Below, piece by piece: positions 1 through 64,000 of a stretch of DNA of 64,000 nt. How positions within the stretch are numbered: position 1 is the first letter of the stretch; every line of letters starts with the position of its first letter. The stretch is from the NCBI GenBank assembly GCA_963805975.1, contig CAWDVR010000001.1:1455911-1519910 (forward strand), in the 5' to 3' direction. The notes beneath the pieces were generated by a model. It saw only the letters and a program-made list of their open reading frames with translations. It had not been told where the DNA came from and searched no databases. The position numbers were made by a program, and so were the translations under genes. The DNA comes from an uncultured Acidobacteriota bacterium (lineage in GTDB: Bacteria; Acidobacteriota; Thermoanaerobaculia; Multivoradales; SZUA-115).

Positions 1-871
1 GCACTCCCGAGGCCGGGGTGATCGGGTAGGCGCCCAGGAAGAGCGGCAGGCCGCTCCGGCGGCTGGCGGCCACCAGGCCGATCGACAGCGCCGAGTTGCC
101 GTTGATGTTGCGGTAGGTGCCGGGCTCGAGGTCTGCCTTGTCCACCTCGTAGCGGACCTGGAAGGCCTCGGTGATGTTGCAGAAGTTCCAGCCCGCCTTG
201 AGCACCTTGATGTTGGCCTGGGCGAGCTCCGGCTTGGCCTTGAAGCGGCTGCCGATCCAGGCGATCGAGTTGTCGAGCGGGCGCGAGAACAGCCAGTAGG
301 CCATGCCGAGGGCGAACATGTTCTTCGCCCGCTCGACGCTCTTCGAGTCGAGCCCGCTCTCCTCGAGCGTGCGCCGCGTCATGGTAGTGAGCGCCGCCTG
401 GTAGACGCGGTAGCCGGCGAGGCTGCCGTCCTCGAGCGGGTTGGTCGTGAGGCCGGCTTTCTTGAAGTTGCGCTCGTTGAACTCGTCGGTGTTGACGATC
501 ACCACGCCGTTGGGCTTCAGGTCCTGGATCTCTTTGGTGAGCGCCGCCGGGTTCATCGCCACCAGCACGTCCGGGGCGTCGCCGGGCGTGTGGATCTCGT
601 GGTCCGCGATCCGCACCTGGAAGGCGGAGACGCCGGGGAGCGTTCCCGCCGGGGCACGGATCTCGGCCGGAAAGTCCGGCAGGGTCGAGAGGTCGTTGCC
701 GAGGAGCGCCGAGGTGTTGGTGAACTGGCCGCCGGTCAGCTGCATGCCGTCGCCGGAGTCCCCGGCAAAGCGGATGACGACGTCCTCGAGCTTCTCGAGG
801 CGGACCTCGCGGAGCTGGGTGAGCCCGGTCTCGGGCGAGGTTTCTCGAGTGGTGGTGGCGGGGGTGGTCAT
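1..871 (-). CDS. korA: 2-oxoacid:ferredoxin oxidoreductase subunit alpha (5' part; runs off the window)
   Basis: Manual translation from ATG at 871: MTTPAT...VVIRFAGDSGDGMQLTGGQFTNTSALLGNDLSTLPDFPAEIRAPAGT, the conserved OFOR alpha N-terminus. Absent from the ORF track because it is open-ended. Confidence 0.9.
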   Translation of the reverse strand, partial: MTTPATTTRETSPETGLTQLREVRLEKLEDVVIRFAGDSGDGMQLTGGQFTNTSALLGNDLSTLPDFPAEIRAPAGTLPGVSAFQVRIADHEIHTPGDAPDVLVAMNPAALTKEIQDLKPNGVVIVNTDEFNERNFKKAGLTTNPLEDGSLAGYRVYQAALTTMTRRTLEESGLDSKSVERAKNMFALGMAYWLFSRPLDNSIAWIGSRFKAKPELAQANIKVLKAGWNFCNITEAFQVRYEVDKADLEPGTYRNINGNSALSIGLVAASRRSGLPLFLGAYPITPASGV

Positions 872-887
872 GGCCTGGGGTCCCGGC

Positions 888-1535
888 TCACGAGGCCACA
901 CCCGACTGCGGCGCCCGCGCCTCGAGCGCCCCGGCGCGGCGCGCGGCGTCCACCAGGTTGAAGGCGTCACGCCGCATCTTGGCGCGCACGATCTCTTCTT
1001 CCGGGTAGCGTGGCCGGTAGCCCAGGCGGTTCTCGTCGAAGGCGAAGGGCTTCAGCAGGTCCTCCTTGCCGACGATCGACTGCTCGCGGGTGTAGTAGGC
1101 CATGTCGTAGTTGTTGCTCATGATGATGGCCTCTTCCGGGCAGGCGTCCACGCAGTAGCCGCAGAACACGCAGCGCAGCATGTCGATCTCATAGACCACC
1201 GGGTACTTCTCGATGTTGACGTCCGGATGCTCGCCGGCCTCGATGGTGATGCAGTCGGCCGGGCAGTTCTGGGCGCAGAGGAAGCAGGCGACACAGCGCA
1301 CCGAACCGTCGGGCCGGCTGGTCAGGATGTGGTGGCCGCGGAAGCGATGGCTGTACTCGCGCCGCTCCTCGGGGTACTCGATGGTGTACTTCGGACCCCG
1401 GAAGAGGGTGCGAAAGAAGTGCTTCGCGGTCACCATCAGGCCGGAGAGGAGCGGCAGGTAGAGCTTCTCGGCCAGGCCCTGCTTGTACGGCCTGGTCGTG
1501 GTGGGATGAGGGGTGGCGATCACGGGCTGGCTCAT
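888..1535 (-). CDS. nuoI: NADH-quinone oxidoreductase subunit I (2x[4Fe-4S])
   Basis: TIEYPEE, RFRG, CVACFLCAQNCP and CVFCGYCVDACP motifs. ATG at 1535 overlaps the nuoCD stop. Confidence 0.93.
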   Translation of the reverse strand: MSQPVIATPHPTTTRPYKQGLAEKLYLPLLSGLMVTAKHFFRTLFRGPKYTIEYPEERREYSHRFRGHHILTSRPDGSVRCVACFLCAQNCPADCITIEAGEHPDVNIEKYPVVYEIDMLRCVFCGYCVDACPEEAIIMSNNYDMAYYTREQSIVGKEDLLKPFAFDENRLGYRPRYPEEEIVRAKMRRDAFNLVDAARRAGALEARAPQSGVAS

Positions 1536-3232
1536 CGCTCGAGCTCTCCGGCAATGACGTTCAAGCCGCCCAGCGAGATCACGGCGTCCGACAGCGTGCC
1601 GCCCTGGATCAGCTCGGAGAAGGAAGAGAAGATCGGGAAGCACGGCGGCCGCACCTTGAGCCGGTAGGGCTTCGAGGAGCCGTCCGAGATGGCGTAGAAG
1701 CCGAGCTCGCCGTTGGCGCCCTCGACCGCGGAGTACTGCTCGCCGGCCGGCACCTGGATGCCGTCCATGATCAGCTTGAAGTGATAGATCATCGCCTCCA
1801 TCTGGTTGTAGCAGGCCTCTTTCGAGGGCAGGGCGACATGCGGGTCGTCGACGATGAACGGGCCCTCGGGAATGCCGCGGTCGAGGAGCTGGCGGATCAT
1901 CGACAGCGACTGGCGGACCTCGAGCATGCGGATGCGGAAGCGGTCGTGGATGTCGCCGCCGTGGAGCACCGGCACCTCGAAGTCGAGCTCAGAGTAGAGG
2001 TCGTACGGATGCGCCCGGCGCAGGTCCCACTCGACACCCGAGGCGCGCAGGCACGGCCCGGTCCAGCCCCAGTTGACGGCGTCGGCGCCGTTCATCACCG
2101 CCACGCCCACGGCCCGGTCGAGCCAGATGCGGTTCTTGTTGATCAGCTTCTCGACGTCGTCGAGGAACGGCGGGATGATCTCGAGCAGGCGCCGGGAGCG
2201 GGACATGAAGTCCGGCGGCAGATCCTGCGCCAGGCCGCCGATGCGGCCGTAGGAGACCGTGAGCCGCGCGCCGGAGCAGGCCTCCAGGAGTCCGTAGATC
2301 TCCTCGCGCGGCTGGAACATGTACCAGAAGTTGGTGAGCGCCCCGGCGTCGACCAGCGTGGTGCCGTTGCACACGCAGTGGTCCATGACGCGGGAGAACT
2401 CGGAGAGCACGGTGCGCGCCCACACCGCCTTGGGCGGTGCCTCGATGCCGAGCATGGTCTCGACCGTGCGGCAGTAGCCCACGTTGTTGATGAACGAGGA
2501 GCAGTAGTTGAGGCGGTCGGTGTAGGGGATCACCTGCTGCCAGTTGTGGGTCTCCGCCATCTTCTCGAAGCAGCGGTGCAGGTACCCGGTCTCGATCTCC
2601 GAGGCGACGATCACCTCGCCGTCGAGCTCGGCCACCAGCCGGAAGGTGCCGTGCATGGCCGGGTGCGAAGGCCCGATGTTGATCGTCATGCGCTCGAACA
2701 TGTCGTCGGCGCCCTGCGGCACCGAGAGCTGCGGCCGGTACATCTTGTCCTCGGTCAGGATCCAGCGCCGCGCCGCGTCGTAGTCCTTGCGCAGCGGATG
2801 GCCCTGGAACGCCTCGTGGGTGAGCAGGCGCCGGAGGTTGGGATGGCCGGTGAAGCGCAGACCGAACATCTCGTAGGCCTCGCGCTCGAACCAGTCGGCG
2901 GCCTTCCACACCGGGATGAGCGACGGCAGCACCGGGTCGGCGGCAGTGAGCGGTACCTTCAGGCGCAGGCGCCTGGCGCGCGGCAGCGAGTAGAGGTGAT
3001 AGACGGCCTCGAAGCGCTCGGCACGGTCCGGATAGTCGACGCCGCAAAGATCCAGCAGTAGGTCGAAGCGCGTCTCCGGGCTCTCGGCCAAGTCACGCGC
3101 CACCTCGGCCAGCACCTCCCGGCGGACGACCCAGGTCTCCTGGTCCATCCCCTCCTGGACGGCGATCGAGCCGGCCGGGTACTTGTCGAACGCCCTAGGC
3201 AGAGGCGGCTGCGGCAGCGTCTCGACGGCCAC
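1532..3232 (-). CDS. nuoCD: NADH-quinone oxidoreductase fused subunit C/D
   Basis: NuoC motifs (EREAYEMFG, GHPLRKDY) followed by NuoD motifs (NIGPSHPAMHG, GYLHRCFEK, DRLNY, terminal GELER). Confidence 0.93.
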   Translation of the reverse strand: MAVETLPQPPLPRAFDKYPAGSIAVQEGMDQETWVVRREVLAEVARDLAESPETRFDLLLDLCGVDYPDRAERFEAVYHLYSLPRARRLRLKVPLTAADPVLPSLIPVWKAADWFEREAYEMFGLRFTGHPNLRRLLTHEAFQGHPLRKDYDAARRWILTEDKMYRPQLSVPQGADDMFERMTINIGPSHPAMHGTFRLVAELDGEVIVASEIETGYLHRCFEKMAETHNWQQVIPYTDRLNYCSSFINNVGYCRTVETMLGIEAPPKAVWARTVLSEFSRVMDHCVCNGTTLVDAGALTNFWYMFQPREEIYGLLEACSGARLTVSYGRIGGLAQDLPPDFMSRSRRLLEIIPPFLDDVEKLINKNRIWLDRAVGVAVMNGADAVNWGWTGPCLRASGVEWDLRRAHPYDLYSELDFEVPVLHGGDIHDRFRIRMLEVRQSLSMIRQLLDRGIPEGPFIVDDPHVALPSKEACYNQMEAMIYHFKLIMDGIQVPAGEQYSAVEGANGELGFYAISDGSSKPYRLKVRPPCFPIFSSFSELIQGGTLSDAVISLGGLNVIAGELER

Positions 3233-3776
3233 GGGACTCTCTCTCCTTGGCGAGCCGCTCGCGATGCTTCTCGCGGTCGCGGATCACCTTCTCTTTGAGG
3301 GTGAGCACGCCGTAGATCAGCCCCTCGGGGGTCGGCGGGCAGCCGGGAACGTAGACGTCCACGGGGATGATCTCGTCGATGCCCTGCATTACGTGGTAGG
3401 CGCGGTAGAAGCCGCCCGAGCAGGCGCAGGCGCCCATCGAGATCACCCACTTGGGGTCGGCCATCTGGTCGTAGATCTTCTTGAGCACCGGCCCCATCTT
3501 GTCGTTGATGGTGCCGGCGACGATCAGCACGTCGCTCTGGCGGGGCGAGAAGCGCACCACCTCCGAGCCGAAGCGCGACATGTCGTAGTGGGCCGACACC
3601 GTGCTCATGAACTCGATGGCGCAGCAGGCGGTGCCGAACGGGAAGGGCCAGAAGGAGTGTCGTAGAGACCAGTCCTCGAGCTTTTCGAAGCGGGTGGTCA
3701 CCCAGGACTCGCCGGTCAGGCCGCTCTTGGCGGAGCGCCCTTCCCCGGAGTCCAGGACTTTCAACTTGTCACTCAT
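3195..3776 (-). CDS. nuoB: NADH-quinone oxidoreductase subunit B
   Basis: FGTACCAIE, SPRQSD, MGACACSGG, VDVYVPGCPP. Confidence 0.95.
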   Translation of the reverse strand: MSDKLKVLDSGEGRSAKSGLTGESWVTTRFEKLEDWSLRHSFWPFPFGTACCAIEFMSTVSAHYDMSRFGSEVVRFSPRQSDVLIVAGTINDKMGPVLKKIYDQMADPKWVISMGACACSGGFYRAYHVMQGIDEIIPVDVYVPGCPPTPEGLIYGVLTLKEKVIRDREKHRERLAKERESRGRRDAAAAASA

Positions 3777-3888
3777 CGGTGCCCCCTTCGAGGTGCGACT
3801 CTACCACCAGCGGCGTGCCTCATCCAAACGCTTGTGCGCGCCGGCACAAGCCTGGAAAACCTACCGGAAGTGGCACTTAGGGACCTGT

Positions 3889-5436
3889 TCAGACCGGGCC
3901 CGAGTCGCCTCGGAAGGGCTTGTAGGCGAGCAGCCAGAGGCCCGAGTAGTCGCGCATCAGGCGCATCCGCAGGAGCTGCAGCTCACGGGCCTCGGCCACG
4001 TCGCCGTCGGTCGTCGCCTCCTCGATGTAGGGGTCGAAGCGGCGCAGGAAGTGGGCAGCCAGGCGGGTGGTCTCGAACGCGGAGCGGTAGACCGGCGCCT
4101 CGCCGGTGGTGACGGTGTCGTCCAGGATGGCGCGGATCTCCGCCACCTCGTCGTTGAGGCGCACCCGGAGGGCCGCCGACTCGAGCAGGAAGCGCTCGGC
4201 CTCCGGCCGCCCGCCGTCCCCGGTGGTGAGGCGCCGGTAGGCTTCCACCTCGCGCGGCTCGAGGCGCAGGGCGAAGATCTCCGGCCGCAGCACCACCACC
4301 CGCGGATCCTCGCGCGGGTTGGTGCCCTCGAGCGCCGCCACCAGCCGTTCGTAGTGCGCGGCGAGGAGGTCGCCGGCGCCGCCCGTGGCGGGCTTCTCCC
4401 GCGGCTCGGCCGCGAGCGTCGCCGGATGGGCATCGGTCCGCCCGGCGGCGCGGCTCACGCCGGGCCCCAGCCGGGGCATCAGCGAGCGCATGCGGCGTCG
4501 GATCTGCGCCAGGTCGTCGAGCGACAGCTCGTCGCGCTGCCGGCGCTCCTCGAAGCGCTCGATGTCCTGGCGGAACTCGACCAGCTCCTGGTCGAGCTCG
4601 CTGCCCACGCCCACGTCCCGCCCCAGCTCGAAGATCTGCTGGTAGTCCTGGGCGAGCCTCTTCTCCTCGTCCTGGTAGAGGGCCTGGATGCGGTCGCGCA
4701 GCTTGAGGTTGGCGTCGACGATCGCCCGCAGCAGGTCGGGAAAGAGGAAGAGCGAGCCCATCGCGTGCTTGATGCCGCGGTAGCGGGGCACGATCTCCCG
4801 GTGGACCAGCTCGTCCAGGTCCTTCACCTGGGCGACCTCGGTACGGATGCGGGCGATGCGCCGCATCTGCTCCTCGACCACAGGCTCGGGCGGCGTGCTC
4901 TCGCCCAGCACCTGCCACAGCCCCTTGAGCACCTCGCGCCCCGTGTCCTGGTGGCCGGAGACCCGGCCGGCGTCGGCGCCCGGAGCCTCGTCGGAGAGCC
5001 GGGTCAGGAGAAAGTCGAGCTTGTCGATGCGCGCCGCCGGCCAGCCGGAGCCGTCGTGGGTGTAGATGTAGAACTTGATCAACTGGGTCAGGATCTTCTC
5101 GGTGGTGTTGCGCACGCGCAGGAAGAAGTGACGCAGGGAGGCGGGATCGATTCTGCTATCCTCGGCCAGCAACGCCTCCATCAACATGCCGAGCTGCCGG
5201 TCGATCACCCCCAGCTTCTCCTGGACCAGCCCCACCGAGGAGGCGTTCAGGTGATGCGAGACTTCTTTGAGGTCCGAGTAGACCTGCTGGAAATCCACCG
5301 GATAGCGCGGCGGCTCGCCGTCGAGCAGGATCTTGTGCAGGCTCCCCACGAACTGGTGGAAGGCCCAGGCCGCGCGGAAGCGCTCGGAGGAGTCGACGTA
5401 CCGCCGGTGGAGGGAGCCCAGCTCCGCTACCGTCAT
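3889..5436 (-). CDS. hypothetical helical protein (~515 aa)
   Basis: Long ORF with protein-like composition and high GC3. Probable start ATG 5436 (MTVAELG). No family recognised. Confidence 0.75.
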   Translation of the reverse strand: MTVAELGSLHRRYVDSSERFRAAWAFHQFVGSLHKILLDGEPPRYPVDFQQVYSDLKEVSHHLNASSVGLVQEKLGVIDRQLGMLMEALLAEDSRIDPASLRHFFLRVRNTTEKILTQLIKFYIYTHDGSGWPAARIDKLDFLLTRLSDEAPGADAGRVSGHQDTGREVLKGLWQVLGESTPPEPVVEEQMRRIARIRTEVAQVKDLDELVHREIVPRYRGIKHAMGSLFLFPDLLRAIVDANLKLRDRIQALYQDEEKRLAQDYQQIFELGRDVGVGSELDQELVEFRQDIERFEERRQRDELSLDDLAQIRRRMRSLMPRLGPGVSRAAGRTDAHPATLAAEPREKPATGGAGDLLAAHYERLVAALEGTNPREDPRVVVLRPEIFALRLEPREVEAYRRLTTGDGGRPEAERFLLESAALRVRLNDEVAEIRAILDDTVTTGEAPVYRSAFETTRLAAHFLRRFDPYIEEATTDGDVAEARELQLLRMRLMRDYSGLWLLAYKPFRGDSGPV

Positions 5437-5480
5437 TGTCCGTAGACCGTCATAGAGGGTTTGTCCGCGAGGAGGAGCCA

Positions 5481-6059
5481 TTGTACGAGAAGGACCCTGC
5501 GCACGAGAAGACTGAAGGCTCCCCGGGTTCCGAGCTGCGCGAGCTGATCGGCCGCGAGGAGCTCGAGCGCCGCGTCTCGGAGCTGGCGGCCGAGATCAGC
5601 CGCGACTACGCCGGCTCCCGCCGCTTCATCGCCATCGGGGTGCTCAAGGGCTCGGTGTTCTTCATGGTCGACCTGCTCAAGCAGGTCACCGTGCCGGTGG
5701 CGGTGGACTTCTTCCAGACCTCGAGCTACGGCGACGCCACCTCCCCCGGCGAGGTCAAGATCAGGAAGGACGTCGACCTCTCGGTGCGCGGCGCCGACGT
5801 GCTGCTGGTGGAGGACATCGTGGACACCGGCTACACCTTGCGCACCATTCTCGATCTGCTCCGCTTCCGGGGCGCCAAGAGCGTCAAGCTCTGCGCGCTC
5901 CTCGACAAAGTGGAGCGGCGCAAGGTCGAGGTGCCGATCGACTACCGCGGCTTCCGGATCGAGGACCTGTTCGTGGTCGGCTACGGCCTCGACTTCGCGG
6001 AGCGCTACCGCAACCTGCCCTACATCGCCGTGGTCAACGAGGGGGCCGAGGCCGGCTGA
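5481..6059 (+). CDS. hpt: hypoxanthine phosphoribosyltransferase
   Basis: GVLKGS, VLLVEDIVDTGYT PRPP motif, FVVGYGLD..ERYRNLP. TTG start at 5481 follows GGAGGAG. Confidence 0.93.
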   Translation: MYEKDPAHEKTEGSPGSELRELIGREELERRVSELAAEISRDYAGSRRFIAIGVLKGSVFFMVDLLKQVTVPVAVDFFQTSSYGDATSPGEVKIRKDVDLSVRGADVLLVEDIVDTGYTLRTILDLLRFRGAKSVKLCALLDKVERRKVEVPIDYRGFRIEDLFVVGYGLDFAERYRNLPYIAVVNEGAEAG

Positions 6060-6102
6060 GCCGGCCGCCCGCCCGATCCACGCGCAAGGAGCTTCGACCC
6101 CT

Positions 6103-6483
6103 ATGGACTTCCATCACACCGACCAGGCACCGGCCGCCATCGGCCCCTACTCCCAGGCGGTCTCGGCCGACGGCTGGCTCTACACTTCCGGCCAGGTGGG
6201 CCTCGACCCGGCGAGCGGCGAAATGGTCGCCGGCGGCTTCGACGCGCAGGCGCGGCAGGTGCTCGCCAACCTGACCGCCGTGCTGGCGAGCGCCGGCTGC
6301 AGCTTCCAGGACGTGATCAAGACCACCGTCTACCTGGCCGACTTCAAAGACTTCCCGGCCCTCAACGCTCTCTACGCCGAGGCCATGGGCAGCCACCGAC
6401 CGGCCCGCTCCACGGTCCAGGCCGCCGGCCTGCCCAAGGGCGCCCTGGTCGAGATCGACATGGTGGCGCGGAAGCCGCAGTAA
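6103..6483 (+). CDS. ridA: RidA/YjgF family enamine deaminase
   Basis: APAAIGPYSQA, SGQ, PARSTV, LVEID. Confidence 0.92.
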   Translation: MDFHHTDQAPAAIGPYSQAVSADGWLYTSGQVGLDPASGEMVAGGFDAQARQVLANLTAVLASAGCSFQDVIKTTVYLADFKDFPALNALYAEAMGSHRPARSTVQAAGLPKGALVEIDMVARKPQ

Positions 6484-6517
6484 GAAGCCGCAGCCAGCCG
6501 GCGGTCGAGCCCAGGCT

Positions 6518-7296
6518 TCACCCCGCGGTCTTCTCCGCCCAGCCCATGTATTGCACCGAGCAGTCGTGGCTCTCGCCGAGGCCGGCACGGCGCACGGCCT
6601 CGGCATAGCTCAGGCGGCCCTGTTTCCGGGCGCGCAGGATCATGACCAGGCGCAGGGGGTTGGCGCGCGCCTTGAGGCCGGTCCGGCCGCCAGGCGTGAG
6701 ACCGCATTTCCCGAGCTCGGCCTCCAGCTCGTCCGGCTTGATGAACATCGACCAGTCGTGGAGGTTGGGGGGCATGAAGCGGGTCCAGCTCCACTCCTGG
6801 AAGATCTTGATCGCGATCAGCTTGCTCAGAGCAGTGCGGTTGATCGTGTCGTAGAGGTAGATGCCTCCCGGCTTGAGCACCCGCGCGGTCTCGCGGAGGA
6901 CGCGCCCGAGGTCGTCCACGTGCTCGAGCACATCGCAGCAGTAGGCGAGGTCGAAGGTTTCGTCCGCGAACGGCAATGCCTCGCCGCTCGCCTGCCGGTA
7001 GTCGATCGCGAGGCCGGCTTCGCCGCGTGGGCACGGGCCGCGACGAGAGACTCGGCCGAGGGGTCCACGCCCGTCACCTTGCAGCCGAGGGCCGCGAGCT
7101 CCTCCGCCAGGAGCCCTCCGCCACAGCCGATGTCGAGCGTCTCGAGACCGGCCGGGTCGCGGCCCAGCTCTTCCACCAGGACGCGCCGCATATAGCCGAA
7201 GCGCGCGGGGTTCAAGGCTTTGAGCACGTGCAGGAAGCCGTCCTCGTCCCACCAGCTTCCCGCCATGCGGTCGTAGAGCTGGTTGTCAACCGGCAT
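6518..7296 (-). CDS. ubiG: UbiG-like SAM-dependent O-methyltransferase, split by a frameshift near 7022
   Basis: N-terminal half (WWDEDG..LKALNPARFGY, LDIGCGGGLLAE) is in ORF 6826..7296; C-terminal half (CDVLEHV, LKPGG, DTINRT, HDWSMFIKP) is in ORF 6518..7252. One base is missing at CACGCGGCGAAG. Confidence 0.8.
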
Positions 7297-8236
7297 GGTC
7301 GTCCTTCGGAGAAACGTACTCGGCCAGCAGCTCGTCGACCAGCGCCGCCCGGCCGGCCTCTACCCGGTCCTCGATCACGGTGCGGCTCAAGGCCTCGAGC
7401 TCCGGCACCACGGCGAGGTTGCCTTCGCGGGCGAGGGCCGCCACGTCGTAGGCCGCGCCGTCCACCCAGCGGCCGGCACGGGACAGGGCGAGGCCCTGGC
7501 CCACCGGGCGCTCGAGAGCGAGCCAGAGCTCGGCGGCGAGGAGCAGGGCGGCGGCGAGCTCGCGGTTGCCCGCGCCGCCGAGCGGCGGCCTGGGCAAGGG
7601 TCGCGGCAGGAAGACGCCCAGCCCGAAGCCCGCCGCCACGCGAGCGAAGTCTCGGGCGTTGGACGGAGCACGGTGGAAGAGCGCCTTGAACACCTGCTCG
7701 CCCCGCCCCTGGGCGAGCCGCCGGCTGGCGGCAGGCGACAGCTCGAGCGCCAGCGGCTGCACCACCGAGACGCCTGCTCCGGCCAGGACCTCACAACCCC
7801 GGCGCCACTCTCCGGGATCGTCCGTCAGCCCGGCAACGAGTGGCCAGGCGGCGGCGGCACCGGATGGCAGGCGAGCCAAGGCCGCGAGATCGCGATCGAG
7901 GAGCGCCGGCAGCAGGTCGTAGACCGAGGTCAGACCGGCGACCGGCGCCTCTTCGCCCGGCGCGAGCTGCCAGAGCACCGGCGTGCCCTCGGCGAGCCGC
8001 GCCTCGGCCACGGCCTGGCGCGCCTCTGCTGCCGCGGGAGCCACGGGTGGTAGATAGAGAAGATCGTCGAGCGGGCGCTCGATCTCGATCGCCGCCTCGG
8101 GCGCCGGCTCACCGAGATCGGCGGTCGCGAAGCTCGTCCAGAAAGACGCGGGGCCAGGCCAGACAGAGGGCGTGAACCGGACCCAGAGCCGGCCCGGGTC
8201 CGGGAGCAGCGTCCGGAGCCGCGTGGTGTCGGTCAT
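7286..8236 (-). CDS. hypothetical protein; degenerate SplB-like barrel segment plus PolX-N-terminal-like helical/HhH domain
   Basis: Coupled to ribE and ubiG by overlapping stop/start codons. Segments PLVAGLTDD and NRELAAAL...REGNLAVVPEL recognised by eye. Confidence 0.6.
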   Translation of the reverse strand: MTDTTRLRTLLPDPGRLWVRFTPSVWPGPASFWTSFATADLGEPAPEAAIEIERPLDDLLYLPPVAPAAAEARQAVAEARLAEGTPVLWQLAPGEEAPVAGLTSVYDLLPALLDRDLAALARLPSGAAAAWPLVAGLTDDPGEWRRGCEVLAGAGVSVVQPLALELSPAASRRLAQGRGEQVFKALFHRAPSNARDFARVAAGFGLGVFLPRPLPRPPLGGAGNRELAAALLLAAELWLALERPVGQGLALSRAGRWVDGAAYDVAALAREGNLAVVPELEALSRTVIEDRVEAGRAALVDELLAEYVSPKDDHAG

Positions 8237-8856
8237 TCTCGGCCCGGCCCCGCTCCGGCATACATCTCGACGGCACGGAGAACGTACTTGCCGAGCACGT
8301 CGGCCTCGAAGTTCACGCGGTCGCCGGGCGTGAGCTCATCGAGCGTGGTCACGGCCAGGGTGTGGGGGATCAGCGCCACCTCGAAGCGATCGCCGACGAG
8401 CGTTGCGACCGTCAGGCTGACGCCGTCGATCGCCACCGACCCTTTGGGGACCACGTTCCGAGCCAGCGCGGCGGGAAGCTCGAAGGCGAGCACGCGGTGG
8501 CCGGTGAGGTCCTGCCGGTCGAGCACGCGCAGAGTCCCATCGACGTGGCCCTGCACCCAGTGGCCACCCAGCGGATCGCCGAGCACCAGCGGCGGCTCGA
8601 GATTGACGGCCTGGCCCTGGCGCAGGTTGCCGAGCGTCGTCCTGGCGAGGGTCTCCGGCGACAGCTCCACCAGCGAGCGCTCGGCATCGCCCTCGACCAC
8701 CGTCAGGCAGACGCCGGAGACCGCGAGGCTGGCGCCGGGACTGAGCCTCGCTCCCAGCCGGGCCGAGTGGCCGATCGCGAGCCGCAGGCCGCCGAGCCTC
8801 GACGGCGCCGGGTCCTCGATCAGCCGCCCGCGCTCGGCAACAAGTCCCGTAAACAT
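8233..8856 (-). CDS. ribE: riboflavin synthase (alpha chain)
   Basis: Starts MFTGLV at ATG 8856; SGVCLT, GGHWVQGHVD, KGSVAIDGVSLT. Confidence 0.95.
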   Translation of the reverse strand: MFTGLVAERGRLIEDPAPSRLGGLRLAIGHSARLGARLSPGASLAVSGVCLTVVEGDAERSLVELSPETLARTTLGNLRQGQAVNLEPPLVLGDPLGGHWVQGHVDGTLRVLDRQDLTGHRVLAFELPAALARNVVPKGSVAIDGVSLTVATLVGDRFEVALIPHTLAVTTLDELTPGDRVNFEADVLGKYVLRAVEMYAGAGPGRE

Positions 8857-9915
8857 CCGTTGCGGTGTCCTGTCAGCAGGAAGTCTTCGCCCAGCCGGCC
8901 GACGGTGAGATTTTCGAGCGCCGGTGCCTCGGCGAGGGGTCCGAGGCCCGGACCGCCGAGCGGCGTCGGTGCCTCCCGGCCGCCCACGAGCTTCGGCGCC
9001 ACCACGGCGAGGACACGATCGTAGCAGCCGGCGGCCACGAAGGCCGAGGCCACCTCCCCACCCCCTTCGACGAGAACGCTCTGGGTTCCATGGGCGGCCA
9101 GATCGGCGAGCACCGCCGCGGGCCCCACCCGGGCGAGCCGCACCACCTGCGCACCCGCCCGCTCCAGAGCTTCCCAGCCGGCGGAAGGCTCTGCCTCGGT
9201 GTAGACCACCACCGGCCCTTCGTCCGCCAGCAGCTTGGCGTCGGCCGGCAGGCGCAGCCGCCGGTCGAGCACCACGCGCAGATTGGGACGGCCGGCAAAG
9301 CCCAGCCGGCGGTTGCCGCGCGGATCGTCCGCCAGCACGGTGCCGATGCCCACCAGCAGGGCATCGTGCTCCTCGCGCAAGGCGAGCGCCCAGCGGCGGG
9401 CGCGCGGCGAGGAGATCCAGCGGCTCTCGCCGCCGGCGGTGGCGATCTTGCCATCCAGGCTCATCGCCCACTTGAGCGAGACGCCGGGCCTGCCGAGGCG
9501 CTTGGCGATCAAAAAATGCAGATTGAGGAGCGCCGCCTGCTCGGCGAGCAGGCCGACCTCGACCTGGATCCCCGCCGCGCGCAGCCGGGCCAGCCCCGAG
9601 CCGCTCACCCGCGGGTCCGGATCGGCGTGGCAGGCCACCACCCGCGCGATCCCGGCGGCGATCACCGCCTCGGTGCACGGGGGCGTGCGGCCGAAATGGT
9701 TGCAGGGCTCGAGGGTGACGTAGAGCGTGGCGCCCACCGCCCGGCTCCCGGCTTGGCGCAGCGCTTCTACCTCGGCGTGCGGCGCCCCGGCGGCGGCGTG
9801 GAAGCCCTCCCCCACCAGCTCGTCGCCGGCCACCACCACGGCGCCCACCCGCGGATTGGGAGCCGTGCGATAACGCCCGCGGGCCGCGAGAGCCAGGGCT
9901 CGGGAAAGTGCGCGC

Positions 9916-9932
<17 letters not shown>
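8820..9932 (-). CDS. ribD: bifunctional riboflavin deaminase/reductase RibD (start uncertain; CTG at 9932 proposed)
   Basis: PNPRVGAVV, HAE, TLEPCNHFGRTPPC, SLDGKIA, VLVEGGG. The conserved N-terminal helix extends upstream of GTG 9848. Confidence 0.9.
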
Positions 9933-10886
<954 letters not shown>

Positions 10887-10890
<4 letters not shown>

Positions 10891-11258
10891 GCCTTGACGA
10901 AGGCCTCACCCGCGAGCAGCCGCGCCGCGTTCTCGAGCTCGCGCCGGGCCATCGCGGCACGCACCGGCGGGCGCTGCACGAGAACCAGGTAATAGCCGTC
11001 GGGCAACGGCACGGCATGGATCAGGAAGTCGTCCTGCTCGAACTGCAGCACGGAGAACTCACCCAGCCAGTTCGAGGAGACGATGCGCTCCATCTGCCGC
11101 AGGTGGATGCCGAGATAGGCGCCCAGGATGCGGAGCTGGTAGGGGCTGATCTCGGTGCAGGAGAGGTCGATGGTCTCGCCGCTCGGGTCGAGGAACAACG
11201 CGCCGACGGCGTTCTCGTTGTTGGCCAGCAGGTTGGCGAGCACGTAACGAAAGGGCAT
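10887..11258 (-). CDS. roadblock/LC7 (MglB-like) domain protein
   Basis: 123 aa from ATG 11258 (MPFRYVLANLLANNENAVGALFLDPSGETI...YYLVLV), a roadblock-type pattern. Its stop overlaps the ftsY start. Confidence 0.6.
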
Positions 11259-11275
11259 TGCGCAGCTCCTCGAGC

Positions 11276-13126
11276 TCAGGCGAGTAGCGCGGCGCTGGCC
11301 CGTACTTCGTCGCTCGGTGCCGGCGGCCGCTCGATGGCCGACTCTACCTGACCGGCGTCGAAGGCGGAAAGGAAGGCGGTGACCACCTTGGCGTCGAAGC
11401 GGGTGCCGGCGAGCTTCTTGATGGTCTCGACGGCGAACTCCGGCGTGTAGGCCTGCTGATAAGGCCGCGTGGTGGTGACGGCGTCGAAGGTGTCGGCCAC
11501 GGCGACGATGCGGGCGAAGAGCGGGATCTGCTCGCCCTTGAGGCCATCCGGGTAGCCGCGCCCGTTCCAGGCCTCGTGGTGCCAGCGGATGGCGGGCACG
11601 ATCTCCCGCAACTGCTCGATGCGCTCCATGATCTCGGCGCCGATCACCGTGTGCAGCTTCATCTGCTCGAACTCGTCGGCGGTGAGCAGCTCGCCCTTCT
11701 TGAGGATGCGGTCGTCGACCCCGATCTTGCCCACGTCGTGCAGCAGCGCGCCCAGCCAAACCCGCTGCTGGAACTCCTCGTCGTAGCCCAGGTGACGGGC
11801 CATGGCGCGGCTCACCGCCGCCACCCGCTCGGAATGGCCGCGGGTATAGGGGTCCTTGGCGTCGATCGCCGCCGCGAAGGCGCGGATCGAGCCGATGAAG
11901 AGCTCGCGGTTGACGGCGGCGGCGCGGCGGAGCTGGTCGACGTAGCTCTCGAGCGTGGCGCTCATGCGGTTGAAGTTCTCGGCCAGGTCCGCCATCTCGA
12001 AAGCGAGGCCGCCCACCTGCACCCGGTGCCCGAAGTTGCCGGCCGCGATCTCGTCCGTGGTCTCGGTCAGCCGGAAGAGCGGCTCGCCGATCTTGCGGGC
12101 GACGGTGACGGCGAAGAGCAGGGCGAGGGCCACCAGCACGAGCGACGACAGCAGGGTGTTGTAGATCATGCGATCGACGGCCGCCGAGGCGGCGATCGTC
12201 GGCTTGACCACTGCCACCGAGCCGCCGGTCGAGCGGATGCGCGAGATCGTCATCTGCAGCTCGCGGCGCTCGCCGTCGACCTCGGTGTTGAAAGCCTGGG
12301 TAAAGCTGTCGGGGCTGCGGACCGCGTCCGCCAGGAGGCCCGACGCCGCCACCGCGGCGCGCATTTTCTCTCCCAGGGCGTTGGCCCACAGCGGCTTGCC
12401 CGCGGCATCGACGAGAAAGACGGCGGCCGAGCCGCCCTGGTCGGCCAGCGACTCGCCGAGCGGCAGCCGCGCCGCGGCCTCGATCACCAGCTCGGGAGGA
12501 GCGGTGCTGCCGGTGGGGAGCGGCACCGCCACGATGGCCAGCGGATCGCCGGCTCCGACCCGGGTCACGGCCAGGTGGGGCGCCCGCCGGTTGCGCGCCT
12601 CCTGAAAAGCGGTGCCCAGCTCGGCGTCCACCTGGGGTGAGACCGCGCCTCGCCGGGCCGTGGGCCCCGCGCCCGCGGCGTCGAGCAGGCGCAGCACCTC
12701 GAACCGCTCGCCGCTCTCCAGGCAGGCGCCGAGGTAGTCCTGGAGCCAGAGCTGCCGCAGGCGCTCGCCCACCGGACCGGGGCCGGGCAGCGCCAGGAAC
12801 GTCTCGCCGCATTGCCGGACCTCGCGCTCCAGGGCCGCGAACCGGCCTTCCAGCCCTTGCGACAGCGAGGCCGCGGACTGGGCCAGGAACCGGCGCTCCT
12901 GCTCCACCAGCAGGCCGCGGTTCTGCCGGATCAGGAGGGCGGAGGAGATCCCCAGCGGGATGATCCCGGAGAGCAGGAGGCAGAGGAAGAGCAGGTGGCC
13001 GAGCTTGAGGCGGTTTCGGGAGCTGGTCTTGCGACCGGGCTCGGGCGCCCTCCACGGGGTCGGCGACAGGCCGCCCGGGACGGCGAGCCTCACGGCGCCG
13101 TGAAGGGGCGAACTGGAAGAGGACAA
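11276..13126 (-). CDS. membrane HAMP + HD-GYP cyclic-di-GMP phosphodiesterase
   Basis: Two TM segments, a HAMP domain, DAKDPYTRGHSERV, LHDVGKIG, HHEAWNGRGYPDGL. Start position uncertain. Confidence 0.9.
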   Translation of the reverse strand: MSSSSSPLHGAVRLAVPGGLSPTPWRAPEPGRKTSSRNRLKLGHLLFLCLLLSGIIPLGISSALLIRQNRGLLVEQERRFLAQSAASLSQGLEGRFAALEREVRQCGETFLALPGPGPVGERLRQLWLQDYLGACLESGERFEVLRLLDAAGAGPTARRGAVSPQVDAELGTAFQEARNRRAPHLAVTRVGAGDPLAIVAVPLPTGSTAPPELVIEAAARLPLGESLADQGGSAAVFLVDAAGKPLWANALGEKMRAAVAASGLLADAVRSPDSFTQAFNTEVDGERRELQMTISRIRSTGGSVAVVKPTIAASAAVDRMIYNTLLSSLVLVALALLFAVTVARKIGEPLFRLTETTDEIAAGNFGHRVQVGGLAFEMADLAENFNRMSATLESYVDQLRRAAAVNRELFIGSIRAFAAAIDAKDPYTRGHSERVAAVSRAMARHLGYDEEFQQRVWLGALLHDVGKIGVDDRILKKGELLTADEFEQMKLHTVIGAEIMERIEQLREIVPAIRWHHEAWNGRGYPDGLKGEQIPLFARIVAVADTFDAVTTTRPYQQAYTPEFAVETIKKLAGTRFDAKVVTAFLSAFDAGQVESAIERPPAPSDEVRASAALLA

Positions 13127-13165
13127 AATGTTTAGGCTCCTCGAAGCATTATAACGGACGACCGC

Positions 13166-14263
13166 TCAAGAGAAGGGCGAAACGAGAAAGAGTCGCAGCG
13201 CCTGCTCGACCTCGGAACCGGGCACCGCGACCCCGATGCGGCCTCGGCCGAGGGCCTCCGGCAGCACCCAGGCAACTCCCTGCTCGGTGGCCTTCTTGTC
13301 CCGTCCCATGGCCGCGAGCAGCTCCGGGACCGCCACCTCGGGCAAGCGTGGCAGGTCGAAGCGCGCCAGGAGCCGTGTCAGCCGGCCGGCCTCCGCAGGA
13401 GTGAGCCCGCGCGCGAGGGCGAGGCGGGTCGCGAAGAGCATGCCGTAGGCGACGGCCTCGCCGTGGCGCAACCCGCGATAGGCCGCGGCCGATTCGAGTG
13501 CGTGGGCCAGGGTGTGGCCGAAGTTCAGGAGCTGGCGCTCTCCCCGCTCGTCCGGGTCCCGTTCCACCACTCGTGCCTTGAGCCGCGCCGCGGCCGCCGC
13601 CACCGAGGAAAGGGCCTCGCCGTCGCCGGCGAGCAGGCTCTCGAGATCGCGCTCCAGGGCCGCAAAGAGCTCGGCATCGAGGAGCATGGCCATCTTCACC
13701 ACCTCGGCCAGGCCAGAACGCAGCTCCTCGGGCGGCAGCGTCGAGAGCACGGCCGTGTCGCCGACGACGAATGCAGGATGATGGAAGAGGCCGACCGCGT
13801 TCTTGGCCGCCGGCAGGTCGACGCCGGTCTTGCCACCGATCGCGGCGTCCACCTGCGCCAGCAGGGTGGTCGGCAGTTGCGCCACTTCGACGCCGCGCAG
13901 GTAGGCCCCGGCGACGAAGCCGGCCAGGTCCCCCACGCTCCCGCCACCGAAAGCCACCAGGCGGCTGTCCCGCTTGCCGCCGGCCAGGAGCAGCCAGTTC
14001 CATAGCTCGCCGGCCGCGGCGACCGTCTTGGCGGGCTCGCCTTCCTCGACCTCGAAGACCTCCGAGCGCGCGGCCGCGGCGCGGAGGTGGGCAAGGCGCT
14101 CGCCGTGGAGGCCCATCACCCGCGGCGTCGAGATCACGAAGAGGGCGCGGCCTCGCACCCAGCTCGCGAGGTCGGCCGCGGCCTCGACCAGCGCTCCATG
14201 CCCGATCCGGATCGAGGTCGCTCCGGACGGGTGGCGCAGCTCGAAGCGCTCCGAGGAGGCCAT
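13166..14263 (-). CDS. aroB: 3-dehydroquinate synthase
   Basis: GGGSVGDLAGF, PTTLLAQVDAAIGGKT, LNFGHT, HGEAV. Confidence 0.96.
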   Translation of the reverse strand: MASSERFELRHPSGATSIRIGHGALVEAAADLASWVRGRALFVISTPRVMGLHGERLAHLRAAAARSEVFEVEEGEPAKTVAAAGELWNWLLLAGGKRDSRLVAFGGGSVGDLAGFVAGAYLRGVEVAQLPTTLLAQVDAAIGGKTGVDLPAAKNAVGLFHHPAFVVGDTAVLSTLPPEELRSGLAEVVKMAMLLDAELFAALERDLESLLAGDGEALSSVAAAAARLKARVVERDPDERGERQLLNFGHTLAHALESAAAYRGLRHGEAVAYGMLFATRLALARGLTPAEAGRLTRLLARFDLPRLPEVAVPELLAAMGRDKKATEQGVAWVLPEALGRGRIGVAVPGSEVEQALRLFLVSPFS

Positions 14264-14281
14264 GCGCGGCGCCCCTTTTCC

Positions 14282-16039
14282 TCAGTCTACGCAGACCGCG
14301 ATGCCCAGCTCCGCCAACTGGCGCGCGTCGACCTCGGACGGCGCCTCGGTCATCAGGCAGGTGGCCGAACCGGTCTTGGGGAAGGCGATCACGTCGCGCA
14401 GCGAGCCGGCGCCCGCCATCAGCATCACCAGGCGGTCGAGCCCGAGCGCGATCCCGCCGTGAGGCGGCGCGCCGTAGCGCAGGGCCTCGAGCAGGAAGCC
14501 GAAACGGGACTGTGCCTCTTCGGCACCGATCCCCAGCAGCTCGAAGATCCGGCTCTGGACGTCCTGGCGGTGGATACGGATCGAGCCGCCGCCGATCTCG
14601 GTGCCGTTGAGCACCACGTCGTAGGCTCGCGAGCGGACGGCACCGGGATCGGTCGCGAGGGTATCGAGGTCGCGCGGGTCCGGGCTGGTGAAGGGATGGT
14701 GGAGCGCGGCCCAGCGCTTCTCCTCGGCGTCGTACTCGAGGAGCGGGAACTCGGTCACCCAGAGGAAAGCATGCTTGCCTTCGGGGACCAGGCCGTGGGC
14801 GCGGGCCAGCTCCTGCCGCAGCACGCCGAGCGCGGTCTCGGCGACCTTCCGCGGCGCGGCCACCAGAACCGCCAGGCCCCCCTCTTCGAGTCCGAGGTCG
14901 GCGGCGGCGCCCTCGAGCTCGGCCGAGGTCAGCGCCTCCTTGACCTGGAACTGGATCTCGCCGCCGCGGCGGCGCAGCGTCAGCACACCCGCCGCGCCGC
15001 TCCTCCGTGCCAGGGCCGCCCACTCGTCCACCTGCTTGCGGCTGGCCTCGGCGGCGCCGGGAACGGCGAAGCCGCGCACCACTCCGCCCGCCGCCACGGT
15101 CTCGCGGAAGCCCCGGAAGCCGCTCTCGCCCAGCCGTGCCGAGAGGTCATGGATCGGCAGCTCGTAGCGCAGGTCCGGCCGGTCCGAGCCGTAGCGGGCC
15201 ATGGCCTCGGCGTAGGTCAGCCGTGGATAGACGGCCGGCGGCTCGATTCCGGCGAGCGGAAAGATGCGCGCGAAGAGGCCCTCGATCAGGCGCATGACTT
15301 CGTCCTCGGTGACGAAGGACATCTCGAGGTCTACCTGCGTGAACTCCGGCTGGCGGTCGCCGCGCAGGTCTTCGTCACGGAAACAGCGCGCGATCTGCAC
15401 GTAGCGCTCGAAGCCCGCCACTTGCAGGATCTGTTTGAAGAGCTGCGGCGACTGGGGCAAGGCGTAGAACGACCCGCGCCGGACACGCGAAGGAACGAGG
15501 TAGTCGCGCGCGCCCTCAGGCGTCGAGCGGGTCAGGATCGGTGTCTCGACGTCCAGGAAGCCCCGCTCGTGAAAGTAGGTGCGTACCGCCATCGTCACCC
15601 GGTCGCGGAGCAGGAAATTGGCCTGCAGCTCCGGCCGGCGCAGGTCGAGGAAGCGGTAGCGCAGGCGGGTCTCCTCCGCCGCGTCGCCGGCGGTGTCCGG
15701 CGTGAAGGGCGGCGGATCCGAGCGGTTGAGCACCTGGGCACGGTCGGGGATCACCTCGACCAGCCCGGTGGGGATCCGCGGGTTGGGGTTCTCGCGCGCG
15801 GCGACCACACCCTCGATCTCGACCACCCACTCCGACCGCACCTCGGTGAGCGCCGCGGCCACCGTGGGACGTTCGTCGGGCCGCACCAGAACCTGCGCCA
15901 GGCCGCTCCGGTCGCGCAGGTCGAGGAACATCACGCCGCCGAGGTCGCGGCGGCGATGCACCCAGCCGGAGAGCAGCACGGTGGTGCCAATGTCGGTTTC
16001 TCCAAGCGTGCCCGCGCCTCGCCGCTCCATCGCGTCCAC
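14282..16039 (-). CDS. aspS: aspartate--tRNA ligase
   Basis: RRRDLGG, LPQSPQLFKQ, CFRDEDLR, HHPFT, GAPPHGGIALGLDR. Confidence 0.97.
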   Translation of the reverse strand: MDAMERRGAGTLGETDIGTTVLLSGWVHRRRDLGGVMFLDLRDRSGLAQVLVRPDERPTVAAALTEVRSEWVVEIEGVVAARENPNPRIPTGLVEVIPDRAQVLNRSDPPPFTPDTAGDAAEETRLRYRFLDLRRPELQANFLLRDRVTMAVRTYFHERGFLDVETPILTRSTPEGARDYLVPSRVRRGSFYALPQSPQLFKQILQVAGFERYVQIARCFRDEDLRGDRQPEFTQVDLEMSFVTEDEVMRLIEGLFARIFPLAGIEPPAVYPRLTYAEAMARYGSDRPDLRYELPIHDLSARLGESGFRGFRETVAAGGVVRGFAVPGAAEASRKQVDEWAALARRSGAAGVLTLRRRGGEIQFQVKEALTSAELEGAAADLGLEEGGLAVLVAAPRKVAETALGVLRQELARAHGLVPEGKHAFLWVTEFPLLEYDAEEKRWAALHHPFTSPDPRDLDTLATDPGAVRSRAYDVVLNGTEIGGGSIRIHRQDVQSRIFELLGIGAEEAQSRFGFLLEALRYGAPPHGGIALGLDRLVMLMAGAGSLRDVIAFPKTGSATCLMTEAPSEVDARQLAELGIAVCVD

Positions 16040-16049
16040 TCCTTGCGCT

Positions 16050-16577
16050 TCAGGTCCCGGGACCCAAGATTTGTAGGTACTCGTCTTTCAGGGCTACGTA
16101 GCGATCGCGGATCTCGAGGATGATCCGCGACTCCTCGGCGGTCAGCGGTCGCACCACCTGGGCCGGCACGCCGAGCGCCAGGTGCCCCGCCGGCACCCGT
16201 TTGCCGGGCGCCACCACCGCCCCCGCCCCCACCTGTGCCCCGGCCTCGATCACCGCGCCGTCGAGCACGCGCGCACCGATGCCGATCAGGGCGCCGTCCT
16301 CGACCGTGCAGCCGTGGAGCATGGCGCTGTGGCCGATCACCACCCCGGAGCCGATCACCAGGGGATGGGTCTTGTGCATCACGTGCAGGATGGTGCCGTC
16401 CTGCACGTTGGTGCCGGCGCCGATCGAGATCGAGTTCACGTCGCCGCGCGCCGCAGTGTGGAACCAGAACGACACGTCGTCGCCCAGCGCCACGTCGCCG
16501 GTCAGGTAGGCGCCGGGAGCCAGGAACACACGCTCGCCGAGTCTGGGAAGCTGGCCGCGATAGGGGTAGATCGGCAT
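16050..16577 (-). CDS. gamma-carbonic anhydrase family hexapeptide-repeat protein
   Basis: ATG 16577 (MPIYPY); RGDVN, NVQDG..H, GH.AMLHGC and hexapeptide repeats. Confidence 0.9.
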   Translation of the reverse strand: MPIYPYRGQLPRLGERVFLAPGAYLTGDVALGDDVSFWFHTAARGDVNSISIGAGTNVQDGTILHVMHKTHPLVIGSGVVIGHSAMLHGCTVEDGALIGIGARVLDGAVIEAGAQVGAGAVVAPGKRVPAGHLALGVPAQVVRPLTAEESRIILEIRDRYVALKDEYLQILGPGT

Positions 16578-16658
16578 ACGAGTCCCTGGCGCCGGAGGCG
16601 CCGGAGCCGTGGAATCTAGCACGCGGCGTCCGAGGCAGGCGGTTATGATCGCTCGCTC

Positions 16659-17375
16659 ATGCCCAGCTCCGGCGCCGCTTCGCAGACGATCGACGTCGTG
16701 ATCCCGGCGCTCGACGAGGAGGGCTCGATCGGCCTGGTGCTCGCCGGGCTGCCGCGACCTCCGGTGCGCCGCATCGTGGTGGCGGACAACGGCTCCCGCG
16801 ACCGCACCGCCGAGCTGGCGCGCGCCGCGGGAGCCGAGGTCGTCGCCGCTCCCCACCCGGGCTACGGCAGCGCCTGCCTCGCGGGGCTCGCTCATCTCGC
16901 GGCGACCGGACCGCCGGAGATCGTGGTGTTCATCGATGCCGACTACTCCGACCACCCCGAGGAGCTACCCGATCTGGTGGCGCCGATCCTCGGCGGCACC
17001 GCCGACCTGGTCGTCGGCTCGCGCATCCTGGGCCGGCGGGAGCGCGGTGCCCTGCTGCCCCAGGCGCGGGCAGGCAACCTCGTCGCCTGCTGGCTGATCC
17101 GCCGGCTCTACGGGCATCGATACACGGACCTCGGCCCCTTCCGGGCGGTGCGGTGGGAGGCGCTCGAGCGGCTGGGGATGGAAGATCCGGACTTCGGTTG
17201 GACGGCGGAAATGCAAGTCAAGGCACTGCGTCGGGGCCTGCGGGTGAGCGAGGTCCCGGTTTCCTACCGCCGACGGGTCGGCGTCTCGAAGATCACCGGC
17301 ACGGTGGTCGGTACCGTTCGCGCCGGCCACAAAATCCTGTGGACCGTGTTCAAGTACTCCCGGAGCACTCGATGA
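16659..17375 (+). CDS. glycosyltransferase family 2 (DPM1-like)
   Basis: VVIPALDEE, DNGSRD, DAD motif, TDLGPFRA. Confidence 0.9.
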   Translation: MPSSGAASQTIDVVIPALDEEGSIGLVLAGLPRPPVRRIVVADNGSRDRTAELARAAGAEVVAAPHPGYGSACLAGLAHLAATGPPEIVVFIDADYSDHPEELPDLVAPILGGTADLVVGSRILGRRERGALLPQARAGNLVACWLIRRLYGHRYTDLGPFRAVRWEALERLGMEDPDFGWTAEMQVKALRRGLRVSEVPVSYRRRVGVSKITGTVVGTVRAGHKILWTVFKYSRSTR

Positions 17376-17836
17376 GCAACCATCGCGGCCACGCTGAGCC
17401 CCTGCCCCTCACTCTGCCAAGGGTCGAGGAGTCGATCGAAGTGCGCTATGCGGAGACCGACCAGATGGGCTGGGTGCATCACTCGCGGTACTTGGTGTGG
17501 TTCGAGGTCGCCCGCACCCGGCTCTGCCTCGAAAGCGGGTATCACTACGCGCAGATCGAGGCCATGGGAACGCTCCTCGTGGTGACCGGCGCCGAGCTCC
17601 GCTACCGTCAGGGGGCCCGGTACGGGGAAACGGTCACCGTGATCTGCTCTCTGACACGGCTCGTCAGCCGGGGCCTGACCTTCAGCTACGAGGTCCGGCG
17701 GGGCTCCGAGCTGTTGGTCACCGGCAGCACGGAGCACGTTTGGGTGGAGGCCGCCACCGGCCGGCCCTGCCGCATCCCTGAAGTGCTGCGGCCCGGGTTC
17801 GAAAGGCTGCGCGGCGCGAAGCCGAGCTCCGGCTGA
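17372..17836 (+). CDS. YbgC/FadM-type acyl-CoA thioesterase
   Basis: VRYAETDQMGWVHHSRYLVWFEVAR. ATG 17372 overlaps the upstream stop. Confidence 0.9.
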   Translation: MSNHRGHAEPLPLTLPRVEESIEVRYAETDQMGWVHHSRYLVWFEVARTRLCLESGYHYAQIEAMGTLLVVTGAELRYRQGARYGETVTVICSLTRLVSRGLTFSYEVRRGSELLVTGSTEHVWVEAATGRPCRIPEVLRPGFERLRGAKPSSG

Positions 17837-17857
17837 TCTATCCATCCCTTGACGCAC

Positions 17858-17887
17858 TTGACAAGGTCACGTTTCTAAGTGTAGCCT
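17858..17887 (+). promoter_or_regulatory. sigma70-type promoter of the TA operon (probably leaderless mRNA)
   Basis: TTGACA-N18-TAGCCT, ending 6 nt before ATG 17894; no SD sequence. Confidence 0.55.
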
Positions 17888-17893
17888 GGGTAC

Positions 17894-18496
17894 ATGAGTG
17901 CCGCCCACCGCCCCCGCCCGGCCGAGAATGAGGTCAGGGAACCGCAGCAGGTGGCCTATGCCGCGGAAGCCCCGCGGGCGCTTTTTCTCGATCACGTCGT
18001 GGAACGCATCGCCACGGAGATGCGGTTCCTGGCCCGCGCTTATGCCGCGCAAGGCCGCTCTCTCGAGGAGCTGGGCTCGGCGGATGAGGTGGCCAACCGG
18101 ATGGTTGCCACCCTGCCCGCACCGTCCGGCTGGAACGCGGTGCTGGGACCGTTCTACGGCTCGGCCCAGATCGGCAAGATCCTGGGCAACGTCTCCCGGC
18201 AGGCGGTGGCCGACCGTCGGTCCCGGCGCACGCTGCTGGCTCTGCGCACTTCGGACGGCCAGTGGGTCTACCCGACCTTTCAGTTCGACGAGCGCCAGGA
18301 AGTTCTAACAGGCCTGCCGGCAGTAGTGCAGATCCTCGCCGAGAGCGGAGTCGACGACTGGACGCTGGCCGGCTGGCTGGTATCTCCGATGCGTTCCCTC
18401 GGCGGCGCCACTCCTATCGACTGGCTGCGTTCCGGGAACGACGCTGTGATTCTCCGGACCTTGGCGCGCGATGCAGCGCGGCGTTTCGCGCAGTAG
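17894..18496 (+). CDS. Xre/MbcA-like antitoxin
   Basis: HTH segment (VSRQAV), YPTFQF, and C-terminal WL.SP..SLGGATP.DWL. Lies directly upstream of a RES gene. Confidence 0.7.
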   Translation: MSAAHRPRPAENEVREPQQVAYAAEAPRALFLDHVVERIATEMRFLARAYAAQGRSLEELGSADEVANRMVATLPAPSGWNAVLGPFYGSAQIGKILGNVSRQAVADRRSRRTLLALRTSDGQWVYPTFQFDERQEVLTGLPAVVQILAESGVDDWTLAGWLVSPMRSLGGATPIDWLRSGNDAVILRTLARDAARRFAQ

Positions 18497-18513
18497 AACA
18501 AACGCCAGCCGCC

Positions 18514-19155
18514 GTGCCCAAGCGAAGCGAGACCGTGAGCCTGGCCCCGCCGCCGGCAGACCCGGCGGCGCTCGAGGGTTTTCCGCGGATGGTGCTCGAG
18601 AGCGTGACCTGCCTGTATCGCGTGGGCCGCGCCGAGCGCTCACCCTGGTGGTTCGGAAGCTCGCTCGAGGGCCGCTTCGATCTGCCCGAGCCCGACGGCA
18701 CCTGCTACGTGGCTCTCGATCCTCTCGCCGCCCTGCTGGAGGTGATCGGGCCCGACCGCGAGCGCGGCTATCTGAGCGCCGAGCACTTGGCTCGCCGTCG
18801 AATCTACGAGCTCTATCTCGAAGACGACCGCGTCCTTGCCGACCTCCCCGCAACGCAGGCCGCCGCCTTCGGAGTGACACTCGAGATCCACGCCATCGTT
18901 CCCTACGACCTTCCCCAGACCTGGGCGCACCGGCTCCGGGCCGCGGGATTCGAGGGCGTCCGATATCTCGTGCGTCACGATCCTTCGGGCGAAGACGGCC
19001 TCGCGCTGTTCGGCTCCCATGGCGGCCACCCGGACTGGCCAGTCGACGAGGAGAGGGAGATCGGCGCACAGATGCTCGAGCGGCTCGAGACCCGCTACGG
19101 CCTCAAGGTGCTCCGCATCCCACACTCGAGCCAGATCGAGGTCGTCGGCTCGTAG
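18514..19155 (+). CDS. RES-domain toxin
   Basis: LYRV, GRFDL, GTCYVALDPLAALLE, Q.WA, GFEGVRY, ALFG. Confidence 0.8.
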   Translation: MPKRSETVSLAPPPADPAALEGFPRMVLESVTCLYRVGRAERSPWWFGSSLEGRFDLPEPDGTCYVALDPLAALLEVIGPDRERGYLSAEHLARRRIYELYLEDDRVLADLPATQAAAFGVTLEIHAIVPYDLPQTWAHRLRAAGFEGVRYLVRHDPSGEDGLALFGSHGGHPDWPVDEEREIGAQMLERLETRYGLKVLRIPHSSQIEVVGS

Positions 19156-19188
19156 CCAGCTCGGGCCGGCTGCTATCCTCCTCGCGCC

Positions 19189-20364
19189 ATGCCTCGCCTT
19201 TCCCTCACCACCGGCGGTGAGAGCCACGGCCCGGGCCTGACGGCCGTCCTCGCCGGCATGCCGGCTGGGCTGCGCGTCGATCCGGCCTTCGTGCGGCACG
19301 AGCTCAAGCGCCGCCAGCACGGCTTCGGCCGCGGCCGGCGCATGCAGATCGAGCAGGACGAGGCCGAGATTCGCGGCGGGGTGCGGGGCGGCGAGACCCT
19401 GGGCTCCCCCATCGTGCTGTGGATCGAGAACCGCGACTACCGGGCGTGGGAGTCGGTGATGAACCCGCTCGCCAACGACCGGGAGCGGAGCGAGCAGCGG
19501 CGGCTCAAGACACCGCGGCCCGGCCATGCGGATCTCGCCGGCGGGCTCAAGTTCCTGCGCACCGACCTGCGCGACGTGCTGGAGCGCGCCTCGGCCCGGG
19601 AGACCACGGCGCGGGTGGCGGCGGGCGCCTTTGCCAAGCTGTTCCTCGCCGAGCTCGGCGTCGAGATCCGGAGCGGCGTCCGCTCGCTGGGGCCGATCGG
19701 CGCCGGCCGGGCGGCTCCGACCTGGGAGGAGATCGAACAGGTGGACGACGGCTCGCCGCTGCGCGCCATCGACCGCGAGCGCGAGCCCGAGATGGTGGCG
19801 CTCATCGAGCGCGCCAAGAAAGAGGGCGACACGCTGGGCGGCGCCGTCACCGTCATCGCCCACAACGTGCCCCCCGGCCTCGGCTCGCACGTGCACTGGG
19901 ACGAAAAGCTCGACGGCCGCCTGGCCCAGGCCGTGATGTCGGTGCCGGCGGTCAAGGCGGTCGAGATCGGTGCCGGCCTCGCGGCCTCGGCTGGCTTCGG
20001 CAGTCAGGCGCACGACGCCATCGAGCGTTCCGATGAGCGCTGGCACCGGCCCACCAACCGCGCCGGGGGCATCGAGGGCGGGATCACCAACGGCGCCGAC
20101 GTAGTGATCACCGCCTACAAGAAACCGATCTCGACCCTCATTCAGGGGATGCCGAGCGTCGACCTGGACACACTGGCGGCCGTGACCTCGCAGTACGAGC
20201 GCAGCGACATCACCGCCCTGCCCGCTGCCGGCGTGATCGCCGAGGCCATGGTGGCGCTGGTGCTGGCGGACGCGGCTCTCGAGAAGCTGGGCGGCGACTC
20301 GATGGCCGAGGTCATGGCGCACTTCCTGGCGACGACGGCTCAGCAGGCGGCCTGGCCCCGGTAG
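19189..20364 (+). CDS. aroC: chorismate synthase
   Basis: GESHG, PRPGHAD, ERASARET, NRAGGIEGGITNG, ERSD. Confidence 0.97.
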   Translation: MPRLSLTTGGESHGPGLTAVLAGMPAGLRVDPAFVRHELKRRQHGFGRGRRMQIEQDEAEIRGGVRGGETLGSPIVLWIENRDYRAWESVMNPLANDRERSEQRRLKTPRPGHADLAGGLKFLRTDLRDVLERASARETTARVAAGAFAKLFLAELGVEIRSGVRSLGPIGAGRAAPTWEEIEQVDDGSPLRAIDREREPEMVALIERAKKEGDTLGGAVTVIAHNVPPGLGSHVHWDEKLDGRLAQAVMSVPAVKAVEIGAGLAASAGFGSQAHDAIERSDERWHRPTNRAGGIEGGITNGADVVITAYKKPISTLIQGMPSVDLDTLAAVTSQYERSDITALPAAGVIAEAMVALVLADAALEKLGGDSMAEVMAHFLATTAQQAAWPR

Positions 20365-20481
20365 GCCGCGCACTCGAAGGCCTGGTGGAAGGCGGTTGGC
20401 GAGGGGCCGCAATCTCCTCTGTGCCGGTTCCGGCTTATACTGGAGTGAGAAAGTAAGGATACCTCTCACCGGTTTCGAAAA

Positions 20482-21117
20482 ATGGGCCAAGAGGAAGCCG
20501 GTGGTCTGCTGCAACGAGCCCTGGCCGGCGATCAGATCTCTCTGTCCCGCCTGGTTGCCGTGCTGACGCCGGTGATCCAGGCGCGGGCCGCGCGTACCTT
20601 GCTGCCCCGCCGCTCGCGTCTCGCCGACGGGCGAAGCATGCGGCAGGAGGTCGAGGACGTCAGCCAGGAGATCTTCGTCCTGCTCTTCTCCAACAACGCC
20701 CGGGTCCTGCGTAGCTGGCAGGCGGAGCGCGGCCTTTCTCTCGAGAACTTCGTCGGTCTGGTCACCCAACGGCAGATCGTCTCCTTCCTCCGCAGCGGCA
20801 AGCGGAACCCGTGGCGGGAGGAGCCCTTCGCCGCGGAGGATCTCCTCACCGAAGCGCCGGAGCCTGGGCCCGAGCAGGTCGCCGCCAGCCGCGAGCAACT
20901 TCGCCTGGTGCTCGATCGGCTACGGGCCGACGTAAGCCCCCTGGGCTGGCGGCTCTTCGAGCTGCTCTTCATCGAGGAGCTGCCGCTGCCCGAGGTCATG
21001 GCCGCGAGTGGCCTCTCCGCCGACGCGGTCTACGCCTGGCGGAGCCGTCTGCGCCGGCTGGCCCACCAGTTGCTGGCTGGCTTGTCAGGAAACTCGGCGG
21101 GCGGGCGAAATACGTAG
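20482..21117 (+). CDS. ECF-type RNA polymerase sigma factor
   Basis: Region 2 (VEDVSQEIFVLL) and region 4 HTH (EVMAASGLSADAVYAWRSRLRR); 211 aa. Confidence 0.85.
   Translation: MGQEEAGGLLQRALAGDQISLSRLVAVLTPVIQARAARTLLPRRSRLADGRSMRQEVEDVSQEIFVLLFSNNARVLRSWQAERGLSLENFVGLVTQRQIVSFLRSGKRNPWREEPFAAEDLLTEAPEPGPEQVAASREQLRLVLDRLRADVSPLGWRLFELLFIEELPLPEVMAASGLSADAVYAWRSRLRRLAHQLLAGLSGNSAGGRNT
21083..21109 (+). promoter_or_regulatory. putative ECF promoter, copy 1 (TGTCAG-N17-CGAA)
   Basis: TGTCAG gaaactcggcgggcggg CGAA, inside the sigma gene 3' end and just upstream of ATG 21132. Confidence 0.55.
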
Positions 21118-21131
21118 AGAGATGGCCACAC

Positions 21132-21947
21132 ATGAGTAAAGACCCACTGTTGAGCGATCTGGCGCGCCTGGCTCGCGAGGAAGACCGCGGCGAAGACATG
21201 GCCCTCGACGAGCGTTGGGATCGCCTTGCCGCGGGGACGCTCACCGCCGAAGAGGAGGCAGAGCTGAAGGCCCTCGCCGCGACCTCACCCGAGGCGCGGG
21301 ACGCCTACGAGGCCTTCCGGCCCCTCGGAGCCGAGTTCGAGGTTCGGATGGTGGCCGCGGCCGCCGCCGAGCTGAGCGGCGACCACCGAGAGGTCGACCC
21401 TCGGCCGGTGCCGGCTCGCGTGCTCCCGTTTCAGCGGCCTGCGGTGCGCCTGTGGGGCTCACTGGCCGCCGCAAGCGCGGTGGCGGCGTCGCTGCTCCTC
21501 CTCTTGCGCGGGCCGGGCGGACTGCCCCATCTGCCTGTCTACACCGCCGAGCTGAGCGGTGGGAGCCAGATCCTCCGCGGAGGCGACCTGGTCCTGGGGC
21601 CGCCGGTCTTCACCCTCGGTTCGTTGCTGACTCTCGAAGTCCGCCCGGCGCAGTCGGTGAATGGCCTGGTGGAAGCGCGCAGTTTCCTCACCCGCGGCGA
21701 GGAGGTGGTGCGCTGGGAGCGGGAGCCGCCCCTGGAGGTCGCCGGCGGCGCCGTGCGCCTGCGAGGAACGCTCGGCGAGGAGATCCGCCTGCCGGCGGGA
21801 GACTGGCGGCTGTGGATCGTCCTCGCCCGGCCAGGCGAGATGCCGTCGCCCGAGGAGGTCTTGGCAGATCGGGAGAGGAGCAGTGGGGGCCCCGGCTGGC
21901 AGGCGATTTCCGTGGAGCTGCGGGTGGAGGGCCTCTCCGACCCGTGA
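21132..21947 (+). CDS. putative membrane-anchored anti-sigma factor
   Basis: Directly follows the ECF gene. N-terminal segment WDRLAAGTLTAEEEAEL resembles anti-sigma domains, then one TM helix (LWGSLAAASAVAASLLLLL) and a beta-rich extracytoplasmic domain. Confidence 0.65.
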   Translation: MSKDPLLSDLARLAREEDRGEDMALDERWDRLAAGTLTAEEEAELKALAATSPEARDAYEAFRPLGAEFEVRMVAAAAAELSGDHREVDPRPVPARVLPFQRPAVRLWGSLAAASAVAASLLLLLRGPGGLPHLPVYTAELSGGSQILRGGDLVLGPPVFTLGSLLTLEVRPAQSVNGLVEARSFLTRGEEVVRWEREPPLEVAGGAVRLRGTLGEEIRLPAGDWRLWIVLARPGEMPSPEEVLADRERSSGGPGWQAISVELRVEGLSDP

Positions 21948-24685
21948 CCTCCCAGGAATCTCGGCCCGGCCGCGCCTTCGCCTTCCTCGTGGGCCTCGCC
22001 GGGGTGCTGCCGGGCTGCGGGCCCGGACCAGGGCCCGCGCCGCAGGTGGAGTATGCGCGTTGCTGGGCCGTGGACCTGCCCGGCCCGGTTTGCGTGCTCT
22101 ACCCTGATCGCCAGCTCAAGCTGTGGGTCGAGGCTGACCCTCGCGACAGCGTCGAGATCGAGGCCGGGGGCGAGCGCCTGCCAGCCACGGGCGAGGAAGT
22201 GGGGGGCGGCCGGCGTTACCTGCTGGAAGCTCCACCGGCGGCCACCACGCTCAACATCCGCCTGCACCGACCGGACGGCAGAGCGAGCGCGGCCTGGTCG
22301 CTGGCGCTCGCCGAGCCGGAGGCGCCGGCGTGGTTTGGCGAGATTCAAGGGCTTCTCGCGGCCGGCAAGACGGACGAGGCCCGGAGGGTGCTTGCTCCGC
22401 TGCGAGAGTCGGCGCCCGCTCGGCAGCAGGGACTGGTTCTGCAACTGCTGGCGCTGGCGGCCCTCTCCGCCGGAGACAAAGAAGGCGCCCTGGCCCATTT
22501 CGAGAGTGCCAAGGCAGCGGACCATGCCCGCCACCGGTTGAGCGGCGAGGCCCGGAACGCGGCCCTGCTAGCCCGGCTGCAACTGGAGAATGGCCGCTTC
22601 AGAGAGGCTCGTCAGAACCTGGGCGGCCTGTTGCTGACCGAGCCGGCACCGGCCGATGCGAAGGTTCTCGCGGCCTACTACGAGGGCCTCCTGGCGGACC
22701 AAGTGGGTGACTCCCGCCGGGCCTTGCAGCAGCTCCGAGAGGCTGCCGACCTGGCCGACCGAACCGGTCTCCTCCACTATCGCTGGCAGACCGAGCTGAC
22801 CCTGGCCCGGCTGCTCCGGGACCTCGGGCGCTCGCAGAGCGCGGAGGAGATCTTCGTGCGGCTTGCGGCGAACCCCCATTTCGAGACGCCTTGCGACCGT
22901 GGGGTCCTGCTCCAGAACTGGTCCTGGTCGCGGCTGATCGGTCGCGAGGGAGGCGAGGAGGCCATGGACCCGACCGCGATGCTGGAGGAAGCCCTCGCGT
23001 TCTTCGACCGTAACTCCTGCGCTCGTCCGGAGCAACGCCTCAACGCTCGTCTGAACCTCGCGCTCGCTCAGCAGCAGGCCGGCCGCTGGCGTGAGGCGCG
23101 CCGGCTGCTCGCCGAGGCACTGCCGCTGGCGGACCATGCGACCCTGCGCCAGCGCCTGTGGTGGCAGGATCTCGACGGCCGGGCAGCCATCGCCGAAGGC
23201 CAACCGGCGCGTGCCCTGCGCCTCTACCAGGCCCTCCAAGAGATAGCGGAGCAGTCCCTCTCGCGCGAAGGGAGCTTCCGGGCCTGCTTCGGCCGGGCCC
23301 GGGCGGAGCTCGCTCGGGGTCGCCGCGGTGCCGCCCTTGCCACCCTCGTGGAGGCGGATCGGCTCAGCGAGGAGCAGGTCTGGCAGATCCCGCTCCACGA
23401 GGGGCGCGACACTTTTCTTGCCATGCGCGAAGCCGCCACGCGGCTCCACCTGGAGCTCTTGCTGGCGGCCGGGCGGCACGAACAGGCCTTTGCCCTGGCG
23501 AGGCGTTCCCGCTCGCGACTGCTCCGGCAACTGATGGTGCGGGATCGCCTCGCCCAGCTCACCGCGGGAGAGCAGGAGGAATGGGACCGGGCGTTGTCCG
23601 ACTACCAGGCCTTGCGGGCCGAGATCGACCGCGAGGCTGCAGCGGCCTGGCAGCTGCCGAAAGATCAGGTCCGGCGAGCCGGCGAGGGCCGGGCCGCGCA
23701 GCTCGCGGGGGCCCTCGCGGAGCTCGACCGGGCCGTGGCCGGCCTGGGAGATCTCGCGCCGGGCGGCGAGGGGGCGCTCGCCCCGCCGCGGCCGGGTGAG
23801 CTGATCCTGGCCTACCACCCCTTGCCCGGGGGTTGGGTAGGCTTCGCTGCCCACCCCGGCGCGGTCGAGGTGCACCGCTTCGAGCTGTCGCGGGAAGAGC
23901 TCGCCCATCCCGCGGCTCTGGCCCTGAGGCTGCTCGAGCCCTTCCGCTCGGCGATCGCGCAGGCCGAACGGCTGCGGGTGCTGGCCTACGGTGATCTGAG
24001 GCCGATCGACTTCCACGCCCTGCCTTTCGCCGGTGAGCCCCTCCTCGCTCGGCTTCCCGTGATCTTCGGGCTCGATCTACCCACCCGCAGCGCCGCCGGC
24101 CGCGAGGGCCCGCGGATCGCCCTCCTGGTCACCGACCCGGAAGGCAACCTGCCGGCGGCACGGCAGGAGGCCGCCCAAGTCGCCGCGAGAATCGACGGTT
24201 GGGGCCCGGCGTGGGACCTCCGACGCCTCGACCGCCAGGCTGCCAGCGCCGGGGCACTGCGCGCCGCGCTTCCTCGAGCCGAGCTCTTCCACTACGCCGG
24301 TCACGGGGCCTTCGCGGGCTTCGCCGGCTGGGACAGCGTTCTGCGGCTGGCAGACAGCTCGCGGCTGACTCCCGCAGACATCCTGATCCTGCCCCAGGCC
24401 CCCGCCTGGGCCGTCCTCTCTGCCTGCGAAGCGGGGCGATCGTCCGGGGAGGCCCCGGGTGAAGGAATTGGCCTGGCGCAGGCGTTCCTGCTGGCCGGCA
24501 CGCGAGCGGTGGTCGCGGCCACCCGCCCGGTGACGGACCGTGCCGCTCGCGACCTGCTGGGAGAGCTCTACCGCGACTGGAAGCCCGGTGAGGATCTGGC
24601 GCAGGCGCTCCGGGCGGCCCAGCTCGCTTGCCGGCGGCAGGACCCGGCCGCTGACTGGGCGAGCTTCCGACTGCTCGAACCTTGA
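21944..24685 (+). CDS. TPR-CHAT (caspase-like clan CD) protease, probable lipoprotein
   Basis: GTG 21944 overlaps the upstream stop. Lipobox-like GVLPGC, helical repeats, CHAT dyad motifs FHYAGHG and VLSACE, GLAQAFLLAG, terminal WASF. Confidence 0.85.
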   Translation: MTSQESRPGRAFAFLVGLAGVLPGCGPGPGPAPQVEYARCWAVDLPGPVCVLYPDRQLKLWVEADPRDSVEIEAGGERLPATGEEVGGGRRYLLEAPPAATTLNIRLHRPDGRASAAWSLALAEPEAPAWFGEIQGLLAAGKTDEARRVLAPLRESAPARQQGLVLQLLALAALSAGDKEGALAHFESAKAADHARHRLSGEARNAALLARLQLENGRFREARQNLGGLLLTEPAPADAKVLAAYYEGLLADQVGDSRRALQQLREAADLADRTGLLHYRWQTELTLARLLRDLGRSQSAEEIFVRLAANPHFETPCDRGVLLQNWSWSRLIGREGGEEAMDPTAMLEEALAFFDRNSCARPEQRLNARLNLALAQQQAGRWREARRLLAEALPLADHATLRQRLWWQDLDGRAAIAEGQPARALRLYQALQEIAEQSLSREGSFRACFGRARAELARGRRGAALATLVEADRLSEEQVWQIPLHEGRDTFLAMREAATRLHLELLLAAGRHEQAFALARRSRSRLLRQLMVRDRLAQLTAGEQEEWDRALSDYQALRAEIDREAAAAWQLPKDQVRRAGEGRAAQLAGALAELDRAVAGLGDLAPGGEGALAPPRPGELILAYHPLPGGWVGFAAHPGAVEVHRFELSREELAHPAALALRLLEPFRSAIAQAERLRVLAYGDLRPIDFHALPFAGEPLLARLPVIFGLDLPTRSAAGREGPRIALLVTDPEGNLPAARQEAAQVAARIDGWGPAWDLRRLDRQAASAGALRAALPRAELFHYAGHGAFAGFAGWDSVLRLADSSRLTPADILILPQAPAWAVLSACEAGRSSGEAPGEGIGLAQAFLLAGTRAVVAATRPVTDRAARDLLGELYRDWKPGEDLAQALRAAQLACRRQDPAADWASFRLLEP

Positions 24686-24702
24686 GAGACAGCCGGGCCT
24701 GC

Positions 24703-24729
24703 TGTCAGAAACCTCCGCTTCGCCGCGAA
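24703..24729 (+). promoter_or_regulatory. putative ECF promoter, copy 2
   Basis: TGTCAG aaacctccgcttcgccg CGAA in the intergenic region upstream of the S8 gene. Confidence 0.6.
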
Positions 24730-24816
24730 GGCCCTCCTGGGTAGCGGCAATCGATCCACGCGGGGCTCACCCCACCACGGGGCGACCTTTCTCGCCGCGC
24801 CTGGGAGAGATGTCCT

Positions 24817-26961
24817 ATGAAATCCGGAAGCCTTTGTGTCGTAGCCCTGATCGGATTGGTGTGGGCCGCCGCCGGGCATGCGGCTTCGGTGTCGATCCCA
24901 CCCGAAGGCGAAGCCGACTACCCGCAAACGCCGGTCGTGGTGCCACAGACGAGTCGGTCGATCGATCCCAAGAGCGCCATCGCGCACTGGCGGCAGATCG
25001 GCCTGCGGAGCAAGGCCACGGACCGGTGCCCAACGGTGGATGGTTGGGCCGTCGAGAGCCTGCTGAGCCGAGCTCTCTCCTCGACGAACTGTGGGCCCGA
25101 GACCCTCGACCCCCAAGGCCCGTCCGAGGCCGCGCTCCGCGAGGAGCTGACAGACCTCGCCTTGCTGCGAAAGCTTGGGCTGGATCGGATCTGCCTCTAC
25201 ACCGCCGACCCGCGCAACATTCCAGCCTTCAAGAAGGACGGCAAGCTGCCCGCCGACCTGGTGGCAGCGGCACCAGATCGCATGGCCCTGGCGCCAGCCG
25301 CGACGCCGGAAGCTTCGCTCGGCACGCTGGCCTTGGAGAGCTGGCAGATCCTGCGCACCCATTTCCTGGAGCAGGCTGGCAACACCTTCGATCCCGCCAA
25401 CCGGCTGCGCTTCACCGGCAAGCCGAGCGTCCGCCTGGTCTTCCTCGATACCCATCCAACCGGCGAGCGTGTACCGAGCGGTCCCGGTCGCTCGTTTCAC
25501 GGCTACACCCTGGCCCACTTGGCCAACCAACTCATTTGCGGTGGCGAAGCCGGCTGTGCGGTCGAGATCGATACCCGCCTCGCAATGCCCTATGTGAACT
25601 TCGATGAATCGTCCGCCGACGAGGAGAGAGGAGGAAAGATGGGCCTGGTGGCCAACCTCTCTGCGGCGATCCTCGAGGAGGTTTGGCAGTGGCGGCGGGA
25701 TCGCGACCCTGACCGGCCAAAGCACCTGGTGCTCAACCTGTCGTTGGGTTGGGATGGCGAGCTCTTCGGCGATCTCAACGCGCAGACCGTCTCCAGGCTC
25801 GAACCGGGGGTCAGGGCGGTCTACGACGCGCTGACCTTCGCCCGCGACCTCGGAGTGCTGGTGGTTGCCGCCGCCGGCAACGAGCGCGGGGGGCCGGCGA
25901 AGCCCTCCAGCCCCCTGTTTCCCGCCGTCTGGGAGCTGCATAGGCCAGCCAGTGGGCCATTCGCTTCTTGCAGAAAACCGATCTACGCCGTCGGCGGAGT
26001 GGACTGGCAAGGGCTGCCGGTGGCCAACGCCCGCACTGATGGCAAACCACGGCGTTCCGCCTACGCGGATCACGCCGTGACCGGCACCGAAGCCAGAGGA
26101 GCCGAGAGTCCTACGTGGATCTACACCGGAACCTCGGTGGGGGCCGCCGTCACCTCGTCGATCGCCGCCGCCGTCTGGCACCTGCGCCCGGAGCTGGGCC
26201 CAGGCCAGGTAATGAGGTTGATCGACCGCTCCGGAGAATCCCTGGAGGCGCGTGCCGACTTCTACCCCTGGCAGCGGAATCCGCTACTGCGCTGGATCCG
26301 AGGCGAACCGCGGCTCCGCCGGGTGTCTCTCTGCCGCGCGACCGCTCTCGCCCGGGGCCGAGGGCCGGAGTGCTTCTGCCCCAAGTGGAGACGCGAGCCG
26401 CCGGTGCTGGCGCGCCCGATGCCTCCCCCAGCGACCGATTTCGTGGAGAGCGACCCGGAAGCCTATGGTCAGCGCTGCACGTCCACCAGACGGCTGATGG
26501 TCAACGACAACCTCCTGCCAAAGGAGATCTGCCCGGCGGAGAGATTCGGCGACATCGCCAGTCAGCGCTGGACCTTTCCCCAGCCCGAGGACAACCCCTG
26601 CATGGGCTGCGCGCTGATCCCGCCGCGAGAAACCGCCACCTTTCCGGAGCCCGAGGGCCCTCCGCCTTACACCCTGCAGATGGCCCTTCGTCCTGGGTGG
26701 CGCGACGAGGGCGCCGAGATCCTCGCCGCCACCCTCGACATCGAGCGTTTCGAGGGCGACCGGATGACCTACGTGATTTCTCAGGAACATATCGATAGGC
26801 TCAATGATCGAGACCCAATCCCGACCGGGACCAGCATCCAGCTTCTATTCAGCTTGGCCGACCGCGGGTCGCTCTGGGGCTGCACGGCCCGGCTCAACTT
26901 CAAGGTGAGGCGCGGCGACGAGGTCACATCGATCATCGACCCGGTGATCGTGGACCCCTAG
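24817..26961 (+). CDS. secreted S8 (subtilisin-like) serine peptidase, Cys-rich
   Basis: Signal peptide; triad motifs LVFLDT, FHGYTLA and YTGTSVGAA; NLSLG; oxyanion motif VAAAGNE. Confidence 0.85.
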   Translation: MKSGSLCVVALIGLVWAAAGHAASVSIPPEGEADYPQTPVVVPQTSRSIDPKSAIAHWRQIGLRSKATDRCPTVDGWAVESLLSRALSSTNCGPETLDPQGPSEAALREELTDLALLRKLGLDRICLYTADPRNIPAFKKDGKLPADLVAAAPDRMALAPAATPEASLGTLALESWQILRTHFLEQAGNTFDPANRLRFTGKPSVRLVFLDTHPTGERVPSGPGRSFHGYTLAHLANQLICGGEAGCAVEIDTRLAMPYVNFDESSADEERGGKMGLVANLSAAILEEVWQWRRDRDPDRPKHLVLNLSLGWDGELFGDLNAQTVSRLEPGVRAVYDALTFARDLGVLVVAAAGNERGGPAKPSSPLFPAVWELHRPASGPFASCRKPIYAVGGVDWQGLPVANARTDGKPRRSAYADHAVTGTEARGAESPTWIYTGTSVGAAVTSSIAAAVWHLRPELGPGQVMRLIDRSGESLEARADFYPWQRNPLLRWIRGEPRLRRVSLCRATALARGRGPECFCPKWRREPPVLARPMPPPATDFVESDPEAYGQRCTSTRRLMVNDNLLPKEICPAERFGDIASQRWTFPQPEDNPCMGCALIPPRETATFPEPEGPPPYTLQMALRPGWRDEGAEILAATLDIERFEGDRMTYVISQEHIDRLNDRDPIPTGTSIQLLFSLADRGSLWGCTARLNFKVRRGDEVTSIIDPVIVDP

Positions 26962-26983
26962 CGGAATCTCTACGTCTCGCCTC

Positions 26984-27021
26984 ACGCTGCCGGCCGGGGT
27001 CGAGCCCTCGGCCGGCAGCGT
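26984..27021. terminator. hairpin between convergent genes (possible bidirectional terminator)
   Basis: 13-bp perfect inverted repeat ACGCTGCCGGCCG / CGGCCGGCAGCGT; no U-tract. Confidence 0.5.
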
Positions 27022-27285
27022 TCACTGCTCGAGCTCTTCATGGGGCGAGACGGCATACGCTTCGTCGTCTCCGCCGGGCACCAACGTGCAACCCATGCAC
27101 GGGTTGTTCGCGGGCTTGTCCCACGCCCGTACTAACCACCGCTGTAGGAGCTCCCAGAGAGCGCCGACCCCGAAGACCGTTTTCGCCCCACCACGCACCG
27201 GCGCCGCCCCCGCAAGGGACGATCCCGACAGCATGGCAAGGGCTACCACCACGACCACCGCGAAGCGCAGCTCACGTCGTGCCAT
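27022..27285 (-). CDS. small secreted protein (87 aa) with NPCMGC motif
   Basis: GGAGG SD before ATG 27285; signal peptide (MARRELRFAVVVVVALAMLSGSSLAGA); Trp-rich amphipathic segment; then KPANNPCMGCTLVP. Confidence 0.75.
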   Translation of the reverse strand: MARRELRFAVVVVVALAMLSGSSLAGAAPVRGGAKTVFGVGALWELLQRWLVRAWDKPANNPCMGCTLVPGGDDEAYAVSPHEELEQ

Positions 27286-27374
27286 GCCGTCCTCCGTTCG
27301 CTTGCAAGCCCCGCCGGCCACCGTCGGTCGAGTCGGTTCCGGTACTCTAACCCGCGGGCGGTTCACGGTTCTGC

Positions 27375-27401
27375 TGTCAGAAATCCCCCGCGGCCAGCGA
27401 A
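27375..27401 (+). promoter_or_regulatory. putative ECF promoter, copy 3
   Basis: TGTCAG aaatcccccgcggccag CGAA. Confidence 0.55.
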
Positions 27402-27569
27402 GTGCTCTGTATCGAGGCCGGAAGACAGGATCTCCCTGTTTTCACGAGCACGGAGTACTTCATCATGGCAAACGAACGGAGCTTGCGTCGTCGGGAAAAG
27501 CAAGCGATCTACAGCCTCGTAGCGACTTCACAGTGGCCGGGAGAGTGGAGCTGAGGGGCCCGAAAGGGG

Positions 27570-28451
27570 TCAGGCGAGGAGCACCAGCGCCACGCCCACG
27601 GCCATCAGCAATGCCGCCACCAGCTTGCTCGCCGTCACCGGCTCGCCGAAGGCGAGGCGACCGAAGACCACCGCCAGCAGATTGCCCACACCACGCTTGA
27701 CGGTCTCGATCACGCTCACCCAGAGCACCGAGAGGGCCGCGATCTGGAGCGCCAGCGCCGAGAACCCCACCAGCACGCCCGTGGCGAGCAAACCGGGAGC
27801 CGAGCGGGCGGCACCGAGCGAGCCGAGACGGCCGCGTAGGGCGAGCAGCGCGAGGGCCGGCAGAGCGATTCCCAGATTGAGCAACGTGCCGTGTGTCGGC
27901 CCGTTCGCGCGCTCGATCGCCAGCTTGTCGAAGCCGATGGCCACCGCCCACAGGAGCGCCACCGCCAGCATCAGCAGCACTCCGCGCTGCTCGGCCCCGC
28001 GCTGCTTCAGCCACGCGAGGCCCGAGCCCGGCGTGCTGGTCAGCGCGAGCGCGCCCGCCACCACCAGCAGCGTGCCGGCGACCTTCGGCCAGCCCGGCGC
28101 CTCGCCCAGAACGAGCGCGGCGAAGAGCGTGGCGAAGACCGGCGTGAAGCTCAAGAGCGGCACCGTGGTCGAGAGCGGCGCGGCCCGAACCGACGCGAAG
28201 TAGGCAAGGTTGGCCAGTAGGTTGAGCCCGACCGAGCCCAGGGCCGGCAGCCAGTAGGAGCTCGCCGGCGTCGCGAAGCCGCCGGCGAGGCCCCAGAGCG
28301 CGAAGAGCGGCACGTTGGCGGCCGTCATCCAGGCGAGGAGCGGCAGCGGCTCGATCTTCCCCACCAGCAGCTTGCGCAGCAGGTCGAGGCAGCTCCAGCC
28401 CAACGCCGAGGCAAGGAGCGCCGCGACCGACAGGGTCACGATCCCGGTCAT
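27570..28451 (-). CDS. DMT/EamA family transporter
   Basis: About 10 hydrophobic segments in two EamA-like halves (PLLSFTPVFATL..LGE; FGEPV). ATG 28451. Confidence 0.85.
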   Translation of the reverse strand: MTGIVTLSVAALLASALGWSCLDLLRKLLVGKIEPLPLLAWMTAANVPLFALWGLAGGFATPASSYWLPALGSVGLNLLANLAYFASVRAAPLSTTVPLLSFTPVFATLFAALVLGEAPGWPKVAGTLLVVAGALALTSTPGSGLAWLKQRGAEQRGVLLMLAVALLWAVAIGFDKLAIERANGPTHGTLLNLGIALPALALLALRGRLGSLGAARSAPGLLATGVLVGFSALALQIAALSVLWVSVIETVKRGVGNLLAVVFGRLAFGEPVTASKLVAALLMAVGVALVLLA

Positions 28452-28527
28452 GATGGCGGGCAGCCTATCCCACGCGGAGGCTTCCGGCCGGCTGCTACAC
28501 TCCTCCCCCCATGAGACTGGTCCCGCC

Positions 28528-30291
28528 ATGAGACTGGCTCCCGAATTCGTCGCCGACATCCTCGCCCGCCAGGGCAAGGTCACCGCCGAGCAGGCGTTCG
28601 AGATCAAGAAGGAGGCCAAGCTCCTTCCCAACCGCGTCAAGTCGCAGCAGACCTTCGAGCAGACCTCGGTCGCCTACGACCTGATCCAGGGCCTGCGCCT
28701 GCCGGTGCTCGACCGGCCGGGAGGCTTCGTCAACGAGGTGGACATCGGCGAGGCCATCGCCAGGGACGCCGGCCTCGGCTACGTGCGCATCGACACTCTG
28801 ACGCTCAACGCGGACCTCATCGAGTCGAAGATGTCGCGCCCCTTCGCGCGGCGCCACCGCATGCTGCCGCTGGAGTTCGCCAACGGCAAGCTCAAGGTGG
28901 CCTGCGCCAACCCCTTCGACCTCGAGGGCATCGATCAGTTCCGCCGCATCGCCGGCCGCGACATCGAGCTCATGGTGGCGTCCGAGCCCGAGGTGCTGAA
29001 GGCGATCACCGAGTTCTACGGCCTGCGCCACTCGGTGAAAAAGGCCGAGCGCGACCTGGTCTCCGGCATCGACATCAGCAACCTCGAGCAGCTCGTCTCG
29101 ATGAAGAGCGAGACCGAGATCGAGTCCTCCGACCAGCACGTCGTCAACGCCGTGGAGTTCATGCTCCAGCACGCCTACGACAGCCGGGCGAGCGACATCC
29201 ACGTCGAGCCCAAGCGTGAGGACAGCCTGATCCGCTTCCGCATCGACGGCGTGCTGCACGACATCCAGAAGATGCCGAAGGTGGTGCACCGGGCCGTGGT
29301 CTCGCGCATCAAGACCATGGCGCGGCTCGACATCGCCGAGAAGCGCCGGCCGCAGGACGGCCGCATCAAGACCAGCCGCGGCGGGCGCGAGATCGAGCTC
29401 CGCATCTCGACCCTGCCGGTCGCCTTCGGCGAGAAGCTGGTGATGCGCATCTTCGACCCCGAGGTCCTGATGCAGGACCTGACGGGCCTCGGTTTCTACG
29501 CCGACGAGCTCGCCACCTTCCAGGACTTCATCCGCCGGCCGCACGGCATCGTCCTGGTCACCGGCCCCACCGGCTCGGGCAAGACCACCACGCTCTACTC
29601 GGCGCTCAAGGCGATCTCCAACCACGAGCAGAACATCACCACCATCGAAGACCCGATCGAGATGATCTATGAGGAGTTCAACCAGACGGCGGTGCACGCC
29701 AAGATCGACGTCACCTTCGCCAACGCGCTGCGCCACATCCTGCGCCAGGACCCGGACATCATCATGGTCGGCGAGATCCGCGACCACGAGACCGCCCACT
29801 ACACCGTGCAGGCGGCCTTGACCGGCCACCTGGTCTTCTCCACCCTGCACACCAACGACGCCGCGTCCTCGATCACCCGCCTCGCCGACCTCGGCATCGA
29901 GCGCTTCCTCATCACCTCGACGCTGATCGGCACCATGGCGCAGCGCCTGGTGCGGAAGATCTGCCCGCACTGCGCCGTCGAGCGCTCGCTGACCGCCGAA
30001 GAGGCCCAGAGCCTGCGCCTCGCCGTGCCGGCGGGCAAGCGGGTGAAGGTGAAAGAGGGCGCCGGCTGCTTCGAGTGCCGCTCGACCGGCTACCTCGGCC
30101 GCACCGGCATCTTCGAGATCCTGCCGCTCGACGACGCCATCAAGCCCCTGGTCCAGGAAGCCGCCGACGCGCCCCGCATCAAACGCGAGGCGGTCAAGAA
30201 CGGCATGCGCACTCTCCGCCAGTCCGCTCTCCGCAAGCTCGCCGAGGGCCAGACCAGCTTCGAGGAAGTGGTGCGGGTGACGGCGCTGTAG
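28528..30291 (+). CDS. GspE/PilB family secretion/pilus ATPase
   Basis: ASDIHVEP, RIDG, EKRRPQDG, Walker A GPTGSGKTTT, LRQDPD, TGHLVFSTLHTND, CxxC...CxxC zinc motif. Confidence 0.93.
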   Translation: MRLAPEFVADILARQGKVTAEQAFEIKKEAKLLPNRVKSQQTFEQTSVAYDLIQGLRLPVLDRPGGFVNEVDIGEAIARDAGLGYVRIDTLTLNADLIESKMSRPFARRHRMLPLEFANGKLKVACANPFDLEGIDQFRRIAGRDIELMVASEPEVLKAITEFYGLRHSVKKAERDLVSGIDISNLEQLVSMKSETEIESSDQHVVNAVEFMLQHAYDSRASDIHVEPKREDSLIRFRIDGVLHDIQKMPKVVHRAVVSRIKTMARLDIAEKRRPQDGRIKTSRGGREIELRISTLPVAFGEKLVMRIFDPEVLMQDLTGLGFYADELATFQDFIRRPHGIVLVTGPTGSGKTTTLYSALKAISNHEQNITTIEDPIEMIYEEFNQTAVHAKIDVTFANALRHILRQDPDIIMVGEIRDHETAHYTVQAALTGHLVFSTLHTNDAASSITRLADLGIERFLITSTLIGTMAQRLVRKICPHCAVERSLTAEEAQSLRLAVPAGKRVKVKEGAGCFECRSTGYLGRTGIFEILPLDDAIKPLVQEAADAPRIKREAVKNGMRTLRQSALRKLAEGQTSFEEVVRVTAL

Positions 30292-30314
30292 CTTCCGGCT
30301 CGAACGCCTTGCAC

Positions 30315-31463
30315 CTACGCGAACCGGTCCGAGAGCCGGTGGATCAGATAGCCGCTCTCGGCGAGGGCCTGCTCGGCGAAGGGGCCGAAGAACTCGCCGA
30401 TCGAGCGGAACTCGGTTACGAAACCGTCCTTGTCGTCCTGCTCGACCATGGTGATGAGGCGCTCGTGGTGCTCCAGGAAGCGAGTGAGCAGGCTCCGGCG
30501 CTCTTCATTGGCGAGCACGATGTCGGCGTAGAGCTCGGCGTCCTGCGCGAAGATGCGGCCGGTCATCATCAGCTCGGCGCGGTAGATGGGGCTCGAGAAG
30601 TCCAGGATCTCGGCCGGGCTCATGCCCACGGTCTTGAGGAACGAGCCGTGGACCAGGGCGAGGAAGTGGCGCATGCCCTGGATCAGGTGCATGGCCTGGT
30701 CGTGGCGCAGGGGGTCGACCTCTTTGAGGCGCATGCCCCAGAGCTCGCATTGCGCGAGCAGCCAGCCATAGCTCTCCGGGCCGCGGCCGGGGCAGACCAG
30801 CATGAGCTGCTTCGAGAGGTTGGCGACGTCCGGGCCGTGCATGGGGTGGAGGCCGACCACCGGCCCGGGGTGGACCGCCAGCATGAGTGGCAGCACCTCG
30901 CCCTTGTTGCTGGTGAAGTCGGCGAGCACCGTGTTCGCGGCAAGGTGCGGTGCCAGGCTCCGCAGCACCTCGGAGGTGTCACGGATCGGCACGGTGACGA
31001 TCACGACGTCGGCGCCCCGCGCCAGCTCGGCGACCTCGTCCCAGTCGTCCCGGCCGAGCTTGCGCACCACGTGGCCGCTCGCGGCCAGCACCTTGCCGTA
31101 AAGGGTGCCCATGCCGCCGTAGCCGCCCACCAGCAGCACGGTCCTCGGCTCCGGGGTGGCGCTGGGAAAACGATCGAGCGACTGGCTGGCGCGCGAGGCG
31201 CTCATGATCATGCGCAGGAAGTCCTCGGCCCAGTCGGCGTCGAGGCCGCGCGTGGCCGCCTCTCGGCGGAAGCGCTCCACCTTGTCACCCTCGCGCCGGG
31301 GCACGAAGACCGGCACCGCGCTCGCGAGCTTCGCGAGCCCTACCTCGCGCACGATCTCGTTGCGCTCGGCCAGGAGGTCGAGGATGCGCGCGTCGACCAC
31401 GTCGAGCCGCTCGCGCAGAGCGGCCAGGGGGTCGGCGCCGGGGAGGTCACGAGGCTCGCTCAT
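30315..31463 (-). CDS. tyrA: bifunctional chorismate mutase / prephenate dehydrogenase
   Basis: LRERLDVVDARIL mutase domain, VGGYGGMG, HPMHGP, HDQAM. ATG 31463. Confidence 0.92.
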   Translation of the reverse strand: MSEPRDLPGADPLAALRERLDVVDARILDLLAERNEIVREVGLAKLASAVPVFVPRREGDKVERFRREAATRGLDADWAEDFLRMIMSASRASQSLDRFPSATPEPRTVLLVGGYGGMGTLYGKVLAASGHVVRKLGRDDWDEVAELARGADVVIVTVPIRDTSEVLRSLAPHLAANTVLADFTSNKGEVLPLMLAVHPGPVVGLHPMHGPDVANLSKQLMLVCPGRGPESYGWLLAQCELWGMRLKEVDPLRHDQAMHLIQGMRHFLALVHGSFLKTVGMSPAEILDFSSPIYRAELMMTGRIFAQDAELYADIVLANEERRSLLTRFLEHHERLITMVEQDDKDGFVTEFRSIGEFFGPFAEQALAESGYLIHRLSDRFA

Positions 31464-31477
31464 CCCGCTCCCCGCGT

Positions 31478-32578
31478 TCAGGGCCCGAGGCCCGCCGGCA
31501 GGGGCTCGAAGCCCTGCAGCCGGGCGACGTCCGCGGCGACGGCGAGCAGGCGGTCGGGGTCGCCCCAGCGCTGGTCGAGGATGAACAGGCGCGGGTCGAA
31601 CGGCCGGAAGCTCGCACCCTCGCGGCGCCGCACCTCGTAGTGCAAGTGCGGCGCGATGCTCCAGCCGGAAGCGCCCACGGTGGCGATCCTCTCGCCCCGC
31701 TTCACCCGCTGGCCGGTCCGGACCAGGAGCTCCCGGCAGTGGGCGTAGAGGGTCAGGAACTCGTCGCCGTGATGCAGCACCACCAGGTTGCCGAAACGCC
31801 ACCAGCGATGGCCGGGGCCGGCGGGAAAGGTGCCGGCGAAGGCGACGCTGCCGTCGGCCGTGGCCACCACCGGCGTGCCCGCGGGAGCCGCGAGATCGAT
31901 GCCCGCGTGGAGCTCACGGCCCTGGGTGAACGGGTCGCGGCGCTCGCCGAAGCCGCTCACCAGGACGAAGCTGTCACTGTCGACGCCGAGCGGGCGGATC
32001 GACGGCGTGAGCCGCACGGCCTGGGGATCAGAAGCCTGGTAGCTCTCGACCTCGGCAGCCCAGGTAGCCGCACGCTCGAGCTCGCGCTGGATCTCGGCGA
32101 TCAGCCGCTCGCCGTGGCGGATCCGGTCGCCTGCGGCGACCTCCGGCAGCAGAGGCGCCACCGGCTCGCCGGCCGGCAGGTCGTAGGCGAGCACCAGCTT
32201 CTGGGCCTCGAAGCGCACGTCCTGGCTGCGCGGCAGCAGCTCCTCGAGCCGTTGCACCAGGGCTTGGAGGCGCCGCGCCTCCTGCGCCTGCTGAGCGCCC
32301 GCCGCGCCGCCGGGATGAGGGCTGGTGAGGTCACGCCATACCCAGGGCAGGAAGGAGAGCCCGACGGCGACGAAGAGAGCGACCGCGACGAGGCCCAGAG
32401 CAGCTAGCCGCCGGCGGGCGGGAGTGGCGAGCAGGGTGCGCACGCGGCCCTTGCCGGCCGGCGGGTGGAACTGCATCTCCCAGGTGTCGGTCTTGCGCTG
32501 GCGCTCCAGCCAACTGCGCTCGCCTGCGGCGTCGTTCCCGGCCGCCCGGCGGGCGTCGCCGTTCTCGCCGCGGCTCAC
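31478..32578 (-). CDS. M23 family metallopeptidase
   Basis: TM helix and coiled coil, then HAGIDL, YAH, PHLHYEV. GTG 32578 overlaps the suhB stop. Confidence 0.88.
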   Translation of the reverse strand: MSRGENGDARRAAGNDAAGERSWLERQRKTDTWEMQFHPPAGKGRVRTLLATPARRRLAALGLVAVALFVAVGLSFLPWVWRDLTSPHPGGAAGAQQAQEARRLQALVQRLEELLPRSQDVRFEAQKLVLAYDLPAGEPVAPLLPEVAAGDRIRHGERLIAEIQRELERAATWAAEVESYQASDPQAVRLTPSIRPLGVDSDSFVLVSGFGERRDPFTQGRELHAGIDLAAPAGTPVVATADGSVAFAGTFPAGPGHRWWRFGNLVVLHHGDEFLTLYAHCRELLVRTGQRVKRGERIATVGASGWSIAPHLHYEVRRREGASFRPFDPRLFILDQRWGDPDRLLAVAADVARLQGFEPLPAGLGP

Positions 32579-33414
32579 GGCGGCACGGTTGCGGGCACTC
32601 TGCCGCGGGTCAGCAGTTCCACTTGCGCCTCGCCGCCGTGGCGCGCCACGGCGGCGCGCAGCTCGCGGTGTACGTCCGGGTTGCCGGCGATCACGTTGCC
32701 GCTGGCGAGAAAGCCGGCACCGCCGTCGAGGTCGCTCACCCGGCCCCCGGCCTCGCTCACCAGGAGCGCGCCGGCCGCGATGTCCCAGGGGCCCAGCGCG
32801 TACTCGAAGAAGCCGTCGAAGATCCCGGCCGCCGTGTAGGCGAGGTCGAGGGCCGCGGCCCCGCAGCGGCGGATGCCGCGTGCCTCGAGGAACACGTCGC
32901 GGAAGGCTGAGAGATAGACCTCCAGCGCGGCGTGCGAGCGGTAGGGATAGCCGGTGGCGAGAAACGCGCCGGCGAGGCCCCCGTGGGCCGAGACCCGGAT
33001 GCTCTGGCCGTTGCGGAACGCGCCCTCGCCCCGGGCGGCGGTGAACAGCTCCTGGCCGAGCGGATCGTAGACCGCGCCGGCCAGCAGCTCCTCGCCGCGC
33101 CGCACGGCGGCCGAGACGCAGAAGTACCGCAGGCCCTGCATGAAGTTCGAGGTGCCGTCCAGCGGGTCGATCAGCCACTGGTGGTCTCCACCCTCAGCCG
33201 TGCCGCCGCCCTCCTCGGCCAGCACCCGGTGCTCGGGGTGCCGGCGGCGGATCTCCGCCACCATCACCGCCTCGCTCTCGCGGTCGGCACGGGTGACGAA
33301 ATCGTTGGCGGCCTTGGCGACCGCGCCGAGGTCGCGTGAGCCGAAGTGCGAGAGCAGCACCTCACCGCCCGCATGCACGGCGGCGACGGCGGAGGCGAGG
33401 AGGGTGGAGGACAT
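32575..33414 (-). CDS. suhB: inositol monophosphatase
   Basis: DFVTRAD, AEE, WLIDPLDGTSNF, WDIAAG. ATG 33414. Confidence 0.92.
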   Translation of the reverse strand: MSSTLLASAVAAVHAGGEVLLSHFGSRDLGAVAKAANDFVTRADRESEAVMVAEIRRRHPEHRVLAEEGGGTAEGGDHQWLIDPLDGTSNFMQGLRYFCVSAAVRRGEELLAGAVYDPLGQELFTAARGEGAFRNGQSIRVSAHGGLAGAFLATGYPYRSHAALEVYLSAFRDVFLEARGIRRCGAAALDLAYTAAGIFDGFFEYALGPWDIAAGALLVSEAGGRVSDLDGGAGFLASGNVIAGNPDVHRELRAAVARHGGEAQVELLTRGRVPATVPP

Positions 33415-33452
33415 GGCAGGGAACCCGGCGGACGGCCCGGCGAGAGCCGCCA

Positions 33453-35150
33453 TTATTCCACGCGGCGGTAAAAGCGCTCGATCTCCGCCGCCGCGGGTCG
33501 GCCGAGGAAGCGGAAGTCCGGCCGTGGGCTCGAGACCTCGCCGCTGAAGGCCTTCCAGGCGAAGAGACCGGCGAGCCACGTCTTGTCCTCCAGGGCGGCG
33601 AGGAGAGCGCGGTAGGCCGCGGCCTGGTCGCGGAGGGAGAGCTCGCCCCCCTCCCGGTGTGGGTCTACCCAGGCGGCGCGACGGGCCGCGAAGCCCACTT
33701 CGGTCAGGACCAAGGGCTTGCCGAAGCGCGCAGCCGCGGCAGCCAGCTTCTCCACCACCCGGTGCGCGCCGGCCGCCAGCGCTTCGTCCGAGGCGTCCGG
33801 CGCCGAGGCGAGCGGGTAGTAGGCGTCCACCCCGACGAGGTCGAGCCGGTCCCAGAACGGCGCGTTCTCGAGGCCCCCGTACCAGTTGGCGGCATAGGTC
33901 AAGAGGCCCGGATAGAGGCGGCGTACGGCCGCGATCAGCTCCAGCCACTCCCGCTTCCGCGGCAGGGTCTTGTCGAGCTCCACGCCGATCGCCAGGAGCT
34001 CGGCGCCGGCCCAGCGCGCGAGAAACGCGTGATGCAGCACGTAGCGGCGGTAGGCGCTCCACCAGGCCCGCCAATCCGCCTCGCTCGTCATCTCGACCTC
34101 GCCCGGCCAGGACTCGTGGGACACCCACACGTGCGGCTTCCACAGCACCGTGAAGCCCTTGGCATGAGCACGCCGTGCGGCGTGGAGACAGCCGATGTCG
34201 GTCTCGGCGCGCGGGCCGCGCAGCAGGTAGACCATCTCCGGCCGGCCCGGCGCCGGCTGGTAGGCGAAAGGCATGATGGCGACCGAGTCCGCTGCCAGCT
34301 CACGCAGCCGGTCGAGCTGGCCGTCGACGCTCGGCGAGTGGTAGCCCTGCTCCACGCTGTTGAGCATGGCGAGGGAAACGCCTCGGTACTTAAGGCCCTT
34401 GCCGCGGCCGAGCGGCAGACGAGAAACGGCCGGCTCGGCCTCCTTATCGCGCCTGGCGATCCGGGCCAGCACGGCTTCCACCTCGTCCGGCTTCCAGGGA
34501 GAGGCGAGCTTCTCGGCGAGAGTGTTCCCCGGCCGGGCCTCGATCACCGCCGCTGCGGCCGGCGTCCAGAGGAGCGCCGAGCCATCCCGCTGCTCGATCT
34601 CGGCGAGCAGCTCGGCGGCCAGGGGCAGCGCACCCGCCGCGGCAAAGCCCGGCAGCCACTCGGCGTAGCCGCGCCCGTACCAGTCGCCGGCCAGCCAGAG
34701 CGCCGCCCCACGCGCAATCCAGGGCCGCTGGCCGCGTGCCAGACCGGCCCGCTCGACCAGCCGGCGGGCGAGCGCCACGTGGTACGCGGCGAGGTCGCGC
34801 GCGTCGAAGACCAGGTGCAGATCGAAGCCCGCTCCCCCGGCCTCGCCGCCACGCCCGGCCACGGCCTCCCCCACCTCGCCCGTTTCCCGGGCCTGGGTCA
34901 CGTGGTCCGGCTCGACGATCAGGGTGAACGGCCGCTCGACCGCGATCGGCACCCGCGGCGCCATCGCGGCCACCGCTGCTTCGAGCTCGGCGCCGAGCCG
35001 CGCGAGCTCGGGGCGAACCGGCGAGCCGGCGCGGACGAAGAGCCGCACGGCCTTGCCGGAGAACGCGAGGGGGTGCAGAGCAGGCGGCTCGGCCGCGAGG
35101 GCGGCGACCGCCGCGAAGCCCAGACCAAGGGCGACTAGGAAAGTCTGCAC
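33453..35150 (-). CDS. secreted glycoside hydrolase, GH113-like TIM barrel at the C-terminus (start uncertain)
   Basis: LWKPHVW, IGVEL, LTYAANW, GVDAYYPL, LTEVGF; signal-peptide-like N-terminus from GTG 35150. Confidence 0.75.
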   Translation of the reverse strand: MQTFLVALGLGFAAVAALAAEPPALHPLAFSGKAVRLFVRAGSPVRPELARLGAELEAAVAAMAPRVPIAVERPFTLIVEPDHVTQARETGEVGEAVAGRGGEAGGAGFDLHLVFDARDLAAYHVALARRLVERAGLARGQRPWIARGAALWLAGDWYGRGYAEWLPGFAAAGALPLAAELLAEIEQRDGSALLWTPAAAAVIEARPGNTLAEKLASPWKPDEVEAVLARIARRDKEAEPAVSRLPLGRGKGLKYRGVSLAMLNSVEQGYHSPSVDGQLDRLRELAADSVAIMPFAYQPAPGRPEMVYLLRGPRAETDIGCLHAARRAHAKGFTVLWKPHVWVSHESWPGEVEMTSEADWRAWWSAYRRYVLHHAFLARWAGAELLAIGVELDKTLPRKREWLELIAAVRRLYPGLLTYAANWYGGLENAPFWDRLDLVGVDAYYPLASAPDASDEALAAGAHRVVEKLAAAAARFGKPLVLTEVGFAARRAAWVDPHREGGELSLRDQAAAYRALLAALEDKTWLAGLFAWKAFSGEVSSPRPDFRFLGRPAAAEIERFYRRVE

Positions 35151-35190
35151 CGAGCGCGATGGTAAGGCGAAATCGGGCAGTCCGTGAGGA

Positions 35191-35272
35191 AGATGGATTC
35201 CCACTTTCGCGGGAATGACGGAGGGACGACTGCGTTCTCTTCTGTCATTCCCGCGAAAGCGGGAATCCATCT
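35191..35272. repeat. inverted pair of REP-like palindromes (GTCATTCCCGCGAAAGCGGGAATCCA type)
   Basis: 35191-35219 and 35244-35272 are reverse complements with one mismatch; each arm is itself a hairpin. Confidence 0.85.
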
Positions 35273-35355
35273 GTCACGAGCGAACGGCCGGAGGAGGCAA
35301 GGCTCCCGGAGTCAACCTCCGGAAGCCTCAGATCAATCGAGACTTAGGACGACCC

Positions 35356-35786
35356 GACCACAGTCTCGGCAGCTAAGCCGAGGATGTGAGGAGTCCTGCT
35401 GTGTCGGACTGGGTCTTGGCAGAGCGTCGCCAGTGGGCCGGCAGGACTGCCCCTCTTCACCCCGCCGCGAGGTGAGAGAAATCTCACCGAGTGGGCTGTG
35501 GTCCGAATCGTGGTACTCGTTCTCGGGGCGCTAGCTGCGCTGCTGAGAATCCTTCACGGTTAGAGATCACGCCCACGCGGCCGGGTGGAGGAGTGGCGCC
35601 CCCTCTTCCCACACTGTTGCTTGAGACAGACTCAGGCGCGGCTAGGACTCGCGATCCGAAATCCGGCGCTCCATTGCCGGCCCGCCGCGCCACTTTCCTC
35701 CTTTGGCTCAAAGGAGCCTCGGTCTACTAGGCGGCCCTGCAATACCCGCCTCCTCTGAACGGGGATTGCCTGCCTGTCATCCGAGG
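35356..35786 (+). ncRNA. candidate large structured non-coding RNA of unknown class
   Basis: About ten nested helices, G-U pairs all consistent with the + strand, and a perfect GAAA-tetraloop hairpin at 35471-35488. No convincing ORF. Confidence 0.5.
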
Positions 35787-35829
35787 TAATACGGTCCGAG
35801 TTCGGCAGCGAGCGGTAGAATCCCGCGCC

Positions 35830-36612
35830 GTGGCGAAGAAGCACAAAGCCGGCCCCGGCCCGTGTGTCCACTGCCTCGCGCATGTTGCTGAGCGGACGTG
35901 GGATCATCTGTTCGCGCGCTCGTGGTACCCGGACACGACGCCGGAGAACCTCGAGTTGTGGAAGTTCCCTGCCTGCCAGCCGTGCAACAGAGCATACGGC
36001 GAGCTCGAACAGGATCTCCTCCTGCGCGTCGGCTTGTGCCTGGACCCCACCACCGTCGCGGCGAGCGGCATCCCTGCGGATGTTCTCCGAGGGATGGACC
36101 CTGCGGCAGCGCACAACGAGCAGGATCGTCGGGCGCGCGAGGCGCGACGGCAGAAGATCCTGAACGAGACGTTTGTCGTCGGCCCCGAGCACACCCACGC
36201 GATCATTCCGGGCTTTGGGGCACGCCCGAATACCCCGCCGATCGGGATCGGCATCCCAGCGCAGTCGCTTGAGCGCCTAGTCGAGAAGTTCGCGCGGGGG
36301 CTCACCTACTTGCGCACGGGTCTCCTCATCACGCCAGCGTACGCGATCGAGGTGTTCGTCGATCCACAGCAGGGAGCACTCGTCGATACGCTCCTCACCC
36401 GCTTCGGGAAACGCGAAGAGCGTGGACCCGGCGTGACCGTGGCGCACGCATTCGCCAAGGACGATGACGCCACCTCGATCTTCGCCGTCGTCCTCTGGGG
36501 GGTCTTCCACCTGTGGGGGGTCGTGCGACGCGTCAACTCGACGAACGAGGATGCAGCAGACCACCCTCGCGAACTCACGCCCGCCAGCGAGCCGGCCGAC
36601 GCACCCGTGTGA
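35830..36612 (+). CDS. HNH-like zinc-binding endonuclease domain protein
   Basis: CVHC...TWDHLF...PACQPCN pattern. A -10-like TAGAAT ends 8 nt before the GTG. Confidence 0.7.
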   Translation: MAKKHKAGPGPCVHCLAHVAERTWDHLFARSWYPDTTPENLELWKFPACQPCNRAYGELEQDLLLRVGLCLDPTTVAASGIPADVLRGMDPAAAHNEQDRRAREARRQKILNETFVVGPEHTHAIIPGFGARPNTPPIGIGIPAQSLERLVEKFARGLTYLRTGLLITPAYAIEVFVDPQQGALVDTLLTRFGKREERGPGVTVAHAFAKDDDATSIFAVVLWGVFHLWGVVRRVNSTNEDAADHPRELTPASEPADAPV

Positions 36613-36931
36613 CCAAACGCGACCTGCAGATACTCCACGACAGGGCAGTACCGCTACCTCACGACAGCACAGATCGCCCGCCGCCACTTCGGCTCCCGCA
36701 CGCTCGCGCAGCGACGCCTCCGCCGCCTCGCACCGCTGGAGTTCTCCACCGCTTTCACGTCGCTGAGGCCCGCCGCGCGGGCTTTCAGACCTGGTGGTGC
36801 CTCTCCCGGCAGGCGCTGCACACGTGAGCACCGAGGCTGGGCTCGCAGCACAGAGCGTCCCGGTGCCTGCGCGGCTCCCACCCTCGCTCGGGTTTCTTGC
36901 CCACCATGCAGGATTTCTCGCTGCTCTTTAG
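36609..36931 (+). pseudogene. replication-relaxation (Replic_Relax-like) gene relic
   Basis: VTKRDLQILHD / frameshift / GQYRYLTTAQIARRHFGSRTLAQRRLRRL, later PSLGFLAHH, then a stop. Confidence 0.6.
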
Positions 36932-37187
36932 AGGTTAGGATCTCTGCGCGGCACAGTCGGGATCGCGTGCGAAGGGCGCGTGCGTACCCCGCCGCCCTTC
37001 TTGCAGCCCTTGCGAATATCTTGACCTTGGCCTCCAGTAGAGACTTCCTGAAACGCATGCTCAGCGCATGCCGGAGCGAGAGGAAGGTCCGAAGCTAGCT
37101 AGAACGCTCTTGTAACCCGCTTATTCCACGAGGTTTACAGGCACCCCTGACGACCCCCAGAATGAGCCCTCTGCCGGCCGAATCTCG

Positions 37188-38606
37188 CTACGGGCAGGTC
37201 GCGAACGCCTCCGTGTCCTGGATGGGCGGCGCCGCCGTGCCCTGGGCGTTCGGGTAGGTCTTGGTCTTTCCGGTCTGCGTGTCGACGACCACCACTTCGA
37301 ACCGGACATTGGTGGTCGCGGCGTAGAAGATCCACCAGCGGTCGTTGAGCGGGCAGCCGTTCACCAGCTTGACCAGGATCTCGAGGTTGTTGGGGTTCAG
37401 GAAGTAGAACGCCCCGGCGGTGTCGGTCAGCGGCACGGCTTGGCCCGCGCCGGACTGCCCGCCGGCGAACTCCCATCGCATCTCCACCTGGAACCGCCCG
37501 CTGCCGAAGCACAGCGTGTCGCCGTCGGCCACGCAAGGCACGCCCGTGGGGCCGTCGGTCGTCGCCGCCTCCTCGTTGGTGTAGGGCGAGCTGCCGCCGC
37601 CATTCGAGGCCCGCACGCGGAAGATGTAATAAGTCGCGGGGTCGAGGCCGTCCTCGGCATAGTCGGTGGCGCCGGCGCCGGCCGTGCCCACCTGGGTGAA
37701 GCTGCCGCCGAGGGTCTTCCTCTCGATCAAGAACTGCGACTCGTTGGAGGAGTTGTCGTTCCAGCCGAGGTCGATCTCGCTGGTGGAGGTGGGCTCCGCG
37801 GTGAGGCCCGAGGGCGCGGCTGGGGCCGCGGGCTGCGAGCCGCCGTCGTCGTCGGCGATGGTCAGGGTGGCGGTGGCCGGAGTGCCTAGGGTCGCGCCGC
37901 CGGTGGGGGCGGAGAGCGCGAGCGGCACGGTCTCGTTGGGCTCGTCTACGGAGTCGGGGAGGATGGGAACGGTGAAGGTCTTGGCGCCGTCCACCCCGTC
38001 CGCCCAGGAGAGCGTGCCCGTGCGCGGCGTGTAGTCCGTGGCCGCGGTCGCGGTGCCGGTTCCGGTCGCGTACTGGACAGAGACGGCGCCGTCGTCGCCA
38101 CCCGTGCGACGCACGGTGATGGTGGCGTTGCCGCTCTCGCCCGTGCTGTAGCTCCCGGTGCTGAACGAGAGGTTTCCCGGCCCGCCTTCCCCGCCTCCGC
38201 CCTGCACCACGATCGTGCCGGTCATCCCCAGGCCGGCGTGGGCATCGCACTGGAAAGGCAGGGTGCCGGCCTGCGTGAAGTTGAGGCGCGTCACCCAGTT
38301 GCCGGCCGGCCCGGAGGACGGGTCGGTCACGCTATAGGGATTGGCGCAGGGGCCGGCGCAGCGGATGACCCCCGGCACGTGGAAGTTGTGGGGCATCGCG
38401 GCGTTGTTGCGGACGCACACCGTCTGGCTGACGTTCACCGTCACGTTGCTGGGGTTGAAGGTGTTGCTCGCCGTGGTGCTGATCACCACGTCCCCGGCCT
38501 CGCAGTTGGCGGCGGGGTCCGGGGTGGGGCCGGGGTTGTCGTAGCCGGCGTGGGCGGCGGCGGAAAGAAAGAACAGGGCGGTCAGGGCGAGAGCTCGCTG
38601 GCGCAT
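37188..38606 (-). CDS. secreted multidomain protein: cupredoxin + Calx-beta + FN3 + conserved C-terminal domain
   Basis: ATG 38606 after GAGGAGG; signal peptide; type-1 copper ligands (PHN...CDAHAGLGM); Calx-beta (TVRRTGG, ATAATDY, GTLSW); FN3 (WNDNSSNE, YYIFRVRA). Confidence 0.85.
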   Translation of the reverse strand: MRQRALALTALFFLSAAAHAGYDNPGPTPDPAANCEAGDVVISTTASNTFNPSNVTVNVSQTVCVRNNAAMPHNFHVPGVIRCAGPCANPYSVTDPSSGPAGNWVTRLNFTQAGTLPFQCDAHAGLGMTGTIVVQGGGGEGGPGNLSFSTGSYSTGESGNATITVRRTGGDDGAVSVQYATGTGTATAATDYTPRTGTLSWADGVDGAKTFTVPILPDSVDEPNETVPLALSAPTGGATLGTPATATLTIADDDGGSQPAAPAAPSGLTAEPTSTSEIDLGWNDNSSNESQFLIERKTLGGSFTQVGTAGAGATDYAEDGLDPATYYIFRVRASNGGGSSPYTNEEAATTDGPTGVPCVADGDTLCFGSGRFQVEMRWEFAGGQSGAGQAVPLTDTAGAFYFLNPNNLEILVKLVNGCPLNDRWWIFYAATTNVRFEVVVVDTQTGKTKTYPNAQGTAAPPIQDTEAFATCP

Positions 38607-38650
38607 GGGAACCTCCTCGGGGAGTAGATTCCCGTGGCCCTGCCGCAGGT

Positions 38651-39930
<1,280 letters not shown>

Positions 39931-39934
<4 letters not shown>

Positions 39935-40875
39935 GCCGCGTCCTCCTGTGCGCCCGAGAGCAGGTAGAGCACCGCCATGCGCACCGCGACGCCGTGGCTC
40001 ACCTGCTCGAGGATCACCGAGAACGGCCCGTCGGCCACCTCGCTCGAGATCTCGACGCCGCGGTTGATCGGCCCAGGGTGGAGCACGATCACGTCCGGCT
40101 GGGCGAGCTTCAGGCGCGCCGCGGTCAGGGCGAAGAGGCGGAAGTACTCGCGCACCGAGGGGAAGAGCATGCGCGACTGGCGCTCGAGCTGCACGCGGAG
40201 CATCATCACCACGTCCTTGCCGGCCAGCGCCTCGTCGAGCGAGTAGGACACCGTGGCGCCCAGCGCCTCCATGCCGGGGGGCATCATGGTGCGCGGTCCG
40301 GCCACGGTCACCCGCGCCCCCATCCGGGTCAGCAGGTGGACGTTCGAGCGCACCACGCGGCTGTGCTCCACGTCGCCGACGATCGCCACCTCGAGCCCTT
40401 CGAGCCGGCCCTTGTGGCGGCGGATGGTGAAGGCGTCGAGCAGCGCCTGGGTGGGGTGCTCGTGCGCGCCGTCGCCGGCGTTGACCACGTGTGACTTGTT
40501 GAGGCGCTTCGCCAGCAGGTGCGGCGCGTAGGGATGGGCGTGGCGGATGACGATCACGTCCGGCGCCATGGCCTCGAGGTTGAGAGCGGTGTCGATCAGG
40601 CCCTCGCCCTTGGTGAGCGAGGAGCTCGAGGTCGAGAAGTTGACCGCGTCGGCCGACATGCGCTTGGCCGCGATCTCGAAGCTCGAGCGGGTGCGGGTCG
40701 AGGGCTCGAAGAAGAGATTGACGACCGTCTTGCCGCGCAGCGTCGGCACCTTCTTGATCGGGCGGGCGGAGACCTGGACGAAAGACTCGGCGGTGTCGAG
40801 GAGGAGCAGGATCTCCTCGCGCGACAGCTCCTCGATGCCGAGGAGATCCTTGCGCTGCCACGTTCCGCCGCTCAA
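39931..40875 (-). CDS. pyrB: aspartate carbamoyltransferase catalytic subunit
   Basis: [31 protein letters not shown]. Confidence 0.96.
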
Positions 40876-41480
40876 CCGTGTCCCTCGTTGCCCTGGCTGG
40901 CGTGTCCCTCGTTGCCCGGGTCGGCCTGCGGCCGGTCGAGCAGCTCCACGGCCTCCTTGCCGGCGTCGGTCTCGGCGAAGGAGACCTTCACCACCTCGCT
41001 CGCCGTGGTGCGCAACGCCATGCCCACGAAGTCGGCCTGGATCGGCAGCTCTCTCCAGCCGCGGTCCACCAGCACGGCGAGCTGCACGGCGCGGGGGCGG
41101 CCCCAGTCCACCAGCGCGTCGAGCGCGGCGCGCACCGTGCGGCCGGTGTAGAGCACGTCGTCGCAGAGCACCAGGAGGTGGCTCTCGACCGGAGCCGCGA
41201 AAGCCGTCTCGCGCACCACGGGCTGCGGCCCGATGGTCGAGAGATCGTCGCGGTAGAGGGTGATGTCGAGCACCCCCATGGCCACCCGGGAGCCCTCCAT
41301 GCGCTCGATCTCCGCTGCCAGGCGCTCGGCGAGCGGTACGCCGCGGGTGCGGATGCCCACCAGCATCAGCCCCGCCACCCCGCGGTTGCGCTCCACGATC
41401 TCGCCGGCCATGCGGCGCACGGCACGGCCGATCTGGTGCTCGTCGAGCAGAGTCTTCTTGACTTGGAGGTTCGAAGCCAC
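40872..41480 (-). CDS. pyrR: PyrR / uracil phosphoribosyltransferase
   Basis: [32 protein letters not shown]. Confidence 0.95.
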
Positions 41481-41549
41481 GCCGGGCCCCCGATGGTTAG
41501 GACCCTGGGTTCTTGGGTCGCCGCAGGATATTCGGGCCGGCCGGAGGAG

Positions 41550-42566
41550 TCAATCGTGCGGTCGGAAGGCGTGGAACGAGAGGAGCTGCGGGTCGTCGCT
41601 GCTCCAGACCGGGCTGGCCGGGTACTCCTCGGTCGTTTGCGTCAGGCCCTCCCCGCTCACCTGCAGACGCAGCACGTAGCCACCCACCGCCGGCAGGGAG
41701 TAACCGGTCTCCGGGTCCAGCCGCCGCGGCCAGCCCACCAGGTGCCGCGACTGGAGGTGGGTGTCGCCGCTGACGATCCGCCACTCCGGGATCCCGATCT
41801 TCGGCAGCAGCGCGGCCGCCGGCAAGGGACGCCTGAAGCTCACCCAGAGCTCCCGGGCCACCGCCGCTCCCGGCGGCTCGAAGCGGACCGTCCAGGTCTC
41901 CCCTGCCGCCTGGTCTTCCTCGCGGCCCGGGTCGTAGGCCAGCCGCGCGAAACGCTCCTCCACCGCCCGGCGCGTGAAACCGGCCCGGGCCACGGCGGCC
42001 AGACCCTCGACCAGCCGCGCGGTCTCCTCGGCACCGCGGACCGGGATCGCGAACTCGGGCTCCTGGGAGTACCAGGACAAGGCGAAGCTGCCGCCGAGAG
42101 CGGGGTCGGTCAGATAGAGGTCACCGAACCGCGACACGGGCCGGCCGAAACGAACGAGCGCCCGCGGTGCGGGGAAAGACGCCGCCAGCAGGCGGCGACA
42201 GGCCTCCCAGCCGGACGTGAACCGCAACGTGTAGCTGCCGAGCGCCGGGTCCTCGACCTCCGTGGGGTCCTGGTGGAAGACGTCGATCGAGAGCTCCACG
42301 CGCGCCCGGGCCACGGCCGGCGACGGCGCGCTCGCCTCCAGCGGCCCGACGGCCTCCTCCCACTTCGCGCGGTCGCGAGGGAGCGGACCGATGATGGCCT
42401 CGAGCTCCGACAGGCGGCGTGGCGGCTGGGCGATCAGAGCCGCGACCACGGCGGCCGGATCGGTGGGCGGCTGGGTGGCGGGCCCGGCAGCCTGGGCGAG
42501 GCTCACGGCTCCACAAGCGATCAGCACCGCGAGCCCCAAGAACCGGCGAAACATGGTCGCCATCAT
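41550..42566 (-). CDS. hypothetical secreted protein
   Basis: GGAGG SD; signal peptide MFRRFLGLAVLIACGAVSLAQA; no family recognised. Confidence 0.7.
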   Translation of the reverse strand: MMATMFRRFLGLAVLIACGAVSLAQAAGPATQPPTDPAAVVAALIAQPPRRLSELEAIIGPLPRDRAKWEEAVGPLEASAPSPAVARARVELSIDVFHQDPTEVEDPALGSYTLRFTSGWEACRRLLAASFPAPRALVRFGRPVSRFGDLYLTDPALGGSFALSWYSQEPEFAIPVRGAEETARLVEGLAAVARAGFTRRAVEERFARLAYDPGREEDQAAGETWTVRFEPPGAAVARELWVSFRRPLPAAALLPKIGIPEWRIVSGDTHLQSRHLVGWPRRLDPETGYSLPAVGGYVLRLQVSGEGLTQTTEEYPASPVWSSDDPQLLSFHAFRPHD

Positions 42567-42652
42567 AGAACCTCCATTGCAGCTCCCTTGCCTTTCGACA
42601 CCTCCAGCCGGTGCTCGGAAACCGAGAGCACGACGACCGGCCCGCCTGCGCG

Positions 42653-45255
42653 TCAGGAAGGTCGCCTCGTCGGTCGTCTCTGCGGCTGGGCAGTCCACGG
42701 ATCGAGCGGCCAGGCGTGCTTGGGGTAGCGGCCGGCCAACTCTTTGCGCACCTGGGGGTAGACGCTGGCCCAGAAGCTCGCGAGGTCCTGCGTCACCTGC
42801 TGCGGCCGGCCGTTGGGCGCCAGAAGATGGAGCAGCACCGGCACCCGGCCGGCGGCGACGCGCGGCGTCTCCGCCAGGCCGAAGAGCTCCTGGATGCGCG
42901 CCGCGAGCACCGGCGGCTTGCCCTCCTCGTACTGGAGCCGGATGCGGCTGCCGCTCGGCACCGGCAGGCGCTCGGGCGCCTCACGCTCGACCGCCGCGAG
43001 CTGCGGCGCCGTGAGCAAGCCTTGCAGGATCTCGAGCCAGGGCAGGCGGCGCAGCTCCTCGAACGAGCGCTTGCCCGCGGAGAGCCCCGGCAGGAGCGGG
43101 CGGAGCTCCTCGATGGTGAAGGCCGGAAGTGCCAGCTCCGGCATCCAGCCGCGGAGGCAGCGGAGCCGCGCGATGAACCCGGCCAGCTCGCCCTCGTGCG
43201 AGGCCGCCAGGCGGTCGAGGGCTTCGCCCGCCGCCGACGCCAGCAGCTCGGCCGCGGCCTCGGCCGGCGCCGGCACTTCCTTCTCTTCCAGCACCAGGTC
43301 CCAGGCGCGCCGTCGCTCCACGGCGACCACCCGCTCGCGCCCGGCGTCGAAGACGGTCTCGACCGTGTGCGTCACGGCCTCGGGTCCGAGGTCCACGAGC
43401 CACTCCGGCTCCACGGCCGAGGCCATCCGCACCAGGGCCTCGGCGCGCTCGCCCCGTGCCCCGGCGTCGATCTCCAGGCAGAGAAACAGCTCGGCCGCGG
43501 TGACGCCGCTCTCGGCAGCCAGGCGCACCCCCCGGCCGCCCACCATGACCCCGCGCGGGCTTCCCGGCTCCCGCCGCCGCGCGAGGCGGTCGGGGAAGGC
43601 GGCGAGGAGGGCACGATAGAGGCCCTCACCCCGGCCCTCTCCCGCAAGCGGTAGAGGGCGCCCCCGCACACCCGCGGAACCGGTAAGGCGGCTCTCTTCC
43701 GGCCCCCTCGCCCCGCGGGAGCGGGGAGAGGGCTGGGGTGAGGGGCGCTCTACCCACCCCGCGAGCTGGTCCCGCACCTGGAGCACCTGGCGCGCTCCCC
43801 CGGCCCGCAGCCCTTCGCCCGCGCGGCCCGAGCGCTCGAAACGATCGAGCGCCAGGACCCGGTCCTCGAGGTCCGAGCGTGTGGTAGGAGCCGTGCTCCC
43901 GGCCCGCCGCTCGAACGGCGAGCGCTCGGAGAGGAGCGCCGCCGCAAGCGCCGCCTCCCGCGCACAGCCCTGCTGCTCGCCGGACAGCAGCAGGCGCCCG
44001 AGCCGGGGATGGAGAGGCAGCCTGGCCAGGCGCCGGCCGAGCGCGGTCAGGCCCCGCGGGCCGGTGGCGCCCAGCCGCGCCAGCAGCTCGAGCGCCTGTT
44101 CGAGGCGTCCGCGCTCCGGCGCCTCGAACCAGCCGAAGGCGAAGAGGTCGGTCTCGCCCCAGGCGAGGAGCTGGAGCGCCGCGCCGGCGAGGTCCACGCG
44201 CCGTACCTCCGGCGTCGAGCGCCGCGGCATCGAGGCCTGCTCCGCCACCGTCCACAGCCGCAGGCAGCGCCCCGGCCCCTGGCGCCCCGCCCGGCCGGCC
44301 CGCTGCTCGGCGGAGGCCTGCGAGATCCGCGTCACCCGCAGCCGGTCGAGCCCGCAACCGGGATCGTGCTCGAGGATGCGCGCCAACCCGGAGTCGATCA
44401 CCGCCGACACCCCTTCGATCGTCACCGAGGTTTCGGCCACGTTGGTCGAGAGCACCACGCGGCGAATCGCGCCGGGCCGCAAGGCCTCGTCCTGCCGCTC
44501 GGGTGCCAGGTCGCCGTAGAGGGGCACGATCTTCACCCCGTGCGCCGCAGCCAGCTCGGCGAGGGCCTCGGCCGAGCGCTCGATCTCCCGCACGCCCGGC
44601 AGGAAGACGAGGAGATCGCCCGCGGTCTCCCCCAGCAGCCGCCGCGCGGCCGAAGCGACCTGCGCCGGCAGGGGCCGGTCGTCCGGCCGCGGCAGGAGCT
44701 CGACCGCTACGGGAAACTGCCGCCCGGCGCTCGCCACCACCGGCGCGCCGCCCAGGAACCGCGCCACCGGCTCCACCTCGAGCGTGGCGGACATGGCGAC
44801 GATCGCGAGATCCGGCCGCACTTCCTGCCGTACCTTGCGCGCCATGGCCAGCGCCAGGTCACTCGCCAGGTTGCGCTCGTGGAGCTCGTCGAAGACCAGC
44901 GCGCCGACGCCGGTCAAGAAAGGATCGGCGTCGAGCAGGTTCGAAGCCACGCCTTCGGTGACCACCAGCACCCGGGTCTCGGCCGAGGCGACCCGCTCGA
45001 AGCGCACCTGGTAGCCCACCTCGCGGCCGAGCGTCCAGCCCTGCTCGAAGGCGATCCGCGTGCAGCGGCCCGCGCGGCGACCCGGCGCGGCTCGACCACG
45101 ATCACCTGGCCTGCGACCTGCCGGGCCAGGGCCGGAGGCACCCGGGTCGTCTTGCCGGCACCGGGCGGCGCCTGCACCACGGCAGCGCCTCGACTCGCCA
45201 CCGCGGCCAGGACCTGAGGCAGGACGTCGTCGATGGGCAAAGGGGCGAGCGGCAT
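42653..45255 (-). CDS. hrpB: ATP-dependent RNA helicase HrpB, frameshift near 45058
   Basis: [13 protein letters not shown] and [10 protein letters not shown] in one frame; [26 protein letters not shown] and GRYPKHAWP in the next. One base is missing. Confidence 0.9.
43623..43744. repeat. REP-like inverted repeat (CCCTCACCCCGGCCCTCTCCC type) inside the hrpB coding sequence
   Basis: CCCTCACCCCGGCCCTCTCCC...GGGAGAGGGCTGGGGTGAGGG; the reading frame is preserved. Confidence 0.75.
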
Positions 45256-45355
45256 CGGCTCCTCGTAACGATTCACATGCATCTTCGCCCATGTAGAAGT
45301 TGCGGTTCAGAGCGGACCGCGCGTTCCCGTTCTACGGGAGAAAGGAGACGTTACC

Positions 45356-45673
45356 TTGACCAGCGAAGACAGGGGATCGGAAAAGCTGCGCGACCGGTTT
45401 GGAGGCTGCACTCTCGAGCCCAAGGACCTGGAGGCCCTCGTCGTCAAGCTCGAGCGCCACGGGTTCCGCCTCAACGACTGGCTGATCAAAGGCCAGCCGC
45501 GGCCGGACTGGGTCACGGGCAGCATCGACGTGCCGCGGGCCGAGATCGGCAAGGCGATCCAGGTGCTCGCCGAAGTCGACGGCGTGCGCATCAACCTCGA
45601 CGGTTTCCCGATCGGCATTCCCTTCCCGGACATCTACCGGATCGGGTTCCGCGGCGTCGGTCAGCCGGGCTGA
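45356..45673 (+). CDS. small hypothetical protein (105 aa) with two G-x-P-x-P-D motifs; candidate radical SAM substrate or partner
   Basis: AAAGGAG SD before the TTG start; strong coding bias; 10-nt gap to the radical SAM gene. Confidence 0.75.
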   Translation: MTSEDRGSEKLRDRFGGCTLEPKDLEALVVKLERHGFRLNDWLIKGQPRPDWVTGSIDVPRAEIGKAIQVLAEVDGVRINLDGFPIGIPFPDIYRIGFRGVGQPG

Positions 45674-45683
45674 GGAGGCAGCG

Positions 45684-46727
45684 ATGGGGCCCACAGGCAG
45701 GTCGCGGATCCTCCAGATTCACCCCAGCCGCCTGTGCAACCTGCGCTGCTTGCACTGCTACTCCTCCTCAGGGCCGCAGGAGCGCGGCGAGATCCCGGCT
45801 TCGCTCCTGCGGTCCATACTCGCCGAGGCGACCGAGGAAGGGTACGGCGTGGCCGGGTTCTCGGGCGGCGAGCCGCTGCTCTATTCCGGCCTCGCCGAGG
45901 TGCTCGCCGAGGCCAAGGCGCTGGGCATGACCACCACCGTCACCTCCAACGGCATGCTGCTCGACGAGCGCCGCCTGGGGCGGTTGCAGGGGGTCACGGA
46001 CCTCCTCGCCATCAGCCTCGACGGCACCCCCGAGGCGCACGACCGGATGCGCAACCGCTCCGGCGCGTTCGAGCGCATGGCGGGCCGGCTGCCCGGTGTC
46101 CGCGCGTCCGGCATCCCGTTCGGGTTCATCTTCACGCTCACGCAGCACAACCTGGATCAGCTCCCCTGGGTCGCCTCCTTCGCGCTCCAGGAGGGAGCCG
46201 CGCTGCTCCAGATCCACCCGCTGGAGCTCGCCGGCCGGGCGGCCACCGAGCTCGCGGCCTCGCGGCCGGACACCACCGAGTCCTCCTGGGCCTTCGTGGC
46301 CGCGGCGAGCCTCCAGCAGTCGCTCGGCGACCGGCTGCGCATCCAGCTCGACCTCTTCAGCCGCGAAGCCTTGCGCGAGGCGCCGGACAGGGTCTTCGCC
46401 GGTGGCCCCGAGGCCGGCGCCCGAGGCCGGAAGCTCGGCGAGCTGCTGTCGCCGCTGATCCTCGAGCCCGATGGCACGCTGGTGCCGGTCGAGTACGGCT
46501 TCCCGCGCGCCTTCCAGCTCGGCAACGTCCATCGCATGAGTTTCGGCGCCTGTGCCGACCGCTGGCGCCGCGAGCTGGACGAGCCGTTCCGCGCGCTCTG
46601 CCGGGAAGAGCACACCGACCTCCTGGGCGTCGAGGCCCTGCCGCTCGCCAACTGGTACGAACGGCTCTCGCAGCGCGCACACCGCGGCGTGGGCTACGGC
46701 TTGGTGGGGTTGGGACAGACGGCTTGA
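45684..46727 (+). CDS. radical SAM enzyme
   Basis: CNLRCLHCY, FSGGEP, TSNG, ISLDG...HDRMR; GAGGAGG SD. Confidence 0.92.
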   Translation: MGPTGRSRILQIHPSRLCNLRCLHCYSSSGPQERGEIPASLLRSILAEATEEGYGVAGFSGGEPLLYSGLAEVLAEAKALGMTTTVTSNGMLLDERRLGRLQGVTDLLAISLDGTPEAHDRMRNRSGAFERMAGRLPGVRASGIPFGFIFTLTQHNLDQLPWVASFALQEGAALLQIHPLELAGRAATELAASRPDTTESSWAFVAAASLQQSLGDRLRIQLDLFSREALREAPDRVFAGGPEAGARGRKLGELLSPLILEPDGTLVPVEYGFPRAFQLGNVHRMSFGACADRWRRELDEPFRALCREEHTDLLGVEALPLANWYERLSQRAHRGVGYGLVGLGQTA

Positions 46728-46896
46728 TGCCGCTCAGCCGCGGGTGCCGGCCCCGCGCGCCGCCCAGAAGCAGAGCGTCACCAGCACCACCTCGGCCGCC
46801 AGCAGCCAGAAGAGCAGGGGTTTTGGAATGGTCGGGCCGCCGTTGCGCTAAGATTCGCCGGTTTCCCGATCAGACGGCTGGAAAGAGCCTACGAAC

Positions 46897-47457
46897 ATGG
46901 CCAAGAACGACGCGTCCCCACTGCCCGCCAAGACCGGCCTCGGCGCCTACCGCCAGGAGATCCGCTTCCTGGTCGCCTTCCTGCTCCTGCTGGGCCTCTC
47001 CTTCACCGTCATCTCCCTCAACTGGGTGAACGACCACGTCGTCGAGCCGTTCACCGCCGGCATCGCGCAGGTGAGCGGCTGGACCCTGAAGGCGCTCGGG
47101 CAGGACATCCGCATGCAGGGCACCATGATCCTCTCCGACCGCTTCTCGGTGAACATCAAGAACGGTTGCAACGGTGTGGAGACCATGCTGATCTTCTTCT
47201 CCGCCGTGCTCGCCTTCCCCGCCACCTGGAAGTCGCGCGCCGCCGGGCTCGGCCTGGGGCTCGCCGCCATCCAGGTCGTCAACCTGGTGCGGGTCGTGGC
47301 CCTCTTCCTGACCGGCGCCTACCTGCCGAGGCTCTTCGACACCTCCCACACCGTCGTCTGGCAGAGCCTGGTGATCCTCTTCGGCGTGCTGCTGTGGATC
47401 TTCTGGGCCAACCGCTACGCCGGCCCGCCGGCCGCCACCCCGGCGACCGCGGAATAG
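46897..47457 (+). CDS. xrtH: exosortase H-like membrane transpeptidase
   Basis: Catalytic Cys (NGCNGVE), Arg (NLVRVVALF) and His (SHTVVWQ); compact multi-TM protein. Confidence 0.85.
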   Translation: MAKNDASPLPAKTGLGAYRQEIRFLVAFLLLLGLSFTVISLNWVNDHVVEPFTAGIAQVSGWTLKALGQDIRMQGTMILSDRFSVNIKNGCNGVETMLIFFSAVLAFPATWKSRAAGLGLGLAAIQVVNLVRVVALFLTGAYLPRLFDTSHTVVWQSLVILFGVLLWIFWANRYAGPPAATPATAE

Positions 47458-47474
47458 GGCCCGGCCGCGAACCC

Positions 47475-48083
47475 ATGGCCCGGCGCGACAAGCCCGAAGC
47501 CACTCCGAGCGAAGCAGCGCCCGCCGGCGACCGCGGCGCCTGGGCGCTGCGGCTGATCCGCAACGTGCTCCTCTGGGCGATCCCGCTGTCGGCGCTGTGG
47601 TGGGCGGCGACGCCGTTCTACAACCGCTTCATCACCGTAGCCTCCGGCAACCTGCTGAAGATCGCCGAGAGCCCGAACGTGACCCGGCTGGTGCCTGCCG
47701 ACCCGCACTACATCTCGATCCAGCGGGACGACTTCCCGCCCGGCAAGCCCAACTACCGCGTGCGGGTGACCGATCTCCATTTCCATCTGGTGCTGCTCGG
47801 TGCCCTGTTCCTGGCGGTGCCCGGCGTGCCGCTCAAGGCGCGGCTCGGACCGCTCGGCTGGGCGCTCCTGGTGGCCGTCTTCTTCCACATCCTCGATCTC
47901 TTCTTCTGGGTCAAGTTCGCCTACGCCACCCAGCTCGGCGACTGGAGCACCGAGCACTACGGCGCCTTCGGGCAGAACTTCTGGGGCATGGCCAAGCACC
48001 TGACCGACCTGCCCTTCAAGCTCGCCCTCCCCCTGGCGCTGTGGGTGGGGTTCTACTACCGGAAGATCGTTCCCGCCCGGTAG
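47475..48083 (+). CDS. exosortase-associated membrane protein
   Basis: Four hydrophobic segments, ending LPLALWV; adjacent to xrtH. Confidence 0.6.
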   Translation: MARRDKPEATPSEAAPAGDRGAWALRLIRNVLLWAIPLSALWWAATPFYNRFITVASGNLLKIAESPNVTRLVPADPHYISIQRDDFPPGKPNYRVRVTDLHFHLVLLGALFLAVPGVPLKARLGPLGWALLVAVFFHILDLFFWVKFAYATQLGDWSTEHYGAFGQNFWGMAKHLTDLPFKLALPLALWVGFYYRKIVPAR

Positions 48084-48335
48084 TAGGCAGCAGACAGCAC
48101 CGTGCGCCCTCTTGGCGCCTGGTGCGCTAGCCAGTTCCACGCGCTCCTCGCTGTTCAACCCGCCTCGACCAGAATTTCCTAAACGGCGGATGCGCCGGCC
48201 GCGTCTATAGATGCATGACTGCTCACTGTAGACCTTAGTCGATCAACGAAGGAGTGAGATCCATCGGATCGATCGACGGGCCATCCGCCCGTAGGCCACT
48301 GGTGCGCCCTCGGGCCTCATCGAAAGGAGCTCGAA

Positions 48336-49391
48336 GTGAGAAAGTGCATCACTGCCGCAGTCTTCGCCTTGTGTACGGCACTCGGGGCACCAGAGGCAGG
48401 TGCCCAGCTCGACCTCAGCGCGGGCGAGAGCCTTCAGGACCTGCCGGCACGCCTGGTGGCGGAAGGGTGGCGCGAGGTGGCTCCCGGTTTCCTCCAGCGC
48501 CAGCTACCCGGCCAGCCCACCGAGACGCTCGCCTTCGCCAATGAGGGGCTCCAGCAGGCCGTGCAGCAACTGCGGAGCAGGCACGGCGCGCTGCTGCAGA
48601 CGTACCAGCAGAAGCCCACACCCGAGATGGCCCAGGCCCTTGCCGACTTGAGCGCCCAGATCGTCGAGATGGAGCGGACGCTGGTCCGGGGTCAGGTGGA
48701 AGGGTTACCGATGGTGACGAACTGCGACATCGCCTTTGGCTGCAATGCAGCGGCCTATCCGCTGACGACCGGGAGCCGGGGAGTGGGAGCCAACTCTTCC
48801 TCCTACTTCTTCAACAACTGCAGCTACCAGGCGACGGCCTACGCCGACTCCTACGGCTACACCGCGAGCGGCTCCAGCTTCCAGAGCAACTCTCAGAACG
48901 GCGCCAACGTCAGCAAGTCGGCGTCGATCAGCGTCGGTGGAGGGCCCTCGTGCTTCTCGGACGCGGTGTCCTACGTGAGCTCTCCTGGTCTTAGCCTCTA
49001 CTACTCCTGCTATCAGTCCAACAGCAGTTGCCCATTGATTCCGCCGGGAGTGTCGATCAGCGGCCCCGGCGCGCTCTACATCTCCGGATATGCCTGCCAG
49101 ACCGCGTACTGGTATGCGAACGCCTCCGGCGGCACCCCGCCCTACTCCTACAGCTGGACGGTCTATGGCTATGGCGCCGGCACCGGAAGCTCGACCTCGA
49201 TGACGTTCTGCGGCTCGGGCTCGACCTACACGGACTACGTCCCGGTTGCCGTCGATCTGTACGACTCGGCGAGCGGCTACGCTTCCAATTCGTTCTCCAC
49301 GACGATCTACTACTCGGGCGGCGGTGGTGGCTGCTACGAGTACGGGGCCGAGGACGGAGCGAAGATGAGACCCATAGAACCCTGCTACTGA
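48336..49391 (+). CDS. secreted Cys/Ser/Tyr/Gly-rich protein with Ig-like segment
   Basis: AAAGGAG SD; signal peptide; helical N-domain; ASGGTPPYSYSW motif. Confidence 0.8.
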   Translation: MRKCITAAVFALCTALGAPEAGAQLDLSAGESLQDLPARLVAEGWREVAPGFLQRQLPGQPTETLAFANEGLQQAVQQLRSRHGALLQTYQQKPTPEMAQALADLSAQIVEMERTLVRGQVEGLPMVTNCDIAFGCNAAAYPLTTGSRGVGANSSSYFFNNCSYQATAYADSYGYTASGSSFQSNSQNGANVSKSASISVGGGPSCFSDAVSYVSSPGLSLYYSCYQSNSSCPLIPPGVSISGPGALYISGYACQTAYWYANASGGTPPYSYSWTVYGYGAGTGSSTSMTFCGSGSTYTDYVPVAVDLYDSASGYASNSFSTTIYYSGGGGGCYEYGAEDGAKMRPIEPCY

Positions 49392-49403
49392 GCCTCACCG
49401 TCT

Positions 49404-49440
49404 GGCGGAGCTTCCACTTCAGGAGCTCCGCCCCCTTTTT
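49404..49440 (+). terminator. rho-independent terminator
   Basis: GGCGGAGCTTCC-loop-GGAGCTCCGCC followed by CCCTTTTT. Confidence 0.7.
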
Positions 49441-49558
49441 GCTCACAACTGGCACAGCGGCAAGGACTTCCGACCACAACATCTTGTGGTCTCCACGTTT
49501 CGAGCCTCAACCTCTTGTACCTCGCTCCCGCCTCTGCTAAGGTCGCTCGCCTCCAGCC

Positions 49559-52500
49559 ATGCTACGCCTAGAACGCATCGACTTAAGCGGGTTCAAGTCC
49601 TTCGTCGAGCCGGTAGGCCTCAACTTCCACGGCGGGATCACCGCCATCGTGGGCCCCAACGGCTGCGGCAAGAGCAACATCTCCGACGCCATCACCTGGG
49701 TGCTCGGCGAGCAGAGCGCCAAGAGCCTGCGCGGCGACCGGATGGAAGACGTGATCTTCACCGGCTCCGAGCGCCGCGCGCCGCTCGGTATGGCCGAGGT
49801 GACGATGACCCTCGCCACCGACCCCTCCTCCGAGCTCGCCGAGGAAGGGCGGATCACCATCGCCCGCCGGGTCTTCCGCAGCGGCGAGTCCCAGTACCGC
49901 ATCAACGGCAAGCTGGTGCGCCTCAAGGACGTCAAAGACCTGCTCATGGACACCGGCCTCGGCATCCGGGCCTACTCCGTGATCGAGCAGGGCAAGATCG
50001 GCATGATCCTCTCCGGCAAGCCGCAGGAGCGCCGGCGGCTGCTCGAAGAGGCGGCGGGCGTCACCCGCTACAAGACCCGCAAGCGCGTGGCCGAGATGAA
50101 GCTCGAAGAGGCCAGCGCCAACCTGCTGCGGCTGGACGACATCGTGTCCGAGGTGGAGCGCGCCATGCGCTCGCTCAAGCGCCAGGCCTCGGCCGCGGAG
50201 CGCTACCAGGAGCGCGAGGCCGAGTACCGCGAGCTCCTGGTGCGGGTGATGACCGGCCGCTGGAGCCGCCTGCAGTCGCGGCTCGCCGACCTCGCGGCGC
50301 GGCTCGGCGCCGCCGTCGACCAGGAGACCGAGCTGGCGGCGACGGTCACCCGCGACGAGGCCGAGCTGGCCGCCGGCCGCGAGACGCTCGAGCGCCAGGC
50401 CAAGGCCCTGGCCGACGAGCACGAGCGCCACACCTCGCTCGGCGCCCGCATCGAAGGGCGCCAGGAGTTCCTGAAGGTCAACCGGGTCAACCTCGGCGAG
50501 GTCGGCGAGCGCATCACCGCCGGCCTCGAGCTGGCCGCACGGCGGGAGACCGAGATGGAGGGCCAGCGCGCCCATCTCGCCTCACTGGCCGGCCGCCGGC
50601 TGGAGCTCGCCGCCGAGCTCGACGGTGCCAAGAACGCCGCCGGCGAGGGGCGCCAGCTCCTGGCCTCGGCCGAGGAGCAGCTCGGCGCCTCCTCGGCACG
50701 GCTCGAAGAGCGCCGCCGCGAGCTCTTCGCCGCCACCGCCGAGGGCAACGGCCTGCGTGGCCGGTTGCAGCAGGAGCAGATCGAGCTCGAGCGCCGCAAC
50801 TTCCGCCAGACCCACCTCGCCACCGAGCTCGAGCGCTACCAGTTCGAGGTGAAGCAGTCGCAAGAGCAGCTCGAGATGGCACGCGAGGCCGTGGGCGCGC
50901 TCGAACGGCGCGGCGCCGAGAAGGAGTCCGAGCTCGACGGCATGAAGCGCGCCGTCGAAGAGACGATGCGCCGCGAGGCGGCGGTCACCGAGCGCCGCCG
51001 GACGGTCGAGGCCGAGCTCGCGACCGCCCGCCAGCGCCGCCAGACGCTCACCGAGCTGGCCGAGGCCCACAGCCGCGGTCGCGCCGGCCTGGAGGAAGCG
51101 CTCGCCGCCGCCGGCATAGCCCATCCGAGCTATCTCGAAGAACGCCTCGAAGCCGCCGCCGGCTGGGAGCGCAGCCTGGACTTCTACCTGGGCTCGCTCG
51201 CCGACGCGGTAGTGCTCGAGCCGGGTGCCTCGGCTCTGGAGCTGGCGCGCGCCTTCGCCGACGGCCGCACCGGCGCCACTCTCCTCACCCCGATCGAGGC
51301 CGCGCCCGAGGCGTGGCCGCAGGTCGAGGACGCGGCCCTGGCACTGCCCCTGTCGCAGGCGCTGGGCCTGCCGCCCGAGCTGGCCGCCGCCCTGCCTCCG
51401 GCGTACCTGGTCGACCGCGCCACAGACGCCGAGCGGCTGGCGCGGCGGTATCCCGGAATCGCCTTCCTGAGCCCGGACGGGGTCTGGGCCCAGGGTGGCC
51501 TGGTGCACGTCGAGGGCCGCGAGGCTCTGCCCGGCGTGCTCGAGCGCGAGCGCGAGCTGGCCGGCCTCGGGGCGCGGCTGCCCGGCCTGGAGCTGTCCCT
51601 GGCGGAGGCCATCGAGGCCCTGGAGGCGACGATCGCCGAGCGCGCCCATCGCGCGAAAGAAGCGCACCGCGTGGAAGGCGAGCTGACGCAGCTCCGCCAG
51701 GAAGCGGCGGTGGCCACGGCGCGGCGCCAGGACGCCGAGGAGCGCCATCGGCGGCTGGCCCTGGAGCTGGGCGCGGTGGCCGACGAGCGCACCGAGGTCG
51801 AGCGCCAGCTCCACCTGGTGATCGAGCGCCGCGGTGCCGTGCTCTCGGACCTCGAGCGCTGCGAGACGCGCCTGGCCGAGCTGCAGGCGGCTTTCGACCT
51901 CGCGCAACGCGATCTCGACGCGGCCAAGGGCGAGAAGGAGAACCTGCGCGCCGACACCGCGAGCCGGCTGGGCCGGCTGGAGCTCCTGGCCGAGCGGCTC
52001 GCCGCGCACGACCGCGAGACCCGCCGGCTCGAAGGCGAGATCACCGACGGCGAGCGCCAGGTCAAGCTGTGGCGCGACGAGGCCGAGCGCCTCACCCGCC
52101 GCCGCGCCGAGCTCGAGGCCGCGACCGAGCAGGCCGAGGGTGAGCTGCAAGCCTTTCTCGAAGAGCGCGCCTCGTCCGAGGACGCCGTGCTCACGGCCCA
52201 GGAGCGGCTGGATGAGGGCCGCGCCACGGTGCGGTCCCTCGAGGAGCGAATCGCTGCCGCGCGCGGCGGGCACGCCGAGGCGCGGAGCACGGTCGAAGAC
52301 CTGCGCGTGACGCAGGCCGGTGCCCGGCAGGAGGCCGAGCACCTCTCCGGCGCCTTCCGCGAGCAGCTCGCGCAGGAGGCGCCGCCCGAGCCCGGCGAGG
52401 CGCCCTCCGACCTGGTCGAGATGGAGACCGATCTCGCGCGGCGCAAAGAAGTGCTGGAGCGCATGGGGCCGGTCAACGCGCTGGCGGTGGTGGAGCACGC

Positions 52501-53089
52501 CGAGCAGGAGGAGCGCTTCACTTTCCTCACCACCCAGCGCGCCGACGTCGTGGCCTCGATCGACAGCCTCAAGAAGACCATCCGCGAGATCAACCAGGCG
52601 TCGAGCGTGATGTTCCGCGAGACCTTCGAGCAGGTGAACAAGACCTTCGGCGAGGTGTTCACCCGCCTCTTCCGCGGTGGCGAGGCCGAGATGCGGCTGC
52701 TGGACGAGGAGGATCTCCTCGAGTCCGGCATCGAGATCGTCGCCCGCCCGCCCGGCAAGCGGCTGCAGAACATCATGCTGATGTCCGGCGGCGAGAAGGC
52801 CCTGACGGCGATCGCCCTGCTCTTCGCCCTGTTCAAGAGCCGGCCCTCGCCGTTCTGCATCCTGGACGAGGTCGACGCTCCGCTCGACGACGCCAACGCC
52901 CTGCGCTTCGTCGAGCTGCTGCGGGAGCTGACGGGCGACACGCAATTCATCGTCATCACCCACAACAAGCTCACCATGGAGATCGCCGGCACGCTCTACG
53001 GCGTGACCATGGAAGAGCGCGGCGTGTCCAAAGTGGTCACGGTCGAGCTCGACGAAGTGCAACCCGAGCTCCAGGCAGCGACGGCGTAG
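49559..53089 (+). CDS. smc: chromosome segregation protein SMC
   Basis: GFKSF, GPNGCGKSN, coiled coils, MSGGEK, LDEVDAPLD, ITH. Confidence 0.96.
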   Translation: MLRLERIDLSGFKSFVEPVGLNFHGGITAIVGPNGCGKSNISDAITWVLGEQSAKSLRGDRMEDVIFTGSERRAPLGMAEVTMTLATDPSSELAEEGRITIARRVFRSGESQYRINGKLVRLKDVKDLLMDTGLGIRAYSVIEQGKIGMILSGKPQERRRLLEEAAGVTRYKTRKRVAEMKLEEASANLLRLDDIVSEVERAMRSLKRQASAAERYQEREAEYRELLVRVMTGRWSRLQSRLADLAARLGAAVDQETELAATVTRDEAELAAGRETLERQAKALADEHERHTSLGARIEGRQEFLKVNRVNLGEVGERITAGLELAARRETEMEGQRAHLASLAGRRLELAAELDGAKNAAGEGRQLLASAEEQLGASSARLEERRRELFAATAEGNGLRGRLQQEQIELERRNFRQTHLATELERYQFEVKQSQEQLEMAREAVGALERRGAEKESELDGMKRAVEETMRREAAVTERRRTVEAELATARQRRQTLTELAEAHSRGRAGLEEALAAAGIAHPSYLEERLEAAAGWERSLDFYLGSLADAVVLEPGASALELARAFADGRTGATLLTPIEAAPEAWPQVEDAALALPLSQALGLPPELAAALPPAYLVDRATDAERLARRYPGIAFLSPDGVWAQGGLVHVEGREALPGVLERERELAGLGARLPGLELSLAEAIEALEATIAERAHRAKEAHRVEGELTQLRQEAAVATARRQDAEERHRRLALELGAVADERTEVERQLHLVIERRGAVLSDLERCETRLAELQAAFDLAQRDLDAAKGEKENLRADTASRLGRLELLAERLAAHDRETRRLEGEITDGERQVKLWRDEAERLTRRRAELEAATEQAEGELQAFLEERASSEDAVLTAQERLDEGRATVRSLEERIAAARGGHAEARSTVEDLRVTQAGARQEAEHLSGAFREQLAQEAPPEPGEAPSDLVEMETDLARRKEVLERMGPVNALAVVEHAEQEERFTFLTTQRADVVASIDSLKKTIREINQASSVMFRETFEQVNKTFGEVFTRLFRGGEAEMRLLDEEDLLESGIEIVARPPGKRLQNIMLMSGGEKALTAIALLFALFKSRPSPFCILDEVDAPLDDANALRFVELLRELTGDTQFIVITHNKLTMEIAGTLYGVTMEERGVSKVVTVELDEVQPELQAATA

Positions 53090-53144
53090 GCCGCCGGAGG
53101 GCGCACGCTGTGCGCCCCTACGAACCTGCTTTCGGAGGGAGAGA

Positions 53145-54093
53145 ATGTTGCGACTCTGCCGGACCTTCTGCCGTCTGTGGATCGCCGGGCTCTTCCTCGC
53201 AGCCTCAACGGCCTTCGCCGCCGAGCCGGCGCCCGCTCCCCCGCCGCCCACACCCCCGCCACGAATTCTCCTCGTCACCGCCCACCCGGACGACGACGCC
53301 CTGTTCTCGGGCGCGGTCTACAAGACCACCCATGCCCTGGGCGGCACCGTGGACCTGGCAGTGGTCACCAACGGCGAGGGCGGCTATCGCTTCTCCACTT
53401 TGGCCGAGCCCATCTATGGCCTGAAGCTGACCGACGAGGCCGTGGGCCGCGCCTACCTGCCCTCGATCCGCAAGCGGGAGCTGATGGCCGGCGGCGCCAT
53501 CGTCGGCATCCGCAACTACTTCTTCCTGGACCAGCTCGACAGCGCCTACTCCCTCGACATGGCGAAGATCTTCGCCGGTGAGTGGGACGTCGAATGGGTG
53601 AAGAAGCGCCTCGGCGAGGTTCTCGCCAAAGGCCGGTACGACTTCGTCTTCGTGCTGATGCCGACGCTCGCGACCCACGCCGGCCACCGCGCCTCGGCGA
53701 TCCTCGCGCTCGAAGCGGTCAACGCGCGCCCAGCCACCGAGCGCCCGATCGTCCTCGGCGGCACGGCGCGGGTCAAAGACCGACCCGACGAAGCTCCCTT
53801 CACCGGCCTTGACGACTATCCCTTGACCAGAATTCGCCCCAACTCCCCGGCTTTCGAGTTCGACCGCACCCAGAAGTTCGGCCTCGACAACCGGCTTGGA
53901 CTTGCAGATCATCGCCAACTGGGTCATCGCCGAGCACAAGTCCCAGGGCACCATGCAGCTCCTCGTGAACCTCGCCACCCACGAGCGCTACCTCTACTTC
54001 GACCTCAACCCGGAAGCCGGCCTCTCCAGGACCCAAGCCTTCTTCGACCGCCTCGCCGCGGCCCCGCTCCAGGGCTCGCAGCCATCGAAATGA
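53145..54093 (+). CDS. secreted PIG-L/LmbE family deacetylase, frameshift near 53896
   Basis: AHPDDD, TNGEGG, R..E, H.GH. The C-terminus (IIANWVIAEHKSQG) continues in another frame after an extra T in CGGCTTGGAC. Confidence 0.8.
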
Positions 54094-54109
54094 GGCCATC
54101 GAACAGCCG

Positions 54110-54139
54110 TTGCGCTCCGCCGCGCACTTCCCCTACAAT
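54110..54139 (+). promoter_or_regulatory. sigma70 promoter for tRNA-Thr
   Basis: TTGCGC-N18-TACAAT. Confidence 0.6.
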
Positions 54140-54168
54140 CTCTCTCCCTCGGCAGTCAGTCCCACCAC

Positions 54169-54243
54169 GCCGACGTAGCTCAGGGGTAGAGCAGCTGATT
54201 CGTAATCAGCAGGTCGTCGGTTCAAATCCGACCGTCGGCTCCA
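54169..54243 (+). tRNA. tRNA-Thr(CGT)
   Basis: GCCGACG/CGTCGGC acceptor stem, anticodon arm GCTGA-TTCGTAA-TCAGC, GGTTCAAATCC T-loop, encoded CCA. Confidence 0.96.
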
Positions 54244-54459
54244 AGTAAACCACACAGAAGAAAGAAGTTACGGACCTCATCGAAATCGTCCTCTCAGCCC
54301 GTTTTTGCGCCAGCATGCGCCTGGCATGCGGATAGGCACGAGCTGGCCTGCCAGGGGGTTGGCTGGGAGCAGTCCGGGCTAAAGCGCGAGCGGCGGGGTC
54401 GCCAGCTTCTTCTCCAAGATAGGCGAGAGGCTGGTCGGCAGGGTTCGCCAACACCCTTC

Positions 54460-54741
54460 CTACTCCTCACGGTGGGCTGGTTCGATCGACGCGAATCCAC
54501 GTGCCACGCTCGCGAGAAGCTCGGCATCCGGCTCTCGTTCGAGCGCCTCGGCTGCGCGCCAATAATTCCCCCTCATCATCTCCATTCTGGAGCCGAGGGC
54601 TCTCGGAAGGGCAAGGAACTGGGGTTACAGCGTCCTGACTGCCTCCTCGAGAATCGTCAGCGCCTCCTCGCGACGGCCCAGAGCGCTGAGCATGGAGCCC
54701 AGGTTGTTCAGGCTCGAAGCCAAGTCGGGTCGGAGGGCGTC
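54460..54741 (-). pseudogene. C-terminal fragment of a TPR-repeat protein
   Basis: DALRPDLASSLNNLGSMLSALGRREEALTILEEAVRTL*PQFL...; in-frame TAA, no 5' part. Confidence 0.65.
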
Positions 54742-54778
54742 GCGCACGCTCGGTGGCAGCCGAGGCTCGAGGGTGTAT

Positions 54779-55234
54779 CTATCGAAGGAGTAGGTAGCTG
54801 CGGACCAGGACTGTGTAAGGTGGCTTGAACACTGGAGTCAGCTCCTGGGGCCGCACCTCTTCCTCGGAGCCAAGGAAAAAGAGCTGGAAGTCGAAGCTCA
54901 GGAGTGCGTGCCTCGCTTCCGGAGAGGGCGGTGGCTCGAAGAGCCATTGCCGAGCTGCTACCAGAGCAGCATCCTCCACCCAAGAGAGGCGCTCATGGAC
55001 GCGCTGGAGGACACGCGCCTCCGCGACCTGGCCGCCGGATGCGATGGTGACCTCGATTTTCACAGGGCCGACCACACGCGCCCGCCGTGCTATCTCTGGA
55101 AAGACGGGTGCAACGGCCTCCCGAACGGCTGGAACAGAGGGTGCCGCGCCTTCCTCAGCAAGAGCCGCAGAGAGTGCCACAGCGAGGGCGAGCAGAAAAA
55201 GAGCGAGATGGAAGGCTCCATTGCGTCTTTTCAT
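54779..55234 (-). CDS. TonB C-terminal domain protein
   Basis: Signal/TM segment, PVFPEIARRARVVGPV...AALVAARQWLFEP. Confidence 0.8.
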   Translation of the reverse strand: MKRRNGAFHLALFLLALAVALSAALAEEGAAPSVPAVREAVAPVFPEIARRARVVGPVKIEVTIASGGQVAEARVLQRVHERLSWVEDAALVAARQWLFEPPPSPEARHALLSFDFQLFFLGSEEEVRPQELTPVFKPPYTVLVRSYLLLR

Positions 55235-55398
55235 GGCCGCTTCCTTCGAGAGAGGGAGTCTGGCTCAACTTTTAGCGGTCGGAGACAGGTTGACCTCACG
55301 TGGTGCAGCGATCTCGGCCTGCGGAATCCGACCGCCGCCCAGCTTGCTTCGGATCGCCACAATAGGCTGAATACAGCACGATCCGGAGATCAATCGCA

Positions 55399-56165
55399 TT
55401 GCGTCCTGAGACCTTTCTGCCCTACCACAGCCTTTTCACGCGAGAGGAGCTAGCGACCATCCTCCGTGAGCGCGGCCGGGCGGAGGCCACCGTAGATTCT
55501 CACTTGGCCCGTTGGCGCCAGCAAGGCCGAATAGCGCGAGTCAAGCAGGGGGTCTTTGTCCGACTTGAAGCACCGAGGGATGGGAAGGTGCCCTCGCTCC
55601 GGACGCGGCCGTTGCCTACCACACAGCACCCGAAGCCCTCGGGTATGCCCAGAGCCTCTTCGAGCGACTGACCTTCGTCACGTGGACCAAAGCGAAGCCC
55701 ACTGTGTTCCAAGAGCTCCGGTTCGTCCCGGTTCGTCCGCGAGCGCCGCTCCTCGCGGAGAATGGGGGCGATCGCTGGATCGAGCGCGCGAACAGAGCGG
55801 GGATCGAGATCCGCGTCACCACCCTGGAACGGACCGTGGCGGACGTGCTCGACCGGTTGGACCTCGCTGGCGGTGTCGAGGAAGTCTGGCGCTCGCTCCA
55901 GTCGGTGCCGGCGCTCGACTCCCGAGCACTCGAAGAGTACGTGATTCTCCTCGGAAGTAGGACGCTGGCCGCCAAGGTCGGCTTCTTCCTGGAGTCTCGC
56001 CGTGAGGAGCTGCTCGCTTCCGCGCCGCTTCTCGAACGCCTGCGCGCCCGAGTCTCCCGCGCCCCGGTCCACATGGAACGCCACCGCGGGGGCCGCCTCG
56101 TCTCGCGCTGGTCGCTCATCGTGCCAGACGTCCTGCTCCAAGAAAACAGCGGGGAGCCGACATGA
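55399..56165 (+). pseudogene. AbiEi-like type IV antitoxin, frameshifted
   Basis: wHTH (GRIARVKQGVF), AVAYHTA and RVTTLERTVADVLDR distributed over several frames. Confidence 0.65.
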
Positions 56166-56542
56166 TCACGGCCAGGGATGTAACGCACTTGGCGGCGGAA
56201 ACCGGGTTCCGATCCGAACTGGTCGAGAAGGTGCTGCGCCTCCACGGCATCCTGGGACGGCCGGCCCAGCACGAGATCACCCGCTAAGCGTGGCTGCTGA
56301 AGGGAACCGCCCTTAACCTCCTTCACCTCGATGTGCCGAGGCTTTCGCTCGACATCGACGTCAACTACATCGGCGCTCAGGAGGTCGAGGCCATGCGACA
56401 CGCCCGCCCCGAGTTCGAGCGCGCACTCACCGCCTGTTGCGAGCCAGAGGGCTGTGCCGTGCGACGGGCCCCGTCCGAGCACTAGGGAAGAAAGTTCCTG
56501 CTGCGCTATCCGAGCGTACTCGGAGGTTCGCAGAACCTCGAG
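56162..56542 (+). pseudogene. AbiEii-like nucleotidyltransferase toxin, truncated
   Basis: ETGF...VEKVLRL, LKGTALNL (degenerate KGGT), PRLSLDID; two in-frame stops; 3' half missing. Confidence 0.7.
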
Positions 56543-56646
56543 GCCGCCTTGTGCAGGACGAGCTGGCGGACCTGGAGCCCGAAGCAGACTCAACCCCGTT
56601 GTAGAGTAGAGCCCGGATCTGCCCGGTGAGGGACGAAAGGTCGACC

Positions 56647-56868
56647 ATGGCCGTACCCCAGCTTGACATCCAGCGCCTCAGCCCAGAGGAGCGCATTCAG
56701 CTTGCCGAGGATCTGTGGGACAGCCTCCTGGAGACCCCTGAGGAGGTTTCTCTGACCGCGGCCCAGGCCGAGGAGCTGGACCGGCGACTGGATGCCTACC
56801 AAGCGGATCGGGACCCAGGCGAACCTTGGAGGGACGCCCTCGAACGCATGGGCAAGTCTCAAGGATGA
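56647..56868 (+). CDS. addiction-module antitoxin (type II)
   Basis: LSPEERIQLAEDLWDSL...ELDRRL...GEPW; overlaps the toxin start. Confidence 0.85.
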   Translation: MAVPQLDIQRLSPEERIQLAEDLWDSLLETPEEVSLTAAQAEELDRRLDAYQADRDPGEPWRDALERMGKSQG

Positions 56869-57161
56869 TCCCGCCCCTCTCTCTGCGACCTCTGGCCCGT
56901 GCTGAGATCCAGGAAGCCTACGAGTGGTACGAGGAGCGCCGGCCGGGGCTCGGGGAGGAGTTCCTTGAGGCAGTCCGCGAGGTGCTGGAGGCAGTCGAGA
57001 ACGCGCCGCTGCGCTATCCCGTGATCCGCAGGAGCGTGCGTCGTGCTCTCCTTCGGCGCTTCCCCTATTCGATCCTCTATGTGGCTGAGCCGGCCGCAAC
57101 TGTCGTCCTCGGTTGCTTCCACGCTCGACGCGACCCGCAGCAATGGTACGACCGGCGCTGA
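56865..57161 (+). CDS. RelE/ParE family toxin
   Basis: AYEWYEERRPGLGEEF, RRFPYSILY, FHARRDP. Confidence 0.88.
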   Translation: MIPPLSLRPLARAEIQEAYEWYEERRPGLGEEFLEAVREVLEAVENAPLRYPVIRRSVRRALLRRFPYSILYVAEPAATVVLGCFHARRDPQQWYDRR

Positions 57162-57354
57162 AACCGGCTCCGCGTTCGGCCCTGGAGCGTGCTTGCAGGA
57201 CTACGGTGGCGAGAGCGTGCTTCCTGCGAGGGGCGGCCAGCCCAGCCGCAGCTTGAGGCGGGCCTCGATCGGAGAAGTTTCGCGGCGTCGAAGAAGCCCC
57301 CGGTCACCTCGGGGGTCCGGTGCCAGCCAGGCAATAGCCCTTCGGAGCCGCTGG

Positions 57355-57389
57355 TTGCACAAAACTAAAGCGTGGCTTAATGTTTGTGC
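57355..57389 (+). promoter_or_regulatory. promoter and inverted-repeat operator of the AbiE operon
   Basis: TTGCAC-N17-TAATGT overlapped by GCACAAA / TTTGTGC. Confidence 0.6.
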
Positions 57390-57392
57390 GCA

Positions 57393-58031
57393 ATGGGCAC
57401 AGCCGGCTCGACTCAAGAAGGCTCTCCGGATTGGGATGCGCTCTTTGGCGTCGCACAGGCTCAGAGTGGCTACTTCACCACGAGACAGGCAGCCGCGGCA
57501 GGCTACTCGCCGCAGCTGCTTCGCACATACCTGGGCAACGGGAGAGTCGTGCGAGTGCGGCGGGGCGTCTATCGGCTCGTGCACTTCCCGGCCAGCGAGC
57601 ACGAGGATCTTGTCGTGCTCTGGCTCTGGTCAGAACAGGCTGGCGTTTTTTCCCATGAGACCGCGCTCGCACTGCACGATCTTTCGGACGCGCTGCCTTC
57701 AAAGGTCCACCTGACGGTCCCGTGGAGCTGGCGGCGGCGGCGGTTGCGGACACCGGCGGGCCTCTTCTTGCACTACGCTGACCTTAGCGACAGCGATCGC
57801 GCGGGGTTCTCCGTCGTACCCGCCACGACGCCGGAACGGACCCTACGGGACTGCATCGAGGCAAGTGTCTCTCCCGAGCTTGTGCGCCAAGCGGTGCGCC
57901 ATGCCGGCCGACGTGGGCTCATCTCGAAGGAGGACGGCGCCGAGCTAGATCTCGCCCTCGACCGCGCATCAGAGAGAGCGGACGATGACGAGTCGCTACG
58001 CGACGCCTGCCGCTTTCAAGCAGGCCCTTGA
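57393..58031 (+). CDS. AbiEi family type IV antitoxin
   Basis: QSGYFTTRQA, RVRRGVYRL, SHETAL..HDLSD, TTPERTLRD. Confidence 0.85.
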   Translation: MGTAGSTQEGSPDWDALFGVAQAQSGYFTTRQAAAAGYSPQLLRTYLGNGRVVRVRRGVYRLVHFPASEHEDLVVLWLWSEQAGVFSHETALALHDLSDALPSKVHLTVPWSWRRRRLRTPAGLFLHYADLSDSDRAGFSVVPATTPERTLRDCIEASVSPELVRQAVRHAGRRGLISKEDGAELDLALDRASERADDDESLRDACRFQAGP

Positions 58032-58885
58032 GCAGCGGATCAAGTCCTCGTCGACCACCGGCGTCGACTTCGCGCGTCGTCGCCAGCCGCTTGCCTTCGA
58101 TCGCTTCCTCGCTCGCGTCGCCGCCGTTGTTGGCGACACGGTGACGCTCAAAGGGGGGCTAGCTCTCGAAATGCGCCTCGCCGGGCGAGGACTACCAAAG
58201 ACATCGATCTGCGCATGATGGGTTCAGCAGGCACCGTCCTCGGCCGACTTCAAGCTGCTGGGCGTCTCGATCTCGGCGACTACATGGTCTTCGAGGTCCA
58301 GCCGGACTCAGATCATCCTGAGATCTGGAACGAGGGGATGCAGTACGACGGCTATCGCTATCGCGCCGAATGTCGTCTCGCGGGCGCGATTTACGGCCGA
58401 CCGTTCGGAGTCGACGTGGCCTTCGGGATCCTCTCGTAGGCGAGCCCGACCTAGTCGTGGCCGACGACCTCCTCAGCTTCGCGGATATTGCCCCTCCGAC
58501 GCTCCGCTTGTACCCGGTCGTCTCCCACATAGCAGAGAAACTGCATGCCCTGACCATGCCGAGGAGCCGGCCGAACACTCGGGTAAGGGACCTTCCTGAC
58601 ATCGCCCTGCTCGCCACGATCGGCCCGATCGAAGGGACAAAGCTTCACCTGGCACTCGAGAGGACGTTCGGCTTCCGAGGAACTCATGCGCTGCCTGCAT
58701 TGGTTCCCGCTCCGCCGGCGTTCTGGGAAGCACCCTACGCTGCGATGGCCTCCAGCGACGGACTGATCTGGCAAACGCTGGCGGAGGCGACGAAAGCCGT
58801 ATCAGCGTTCCTCGACCCTGCACTCGATTCAGTCAACTGTGGGACTTGGGAGCCGATGGACTGGCGCTGGGAGCATCACTCATGA
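57985..58885 (+). pseudogene. AbiEii family toxin, two frameshifts (~58185, ~58430)
   Basis: YATPAAFKQALE..FDRFLAR..LKGGLALE / RTTKDIDL / HIAEKLHA..NTRVRDLPD across three frames. Confidence 0.75.
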
Positions 58886-59054
58886 GCCCGCCCTCGTGAA
58901 CAAGGCGCTCCACGACGGCCCCGCAGTCCAAGAGCGAATCCGGACCCAGCCCATGCTGGTCTGGAAGGCCCAGCACGTCGGCGAGTATCGGCGAGGCAAC
59001 GGACCACCATAGCGGTGGTGCCTCGATACGAGTACCCGAGGACGACTTCGGGGG

Positions 59055-59324
59055 TCATTGATCGCGGGAGTCCGGCCCCTTGGTTTCCGCTCCACTTGGT
59101 TTCGTGTGGCGCACATGATGCTCCGCCGTGCTCTTCCTCCGGCGCGACTCAATCCAGGAATCGAGATCCGCGAGCTTGTAGTAGGCCCGCCCGCCGAGCT
59201 TGTGGAAGACGGGACCCTCCCCTTCGGAACGCCAGCTTTCGAGCGTACAAGGTTGGAGTCGGAGATAGGCAGCGGCTTGCCTTGTAGTCAGGAACGGGGA
59301 GACGGGACCCGAAGCTACAGCCAT
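59055..59324 (-). CDS. excisionase-like helix-turn-helix protein
   Basis: FLTTRQAAAYL...TLESWR.EGEGPVF.KLGGR..Y...DLDSWIE. Confidence 0.85.
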   Translation of the reverse strand: MAVASGPVSPFLTTRQAAAYLRLQPCTLESWRSEGEGPVFHKLGGRAYYKLADLDSWIESRRRKSTAEHHVRHTKPSGAETKGPDSRDQ

Positions 59325-59799
59325 AACGCACCCTCTAATGTAGGCTGCCACCGGCGTCTGCCCTCCAGGCTCCGATCCGGCAGCAGGATGGTTGAGCTGG
59401 CACGCTCGACCTGCCACCGTTCTCCGATCGGCAGTCGAGAGCACCGATGAGGCTGGAGGGTGAGAACCACGAACTACTCAGTTTTCTTCCAACCCTTTCT
59501 TACTGATTTTGAACCGCTCCGAGTTCGGCTGCGGCAGGTCGGATGGCAATGACGGTAGCAACTGGGAGCTTTGGTGAATCCCGGGGAACTAGGCGTTAGC
59601 CGGCTGAACCGACTAGATCACGGTCGGGAGGAGTGCGTTCGAAGATCGCCCACTGAGGACCCGCCGAATGCTAGACCCTCTTCGAGTTGCTCGGGTTTCC
59701 TCGACCCTGCTCGAAGCGGAGCGTTCTTCCTTGCCGGCAGAGTTGCACACCTCATCGGAGCCACAGTAGCCTGCATTCGTGAGCGCCGCCGGAGGGGAC

Positions 59800-59840
59800 G
59801 AGCAAGCTGTGTTTTCGCTATGCGAAAACCCCCCGCTCGC
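59800..59840. other. putative oriT
   Basis: GAGCAAG...GTTTTCGC-TAT-GCGAAAAC...CTCGC hairpin upstream of mobC. Confidence 0.5.
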
Positions 59841-59965
59841 GAGCTCACGGGTCGCTTGCCAGGGGAGGTCCCCTGGACCCCCTGATGGCTCGCTTCGCTC
59901 GGGAAGAGCGATGGAAGCAATGGCACCGCACCGAAGTGGCCATGTCGTAAGCCTGACGAGAAAGT

Positions 59966-60076
59966 GTTTACGGCCCGTAAACGCGGGGGTTGATCAGTTC
60001 GGTTGCTTTCCTGTTTACGGGCCGTAAATACAGGAGTGATCAGTTCGGCTATCTAACCGTTTACGGGCGTAAACGG
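59966..60076. repeat. three palindromes GTTTACG-N2/3-CGTAAA separated by two TGATCAGTTCGG direct repeats
   Basis: Palindromes at 59966-59982, 60013-60029 and 60059-60074; period about 46-47 bp. Confidence 0.8.
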
Positions 60077-60131
60077 CAGCCCGGCTTGTGCAACAGATGG
60101 CGAGAAACCTACGCCTCGGAGGCCCCTTCGC

Positions 60132-60539
60132 TTGGACGATAGGCGTGACGGACTCAGCACCCGAGGCGCGCGCCCTCGCCGGCCCGGCCGTCCTCGCCTA
60201 CCGGAGACGGACCGCCGGAAGCTGGGTGTGCTGGTTCGGGTGTCGGTGACCGAGCTCAAGAAGCTACGAGAATCGGCGACGGAGGCCAGGCTTGCCGTGG
60301 CATCCTACCTGCGGGTGGTTGGGCTGCGGCACCGGGTGCGCTCTGCGCAATCCCCATTTGACCTTCGGCTGATCGGCGAGCTGAACCGGTTGGGCAACAA
60401 CCTCAACCAACTCCTGATCCTCACCTACACCCATCGGGCGCCGAGCGCCCTGGCCCCGACCCTTGAAAGTCTCCGTCTTCTCCTCGAGTCGCTTCGCGCC
60501 CTTCTGGCCAGTGAGCGCCTGTCAGGAGAGCCGCCGTGA
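60132..60539 (+). CDS. mobC: MobC relaxosome accessory protein
   Basis: RHH-like N-terminus and ELNRLGNNLNQL; overlaps the relaxase start. Confidence 0.88.
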   Translation: MDDRRDGLSTRGARPRRPGRPRLPETDRRKLGVLVRVSVTELKKLRESATEARLAVASYLRVVGLRHRVRSAQSPFDLRLIGELNRLGNNLNQLLILTYTHRAPSALAPTLESLRLLLESLRALLASERLSGEPP

Positions 60540-63500
60540 TCGTCAAGCTCTGCAAGGTGGGCTCGACACCCCGGCGTCTGATGGCCTACCTCGGGCGCGC
60601 GGCGCGGCCGAACGCCTCTCTGCTCGATGGCAACATCCCGGGATCGAGCGCGGCCGAGTGGGCGGGATGGGTCTCCCAGGTCAACAACACCTACCGACCG
60701 CAGAAGAACCAATTTGTAAAGCATTTTGTTCTTTCCTATGCGACGGGCGAGCATCGGCCGGAGGACGAGATGCGAGAAGCTGCGCGTTTCTTCCTCCAGA
60801 GGATGGGATACGCGGAGGCGCCCTATGTCGCCTTTCTGCACAAGGACACTGACAACGATCACATTCACATCGTGACCACGCCGACGACCTGGGAAGGCAA
60901 GGAAATCTCCGAGCGGTTCGACAAGTTGCGCTGTGTGCGAATCGCTCGGGAGATCGGGGAGCGGTGGCACCTCGTGCAGGTTACGGCTCCCGAGGCGGCG
61001 TTTCTCAAGAGTCCAACCCAGGGTGAGATGAAGAGCGCCGTGAGAGGCGAGGAGTCGAGGCGTGCCGCGTTTCAGGTCGAAGTGGCGCAGGCGGCCAGGG
61101 ACTCGCATACTTTCGTCGAGTTCCTGGTGAAGCTCGAAGCAGGAGGCTTCACAAGCCGTGTGCTTCTCGACAAGGAGGGTCAGGTCCGGGGAATCTCCTT
61201 CGCCCGTGGCGGGGTCGCGTTCAAAGGCTCGCAGCTCGGTCGAGCCTTTCGCGCCGGGAATCTCTTCTCCACCTTCCAGCTCGCCTACGATCCCGAGCGC
61301 GACCGGACGGAGGTACTTCGCCTGGCTGGACGAGAGGCTCCACTCGGCGGAGGCCAGGCTCTCGCCGAGCCTGAGTCCCGAAGCCTTCGCGAGACCCTGC
61401 GCCGCGAGCCGGATGGCGCTGAGGATCTGCGCCAGCTCGAGCATCGGCCCGACCTGCCGGCTCGACAGCTCGTTTCGCTCGACTGGCTGCGAGGCGGCCG
61501 AGTGATGCCGGATGGGACCTACATCGTGCTACCTCTCTCCCAGAAAGAGGTAGCCGCCGGGCTGGAGCGGATCGAGGCCCGCCCGCTCAAGACTCCCCGT
61601 CGAGAACAGACGCTCCAGCAGGCGCTCGCAGAAGGCCAGCGGGCGGAACACGCAGGAGCGGCGGCGATTCTCGCGCGGAGGCTGAGCGGGGACCGTTCCC
61701 GCATGGTGGGCCTGCGGGACCTTTCGGTCGAGCAGGTGGTGACTCTTCGACGGGAAGGCTTCGAGCCGGCCGTGCTGGTCCGGGTGGGAGAGCGCTATGA
61801 CCTGTGGCTTCGGCCCCACGAGCGCCTCTCAGAGCGTGAGGAGTGGGCCTTGCGCCAGGAGCTCGCGGACCGTTACGGTATCGCGACTCCCAAGGGCACG
61901 TTCCTCGACGGAATCCGGCTTCCCGGAAGCTCTTTCGAGCGTAGCGGGCAGCGGTTTCGAGTGCGGCTGGTCGAGGTGCGAGAGGAGCCGTTCTCGGCGT
62001 CCCGGCTCTGGCTCGCCGAGTTGCGCGGTGAAGGCCGGGAGGATCTGCACGAGCGGGTGCGTCGCTTGGACACCCCGCAACTCGAAGCGCCTCTCGCCCG
62101 CGCCGAGACGGTTCCCTATCCCGGCCTAGCCGATTTTCCCTCTCCGAGTCGTCTCAGCGGCATCGAAGCGCACTTCGCGCTTCAGGGGCGACGGCCACCT
62201 CGGGACGACGGCCACTCCAGGCCCCAGGACCCTGTCGAGCAATTGATCGCACGTGCTCACAGGATCAATCAGGAGGCCATTCGCGAAGAATTGACCTGGG
62301 CTCCAGGCAGACCGCACGAAGCCGGCGACCGGCTCCGAGCGGTCGAGGGTGAGCTCGCCGGCCGGCTTCGCCAGGCGCGCCAGTCCTTCGAGAGCGCGAG
62401 GGAGAAGATGGTTTCTGCCTGGCAGCGTGTCGAGACTGCGGCAACGACGGTCGAAGCCGCTCCCTCCCTGGAGCGGATCTACGGCTATCAGGTGATCGCC
62501 CGCTCCTACGGTCTTGCCAGGACGGAGCTGGAGCAGGCCGAGCATACCTACTCTCAGCTGGCGCTCGCTCAGCTCTCGCTCCATCGCGAGCGCTTCGGCT
62601 GGGCGCTCACCGAACGCGAACGGCCGGTCACGACCTGGAACGCCTACGAACGGCTGCTGTGCCGCGAAGCTCGGCTTGAGATCCAGCTCGGACTCCCAAC
62701 ACCGAGCGGCTTCGACGGCTCGGCCAGCGGTCCGCAGATCCGGGACCATCTACGCGTACTGGAGGCTCGCCTGTCGAGCCTCCGATCCGAAGGAGCGTTC
62801 GCCGACCGTTGGCCCGAGGTGGAGGAGATCCTGCGAGCGCGAGCTACCGCGGCGCTCTTGCTCGAGCGCTCGGAGGCCCGCGAAACCTGGCCGGACCCAG
62901 GACAGAGGCTTCGCGACCTAGCCCGCCCAGAGCCCCAGGAAGCCTTCCGTGGCTATGGGCACTGGCGGATTGAGGTATCAGAGCGCGCCTCCGTGGAGGA
63001 AGCTCTGGCCGTGCAGGCCGCGACGGCGCCTGAGCGGCTTCGAGAGACTGTCGAGCGCGTCGCAGCTGGGGACCTCTCTCCCGAAGCTCTGCGGAGACTC
63101 AATGCGGCGCTCCTGACCGAAATCCCTGCCCACCAAATCACGCTGCCGGTGCTGTCACCAGGACCGGAGCCACGCGATGGTCTCGGAGAGCTCGCACGGC
63201 TGGCGCCCGAGATCCTGCAAGGCGCTCAGCGTCTCGCCCGTTCCGAGAGGCTGTCGCCTGAGGATGCAGCCCGGCTCTTCGGCGCGTCCGCCGAAGCGGT
63301 AACCTGGCTGCGGCAACTGGATCGCGCGCAACGCTCCGCGCAAGGCATCCCCGAGCCGGGCCGGCCACCACGGGAGGTTTCTGAGCTTCCTTGGCGAGCG
63401 GCCTGGGTAGAGATCGCTTCCGAGCGAGGCTTACCGCCCCAAGCCGCGGCATCTCACCTGGGCAACCTGGGTCGTACCTCGCTGGAGGGTGCTCCTCGCG

Positions 63501-63622
63501 CTTTCGACATCGCCCTGAGCTGGGCCTTGTCGCTGGGCCGCAGTCTCGCGTGGCGAACCGGCCGGTGGCTCCGAGACGTGCTCACGGACGGCGAGGAAAG
63601 GCGAATCCGCCTACATCGCTGA
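60536..63622 (+). CDS. MOB-P/VirD2-type relaxase with a long C-terminal extension including a RepB-primase-like segment
   Basis: N-terminal Tyr (LMAY), HFVLS, HKDTDNDHIHIV, GISF...FKGSQLG. Confidence 0.88.
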   Translation: MIVKLCKVGSTPRRLMAYLGRAARPNASLLDGNIPGSSAAEWAGWVSQVNNTYRPQKNQFVKHFVLSYATGEHRPEDEMREAARFFLQRMGYAEAPYVAFLHKDTDNDHIHIVTTPTTWEGKEISERFDKLRCVRIAREIGERWHLVQVTAPEAAFLKSPTQGEMKSAVRGEESRRAAFQVEVAQAARDSHTFVEFLVKLEAGGFTSRVLLDKEGQVRGISFARGGVAFKGSQLGRAFRAGNLFSTFQLAYDPERDRTEVLRLAGREAPLGGGQALAEPESRSLRETLRREPDGAEDLRQLEHRPDLPARQLVSLDWLRGGRVMPDGTYIVLPLSQKEVAAGLERIEARPLKTPRREQTLQQALAEGQRAEHAGAAAILARRLSGDRSRMVGLRDLSVEQVVTLRREGFEPAVLVRVGERYDLWLRPHERLSEREEWALRQELADRYGIATPKGTFLDGIRLPGSSFERSGQRFRVRLVEVREEPFSASRLWLAELRGEGREDLHERVRRLDTPQLEAPLARAETVPYPGLADFPSPSRLSGIEAHFALQGRRPPRDDGHSRPQDPVEQLIARAHRINQEAIREELTWAPGRPHEAGDRLRAVEGELAGRLRQARQSFESAREKMVSAWQRVETAATTVEAAPSLERIYGYQVIARSYGLARTELEQAEHTYSQLALAQLSLHRERFGWALTERERPVTTWNAYERLLCREARLEIQLGLPTPSGFDGSASGPQIRDHLRVLEARLSSLRSEGAFADRWPEVEEILRARATAALLLERSEARETWPDPGQRLRDLARPEPQEAFRGYGHWRIEVSERASVEEALAVQAATAPERLRETVERVAAGDLSPEALRRLNAALLTEIPAHQITLPVLSPGPEPRDGLGELARLAPEILQGAQRLARSERLSPEDAARLFGASAEAVTWLRQLDRAQRSAQGIPEPGRPPREVSELPWRAAWVEIASERGLPPQAAASHLGNLGRTSLEGAPRAFDIALSWALSLGRSLAWRTGRWLRDVLTDGEERRIRLHR

Positions 63623-63793
63623 GAATTGGCTCTGCCCTTAGTTTCTAGCTTGGGCCAATACATTCCTCAGCACAGGAATCGCAGGTCCAGGCCGGCACAT
63701 ATGAACCACCTATCGGGTGCCGTCACATGTGAGCTCGGGGTGATGGTCGAGCGGCTCTCGGGGTGGCCGGGACGGATTTCGACTCGTACCGGA

Positions 63794-63821
63794 TCTTCTG
63801 ATAAACCTGGTTATCAGAAAG
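63794..63821. other. dif-like tyrosine-recombinase site
   Basis: TCTTCTGATAA-ACCTGG-TTATCAGAAAG (11-6-11 layout with ATAA/TTAT inner edges). Confidence 0.45.
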
Positions 63822-64000
63822 AATGGGAGAAGGCAACGGGCGTGGGAGCGCGGGTGAACCGTGGCTTCGATCCCTGAGCCGTCCGTCCGCAGGAAGCCTC
63901 CCGCGGCCGCACCGTGGCCGAGCTGGCGCTCTGGGGTCGTCCAGGTCGAGAGGTCCGGCCGCAGCCCCCGCGACGCTCTATCCTCGAACGTCGGCTCCTG

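Follow-up and report, generated by a model that had tools for sequence, protein, structure and literature searches.

The locus analyzed here has close counterparts among described systems. In DdvS/DdvA of Myxococcus xanthus (PMC11506125, PMC6061681; PDB 8ROT, 8RW5), an ECF sigma factor is paired with a single-pass anti-sigma protein that itself bears a periplasmic TPR-CHAT. RseP cuts DdvA after the TPR-CHAT has been removed, and the CHAT has been proposed as the site-1 protease (PMC11506125). In the type III-E Craspase system Csx29/Csx30/CASP-sigma (PMC10028731), a cytoplasmic TPR-CHAT, RNA-activated via Cas7-11, cuts an anti-sigma protein and frees an ECF that recognizes sites at its own locus. 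In ECF54 (Casas-Pastor et al. 2021, PMC7826278 supplement, PMC8999054), the ECF gene lies beside subtilase and TPR-CHAT genes, and proteolytic regulation has been proposed; the group is reported from Actinobacteria only, with a carboxypeptidase-regulatory-like +1 gene, no anti-sigma, and the promoter GTATCAG/CTCC.

The window, a 64,000-nucleotide stretch of an uncultured Acidobacteriota genome, contains all five open reading frames (ORFs) described in a first-pass annotation of this DNA. Four co-oriented genes and a convergent small gene are flanked by the aroC and EamA genes, and the features considered here are as follows.

20482..21117, + strand: ECF sigma factor, 211 aa (TIGR02937, E 4e-6, below the curated cut-off)
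21083..21109, + strand: motif copy 1, inside the ECF 3' end and ahead of the anti-sigma gene (motif search)
21132..21947, + strand: predicted single-pass anti-sigma, 271 aa (hydropathy, alignment)
21576..21578, + strand: Arg149 of the anti-sigma, ELSGGSQILR/G, candidate site-1 cut site (alignment)
21944..24685, + strand: predicted lipoprotein TPR-CHAT, 913 aa (PF12770, E 4e-30)
24703..24729, + strand: motif copy 2, ahead of the S8 gene (highest-scoring site in the genome)
24817..26961, + strand: predicted secreted subtilase (S8), 714 aa (PF00082, E 6e-6)
26578..26610, + strand: PQPxxxPCxxC motif of S8, residues 588-598 (homologue alignment)
26984..27021, no strand: GC-rich hairpin where the S8 and small genes converge (folding)
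27022..27285, - strand: predicted secreted peptide precursor, 87 aa (ORF; GGAGG ahead of ATG)
27375..27401, + strand: motif copy 3, cargo-slot site, pointing away from the small gene (motif search)
27465..27554, + strand: 29-codon ORF behind motif copy 3 (ORF list)

The first-pass annotation had suggested looking for the co-occurrence of ECF, CHAT, and S8 genes in other genomes, and the order ECF, single-pass anti-sigma, lipoprotein TPR-CHAT, S8 does recur. It is found at 23 of 25 ECF matches in relatives, the other 2 lying at contig ends, and is kept in 26/27 long metagenome loci; synteny per gene in the metagenomes was 46/48 for the anti-sigma, 30/31 for CHAT, and 26/27 for S8, with the caveat that the homologues are kin, so that these counts and the residue counts below are not independent. 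The ECF alignment was used for the metagenome scan because a short alignment of S8 proved too variable. Cassette loci also occur in Myxococcota, including Sorangium cellulosum So ce56, and the ECF, anti-sigma, and CHAT genes are translationally coupled. A search for Cas1 found none in this 96% complete genome, and no CRISPR array lies near the cassette. The four genes are a conserved, CRISPR-independent unit with its own promoter-like motif, as had been supposed, and the unit is likely mobile.

The gene mix is not new, contrary to the initial view that no characterized system had this composition. An ECF with a subtilase and a TPR-CHAT is the ECF54 context cataloged in the PMC7826278 supplement, and the mechanism has already been proposed for DdvA, the transmembrane anti-sigma that bears the periplasmic TPR-CHAT and partners the ECF DdvS (PMC11506125). 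Relative to ECF54, the +1 gene here encodes a transmembrane protein with no carboxypeptidase-regulatory-like Pfam match, and the promoter-like motif is partly alike in its -35 element (TCAG) but differs in its -10. An actinobacterial ECF54-like locus (L054) is a distant relative (26% identity for the ECF; CHAT, E 1e-16; S8, E 6e-6), with no similarity detected between its +1 gene and the transmembrane +1 protein of the cassette. Our literature search returned no paper on the acidobacterial or myxobacterial cassette; its novelty could be affected by an ECF group described later.

The TPR-CHAT protein comprises a lipobox (Cys25), a beta-sandwich, TPRs, and a CHAT domain. Both proteases had been credited with intact catalytic motifs, and these held up in alignments: the CHAT dyad His787/Cys828 is invariant in 25/25 homologues and the S8 residues Asp211/His228/Asn355/Ser440 in 36/36. 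The export signals ascribed to both proteases are likewise predicted here, as judged by hydropathy and lipobox pattern, and a lipobox-like Cys occurs within the first 30 residues of 18/25 TPR-CHAT homologues. In a structure model (pLDDT 88), the top fold match of the TPR-CHAT is DdvA (8rot), with Csx29 ranking directly behind, and DdvA is the sole CHAT protein among its PDB sequence matches (E 2e-11). DdvA is a closer model than Csx29/Csx30, to which the locus had been likened, and the protease here is predicted to be exported, unlike that of Craspase.

The ECF gene is present in a single copy (next-best tblastn match in the genome, E 0.004) and its product is ~50 to 70% identical to cassette homologues. 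One sub-threshold Rfam match within the ECF gene was taken as chance. The anti-sigma has no match in Pfam, NCBIfam, or PDB, and the role assigned to it is therefore based on where its gene lies, on its topology, and on a weak lead from the Atlas (neighbors at 0.93, among them a zf-HC2 cluster, 18% of its members). It consists of a Cys-free N-terminal domain, a hydrophobic helix at about 109-125, and a predicted periplasmic domain; Cys is absent ahead of the membrane helix in 25/25 homologues. Arg149 is kept in 71/72 aligned separate anti-sigma homologues and is visible in fused forms too, followed mostly by Gly, Ser, or Ala and then by a variable linker. Separases cleave after Arg; the role of Arg149 could also be structural.

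Fusions of the anti-sigma to the TPR-CHAT, with the lipoprotein signal absent, occur at four loci in three genomes (L023, L181, L182, and L183), that is, at 4/25 ECF loci in relatives and 0/30 in the metagenome set. A protein-database search, a weak one, returned no longer, fused anti-sigma forms, and the CHAT tree has too many open branches to place the fusions in time.

These four relatives show the fused DdvA layout, and the window shares with DdvS/DdvA an ECF, a single-pass anti-sigma, a TPR-CHAT fold with a His-Cys dyad (its periplasmic location here predicted from the lipobox pattern), and a second peptidase gene in the operon, which is an S8 here and a putative C25 in DdvS/DdvA. There are differences as well. 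The window TPR-CHAT is a separate coupled gene, and in relatives it is usually a separate lipoprotein; DdvA has a CHCC zinc domain, whereas the anti-sigma here lacks Cys residues for zinc binding and brings a periplasmic domain of its own. The DdvS motif is GTAA-N16-CGT (PMC6061681), as opposed to TGTCAG-N16-GCGAA, and ddvS is autoregulated, unlike the cassette ECF, which usually lacks a motif copy ahead of it. Finally, DdvS controls a CRISPR/CBASS island, while the motif here is found only at the cassette and at two weak sites.

The anti-sigma/TPR-CHAT fusions, the DdvA fold, and the conserved Arg149 together make CHAT the likely site-1 protease, and cleavage of the anti-sigma by CHAT appears to be the most likely mechanism. 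The switch as a whole would work as follows. The anti-sigma would bind the ECF until a periplasmic signal activates CHAT by way of its TPRs; CHAT would then make its cut at Arg149, in the part of the anti-sigma that lies outside the membrane, and an RseP-type protease would act next and free the sigma factor (the genome has four M50 protease matches). The freed ECF would transcribe the anti-sigma and CHAT genes, so that the switch resets, and would also transcribe S8 and a variable cargo slot. We put the probability of this complete scheme at roughly 0.55.

The motif TGTCAGAAA-N13-GCGAA has three copies genome-wide, all at the cassette, and is conserved at three places: the ECF 3' end, ahead of S8, and ahead of the variable cargo slot. 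TGTCAGRAA-N13-GCGAA lies at 21083, 24703, and 27375 and is absent elsewhere in the 5.36-Mb genome, a number of copies matched by 0/100 shuffles; its anatomy is a predicted -35 (TGTCAG), 16 nt, and a predicted -10 (GCGAA). The claim of a motif present three times was therefore correct, and copies precede both the anti-sigma/CHAT genes and the subtilase, but the third does not tie in the small gene. The position of copy 1 is shared by 69/79 metagenome ECF loci, and a motif lies upstream of ECF in only 1/61, the ECF gene itself usually not being behind the motif. Homologous loci keep copy 2 in the interval from CHAT to S8, and a counterpart of copy 3 lies 3' of S8 in 17/24 metagenome loci, none of them used for matrix training. 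With a matrix trained on other genomes, the three sites of the window outrank all others in the genome. The next sites, C1:164017 (score 22.8) and C5:710552 (score 21.6), are leads only, since about 3.6 sites scoring above 21 would be expected from a crude Markov control. We saw no motif copy in 5/6 of the Myxococcota loci examined or in several cassettes of Acidobacteria.

In relatives, the cargo slot holds proteases (several of them secreted), proproteins, TIR-TPR proteins, and others; in this genome it is nearly empty. The 29-codon ORF behind copy 3 is possibly a remnant or a small RNA or peptide; we found no homologue and no Rfam match there, and it had no match among the comparison loci that would make it a broken cargo gene.

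The subtilase comprises a prodomain, an S8 domain, a linker with PQPEDNPCMGC, and a C-terminal beta-sandwich. It has the Asp/His/Ser triad, the oxyanion Asn, and the subtilisin fold of its family, and its model (pTM 0.85) best matches pro-subtilisins. A Pro/Gln..CxxC pattern of the PQPxxxPCxxC type is present in 115/115 full-length S8 homologues and 24/25 metagenome S8s. Orphan S8 genes outside the cassette carry the ECF motif. The sequence NPCMGC had been noted as shared by S8 and the small gene, and in six frames of the genome it indeed occurs exactly twice, once in each; an exact 6-mer match to S8 arises in 32/5000 shuffles. Among the other S8s, only P0002-P0004 have NPCMGC.

The small gene product resembles the DPNG-type peptide precursors of Acidobacteria, an unpublished grouping with a signal peptide, a Trp-rich amphipathic leader ending in Lys, and a short GCxLxPxG-like core. 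Its leader is followed by PANNPCMGCTLVPGG, which copies the S8 motif, so that its core is NPCMGCTLVPGG and not DP[ND]G; also unlike those precursors, it adjoins no cytoplasmic TPR receptor gene, its neighbors being S8 and EamA. The leader profile scored 22.6 bits, versus ≤13.4 for 138 other small secreted ORFs and with 0/300 shuffles, in a partly circular test (3/8 training leaders had been chosen by their Trp pattern). Over 40 nt the gene is 80% like the S8 motif DNA; three changes are synonymous and the others are of kinds present in the S8 family.

The small gene had been presented as a member of the system, and in this respect the annotation has to be revised. The candidate screen returned only the gene itself among 2 candidates; the one other profile match, P0122, is a protein with Cys/Trp repeats that we judged to be unrelated, and the best match outside its own genome (301 genomes; E 4.5e-4, with an internal stop) was treated as noise. 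Atlas matches were all <0.9, and recognition is low. A check for adjacent small ORFs at other cassettes, which the annotation had also suggested, found no small precursor with the PQPxxxPCxxC motif in 178 other loci. Motif copy 3 was rejected as the promoter of the gene on account of its orientation; all three copies are on the + strand, and copy 3 therefore gives no link of the small gene to the others. The gene is a one-off local addition, found in this genome alone, and not a general part of the system. The hairpin that separates it from S8 (-37 kcal/mol, z -4.4; none of 200 shuffles equally stable) is likely a terminator common to both genes, without a U-tract; the terminator scan did not call it.

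Other divisions of labor between the two proteases have to be considered. The subtilase, rather than CHAT, might be the site-1 protease for the anti-sigma, with the TPR-CHAT as a sensor that matures or gates it. S8 is predicted to be exported, keeps its triad, lies behind CHAT in 26/27 long loci, has site-one protease among its fold matches, and carries a conserved noncatalytic motif that could dock on CHAT. Yet the protein fused to the anti-sigma is CHAT, not S8, and S8, like an output, is preceded by an ECF motif of its own, with motif-bearing orphans existing besides; we regard this arrangement as unlikely. It seems quite improbable, too, that both proteases are outputs or cargo maturases, with a host protease or a nonproteolytic signal releasing the anti-sigma and CHAT being merely a regulated gene. 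CHAT/anti-sigma fusions in three genomes, the translational coupling of the two genes, an Arg conserved in a variable loop, and a CHAT that stays conserved while cargo varies all speak against this, even though the ECF motif precedes both CHAT and S8, the cargo includes secreted proteases and proproteins, and DdvA dyad mutants were without phenotype in resting or Mx4-infected cells.

A further proposal complements cleavage by CHAT and does not replace it: the PQPxxxPCxxC segment of S8 would be a ligand of the TPR-CHAT in a positive feedback, with the small gene encoding an agonist or decoy. The motif is in 115/115 full-length S8s, as a free C-terminal tail in 15/25 metagenome S8s, and its copy lies directly after a DPNG-type leader, at the site of the cores in those precursors, with changes that are synonymous or of kinds found in the S8 family. 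The example is single, however, with no small-gene homologue and no other motif precursor in 178 loci; the fair order of the segment in the S8-only model (pLDDT about 79) fits a structural or intramolecular role, and GCxLxPxG, the DPNG core, is by itself similar to part of the motif, which would favor a chance conversion event. We consider the ligand role rather improbable. The chance is somewhat short of even that the small gene plays no role in the system and is a neutral or nonexpressed by-product of recombination between the S8 gene and a gene for a DPNG-type precursor. It is a singleton with low Atlas recognition, no ECF motif lies ahead of it, and a scan of the region found no sigma-70 site; on the other hand, it has a good ribosome site, an intact signal and leader, an open frame, and the shared hairpin, and it shows synonymous changes inside the retained motif.

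Returning to cleavage by CHAT, the cassette provides Arg149 as a candidate cut site, a promoter motif that is defined, and, in the S8 tail with its copy in the small gene, a candidate ligand. It was stated for DdvA that a periplasmic CHAT as site-1 protease would be testable only once its signal is known (PMC11506125). Because enzyme and substrate are split here into two genes, and a candidate cut site, promoter, and candidate ligand are at hand, the question becomes testable with purified proteins. The regulatory module appears to be widespread though patchy in Thermoanaerobaculia and myxobacteria, with an exchangeable cargo slot. In a speculative extension, which we think improbable, the PQPxxxPCxxC tail of S8 would activate the periplasmic CHAT, and the cut at Arg149 would yield more subtilase and variable effectors; in this genome the peptide would have been grafted onto a precursor of the pheromone type, making the small gene a stand-alone signal or decoy. 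If true, this cascade would supply the missing trigger for DdvA-type switches and would mean that a Gram-negative lineage has a loop of peptide communication.

All five ORFs proposed by the first-pass annotation were found where it had placed them.

20482-21117, + strand: ECF sigma factor (TIGR02937 match, below its cut-off)
21132-21947, + strand: predicted anti-sigma gene, 271 aa (one hydrophobic helix; no Pfam, NCBIfam, or PDB match)
21944-24685, + strand: TPR-CHAT (Pfam CHAT, E 4e-30)
24817-26961, + strand: S8 subtilase (Pfam S8, E 6e-6)
27022-27285, - strand: small gene, 87 aa, opposite in strand to the other four ORFs

Judged by sequence comparison, the first four genes form a real and conserved cassette. 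Their co-occurrence elsewhere, put forward earlier as a check, was borne out in relatives, metagenomes, and Myxococcota, with loci that are kin and in some cases near-copies, so that the synteny counts are not independent. S8 matches occur in 18 of 61 related genomes, as do ECF matches, and both occur in 17; an S8 gene lies 4-6 kb downstream on the same strand for 23/25 ECF matches, the remaining 2 running off their contigs. Among the best 20 of 35 non-self S8 matches, whose neighborhoods we inspected, ECF and CHAT lie upstream of S8 in 18 and an anti-sigma match is present in 17; 2 are orphan S8 genes preceded by the promoter-like motif described below. A metagenome scan centered on the ECF kept 80/272 loci, and those with enough following DNA contain the anti-sigma (46/48), CHAT (30/31), and S8 (26/27). 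A genome scan returned 28 loci, in categories that overlap only by title: 7 titled Thermoanaerobaculia or Holophagales (3 of which duplicate DNA of the existing set and were counted once), 7 other loci with Myxococcota titles plus Sorangium cellulosum So ce56, and 15 distant S8s lacking the cassette. Among the Myxococcota loci, the four-gene order is intact in five and rearranged in one, and one locus is too short. Homologues bearing names belong to Thermoanaerobaculia, the class from which the window probably comes. No published paper on this cassette was found in literature searches.

The aroC-EamA gap, where the cassette sits, is 10 bp in one family member and is occupied by unrelated genes in two more. 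In the tree, the CHAT of the window clusters with those of loci L031 and L033 (99/96) rather than with that of the same-genus cassette. Together, these features indicate that the cassette was inserted at a variable site and is likely mobile. The junctions of L184, L185, and L186 are variously empty, occupied by a single secreted-protein gene, and occupied by a PIN-like gene pair with another ORF. Just upstream of aroC (window 17894-19155), two adjacent genes, one with a weak match to an Xre/MbcA-like C-terminal domain and the other with a RES domain (E 1e-12), are likely a RES-Xre toxin-antitoxin pair.

The promoter-like motif reported to occur three times (TGTCAGRAA-N13-GCGAA) does so, a number reached in 0/100 shuffles, and these copies are the only ones in the 5.36-Mb genome. 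A matrix trained on 33 sites from other genomes ranks them first genome-wide (31.1, 28.2, and 23.2), and the 16-nt spacing between TGTCAG and GCGAA is typical of ECF promoters. The metagenome loci, all outside the training set, carry a site within the 3' end of the ECF gene in 69/79 cases, upstream of the ECF in 1/61, and after S8 in 17/24; one reverse-strand site was found among the 80 loci. A strict pattern matches 37 times in the 19 genomes that have a cassette gene versus 24 times in the other 42, and a reversed-pattern control matches 11 times in all 61. From this layout, the ECF is predicted to raise its own inhibitor together with CHAT, S8, and a cargo slot behind S8, but not itself. 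Two fused loci with a site before the ECF are exceptions, and the motif was not seen in 5/6 Myxococcota loci checked or in several acidobacterial ones.

The cargo behind post-S8 or orphan sites varies, comprising TIR-TPR proteins, another S8, HExxH proteins (including a fungalysin-type proprotein), a carboxypeptidase-regulatory-domain protein, a GMC oxidoreductase, a tail-sheath gene, and several families without matches; no Pfam match was obtained at the thresholds used for 14/22 and 4/9 cargo proteins. In one related group (L114, L117, L119, L122, and L129; Pfam run on L114 and L119), the post-S8 motif is immediately followed by genes for TIR-TPR proteins. A 730-780-aa family without a Pfam match recurs (L012:5250-7553, L086:8499-10805, L089:16764-18956, and L147:9642-11969), its L012 member also lacking an NCBIfam match. 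The window's own slot holds a single 29-codon ORF, for which no homologues were found, and nothing else. Elsewhere in the genome (contig C5:710637; L164:1138-3345), a 736-aa secreted M6-like metalloprotease is encoded 88 nt behind a weaker motif copy, a weak fourth candidate and possibly a distant regulon member. At L172:285-2768, in a genome with the cassette, a strong copy (31.7) precedes a phage-tail-sheath gene; a contractile tail-like system may be under the control of this ECF there.

The small gene had been proposed as a member of the system, but standing membership is not supported. Sequence and profile searches found no homologues, and no similar small ORF occurs in 178 other loci, fewer than 50 of which cover the DNA behind S8. 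The motif does not link it to the cassette either, because all three copies are on the + strand and the third therefore points away from it. The NPCMGC sequence said to be common to S8 and the small gene does occur exactly twice in the genome's six frames; shuffled versions of the small protein gave a 6-residue match to S8 in 32/5000 cases. The small gene is preceded by a GGAGG site and encodes a signal peptide and a Trp-rich leader ending in Lys, followed by PANNPCMGCTLVPGG, and its core is 80% identical to the S8 gene over 40 nt, with three synonymous changes. About eight small secreted precursors of like build, with GCxxDPNG-like cores, are present in the same genome (C1:196253, before a TPR protein gene; C1:964262; C2:575045; C2:841030; C3:214130; C4:67525; C4:551053; and C5:628730). 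Their leader profile scores the small gene at 22.6 bits, whereas none of 138 other small secreted ORFs exceeds 13.4 and 0/300 shuffles score as high, in a test that is partly circular because three training leaders were chosen by Trp pattern. The small gene is a local chimera that may act as a ligand or a decoy or may be neutral.

For the four-gene cassette, we favor, at a probability of about 0.55, a mechanism in which a periplasmic signal would activate TPR-CHAT, activated TPR-CHAT would cleave the anti-sigma at Arg149, and an RseP-type protease would then free the ECF; beyond gene content, we infer each of these steps. The CHAT catalytic dyad, claimed to be intact, is invariant among aligned homologues, and a lipobox-like Cys lies within the first 30 residues of TPR-CHAT in 18/25. 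We likewise infer the anti-sigma role, since family and PDB matches are absent; Atlas neighbors of the protein include a zf-HC2 cluster (0.93). Its hydrophobic helix appears as one peak in 21/25 and two in 4/25, with no Cys before it in 25/25. Arg149, in a variable loop ~25 residues past the helix, is kept in 71/72 homologues, with Gly, Ser, or Ala usually next; separases cut after Arg, as noted in PMC11506125. The window's genome has four M50 protease matches.

The main rival, that S8 is the site-1 protease, appears unlikely to us, and the boldest reading, in which its tail is the activating peptide, less likely still. The S8 model comprises a prodomain, a subtilisin domain, a linker, and a beta-sandwich. 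The linker motif PQPxxxPCxxC, scored by a loose Pro/Gln..CxxC pattern, is present in 115/115 full-length homologues among 120 listed and in 24/25 metagenome S8s; it outlasts the beta-sandwich, since 15/25 metagenome S8s end right after it. At L041:6045-7037, a second ORF, without a catalytic domain, carries PQP..CxxC and the C-terminal S8 part, adjoining an inverted S8 fragment.

The cassette likely works like a split DdvA. The TPR-CHAT model (pLDDT 88) has DdvA as its best fold match, followed by Csx29 and separase, all at low whole-chain TM-scores (0.26-0.40). L023, L181, L182, and L183, from three genomes, encode the anti-sigma and TPR-CHAT in one frame that lacks the lipoprotein signal; such fusions occur in 0/30 metagenome loci with CHAT, and no fused (longer) forms scored in a protein database search. 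PMC11506125 describes DdvA and the cleavage of truncated DdvA by RseP, with CHAT autoproteolysis of DdvA as a proposal only; PMC6061681 gives the DdvS promoter. ECF54, as described in the PMC7826278 supplement and PMC8999054, has subtilase and TPR-CHAT neighbors and no anti-sigma, and Csx29/Csx30/CASP-sigma are covered in PMC10028731. By their defining features, the window's cassette belongs to none of DdvA/DdvS, ECF54, and Craspase. An Actinomycetota locus (L054:9095-14343), with S8-ECF-soluble protein-TPR-CHAT, fits the published ECF54 context. At L020:7445-7667, ~700 nt behind S8, four spaced repeats look like a short CRISPR array, the only case among the scanned loci, and the window's genome has 17 + 4 repeats with 55-85-nt spacing (C4:576592-578118), a tandem repeat or orphan array.

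The varied cargo and patchy spread suggest that the cassette may take part in conflict or in extracellular proteolysis.

Follow-up and report, generated by a model that had tools for sequence, protein, structure and literature searches.

The motif TGTCAG-N17-CGAA, which is repeated within a sigma factor gene cassette of an uncultured Acidobacteriota bacterium, is supported by comparison with related loci as a real, conserved promoter of the ECF type with an unusual wiring, and its three copies are very probably -35/-10 promoters (TGTCAGRAA, a 13-nt spacer, and GCGAA) read by the cassette's own putative ECF sigma factor. The window, i.e., the whole 64,000-nt stretch of DNA that was analyzed (GCA_963805975.1, CAWDVR010000001.1:1455911-1519910), contains the cassette between the aroC and EamA genes. 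An earlier reading made from the DNA alone (hereafter, the sequence-only reading) had proposed the motif as the target promoter of this sigma factor, and the comparison supports the proposal through fixed spacing, a free spacer, a single orientation, and a gene-proximal position, with further support from the co-occurrence of the motif with the sigma family and from codon-level selection within the sigma gene. The features concerned are as follows.

20365..27569, no strand: whole cassette, an insertion of about 7.2 kb between the convergent aroC (19189-20364) and EamA (ends 27570) genes
20436..20441, + strand: TATACT, predicted sigma-70-type -10 box of the sigma gene, with no consensus -35
20482..21117, + strand: ECF-type sigma factor of divergent sequence, 211 aa, with no second copy in the genome
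21083..21109, + strand: motif copy 1, within the final 12 sigma codons and 22 nt ahead of the anti-sigma ATG
21132..21947, + strand: predicted membrane anti-sigma factor, 271 aa, with four N-terminal helices, one transmembrane (TM) helix, and an Ig-like C-terminal domain
21944..24685, + strand: TPR-CHAT (caspase-like) protein, 913 aa, with lipobox Cys25 and a His787/Cys828 dyad, its start overlapping the anti-sigma stop
24703..24729, + strand: motif copy 2, between genes, 87 nt ahead of the subtilase ATG
24817..26961, + strand: subtilase (S8), 714 aa, with a signal-peptide-like N-terminus and Asp211/His228/Ser440 motifs
27022..27285, - strand: 87-aa ORF whose N-terminus resembles a signal peptide and which nearly repeats the subtilase PCxxC motif
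27375..27401, + strand: motif copy 3, a putative promoter that is orphaned, its broken cargo gene starting 63 nt downstream
27465..27569, + strand: 5' remnant of the cargo gene, about 35 codons, with a frameshift near 27485, ending at the EamA stop

A pattern search of the whole window returned exactly three matches to TGTCAG-N17-CGAA (21083-21109, 24703-24729, and 27375-27401), each on the + strand and each in agreement with the extended form TGTCAG[AG]AA-N13-GCGAA, which confirmed the copies, spacing, and consensus as first read. Only two copies had been thought to precede cluster genes; in fact all three face start codons, at distances of 22, 87, and 63 nt. The start codon that copy 3 faces is that of the broken gene, and an intact 87-codon ORF adjoins this copy on the opposite strand. 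Shuffled versions of the window gave a mean of 0.14 loose TGTCAG-N17-CGAA matches, and three were reached in 1 of 100 shuffles, so the post hoc 10-base pattern alone is of modest significance; since this pattern is weak by itself and was picked post hoc, the case was built on independent comparative tests. Across the 5.36-Mb genome, the loose pattern had five matches at N17 versus 0-4 at other spacings. A weight matrix trained solely on copy 1 of other genomes scored the window sites at 28.8, 26.3, and 26.3 bits, the two latter values being those of the non-coding copies 2 and 3. At N17, only these three cassette sites attained at least 22 bits in the 5.36-Mb genome, and no site attained at least 25 bits at any other spacing from N11 to N27 genome-wide. 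This genome-wide scan, a check that had been named beforehand, speaks against a motif at background frequency. As for the ECF regulon that the sequence-only reading had announced, its target sites are supported by comparison, and with just three sites of at least 22 bits a genome-wide regulon was rejected for this genome, in which the sites are confined to the cassette. The best distal candidate (C5:710552, 18.5 bits), located 58 nt before a 736-aa secreted-looking protein with only DUF5648 in Pfam, was also rejected as a target, being within background (eight N17 sites of at least 18 bits, three of them local, vs. 0-4 at other spacings).

Evidence that copy 1 is maintained as DNA came from the 3' ends of the sigma genes, which were located in 52 of 53 homologues (L046 was dropped). 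Copy 1 at N17 was present in 43 of the 52 and absent from nine, a count that is partly circular through its regular expression. When codons were counted at a fixed offset in 35 loci, with no regular expression involved, the -35 codon was TCA in 32 and the -10 triplet was CGA in 33, compared with 9 of 661 Ser codons (TCA) and 58 of 1123 Arg codons (CGA) in the gene bodies. Moreover, the sigma stop codon lay within the spacer in L028, L031, and L043, where the -10 part was kept as non-coding DNA. Together, the rare codons and the in-spacer stop codons show copy 1 to be under selection as DNA. A CGTA-type copy 1 was identified in six loci, all of them myxobacterial kin, and a second site, likewise CGTA, was found in five of the six. 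By position, copy 1 resembles the rseA P3 promoter of Escherichia coli, as a putative cognate promoter within the sigma coding region that faces the anti-sigma gene.

The other two copies were also conserved. Among the Acidobacteriota loci (L002-L035), with the denominators given by loci that were long enough, copy 1 was found in 32 of 34, copy 2, located behind CHAT, in 27 of 29, and copy 3, located behind the subtilase, in 18 of 28. The matrix matched the loci 111 times at N17 on the strand of the sigma gene (training sites counted), nine times on the other strand, and 11 times at N16 or N18. The 106 distinct sites other than copy 1, which were chosen by the matrix, followed TGTCAGAAA-N13-GCGAA with a spacer identity of 0.34 and with a C-rich stretch after the -10. 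The motif is thus bipartite, with -35 and -10 parts at strict spacing around a free spacer, as expected of an ECF-type promoter.

At the genome level, the exact 14-base pattern had 94 sites in 28 of 28 sigma-carrying genomes searched (reversed-pattern control, 0), these genomes being kin rather than independent and having been picked via the sigma gene, which itself contains copy 1; 27 of the 28 held at least one exact site besides copy 1. In an even sample of the class (151 genomes), four genomes carried the sigma, and of the other 147, four had one exact site and none had two. None of the three such single sites that were examined faces a substantial gene start. Away from the known loci, 41 further sites were detected in 38 regions, of which about eight to ten are pieces of the cassette on other contigs. 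An ATG ORF of at least 100 aa led by a Shine-Dalgarno (SD) sequence began 15-135 nt downstream of 32 of the 41 further sites (median, 60 nt) versus 112 of 3000 random positions, and a hydrophobic N-terminus was predicted for 19 of these 32 ORFs versus 29 of the 112 behind random positions. Like ECF-type promoters, the sites are directional and lie shortly upstream of gene starts, in the relatives (32/41 vs. 112/3000) as well as in the window (22, 87, and 63 nt).

The targets in relatives, 34 of which were scanned, included subtilases, a kumamolisin-like protease, vWA proteins (four), poly-gamma-glutamate hydrolase-like proteins (two), PAN, ricin-B-type, and kelch/lectin proteins, an M23 peptidase, a TIR protein, and many unknowns. 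In addition, papain-, trypsin-, and lipase-family genes were among the cargo behind copy 3 or later copies, and a tail-sheath gene was among the targets in G020. The regulon thus appears local in the window genome, and distal targets, many with signal-peptide-like N-termini, appear in relatives. Strong sites were not universal: the two cassettes of G020 had no site above 16.6 bits, yet its genome had one strong distal site; G133 and G041, which carry the sigma in the class sample, had degenerate copies only; and in the cassettes of the closest relatives (L106-L108), copy 1 or copy 2 was weak or missing. A looser GTCAGA-N16-CGWA pattern, applied to 16 genomes behind more distant loci (252 matches vs. 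77 for the reversed control), was rejected as too loose and composition-dependent.

The sigma gene was assigned from several partial signals. A Pfam search of the window sigma matched no family, and TIGR02937 matched with an E-value of 4.1e-6, below its cut-off; among the 38 aligned homologues, 21 matched Sigma70_r2 and seven matched r4_2. The structure model (pLDDT, 83.9) consisted of two helical domains joined by a low-confidence linker, and Foldseek matched it mostly to ECF sigmas among the top matches (best E-value, 8e-5). Furthermore, the sigma profile matched the ECF sigma ShbA (E-value, 5.7e-6), and the Atlas neighbours of the protein were sigma clusters. A search of the genome found one member of the family, the window gene itself. 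As in ECF (group 4 sigma-70) factors, the small protein would comprise sigma-2 and sigma-4 domains only, and it is a divergent sigma with a predicted ECF fold.

A scan for complete TTGACA/TATAAT elements found no full sigma-70 promoter, and a terminator scan found one terminator-like site; the sigma-70 and terminator results were both at or below shuffle level. Of 33 Acidobacteriota loci, 26 had a TATAAT-like box close to the start of the sigma gene, versus 97 of 6800 random control windows, and the motif occurred within 400 nt upstream of the sigma in none of the 33. The canonical autoregulated arrangement, with the target promoter upstream of the sigma gene, was thus found in 0 of 33 loci; the exception is L038, outside this set, in which the motif sits upstream of the sigma instead. 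These counts agree with the first impression that the sigma gene has the TATACT -10 and no upstream motif, and they support a sigma gene that is not autoregulated and would depend on a sigma-70-type -10 instead.

The 271-aa membrane protein is a predicted anti-sigma factor on the basis of its position and architecture, namely a gene at +1, a helical and putatively cytoplasmic domain, one TM helix, and an outer domain. A hydrophobic/TM segment was present in 31 of 31 aligned homologues, and the first 108 residues of the window protein contained no cysteine. A Pfam search of the window protein and the 31 aligned members returned no family, and fold searches with residues 131-269, which the Ig domain dominated, matched no solved anti-sigma domain. 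For the 913-aa protein, Pfam CHAT matched with an E-value of 4e-30. Of 35 loci searched with regular expressions, 24 had a lipobox-like motif in this protein and 33 had the His-Cys dyad; export of the protein is predicted from the lipobox-like motif. The subtilase matched PF00082 (E-value, 6.3e-6) and harbored a conserved PCxxC motif in its C-terminal part. The order of the four genes (sigma, anti-sigma-like, TPR-CHAT, and subtilase) was kept in most of the 53 homologous loci, which belong to Thermoanaerobaculia and myxobacteria.

Copy 3 lies in front of an SD-led ATG at 27465. The 87-aa ORF is not its target, because it is divergent from copy 3, and copy 3 as the promoter of this opposite-strand ORF was rejected, as was a reading in which it drives a genuine 29-aa peptide, the stretch being the frameshifted 5' remnant of a longer gene. 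The leader and first codons of the remnant matched the region behind copy 3 of L006 (DNA score 87 vs. a maximum of 44 in 1000 shuffles), the best of 141 downstream regions compared. In L006, copy 3 is followed by an intact 654-aa protein of a widespread hypothetical family (650-750 aa, 430 matches), and the 35-residue stub, with X placed at the break, scored 74 against two members of this family (shuffle maximum, 52). A search of the genome with the L006 protein as the query did not turn up the remainder of the cargo gene at any other place. Near 27485, one low-depth contig from another soil sample has one extra base, so the frameshift may be recent or an assembly error; whether or not it is real, the cargo gene is cut off at the EamA stop (27570). 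Contigs of one DNA run (share 0.07) do not span the junction between the remnant and EamA.

The aroC and EamA genes are immediate neighbours in G181 and G045, and a gap of about 0.2-1.5 kb separates them in G184, G179, and G133. A genome of the same genus holds the cassette at a different place, with about 66-68% DNA identity compared with 87% for aroC, and GC3 is 0.76-0.85 within the cassette versus 0.90-0.97 in four flanking genes. The cassette is therefore best regarded as an insertion whose right edge truncated the cargo gene, because aroC and EamA abut in relatives, the identities differ, and GC3 is lower inside; judging from these comparisons, it is patchy and horizontally placed. The insert contained no recombinase gene, and its left edge carried no motif copy.

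On the basis of these features, a working mechanism can be proposed. The sigma would be made at a steady level from its housekeeping-type -10 promoter, with no autoinduction, and would be held by the membrane anti-sigma, until the exported TPR-CHAT lipoprotein, acting as a protease in analogy to the DdvA proposal, cuts the outer part of the anti-sigma on a signal. Released sigma would then start transcription a few bases past GCGAA at three places. From copy 1, more anti-sigma and TPR-CHAT would be made with no extra sigma, an output that would both dampen and re-arm the switch; the secreted subtilase would come from copy 2; and copy 3 would serve a cargo gene that varies among genomes and is a broken stub at the cassette edge here. 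At its widest, this proposal describes a mobile sigma switch, not autoregulated and gated by a protease, in Acidobacteriota and myxobacteria: a constitutive ECF sigma is freed by a caspase-like lipoprotein cutting the anti-sigma, while a promoter in the last codons of the sigma gene re-arms both sensor parts and also captures changing secreted cargo (proteases, lectins, vWA proteins, and, in one genome, a contractile-tail sheath gene), and a ligand or decoy role in gating CHAT might fall to the conserved PCxxC segment that was copied from the subtilase into a small secreted ORF. As a whole, this picture is speculative and rather unlikely to hold in every part.

The sign of the loop at copy 1 deserves separate consideration. 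The sequence-only reading had taken copy 1 for negative feedback; its point that copy 1 would induce the anti-sigma and not the sigma stood, whereas the negative sign need not follow, since the TPR-CHAT gene would be driven along with it. Provided that the promoter reading is right, pure negative feedback, with TPR-CHAT as an effector or passenger that does not cut the anti-sigma, is a serious alternative, albeit on the less probable side: the copy-1 transcript would exclude the sigma gene, and rseA P3 of E. coli is read as a source of extra inhibitor (accessible part of PMC8595263). It is opposed by the overlap of the CHAT gene with the anti-sigma stop, because of which CHAT would be co-induced, by the lipobox-like motif (24/35) and dyad (33/35) that would put CHAT beside the outer domain of the anti-sigma, and by DdvA, which fuses both modules (as described in the accessible part of PMC11506125). 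Because copy 1 also drives the TPR-CHAT gene on this reading, the loop would replenish the inhibitor together with its likely protease, and its net effect may not be solely negative.

The promoter reading itself competes with three other explanations of the motif. A real regulatory site read by another factor, such as a different ECF sigma or a repressor or activator encoded elsewhere, would account for the single exact sites in 4 of 147 sigma-less genomes and for G020, whose cassettes lack strong copies despite a strong distal site, and TGTC-type -35 boxes are also predicted for ECF37 and ECF41 (PMC7826278, in its accessible part). Such a factor is nevertheless improbable, given that the motif travels with a patchy, horizontally placed cassette, that no further regulator is conserved among the four core genes, that three of the four single sites in sigma-less genomes face no substantial gene start, and that the site lacks the symmetry of a dimer operator and has a direction. 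A still smaller chance attaches to a role in recombination, as a cassette boundary, or as an RNA element, by which the variable cargo would be explained. The wide variation of the cargo after copy 3 among genomes and the insertion of the cassette would suit it, but the motif has no palindrome and its spacer is unconstrained, copy 1 lies within coding sequence between two genes that stay together, a distance of 15-135 nt to start codons is maintained, and the insert has neither a copy at its left edge nor a recombinase gene. Finally, that the motif is repeated by chance or arises from the conservation of a protein tail, as the three loose matches in 1 of 100 shuffles and the usual single reading frame of copy 1 could suggest, is hardly credible and is refuted by the rare-codon bias, the in-spacer stops, the conserved non-coding copies 2 and 3, and the 94 exact sites against none in the control.

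With this reading, a previously unstudied ECF family from uncultured Acidobacteriota and myxobacteria of soil gains a defined promoter and a list of targets that can be put to the test. The family is coupled to a caspase-like TPR-CHAT putative protease, and a reporter behind copy 2 would be a direct read-out for finding the trigger. According to the accessible part of PMC7826278, ECF promoter prediction depends on autoregulation and inspects the DNA upstream of the sigma gene; because only upstream DNA of autoregulated sigmas is inspected, a family with its promoter in the sigma 3' end would seem motif-less. The principle is not new, because bipartite ECF promoters and an internal anti-sigma promoter are already known. 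Literature searches on TGTCAG/ECF promoters, on TPR-CHAT lipoproteins with anti-sigma or subtilisin, and on Thermoanaerobaculia sigma/CHAT, with subscription papers mostly outside their scope, found no description of the motif or the cassette, and TGTCAG had no occurrence in the accessible part of the PMC7826278 supplement. The only match combining TGTCAG with an ECF promoter concerned mycobacterial par genes.

The closest known systems, as portrayed in the accessible parts of the cited papers, each share some of these traits. The precedent for an internal promoter serving the anti-sigma is rseA P3 of E. coli, a sigma-E promoter inside rpoE that transcribes rseABC without the sigma gene (PMC8595263), and copy 1 would likewise be an ECF-dependent promoter in the sigma coding region serving the anti-sigma and downstream genes. 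However, rseA P3 lies more than 230 nt before rseA, compared with 22 nt for copy 1, and sigma-E also drives its own gene via rpoE P, whereas the window sigma has no upstream motif, so that the internal promoter here occurs without an autoregulated upstream one; moreover, the anti-sigma gene is followed by genes for a caspase-like putative lipoprotein and a subtilase rather than by RseB/RseC (PMC8595263).

The DdvS/DdvA system of Myxococcus xanthus similarly combines an ECF sigma, a single-pass anti-sigma, and an extracytoplasmic TPR-CHAT with a His-Cys dyad (export being predicted for the window protein), as well as several fixed-spacing promoters clustered in one island (PMC11506125, PMC6061681); the proteins of the cassette look like a split version of this set. 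In contrast, the DdvS promoter, that of ddvSA included, is GTAA-N16-CGT instead of TGTCAGRAA-N13-GCGAA, and DdvA is an anti-sigma/TPR-CHAT fusion with a CHCC zinc centre, whereas the cassette has separate genes and an N-domain without cysteine (PMC11506125, PMC6061681). The targets here are proteases and secreted proteins, and the insert contains no CBASS or CRISPR genes, unlike DdvS/DdvA. Cutting of the anti-sigma by CHAT is itself a hypothesis for DdvA (PMC11506125). ECF-plus-caspase neighbourhoods of a different architecture are mentioned in the accessible part of PMC8195603.

ECF54 resembles the cassette in having a subtilase and TPR-CHAT in a conserved neighbourhood with proposed proteolytic control (PMC7826278, PMC8999054), and TCAG is common to its predicted -35 (GTATCAG; PMC7826278) and the cassette motif. 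ECF54 is described as 100% Actinobacteria, with no putative anti-sigma and a predicted -10 of CTCC (PMC7826278, PMC8999054), whereas the cassette family belongs to Acidobacteriota and Myxococcota, its +1 gene encodes an anti-sigma-like TM protein, and its -10 reads GCGAA/GCGTA. The promoters predicted for ECF41 (TGTCACA / CGTC) and ECF37 (TGTCAACC / CGTT) have a -35 starting with TGTCA and a -10 starting with CG, as here, but differ in the bases after TGTCA and in the -10, in gene context, and in their predicted location upstream of the sigma gene (PMC7826278). In summary, the cassette is assigned to none of rseA P3, DdvS/DdvA, and ECF54.

Beyond the cassette, the predicted ECF promoter motif TGTCAGRAA-N13-GCGAA was found ahead of several distal genes. 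The target recurring most often was a related von Willebrand factor A (vWA; integrin-beta-like) protein of 580-600 aa, preceded by the motif in four genomes (L072, L074, L083, and L099). The distal sites and other features considered here are as follows.

L060:2589-5068 (G020:C3): phage-tail-sheath gene (Pfam PF04984/PF17482), motif copy of 27 bits 161 nt upstream
L110:1053-3345 (G000:C5:710552): gene for a 736-aa protein, weak intergenic site of 18.5 bits 58 nt upstream
Window ~26584-26620, + strand: PCxxC motif in the C-terminal part of the subtilase, conserved in many cassette subtilases
Window 27022-27285, - strand: 87-aa signal-peptide ORF with a near copy of the subtilase PCxxC motif
Window 17894-19155: two-gene pair 5' of aroC

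With this site before the tail-sheath gene, a contractile injection system is possibly controlled by the motif promoter in G020, a genome that encodes two sigmas of the cassette family. In the window's own genome, the 18.5-bit site was the top distal candidate, yet its score lay within background; the protein behind it looks secreted and carries an HExxH-like motif.

The product of the 87-aa PCxxC ORF could serve as a peptide signal or decoy. A comparable short minus-strand ORF bearing PCxxC lies upstream of sigma in the homologous locus L009 (~8314).

The convergent aroC/EamA junction (window 20364/27570) looks like an insertion hot spot, because among the compared loci (L102-L105 and L109) it was empty in two relatives and held inserts of 0.2-1.5 kb in three, against 7.2 kb in the window. 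The pair before aroC is likely a toxin-antitoxin pair, as its first gene weakly matched an Xre/MbcA/ParS-C antitoxin (E 0.0075) and its second ORF appeared RES-like by eye, with a Pfam search of the latter returning no match. Elsewhere, ORF translations contained SVIPAKAGIH/MDSRFRGND-like strings (window ~35140-35330 and 33453-33530), which are typical of short repeated palindromic elements.

As for the wiring of the sigma gene, one homologous locus, the only such case seen, had the motif upstream of sigma (L038:8656) and lacked copy 1. This exception suggests that the cassette wiring is able to switch, the arrangement in L038 being, as predicted from motif placement, conventional autoregulation.

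Follow-up and report, generated by a model that had tools for sequence, protein, structure and literature searches.

A proline-started, two-cysteine motif in a subtilase linker and in free peptide genes as a candidate ligand in a sigma factor/TPR-CHAT cassette

In the window, a stretch of 64,000 nucleotides from an uncultured Acidobacteriota bacterium from the first letter of which all coordinates are counted, the gene of a predicted secreted S8 subtilase of 714 aa (24817..26961, + strand; Pfam S8) is followed by a small ORF of 87 aa on the opposite strand (27022..27285, -), and the two have a short cysteine-containing peptide motif in common. This raises the question of what such a motif does when it is found both inside a protease and in a separate small precursor. 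The shared stretch was first noticed in a reading of the sequence alone (the original prediction), which placed the two copies correctly, residues Q589-P602 of the subtilase corresponding to 26581..26622 (+) and residues D56-P70 of the small ORF to 27120..27076 (-). The sequence NPCMGC occurs exactly twice in the six reading frames of the 5.36-Mb genome, both times at this locus. When a position-specific scoring matrix built from 104 subtilase motifs was run against the ~10 million residues scanned from this genome, the two best-scoring sites were that of the subtilase (34.3 bits) and, after it, that of the small ORF (31.2 bits), the third match reaching 21.6 bits. The stretch that had been singled out is thus real, but NPCMGC is only the local allele of a motif that family-wide has the form P-x4-C-x2-C.

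Compared from the Pro onwards the tethered copy and the free copy (P58-P70, 27076..27114, -) are identical in 9 of 13 residues, and the corresponding 13 codons comprise 5 identical ones, 4 with a synonymous and 4 with a non-synonymous difference, which bears out the remark that the DNA of the two copies differs at synonymous positions. Judged from residue conservation and from the local confidence of the structure model, the tethered motif consists of W-x-x-P-Q followed by P-x4-C-x2-C (W585-P602, 26569..26622, +), and the codon of the invariant Pro590 begins at 26584.

That selection acts on the peptide, as was suggested from these codons, holds for the subtilase, where the motif is under strong selection. 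P-x4-C-x2-C was found in 117 of the 122 distinct genomic subtilase ORFs, and among the five ORFs lacking it one is truncated by the end of its contig, one has a frameshift and two have another residue in place of the first Cys, both of the latter carrying a His just before that position. An alignment of 120 protein homologues showed P590 conserved to 99%, C595 and C598 each to 98% and Q589 to 94%, in a linker that around the motif is otherwise poorly conserved. Twenty subtilases end 12–17 residues past the motif Pro and have lost the C-terminal domain while keeping the motif (a 21st short subtilase, ending at a contig edge, was kept out of this number). A second, distant clade of CHAT-linked subtilases also retains P-x4-C-x2-C, the residue before the Pro being variable (Gln, Leu, Thr, Cys or Gly).

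The subtilase itself has a signal peptide, a prodomain, a catalytic triad (D211/H228/S440), the linker bearing the motif and a C-terminal beta domain. D211, H228, S440 and the oxyanion Asn, N355, are 97–100% conserved among 120 sequences, as in an S8 protease, and the AlphaFold2 model (pLDDT 85.6) was confirmed as a subtilisin fold by fold search. In the model the mean pLDDT is 52 for residues 581–590, just before the motif, and 82 across the CxxC, and the end of the motif is placed as a strand beside the C-terminal domain.

The subtilase gene belongs to a conserved cassette of four genes on the + strand, coding for an ECF sigma factor, a membrane anti-sigma factor, a lipoprotein TPR-CHAT protein and the subtilase. 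The first cassette gene (20482..21117, +) codes for an ECF-type sigma factor of 211 aa, which gave no match in Pfam and matched sigma70-ECF of NCBIfam with an E-value of 4e-6, below the cut-off of that family. It is followed by the gene of a predicted single-pass membrane anti-sigma factor (21132..21947, +), the topology of which was read from the sequence and which matched no family in Pfam and NCBIfam searches. In 78 aligned homologues a periplasmic R-G site of this protein is conserved (Arg 91%, Gly 73%) and is the putative site at which CHAT would cut. The third gene (21944..24685, +) encodes a TPR-CHAT caspase-like protease of 913 aa with a lipoprotein-like N-terminus and the dyad H787/C828 (Pfam CHAT, E-value 4e-30). 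Pfam, the structure model and the fold search agree on a TPR solenoid with a CHAT domain behind it that contains a His-Cys dyad; the dyad is invariant among 66 sequences and a lipobox-like site was found in 36 of the 40 homologues checked. The best match in PDB was DdvA, both by sequence (E-value 1.6e-14) and by fold, with chains of Csx29 coming next, and the fold search also placed separase among the structural relatives. We infer that the TPR-CHAT protein is a peptide receptor.

Within the order of the host the subtilase is present in 91 of 300 genomes; a scan of genome contigs with a single subtilase query found nothing and the scan succeeded with an alignment as query. At the 108 subtilase loci fetched, which include a few duplicates, the CHAT gene was present in 97 cases and all four genes in 80. 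Named relatives are Thermoanaerobaculia and Myxococcota, and myxobacteria with related cassettes include the named strain Sorangium cellulosum So ce56. At a few homologous loci matches to the anti-sigma factor and to CHAT lie in one open frame and these are candidate fusions.

When analysing the region upstream of the subtilase an ECF-type promoter, GTCAGAAA-N13-GCGAA, was identified (24704..24729, +), which recurs in the homologous loci, being present in sense direction in 62 of 80 CHAT-subtilase intergenic segments and in antisense direction in 0 of 80. Since this conserved promoter precedes it, the subtilase is probably a target of the sigma factor. A variant of the promoter, GTCAG ... GCGAA, is situated at the end of the sigma gene, before the anti-sigma and TPR-CHAT genes (21084..21109, +), and several homologous loci have the same site ahead of their anti-sigma gene. 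Only two strict copies exist in this genome, starting at 24704 and 27376, and since the second (27376..27401, +) faces away from the small ORF, the latter was rejected as a sigma-driven gene. Behind the second copy lies an ORF of 29 aa (27465..27554, +); in homologous loci the same promoter position drives longer genes, one of which has the same four first residues, and the 29-aa ORF could possibly be a remnant of such a regulon gene. A search for a sigma-70 promoter or a terminator around the small ORF found none.

The small ORF looks coding, having a ribosome-binding site (GGAGG, 27291..27295, -) 5 nt before its ATG, a GC content by codon position of 0.74/0.51/0.77, like the neighbouring genes, and a hydrophobic N-terminus. 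The original prediction relied on its being conserved, and this was not borne out: a homologue search of the protein collection returned only the small ORF itself (2 candidates), and a free-peptide ORF is carried by only 2 of the 108 loci. A motif-weighted profile run against proteins of 8–154 residues likewise returned only sequences already aligned (3 of 266 candidates). A relative of its leader was found within the same genome, where the first 57 residues align to a secreted precursor of what we informally call the DPNG-type, a name used here for peptide precursors of this genome (score 79, reached by 0 of 1000 shuffles), and more weakly to two other DPNG-type precursors (6 and 7 of 1000 shuffles). 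All three have a signal peptide and a Lys directly before the core, two of them also a clear Trp-rich helix, and each adjoins a long ORF, one of which was identified as a TPR-type regulator. The leader alignment gives the small ORF the same plan, with a DPNG-type signal peptide, a Trp-rich helix ending in W-D-K and then the core, but in place of a DPxG-repeat core it has the subtilase motif, which follows W-D-K from its Pro, and in place of a TPR regulator its neighbour is the subtilase. Because a DPNG-type leader is followed by the subtilase motif, the small ORF is chimeric, with the motif joined to an export scaffold of this genome. Conservation lies in the motif itself; the 87-aa gene has arisen locally, by capture of the motif in this lineage.

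The proposal of a motif in both tethered and free form was supported beyond this locus at the level of genes, the motif being encoded in subtilases and as separate peptide genes. Free motif genes with two other types of leader were found in five more genomes, always beginning from the same Pro. Among the 108 loci the one other free ORF is that of the genome G486, which is 82 aa long, has a signal peptide and is divergent from the sigma gene. It carries PGNNPCSNC while the subtilase at the same locus has PEDNPCPGC, so the covariation within a locus that had been proposed as a check fails at the second locus with a free ORF. The third type of leader, M-x-V-x-T-x-[LIV]-x-A-G, has the motif directly after it and is located away from the cassette, with three tandem genes and one more in G277, five tandem genes each in G319 and G324 and one gene in G181, all of them with ribosome-binding sites; in one of the tandem peptides of G324 a Tyr replaces the first Cys. 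Altogether 25 distinct peptides with the Ala-Gly leader were collected, 15 with Cys, 14 with exactly P-x4-C-x2-C and 10 with unrelated cores, some of the latter adjoining HlyD and ABC exporter genes or an ATP-grasp gene. All 25 begin with Pro, including the 10 without Cys, but as the profile by which they were found itself contains Pro and the Cys-less cores share it, this leader type is no independent proof of an N-terminal Pro. None of nine Ala-Gly-leader peptides compared with NCBIfam gave a match.

The cassette is present in all six genomes with free peptides, but four of the six belong to a family in which 17 of 24 genomes have it. The protein library contained two further carriers of a free motif (P0122 and P0124). 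Degenerate DNA patterns encoding Q-P-x4-C-x2-C or A-G-P-x4-C-x2-C matched about as often as their reversed controls and brought up no new peptides, and in nine myxobacterial genomes no free peptide was found by searches that were noisy, a result not to be read as absence. Two extra motifs were not counted as free, the one in G478 being a duplicated subtilase 3' end without signal peptide and the one in G487 the tail of a frameshifted subtilase.

To see how the free peptides relate to the subtilases, each was compared by score with a set of 111 subtilase motifs taken from 83 genomes, with relatedness left uncontrolled. For the free peptide of the present genome (G000) the motif of its own genome came out at the top, 0.9% of the others being as good, and in G324 the own motif was at the top for all five peptides with none of the others as good. 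In G277 it was at the top for two of four peptides, in G319 it was middling and a weak match, and the peptides of G486 and G181 showed no match to the detected subtilases of their own genomes but a close match to those of other genomes. Matching of peptide and subtilase within a genome was consequently seen in three of the six genomes (G000, G324 and partly G277) and not in G486, G181 and G319.

Co-evolution of the variable motif residues with the TPRs, over and above the history of the subtilase itself and analysed over 67 loci, appeared in a plain permutation (3/499) with a peak in the first TPRs, but did not hold up against variability-matched control windows, which reached the signal in 11 of 88 cases and the maximum statistic in 24 of 88. 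Co-folding, run on custom-made alignments, of 884 residues of the TPR-CHAT protein and the core of the small ORF (30 residues) gave a score of 0.49, against 0.01 for the best of 3 controls; runs agreed in at least 70% of contacts and the partner had a pLDDT of 45–50. In the calibration 116 of 157 solved pairs and 2 of 215 mismatched pairs came up to the mark, and scores of 0.60 or under account for 18 of these solved pairs and for both mismatches. The idea that the peptide is the signal for the TPR-CHAT sensor thereby gains weak support from the co-fold and no significant support from motif-TPR co-evolution.

Taking these results together we put a probability of roughly 0.55 on the P-x4-C-x2-C peptide being the activating ligand of the TPR-CHAT protease, supplied in a tethered form that gives feedback and in a free form. 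Processing behind Gln in the subtilase, and behind Lys or Ala-Gly in the precursors of the free peptides, would make the motif Pro a new N-terminus, and a small loop would be closed by the two Cys. The peptide would then bind and activate the predicted periplasmic TPR-CHAT lipoprotein, the activated CHAT domain would cleave the anti-sigma factor at R-G, and the sigma factor would be freed by a subsequent intramembrane proteolysis of the kind shown for truncated DdvA. With regard to the proposed site, separases cut after Arg and craspases do not, according to the available text of PMC11506125. The freed sigma factor would transcribe the subtilase from the conserved promoter and the induced subtilase would release more peptide, giving a positive feedback. 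In this scheme the 87-aa gene would be the motif captured into a ready-made scaffold for export and processing and, since no sigma promoter faces it, would be a source of starter signal that is independent of the loop.

Several observations from sequence comparison speak for a ligand. The motif appears to have been captured behind three unrelated leaders, each time from the same Pro; it is kept where the C-terminal domain of the subtilase is lost, and in a distant subtilase clade; 62 of 80 loci have the ECF-type promoter ahead of the subtilase; and free peptides track the motif of their own genome in G000, G324 and, in part, G277. The patchy distribution of the free genes, 106 of the 108 loci being without one nearby, counts against it, as do the lack of a homologue of the small ORF, the free peptides of G486, G181 and G319 with no or only a weak match in their own genome, the co-evolution signal that control windows also reached, and the inferred prodomain site of the subtilase, which is A-L and not P-Q. 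Furthermore, subtilisins usually disfavour Pro at P1', which is a weak point of the assumption that the subtilase cuts before the motif Pro. The wider picture, to which we give slightly less than an even chance, is one of self-amplifying peptide signalling, where a periplasmic caspase-like protease is the receptor, where the ligand, started by Pro and closed by Cys, resides in the linker of the induced protease, and where this ligand has repeatedly been moved behind unrelated export leaders to yield diffusible signals, specific to an allele, that serve the producer itself, address neighbours or jam.

The same data can be read in other ways. If the tethered motif is the true agonist, the free peptides could be antagonists or agents of cross-talk, dampening the loop or acting on neighbours with other alleles. 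The free peptides of G486, G181 and G319, which resemble subtilase motifs from elsewhere more closely than those of the genome they come from, would agree with this, and an 87-aa gene outside the control of the sigma promoter would suit a constitutive buffer; yet in the other three genomes, in G277 partly, the free peptide follows the subtilase of its own genome, and the mismatches may reflect unassembled loci in G319 (85% complete) and G181 (260 contigs), an explanation that does not extend to G486, which is a single contig. We regard this reading as rather unlikely. A role for the motif inside the subtilase, as a self-processing site, a disulfide knot or a metal site, with the small ORF either functionless or a copy directed at the subtilase (substrate mimic or inhibitor), would explain the modelled strand beside the C-terminal domain and perhaps the His preceding the replaced first Cys in two subtilases, and the relic in G478 demonstrates that a subtilase 3' end can be duplicated without acquiring a signal peptide. 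Such a role is difficult to reconcile with a motif that outlasts the C-terminal domain, and three independent leader captures together with tandem arrays bearing ribosome-binding sites are hard to explain without a function of the free peptide. The free copies moreover keep the part after the Pro and drop the residues before it, which a substrate mimic would need, so the part after the cut is likely to be what matters, and we consider a purely internal role unlikely.

The co-fold and the promoter would equally fit a peptide that binds the TPR-CHAT protein as a securin-like inhibitor and holds it off, the loss of peptide then triggering the sigma factor in a negative feedback. Separase, a structural relative, is held off by securin, but DdvA and Csx29 are inactive at rest and need an allosteric trigger (both points from the accessible part of PMC11506125), and allelic variety in a small exported peptide would be more typical of activating signals, making an inhibitor improbable.

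Activation of the TPR-CHAT protein by the peptide, which we prefer, can be compared with the DdvS/DdvA pair of Myxococcus xanthus, where likewise an ECF sigma factor is held by a membrane anti-sigma factor and, as far as described in the available text, a periplasmic TPR-CHAT domain is the proposed site-1 protease (PMC11506125). The signal of DdvA is there called still elusive, with a phage pattern proposed (PMC11506125, same part). DdvA unites a sigma-binding domain, a membrane helix and TPR-CHAT in one chain, whereas in the cassette these are encoded by separate genes, the TPR-CHAT protein being a predicted lipoprotein of its own and a subtilase and a candidate peptide ligand being encoded as well. 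By analogy, the cassette would work like DdvS/DdvA with the sensor split off, and is not itself a DdvA. The ECF54 group has a similar context, with an ECF sigma factor near a subtilase and a TPR-CHAT protein, for which proteolytic control is proposed only, in the parts available (PMC8999054, PMC7826278). As given in the accessible part of PMC7826278, ECF54 is 100% actinobacterial, has no putative anti-sigma factor and uses the promoter GTATCAG/CTCC; the cassette shares the subtilase and TPR-CHAT context but is found in Thermoanaerobaculia and Myxococcota, encodes an anti-sigma-like membrane protein and has the promoter GTCAGAAA/GCGAA. In the craspase system Csx29-Csx30-CASP-sigma a ligand-gated TPR-CHAT protease cuts an anti-sigma factor, as proposed for the cassette; craspase is, in the text available, cytoplasmic and triggered by RNA through Cas7-11 (PMC10028731), while the trigger of the cassette would be an exported peptide. 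No CRISPR link of the cassette was seen here.

In the literature covered no account was found of the motif, of the leaders or of a peptide ligand of a TPR-CHAT protein, and closed papers or supplements may hold one. The motif suggests that this widespread cassette follows a ligand logic not described before and, if the reading is true, would be the first defined peptide ligand of an envelope TPR-CHAT switch. For the question of what triggers such switches, the gene fusions mark a candidate ligand of 12–30 residues with a defined start, and the question can be addressed with synthetic peptides because a candidate ligand, a candidate cut site in the anti-sigma factor and a reporter promoter are all defined. 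A peptide-gated protease with allelic ligands would, if true, also be a programmable sensor part.

Two further systems are comparable in the handling of the peptide. In the RRNPP systems (Rap-Phr, NprR, AimR) a precursor is exported and trimmed to a short peptide, and this is read by a TPR protein, which is cytoplasmic and reached by re-import of the peptide. The lipobox-like N-terminus of the TPR-CHAT homologues suggests a receptor that is a periplasmic protease, so that, unlike in RRNPP, no re-import would be needed; furthermore the main source of peptide in the cassette would be the linker of a protease and the output a sigma factor. Animals have protease-activated (tethered-ligand) receptors, in which cleavage uncovers an N-terminus with agonist activity that can be mimicked by free peptides, a logic resembling the one proposed here without any homology, the ligand of the cassette being tethered to the protease and not to the receptor.

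The P-x4-C-x2-C motif is shared by another clade of cassettes, made up of CHAT, small-partner and subtilase genes (loci L252-L255 and L309-L323), with up to three cassette copies per genome (G324). The subtilases of L304 (genome G316) and L308 (genome G314) have lost the motif's first Cys to another residue and carry a His just ahead of that position, a sequence variant that hints at metal binding in some motif alleles. In genome G478 the 3' end of a short subtilase gene is duplicated (L201:6061-6291) and the copy carries a diverged motif and no signal peptide; it is a possible intermediate in the making of new alleles.

The sigma promoter recurs 3' of the subtilase, ahead of further genes, at loci L117, L126, L131, L134, L135, L138, L143, L146, L151 and L153. 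The genes behind these copies encode, among others, secreted proteins and a recurring protein that contains a QNPNYFG-like stretch, and together they form a putative local regulon. At L206:2190-2220 (minus strand), upstream of the three motif peptide genes of genome G277, lies a sequence that nearly matches the cassette promoter, and because of this match these genes may be sigma-driven, in contrast to the small ORF of the window.

The leader type of the small ORF is shared by three secreted precursors with a DPxG repeat core in the same genome, G000 (C1:196253-196585, C1:963912-964262 and C5:628730-629116), each adjoining a long ORF; one of these long ORFs was identified as a TPR-type regulator. 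The 88-aa precursor P0124 holds two leader repeats, an NHNET stretch and a terminal P-x4-C-x2-C core. The Ala-Gly leader gave no match in NCBIfam or in the literature searched. Behind it, Cys-free cores, ending in for example DPIET or DPR, were found at L268/L292, L270, L271, L278, L279 and L286, frequently as tandem genes neighbouring HlyD/ABC exporters or an ATP-grasp gene; they may act as signals to other receptors, or may be peptides that undergo modification. The conserved C-terminal P-V-x-V-D-P of the subtilase (window 26941-26958) is similar to some of these cores, including that at L279, possibly by chance.

Elsewhere in the window, a two-gene pair (17894-19155), comprising a 200 aa product and a downstream ORF, is a putative antitoxin with a RES-type toxin. 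In the named strain Sorangium cellulosum So ce56 (L017, NC_010162.1) two CHAT-subtilase pairs with related motifs stand in tandem and offer an experimental handle.

Follow-up and report, generated by a model that had tools for sequence, protein, structure and literature searches.

A radical SAM enzyme lacking auxiliary-cluster ligands and its small Gly-x-Pro partner: a candidate two-gene system for backbone modification

The window studied here, a 64,000-nucleotide stretch of DNA from an uncultured Acidobacteriota bacterium, carries a two-gene cassette: the gene of a small protein bearing a pair of Gly-x-Pro loops immediately precedes that of a radical SAM enzyme. We propose, with a probability of about 0.78, that the enzyme binds the small protein and that a SAM-derived radical takes a backbone hydrogen from each Gly-x-Pro loop, inversion of residue x being the favoured though tentative outcome. 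Comparison of related loci makes it highly probable that these loops are the substrate and the site of reaction, since the same motif is found on unrelated carriers, including leader-core peptides. A broader view, in which a cluster-free enzyme of SPASM shape writes an undescribed backbone modification into a portable Gly-x-Pro tag borne by four kinds of carrier, has in our opinion somewhat less than an even chance of being correct.

The general logic of a radical SAM enzyme encoded beside its substrate is already well known, for instance from the QhpD/QhpC pair, where the enzyme modifies the protein encoded next door. In the available text of PMC13692751, CrpC, an enzyme with three clusters, forms Cys thioethers on CrpA; there, as in the cassette, a gene-adjacent protein is treated as a RiPP precursor, but the partner of the window has a single Cys, located outside the loops. 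SPASM-fold radical SAM maturases nearly always carry auxiliary clusters, the role of which is debated (PMC8326336, available sections). A widespread natural family without auxiliary ligands would thus probe the chemistry feasible without such clusters. Because the candidate substrate is a soluble protein of 105 residues in which two loops stand out, and conservation extends to no further gene, the two-gene system should be tractable. If the proposal is true, loop editing in a folded protein would be a candidate tool for protein engineering, and the two genes together would allow the backbone of folded proteins to be edited site-specifically. The family is not described in the open literature that we searched, subscription papers and bioRxiv supplements lying outside this search; a motif search in one supplement of PMC10288494 did not yield a description of it either.

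The cassette and its genomic setting

The two-gene arrangement given in the initial annotation, with a Shine-Dalgarno sequence for each gene and a spacing of 10 nt, is borne out by the sequence. The small partner gene (45356-45673, + strand) encodes 105 residues and starts with TTG, 8 nt after an AAGGAG motif (45342-45347, +); its product is the likely substrate. The GGAGG motif of the enzyme gene (45674-45678, +) abuts the stop codon of the small gene and lies 5 nt before the enzyme start. The enzyme gene (45684-46727, +) encodes 347 residues. The small gene can be considered a real coding frame because it has many homologues and because, in a soil RNA-library contig 98% identical to the window, five of its six differences are synonymous. 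In an RNA run picked by its match to the window, which consists of contigs without a DNA control and from which no expression level was derived, a 450-base contig spans the small gene and the enzyme start and a 263-base piece lies within the enzyme gene; these are the longest among the pieces listed over 19.9 kb. No sigma-70 promoter or terminator was found for the cassette, no Rfam match came close to a gathering score, and hairpins upstream of the cassette were no better than those of shuffled sequences (z -0.71). The GC3 values of the two genes (0.89 and 0.93) resemble those of the neighbours (0.91-0.98), so that composition gives no sign of recent transfer.

The cassette is flanked by a divergent hrpB helicase gene and by the gene of exosortase H, which starts 170 nt downstream. 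Two genomes from the same family place exosortase H beside pyrR, with neither hrpB nor the cassette in between, and the enzyme was not found in them (E<=1e-60). The unit therefore consists of two genes. The same cassette-free occurrence of exosortase H rules it out as a component of the cassette. Moreover, the neighbours of the family loci revealed no third conserved gene around the enzyme-partner pair, and the genome of the window contains one partner and one enzyme of the family. The hrpB gene (42653-45253, - strand) is frameshifted near 45058, its N-terminus and the remainder lying in different frames; the contig of a relative has one extra base at the break. The frameshift may reflect either an assembly error or a broken gene. 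On the other side, the region 46897-49391 (+) encodes exosortase H together with an unnamed membrane protein and a secreted-looking, Ser/Tyr/Cys-rich protein of 351 residues that has no family match, and is followed by smc.

The radical SAM enzyme and its tail

The enzyme matches PF04055 with 71.5 bits, for a cut-off of 29.5, and displays the CxxxCxxC and GGEP motifs and, in the model, a partial TIM barrel. The canonical CxxxCxxC noted initially (C18, C22 and C25; 45735-45758, +), which holds the SAM-binding cluster, is indeed found in all 161 sequences compared. The family is large, with 1471 of 7996 candidates at E<=1e-30. Among the best 25 of 69 NCBIfam matches, the enzyme stays below every cut-off (best score 93 bits versus 515); the radical SAM families compared include NirJ, AhbC/D, SkfB, PqqE, MftC, TIGR04347 and TIGR04133, and members of the family score against the same profiles, likewise weakly. 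Judged from its sequence, the enzyme behaves like a RiPP or protein maturase of SPASM lineage, outside every named family tested.

The predicted structure (pLDDT 91) supports this assignment. The barrel begins at residue 9 and, in agreement with the initial annotation, no RRE is present; anSME is likewise not known to carry an RRE. SkfB (6efn; Z 26.3, rmsd 3.7, 278 residues aligned), SuiB (5v1t; Z 24.6, rmsd 3.1, 288 residues), anSME (4k36-39) and ChlB (9gm3) resemble the enzyme in the barrel and in a tail that also aligns structurally. The alignment with these SPASM-twitch maturases reaches residues 334-337, tail included, and their small substrate gene is placed upstream, as in the cassette. 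However, the enzyme is only 15-21% identical to these four proteins, has no Cys at the positions of their auxiliary ligands, and is associated with a Gly-x-Pro substrate motif.

A profile of the tail matches anSME 263-317 at E 2e-4. In this alignment, Cys276 of anSME, the Cys of the DGxVxP-C motif, faces Val269 of the enzyme, within a hairpin of SPASM type (residues 257-281; 46452-46526, +), and the five commonest states of the column are L, I, V, M and F. Pfam SPASM (PF13186) also recognises 17 of 31 family tails (E<=0.1), but not that of the window. The tail is a SPASM homologue devoid of cysteines at the aligned ligand positions, though a cluster could conceivably be ligated by non-Cys residues. 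Thus, of the Cys-less SPASM/twitch-like tail initially annotated, the loss of the ligand Cys stands (V269), but the tail does hold two cysteines, C290 and C306.

Cys306 (46599-46601, +) is the sole conserved Cys beyond the SAM motif, away from the ligand positions. Of 160 aligned sequences, 153 retain it; six rows, all from one clade, have Ser instead and one has Phe. It is also missing in the more distant enzymes L163, L166, L182 and L183, the partners of which keep at least one clear loop. Cys306 aligns with Ser310 of anSME; the helix carrying this Ser runs to the second auxiliary cluster and is, we assume, far from the active site. In the clade formed by L026, L098, L104-L106 and L142, a Tat-bearing partner and a Ser in place of Cys306 coincide. 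Elsewhere in the enzyme, H13, Q176, H178, D223 and W294 are invariant and Trp324 (46653-46655, +), at the end of the tail, is found in 158 of 159 sequences; these six residues may shape the active site.

The prediction of an enzyme-partner complex, a check suggested in the initial annotation, gave a score of 0.45, well above that of the best control (0.02). At least 76% of the contacts agreed between runs, with a pLDDT of at least 52 for the partner. The mark set for such scores was reached by 116 of 157 solved pairs and by 2 of 215 mismatched pairs; 18 of the 157 solved pairs and both mismatches reached it at scores of 0.60 or under. The prediction thus weakly supports an interaction, at scores that mismatches also attain.

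Association of the enzyme with Gly-x-Pro carriers

To describe the surroundings of the enzyme, the 80 best of 315 loci in genomes and the 80 best of 473 loci in metagenomes were collected (160 loci), seven of which had too little upstream DNA and were left out of the pairing count. Among the 153 assessable loci, with classes partly set by hand (L090 has one loop, L116 contains a frame fusion, the partner of L108 lies downstream and L076 shows a G-I-V variant), 115 have a folded partner, 33 a short leader-core peptide, three a tandem-repeat protein and two no partner. A motif-bearing small gene therefore lies beside the enzyme at 151 of 153 loci, and homologous enzymes without the small gene, which the initial annotation named as evidence against its proposal, are almost never observed. 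The genomic comparison thus supports the modification of the small folded protein at its loops that was initially inferred. The two exceptions, defined on the stretch fetched, are L060, where the enzyme match begins at residue 8, behind a Lon-like gene, and L073, which is a long branch. A fixed motif pattern, derived from the very loci on which it was scored, is present in 146 of 151 upstream windows and in 110 of 115 clusters at 90% identity, compared with 7/136 downstream, 23/151 reverse-strand and 83/1000 random windows.

Whole-genome samples independent of these loci lead to the same picture. Nine of 301 genomes of the class contain the enzyme, all nine with a partner directly upstream, and the six partner matches of this sample (E<=1e-5) all adjoin the enzyme. 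At the level of the phylum, the enzyme is found in 5 of 301 genomes, and motif partners in three of the four genomes other than that of the window; in the most distant match, L184, the upstream gene has no clear motif. Samples centred on an actinomycete (2/301) and on a cyanobacterium (2/251) added two new loci, both with partners. The system is rare and patchy, yet present in many phyla, including Acidobacteriota, Cyanobacteriota, Pseudomonadota, Chloroflexota, Armatimonadota, Planctomycetota and Actinomycetota. In a tree built by a quick method from 94 rows (the 80 genome loci, 13 of the 80 metagenome loci and the window), peptide-type partners fall into three supported groups. As its starred branches are compatible with each peptide class having arisen once, the tree is not taken to show an order of events.

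The partner itself is elusive in databases. Searching with its sequence returned one homologue, and the family emerged from the DNA upstream of the 160 enzyme loci. The partner has no Pfam or NCBIfam match, the 75 members showing at E<=0.05 only scattered matches in one or two of them; ESM Atlas gave no usable match and Foldseek none at E<=0.001. No longer or fused form was seen among 7995 candidates, which is weak evidence. The alignment of 75 rows has a mean column identity of 22%, and its invariant columns are G46, P48 and G87. These residues belong to two loops, G46-Q-P48-R-P-D51 (45491-45508, +) and G87-I-P89-F-P-D92 (45614-45631, +), both of which are likely modification sites. G46, P48 and G87 are each found in 75/75 rows and P89 in 67/75, but retention of the second Pro and of the Asp drops to 38-48 of the 75. 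Thus, the twin G-x-P-x-P-D motifs initially described do exist in the window (GQPRPD 46-51 and GIPFPD 87-92), whereas the conserved core is reduced to Gly-x-Pro. The internal repeat proposed at the same time is confirmed by comparing the profiles of the two halves of this alignment (probability 94%, E 1e-7, 23 columns; 1.4% for the reversed control).

At the N-terminus, an RGSxKL motif reminiscent of a leader (residues 6-11; 45371-45388, +) includes G7 (74/75) and S8 (73/75), and xGS is found in 107 of 110 folded partners. The RGS-type motif recurs in the peptide precursors L012, L052, L059, L064, L066 and L123 and is lacking in a more distant partner subfamily. It is likely that RGSxKL serves as an element of recognition by the enzyme. 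Beyond it, the start of the first domain helix (45413-45457) resembles, by eye, the L-S/T-x-x-E-L box of double-glycine leaders in the folded partners, a resemblance that may be that of a generic helix cap.

The model of the partner (pLDDT 82, pTM 0.67) comprises an N-terminal helix, which is less certain, followed by a circularly permuted ferredoxin-like fold (helix, two strands, helix, two strands). Each Gly-x-Pro occupies a hairpin turn, loop 1 in the first predicted hairpin and loop 2 in the second. According to the model, the sheet should hold the two loops at its opposite ends, so that two separate reactions are more plausible than a link joining the loops. PilO, PulL/EpsL, PulM/EpsM and XcpY share this topology with Z 8.6-9.4 (PulL: Z 8.7, rmsd 2.4, 73 residues aligned), scores little different from those that chance gives with common folds; unlike PilO, PulL, PulM and XcpY, to which it is 8-16% identical, the partner has no membrane anchor and no secretion-system context. 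In the distant locus L163 (10-390), an acidic stretch with W-C-G at its end, followed by a Pro-rich strand end, stands in place of loop 1, and loop 2 is normal.

Four kinds of motif carriers can be distinguished: the folded ferredoxin-like protein found in the window, peptides with double-glycine leaders, lanthipeptide precursors and tandem repeats. In cyanobacteria, the motif follows leaders of double-glycine type, in up to five copies (L021); L029 and L033 are other precursors with several copies. Peptides of Methylococcaceae, Nitrosomonas and Competibacteraceae begin with the RGS start of the folded form and continue with a leader ending in GG. The peptide cores carry the loop-2 form of the motif; their Gly is constant and the following Pro is sometimes Ile, Val or Cys. 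L063 and L069 score above cut-off as mersacidin-type precursors and adjoin LanM; they share a G-I-C variant with a distant folded subfamily (L182:1117-1470, L183:2556-2885). In L103:2846-3856, L108:1975-2742 and L101:3-350, many tandem copies of the motif follow a short N-terminal segment, possibly an export signal of Planctomycete type in L103 and L108, where neither Pfam nor NCBIfam confirms it. In the cyanobacterial locus L012 (6244-7990), a second pair, made of a Nif11-domain peptide and another radical SAM enzyme, stands directly behind the cassette.

Leader-core precursor genes beside the enzyme, a feature typical of RiPP loci, are thus found in the family. A C39 peptidase-transporter accompanies 18 of 33 peptide-type loci versus 2 of 115 folded-type loci or, at loci with 2 kb on both sides, 13/26 versus 1/52, counts in which kin are not independent. 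Two folded partners have Tat signals just above the cut-off and a third just below. As to the window, the initial annotation noted no adjacent protease or transporter, and in the genome, which is 96% complete, no C39 transporter/peptidase domain is found to act as leader protease or exporter. From their sequences, relatives appear to export their motif carriers, while the copy of the window has no recognisable export route beside it.

Role of the small protein and nature of the modification

Two readings deny that the small protein is the substrate. It could instead be an adaptor or regulator of the enzyme, in a role resembling that of PqqD, with something other than the small protein as the true substrate. 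A predicted compact folded domain and, for the folded form, the lack of an accompanying protease, exporter or third conserved gene would fit such a role. Yet, at 36 of the 153 loci, the position of the folded gene is occupied by a motif-bearing leader-core peptide or tandem-repeat protein, as would be expected of substrates, and the predicted fold is ferredoxin-like rather than the winged helix of an RRE, which renders an adaptor very unlikely. Even less credit can be given to an enzyme acting on a small molecule, as do NirJ, AhbC and AhbD in heme pathways, with an incidental neighbour. Profiles of these types do give the top NCBIfam scores, and some database labels read 'Fe-coproporphyrin III synthase', but the scores amount to 77-93 bits, for cut-offs of 500-650, and cover the barrel only. 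Moreover, heme genes do not recur nearby and the small gene is nearly always there.

Beyond the observed gene pairing, motif conservation and loss of auxiliary-cluster ligands, the proposed sequence of events in the modification of the small protein would be as follows. The enzyme would recognise its partner through the RGS helix, acting as a leader, and a Gly-x-Pro loop would enter the barrel. There, the 5'-deoxyadenosyl radical would abstract a backbone hydrogen from the loop, and residue x would be inverted from L to D with unchanged mass. As such an inversion is mass-silent, an unchanged mass would be no argument against modification. Since x is variable (Q, I, T, K, L, R or V in loop 1) and Tyr, other aromatic residues and Cys are dispensable, chemistry on the backbone is indicated. 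Similarly, an enzyme that has lost its auxiliary clusters would be expected to catalyse a reaction with no net oxidation, although radical SAM enzymes with one cluster can oxidize too.

Epimerization at x is, by analogy, a possible though tentative form of this chemistry. PoyD carries an N-terminal RRE. In the available sections of PMC8326336 and PMC13012085, radical SAM peptide epimerases, namely those of the proteusins (PoyD, OspD, AvpD, PlpD) and EpeE of the epipeptides, act on Val/Ile backbones. A single conserved Cys, Cys372, serves as hydrogen donor in PoyD, and enzymes of this type act on precursors with nitrile-hydratase-like leaders (PMC8326336); in EpeE, the donor Cys223 adjoins an auxiliary cluster (PMC13012085). 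The fold of EpeE aligns with the enzyme (Z 20.4, rmsd 4.2, 274 residues), and the one conserved Cys of the tail recalls Cys372 of PoyD, as far as the latter is described, but is not universal. The enzyme also departs from the PoyD type, with its RRE and proteusin precursor, in a barrel starting at residue 9 and in a partner without Pfam or NCBIfam match. Cys306 may be proposed, weakly, as the hydrogen-atom donor. Resting on the analogy with PoyD and EpeE, the case for an epimerase is weak because Cys306 is not universal and lies on a helix probably far from the active site. In addition, no residue other than Gly is invariant across the two loops, and Gly cannot be epimerized. In the folded form, loop residues could also be conserved for structural reasons.

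In a close rival, nearly as likely as epimerization, the same pair would create a radical on the invariant Gly; the outcome could be cleavage of the backbone, a cross-link, a rearrangement or a stored glycyl radical. Gly is invariant in loop 1 as well as in loop 2 (75/75 each) and constant in the peptide cores, and no donor Cys would be needed, in keeping with the exceptions at Cys306. Furthermore, glycyl-radical activases have one cluster and act on a protein loop, and one such structure, 3cb8, aligns with the enzyme (Z 17.2, rmsd 2.5, 209 residues). On the other hand, Gly may be fixed merely by the turn or by a pocket of the enzyme. A stored glycyl radical is oxygen-labile and would poorly suit the exported peptides of cyanobacteria and methanotrophs, and cleavage or cross-linking is usually an oxidation, for which the electron-accepting clusters are missing. 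On balance, inversion of x is placed slightly ahead.

An oxidative side-chain cross-link within the loops, either a cyclophane from the Phe or Trp before the motif or a thioether, as made by SuiB, triceptide synthases and sactisynthases, seems improbable. The nearest folds are indeed those of SkfB and SuiB, and for either loop 62 of 75 rows contain an aromatic residue at positions -4..+2 relative to Gly. However, triceptide and cyclophane synthases use a conserved aromatic residue in a three-residue motif (PMC11499958, available text), whereas here its position differs between loops (-4 in loop 1, -3 in loop 2), 13 of 75 rows lack it in each loop and L152 has it in neither. A conserved donor Cys, expected in the precursors of sactisynthases and ranthisynthases, is likewise lacking, Cys of any kind being present in just 14 of 75 partners, and the auxiliary ligands are absent. 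Spliceases, too, act on a protein encoded beside them in the manner of a RiPP precursor, and their target motif is XYG. Spliceases of PlpX type are named in PMC8326336, as far as its available text goes. Unlike their Tyr-Gly, the residues found in the partner of the window are Lys-Gly (K45-G46) and Ile-Gly (I86-G87), and across the family Tyr precedes Gly in 12 of 75 rows for loop 1 and in 23 of 75 for loop 2.
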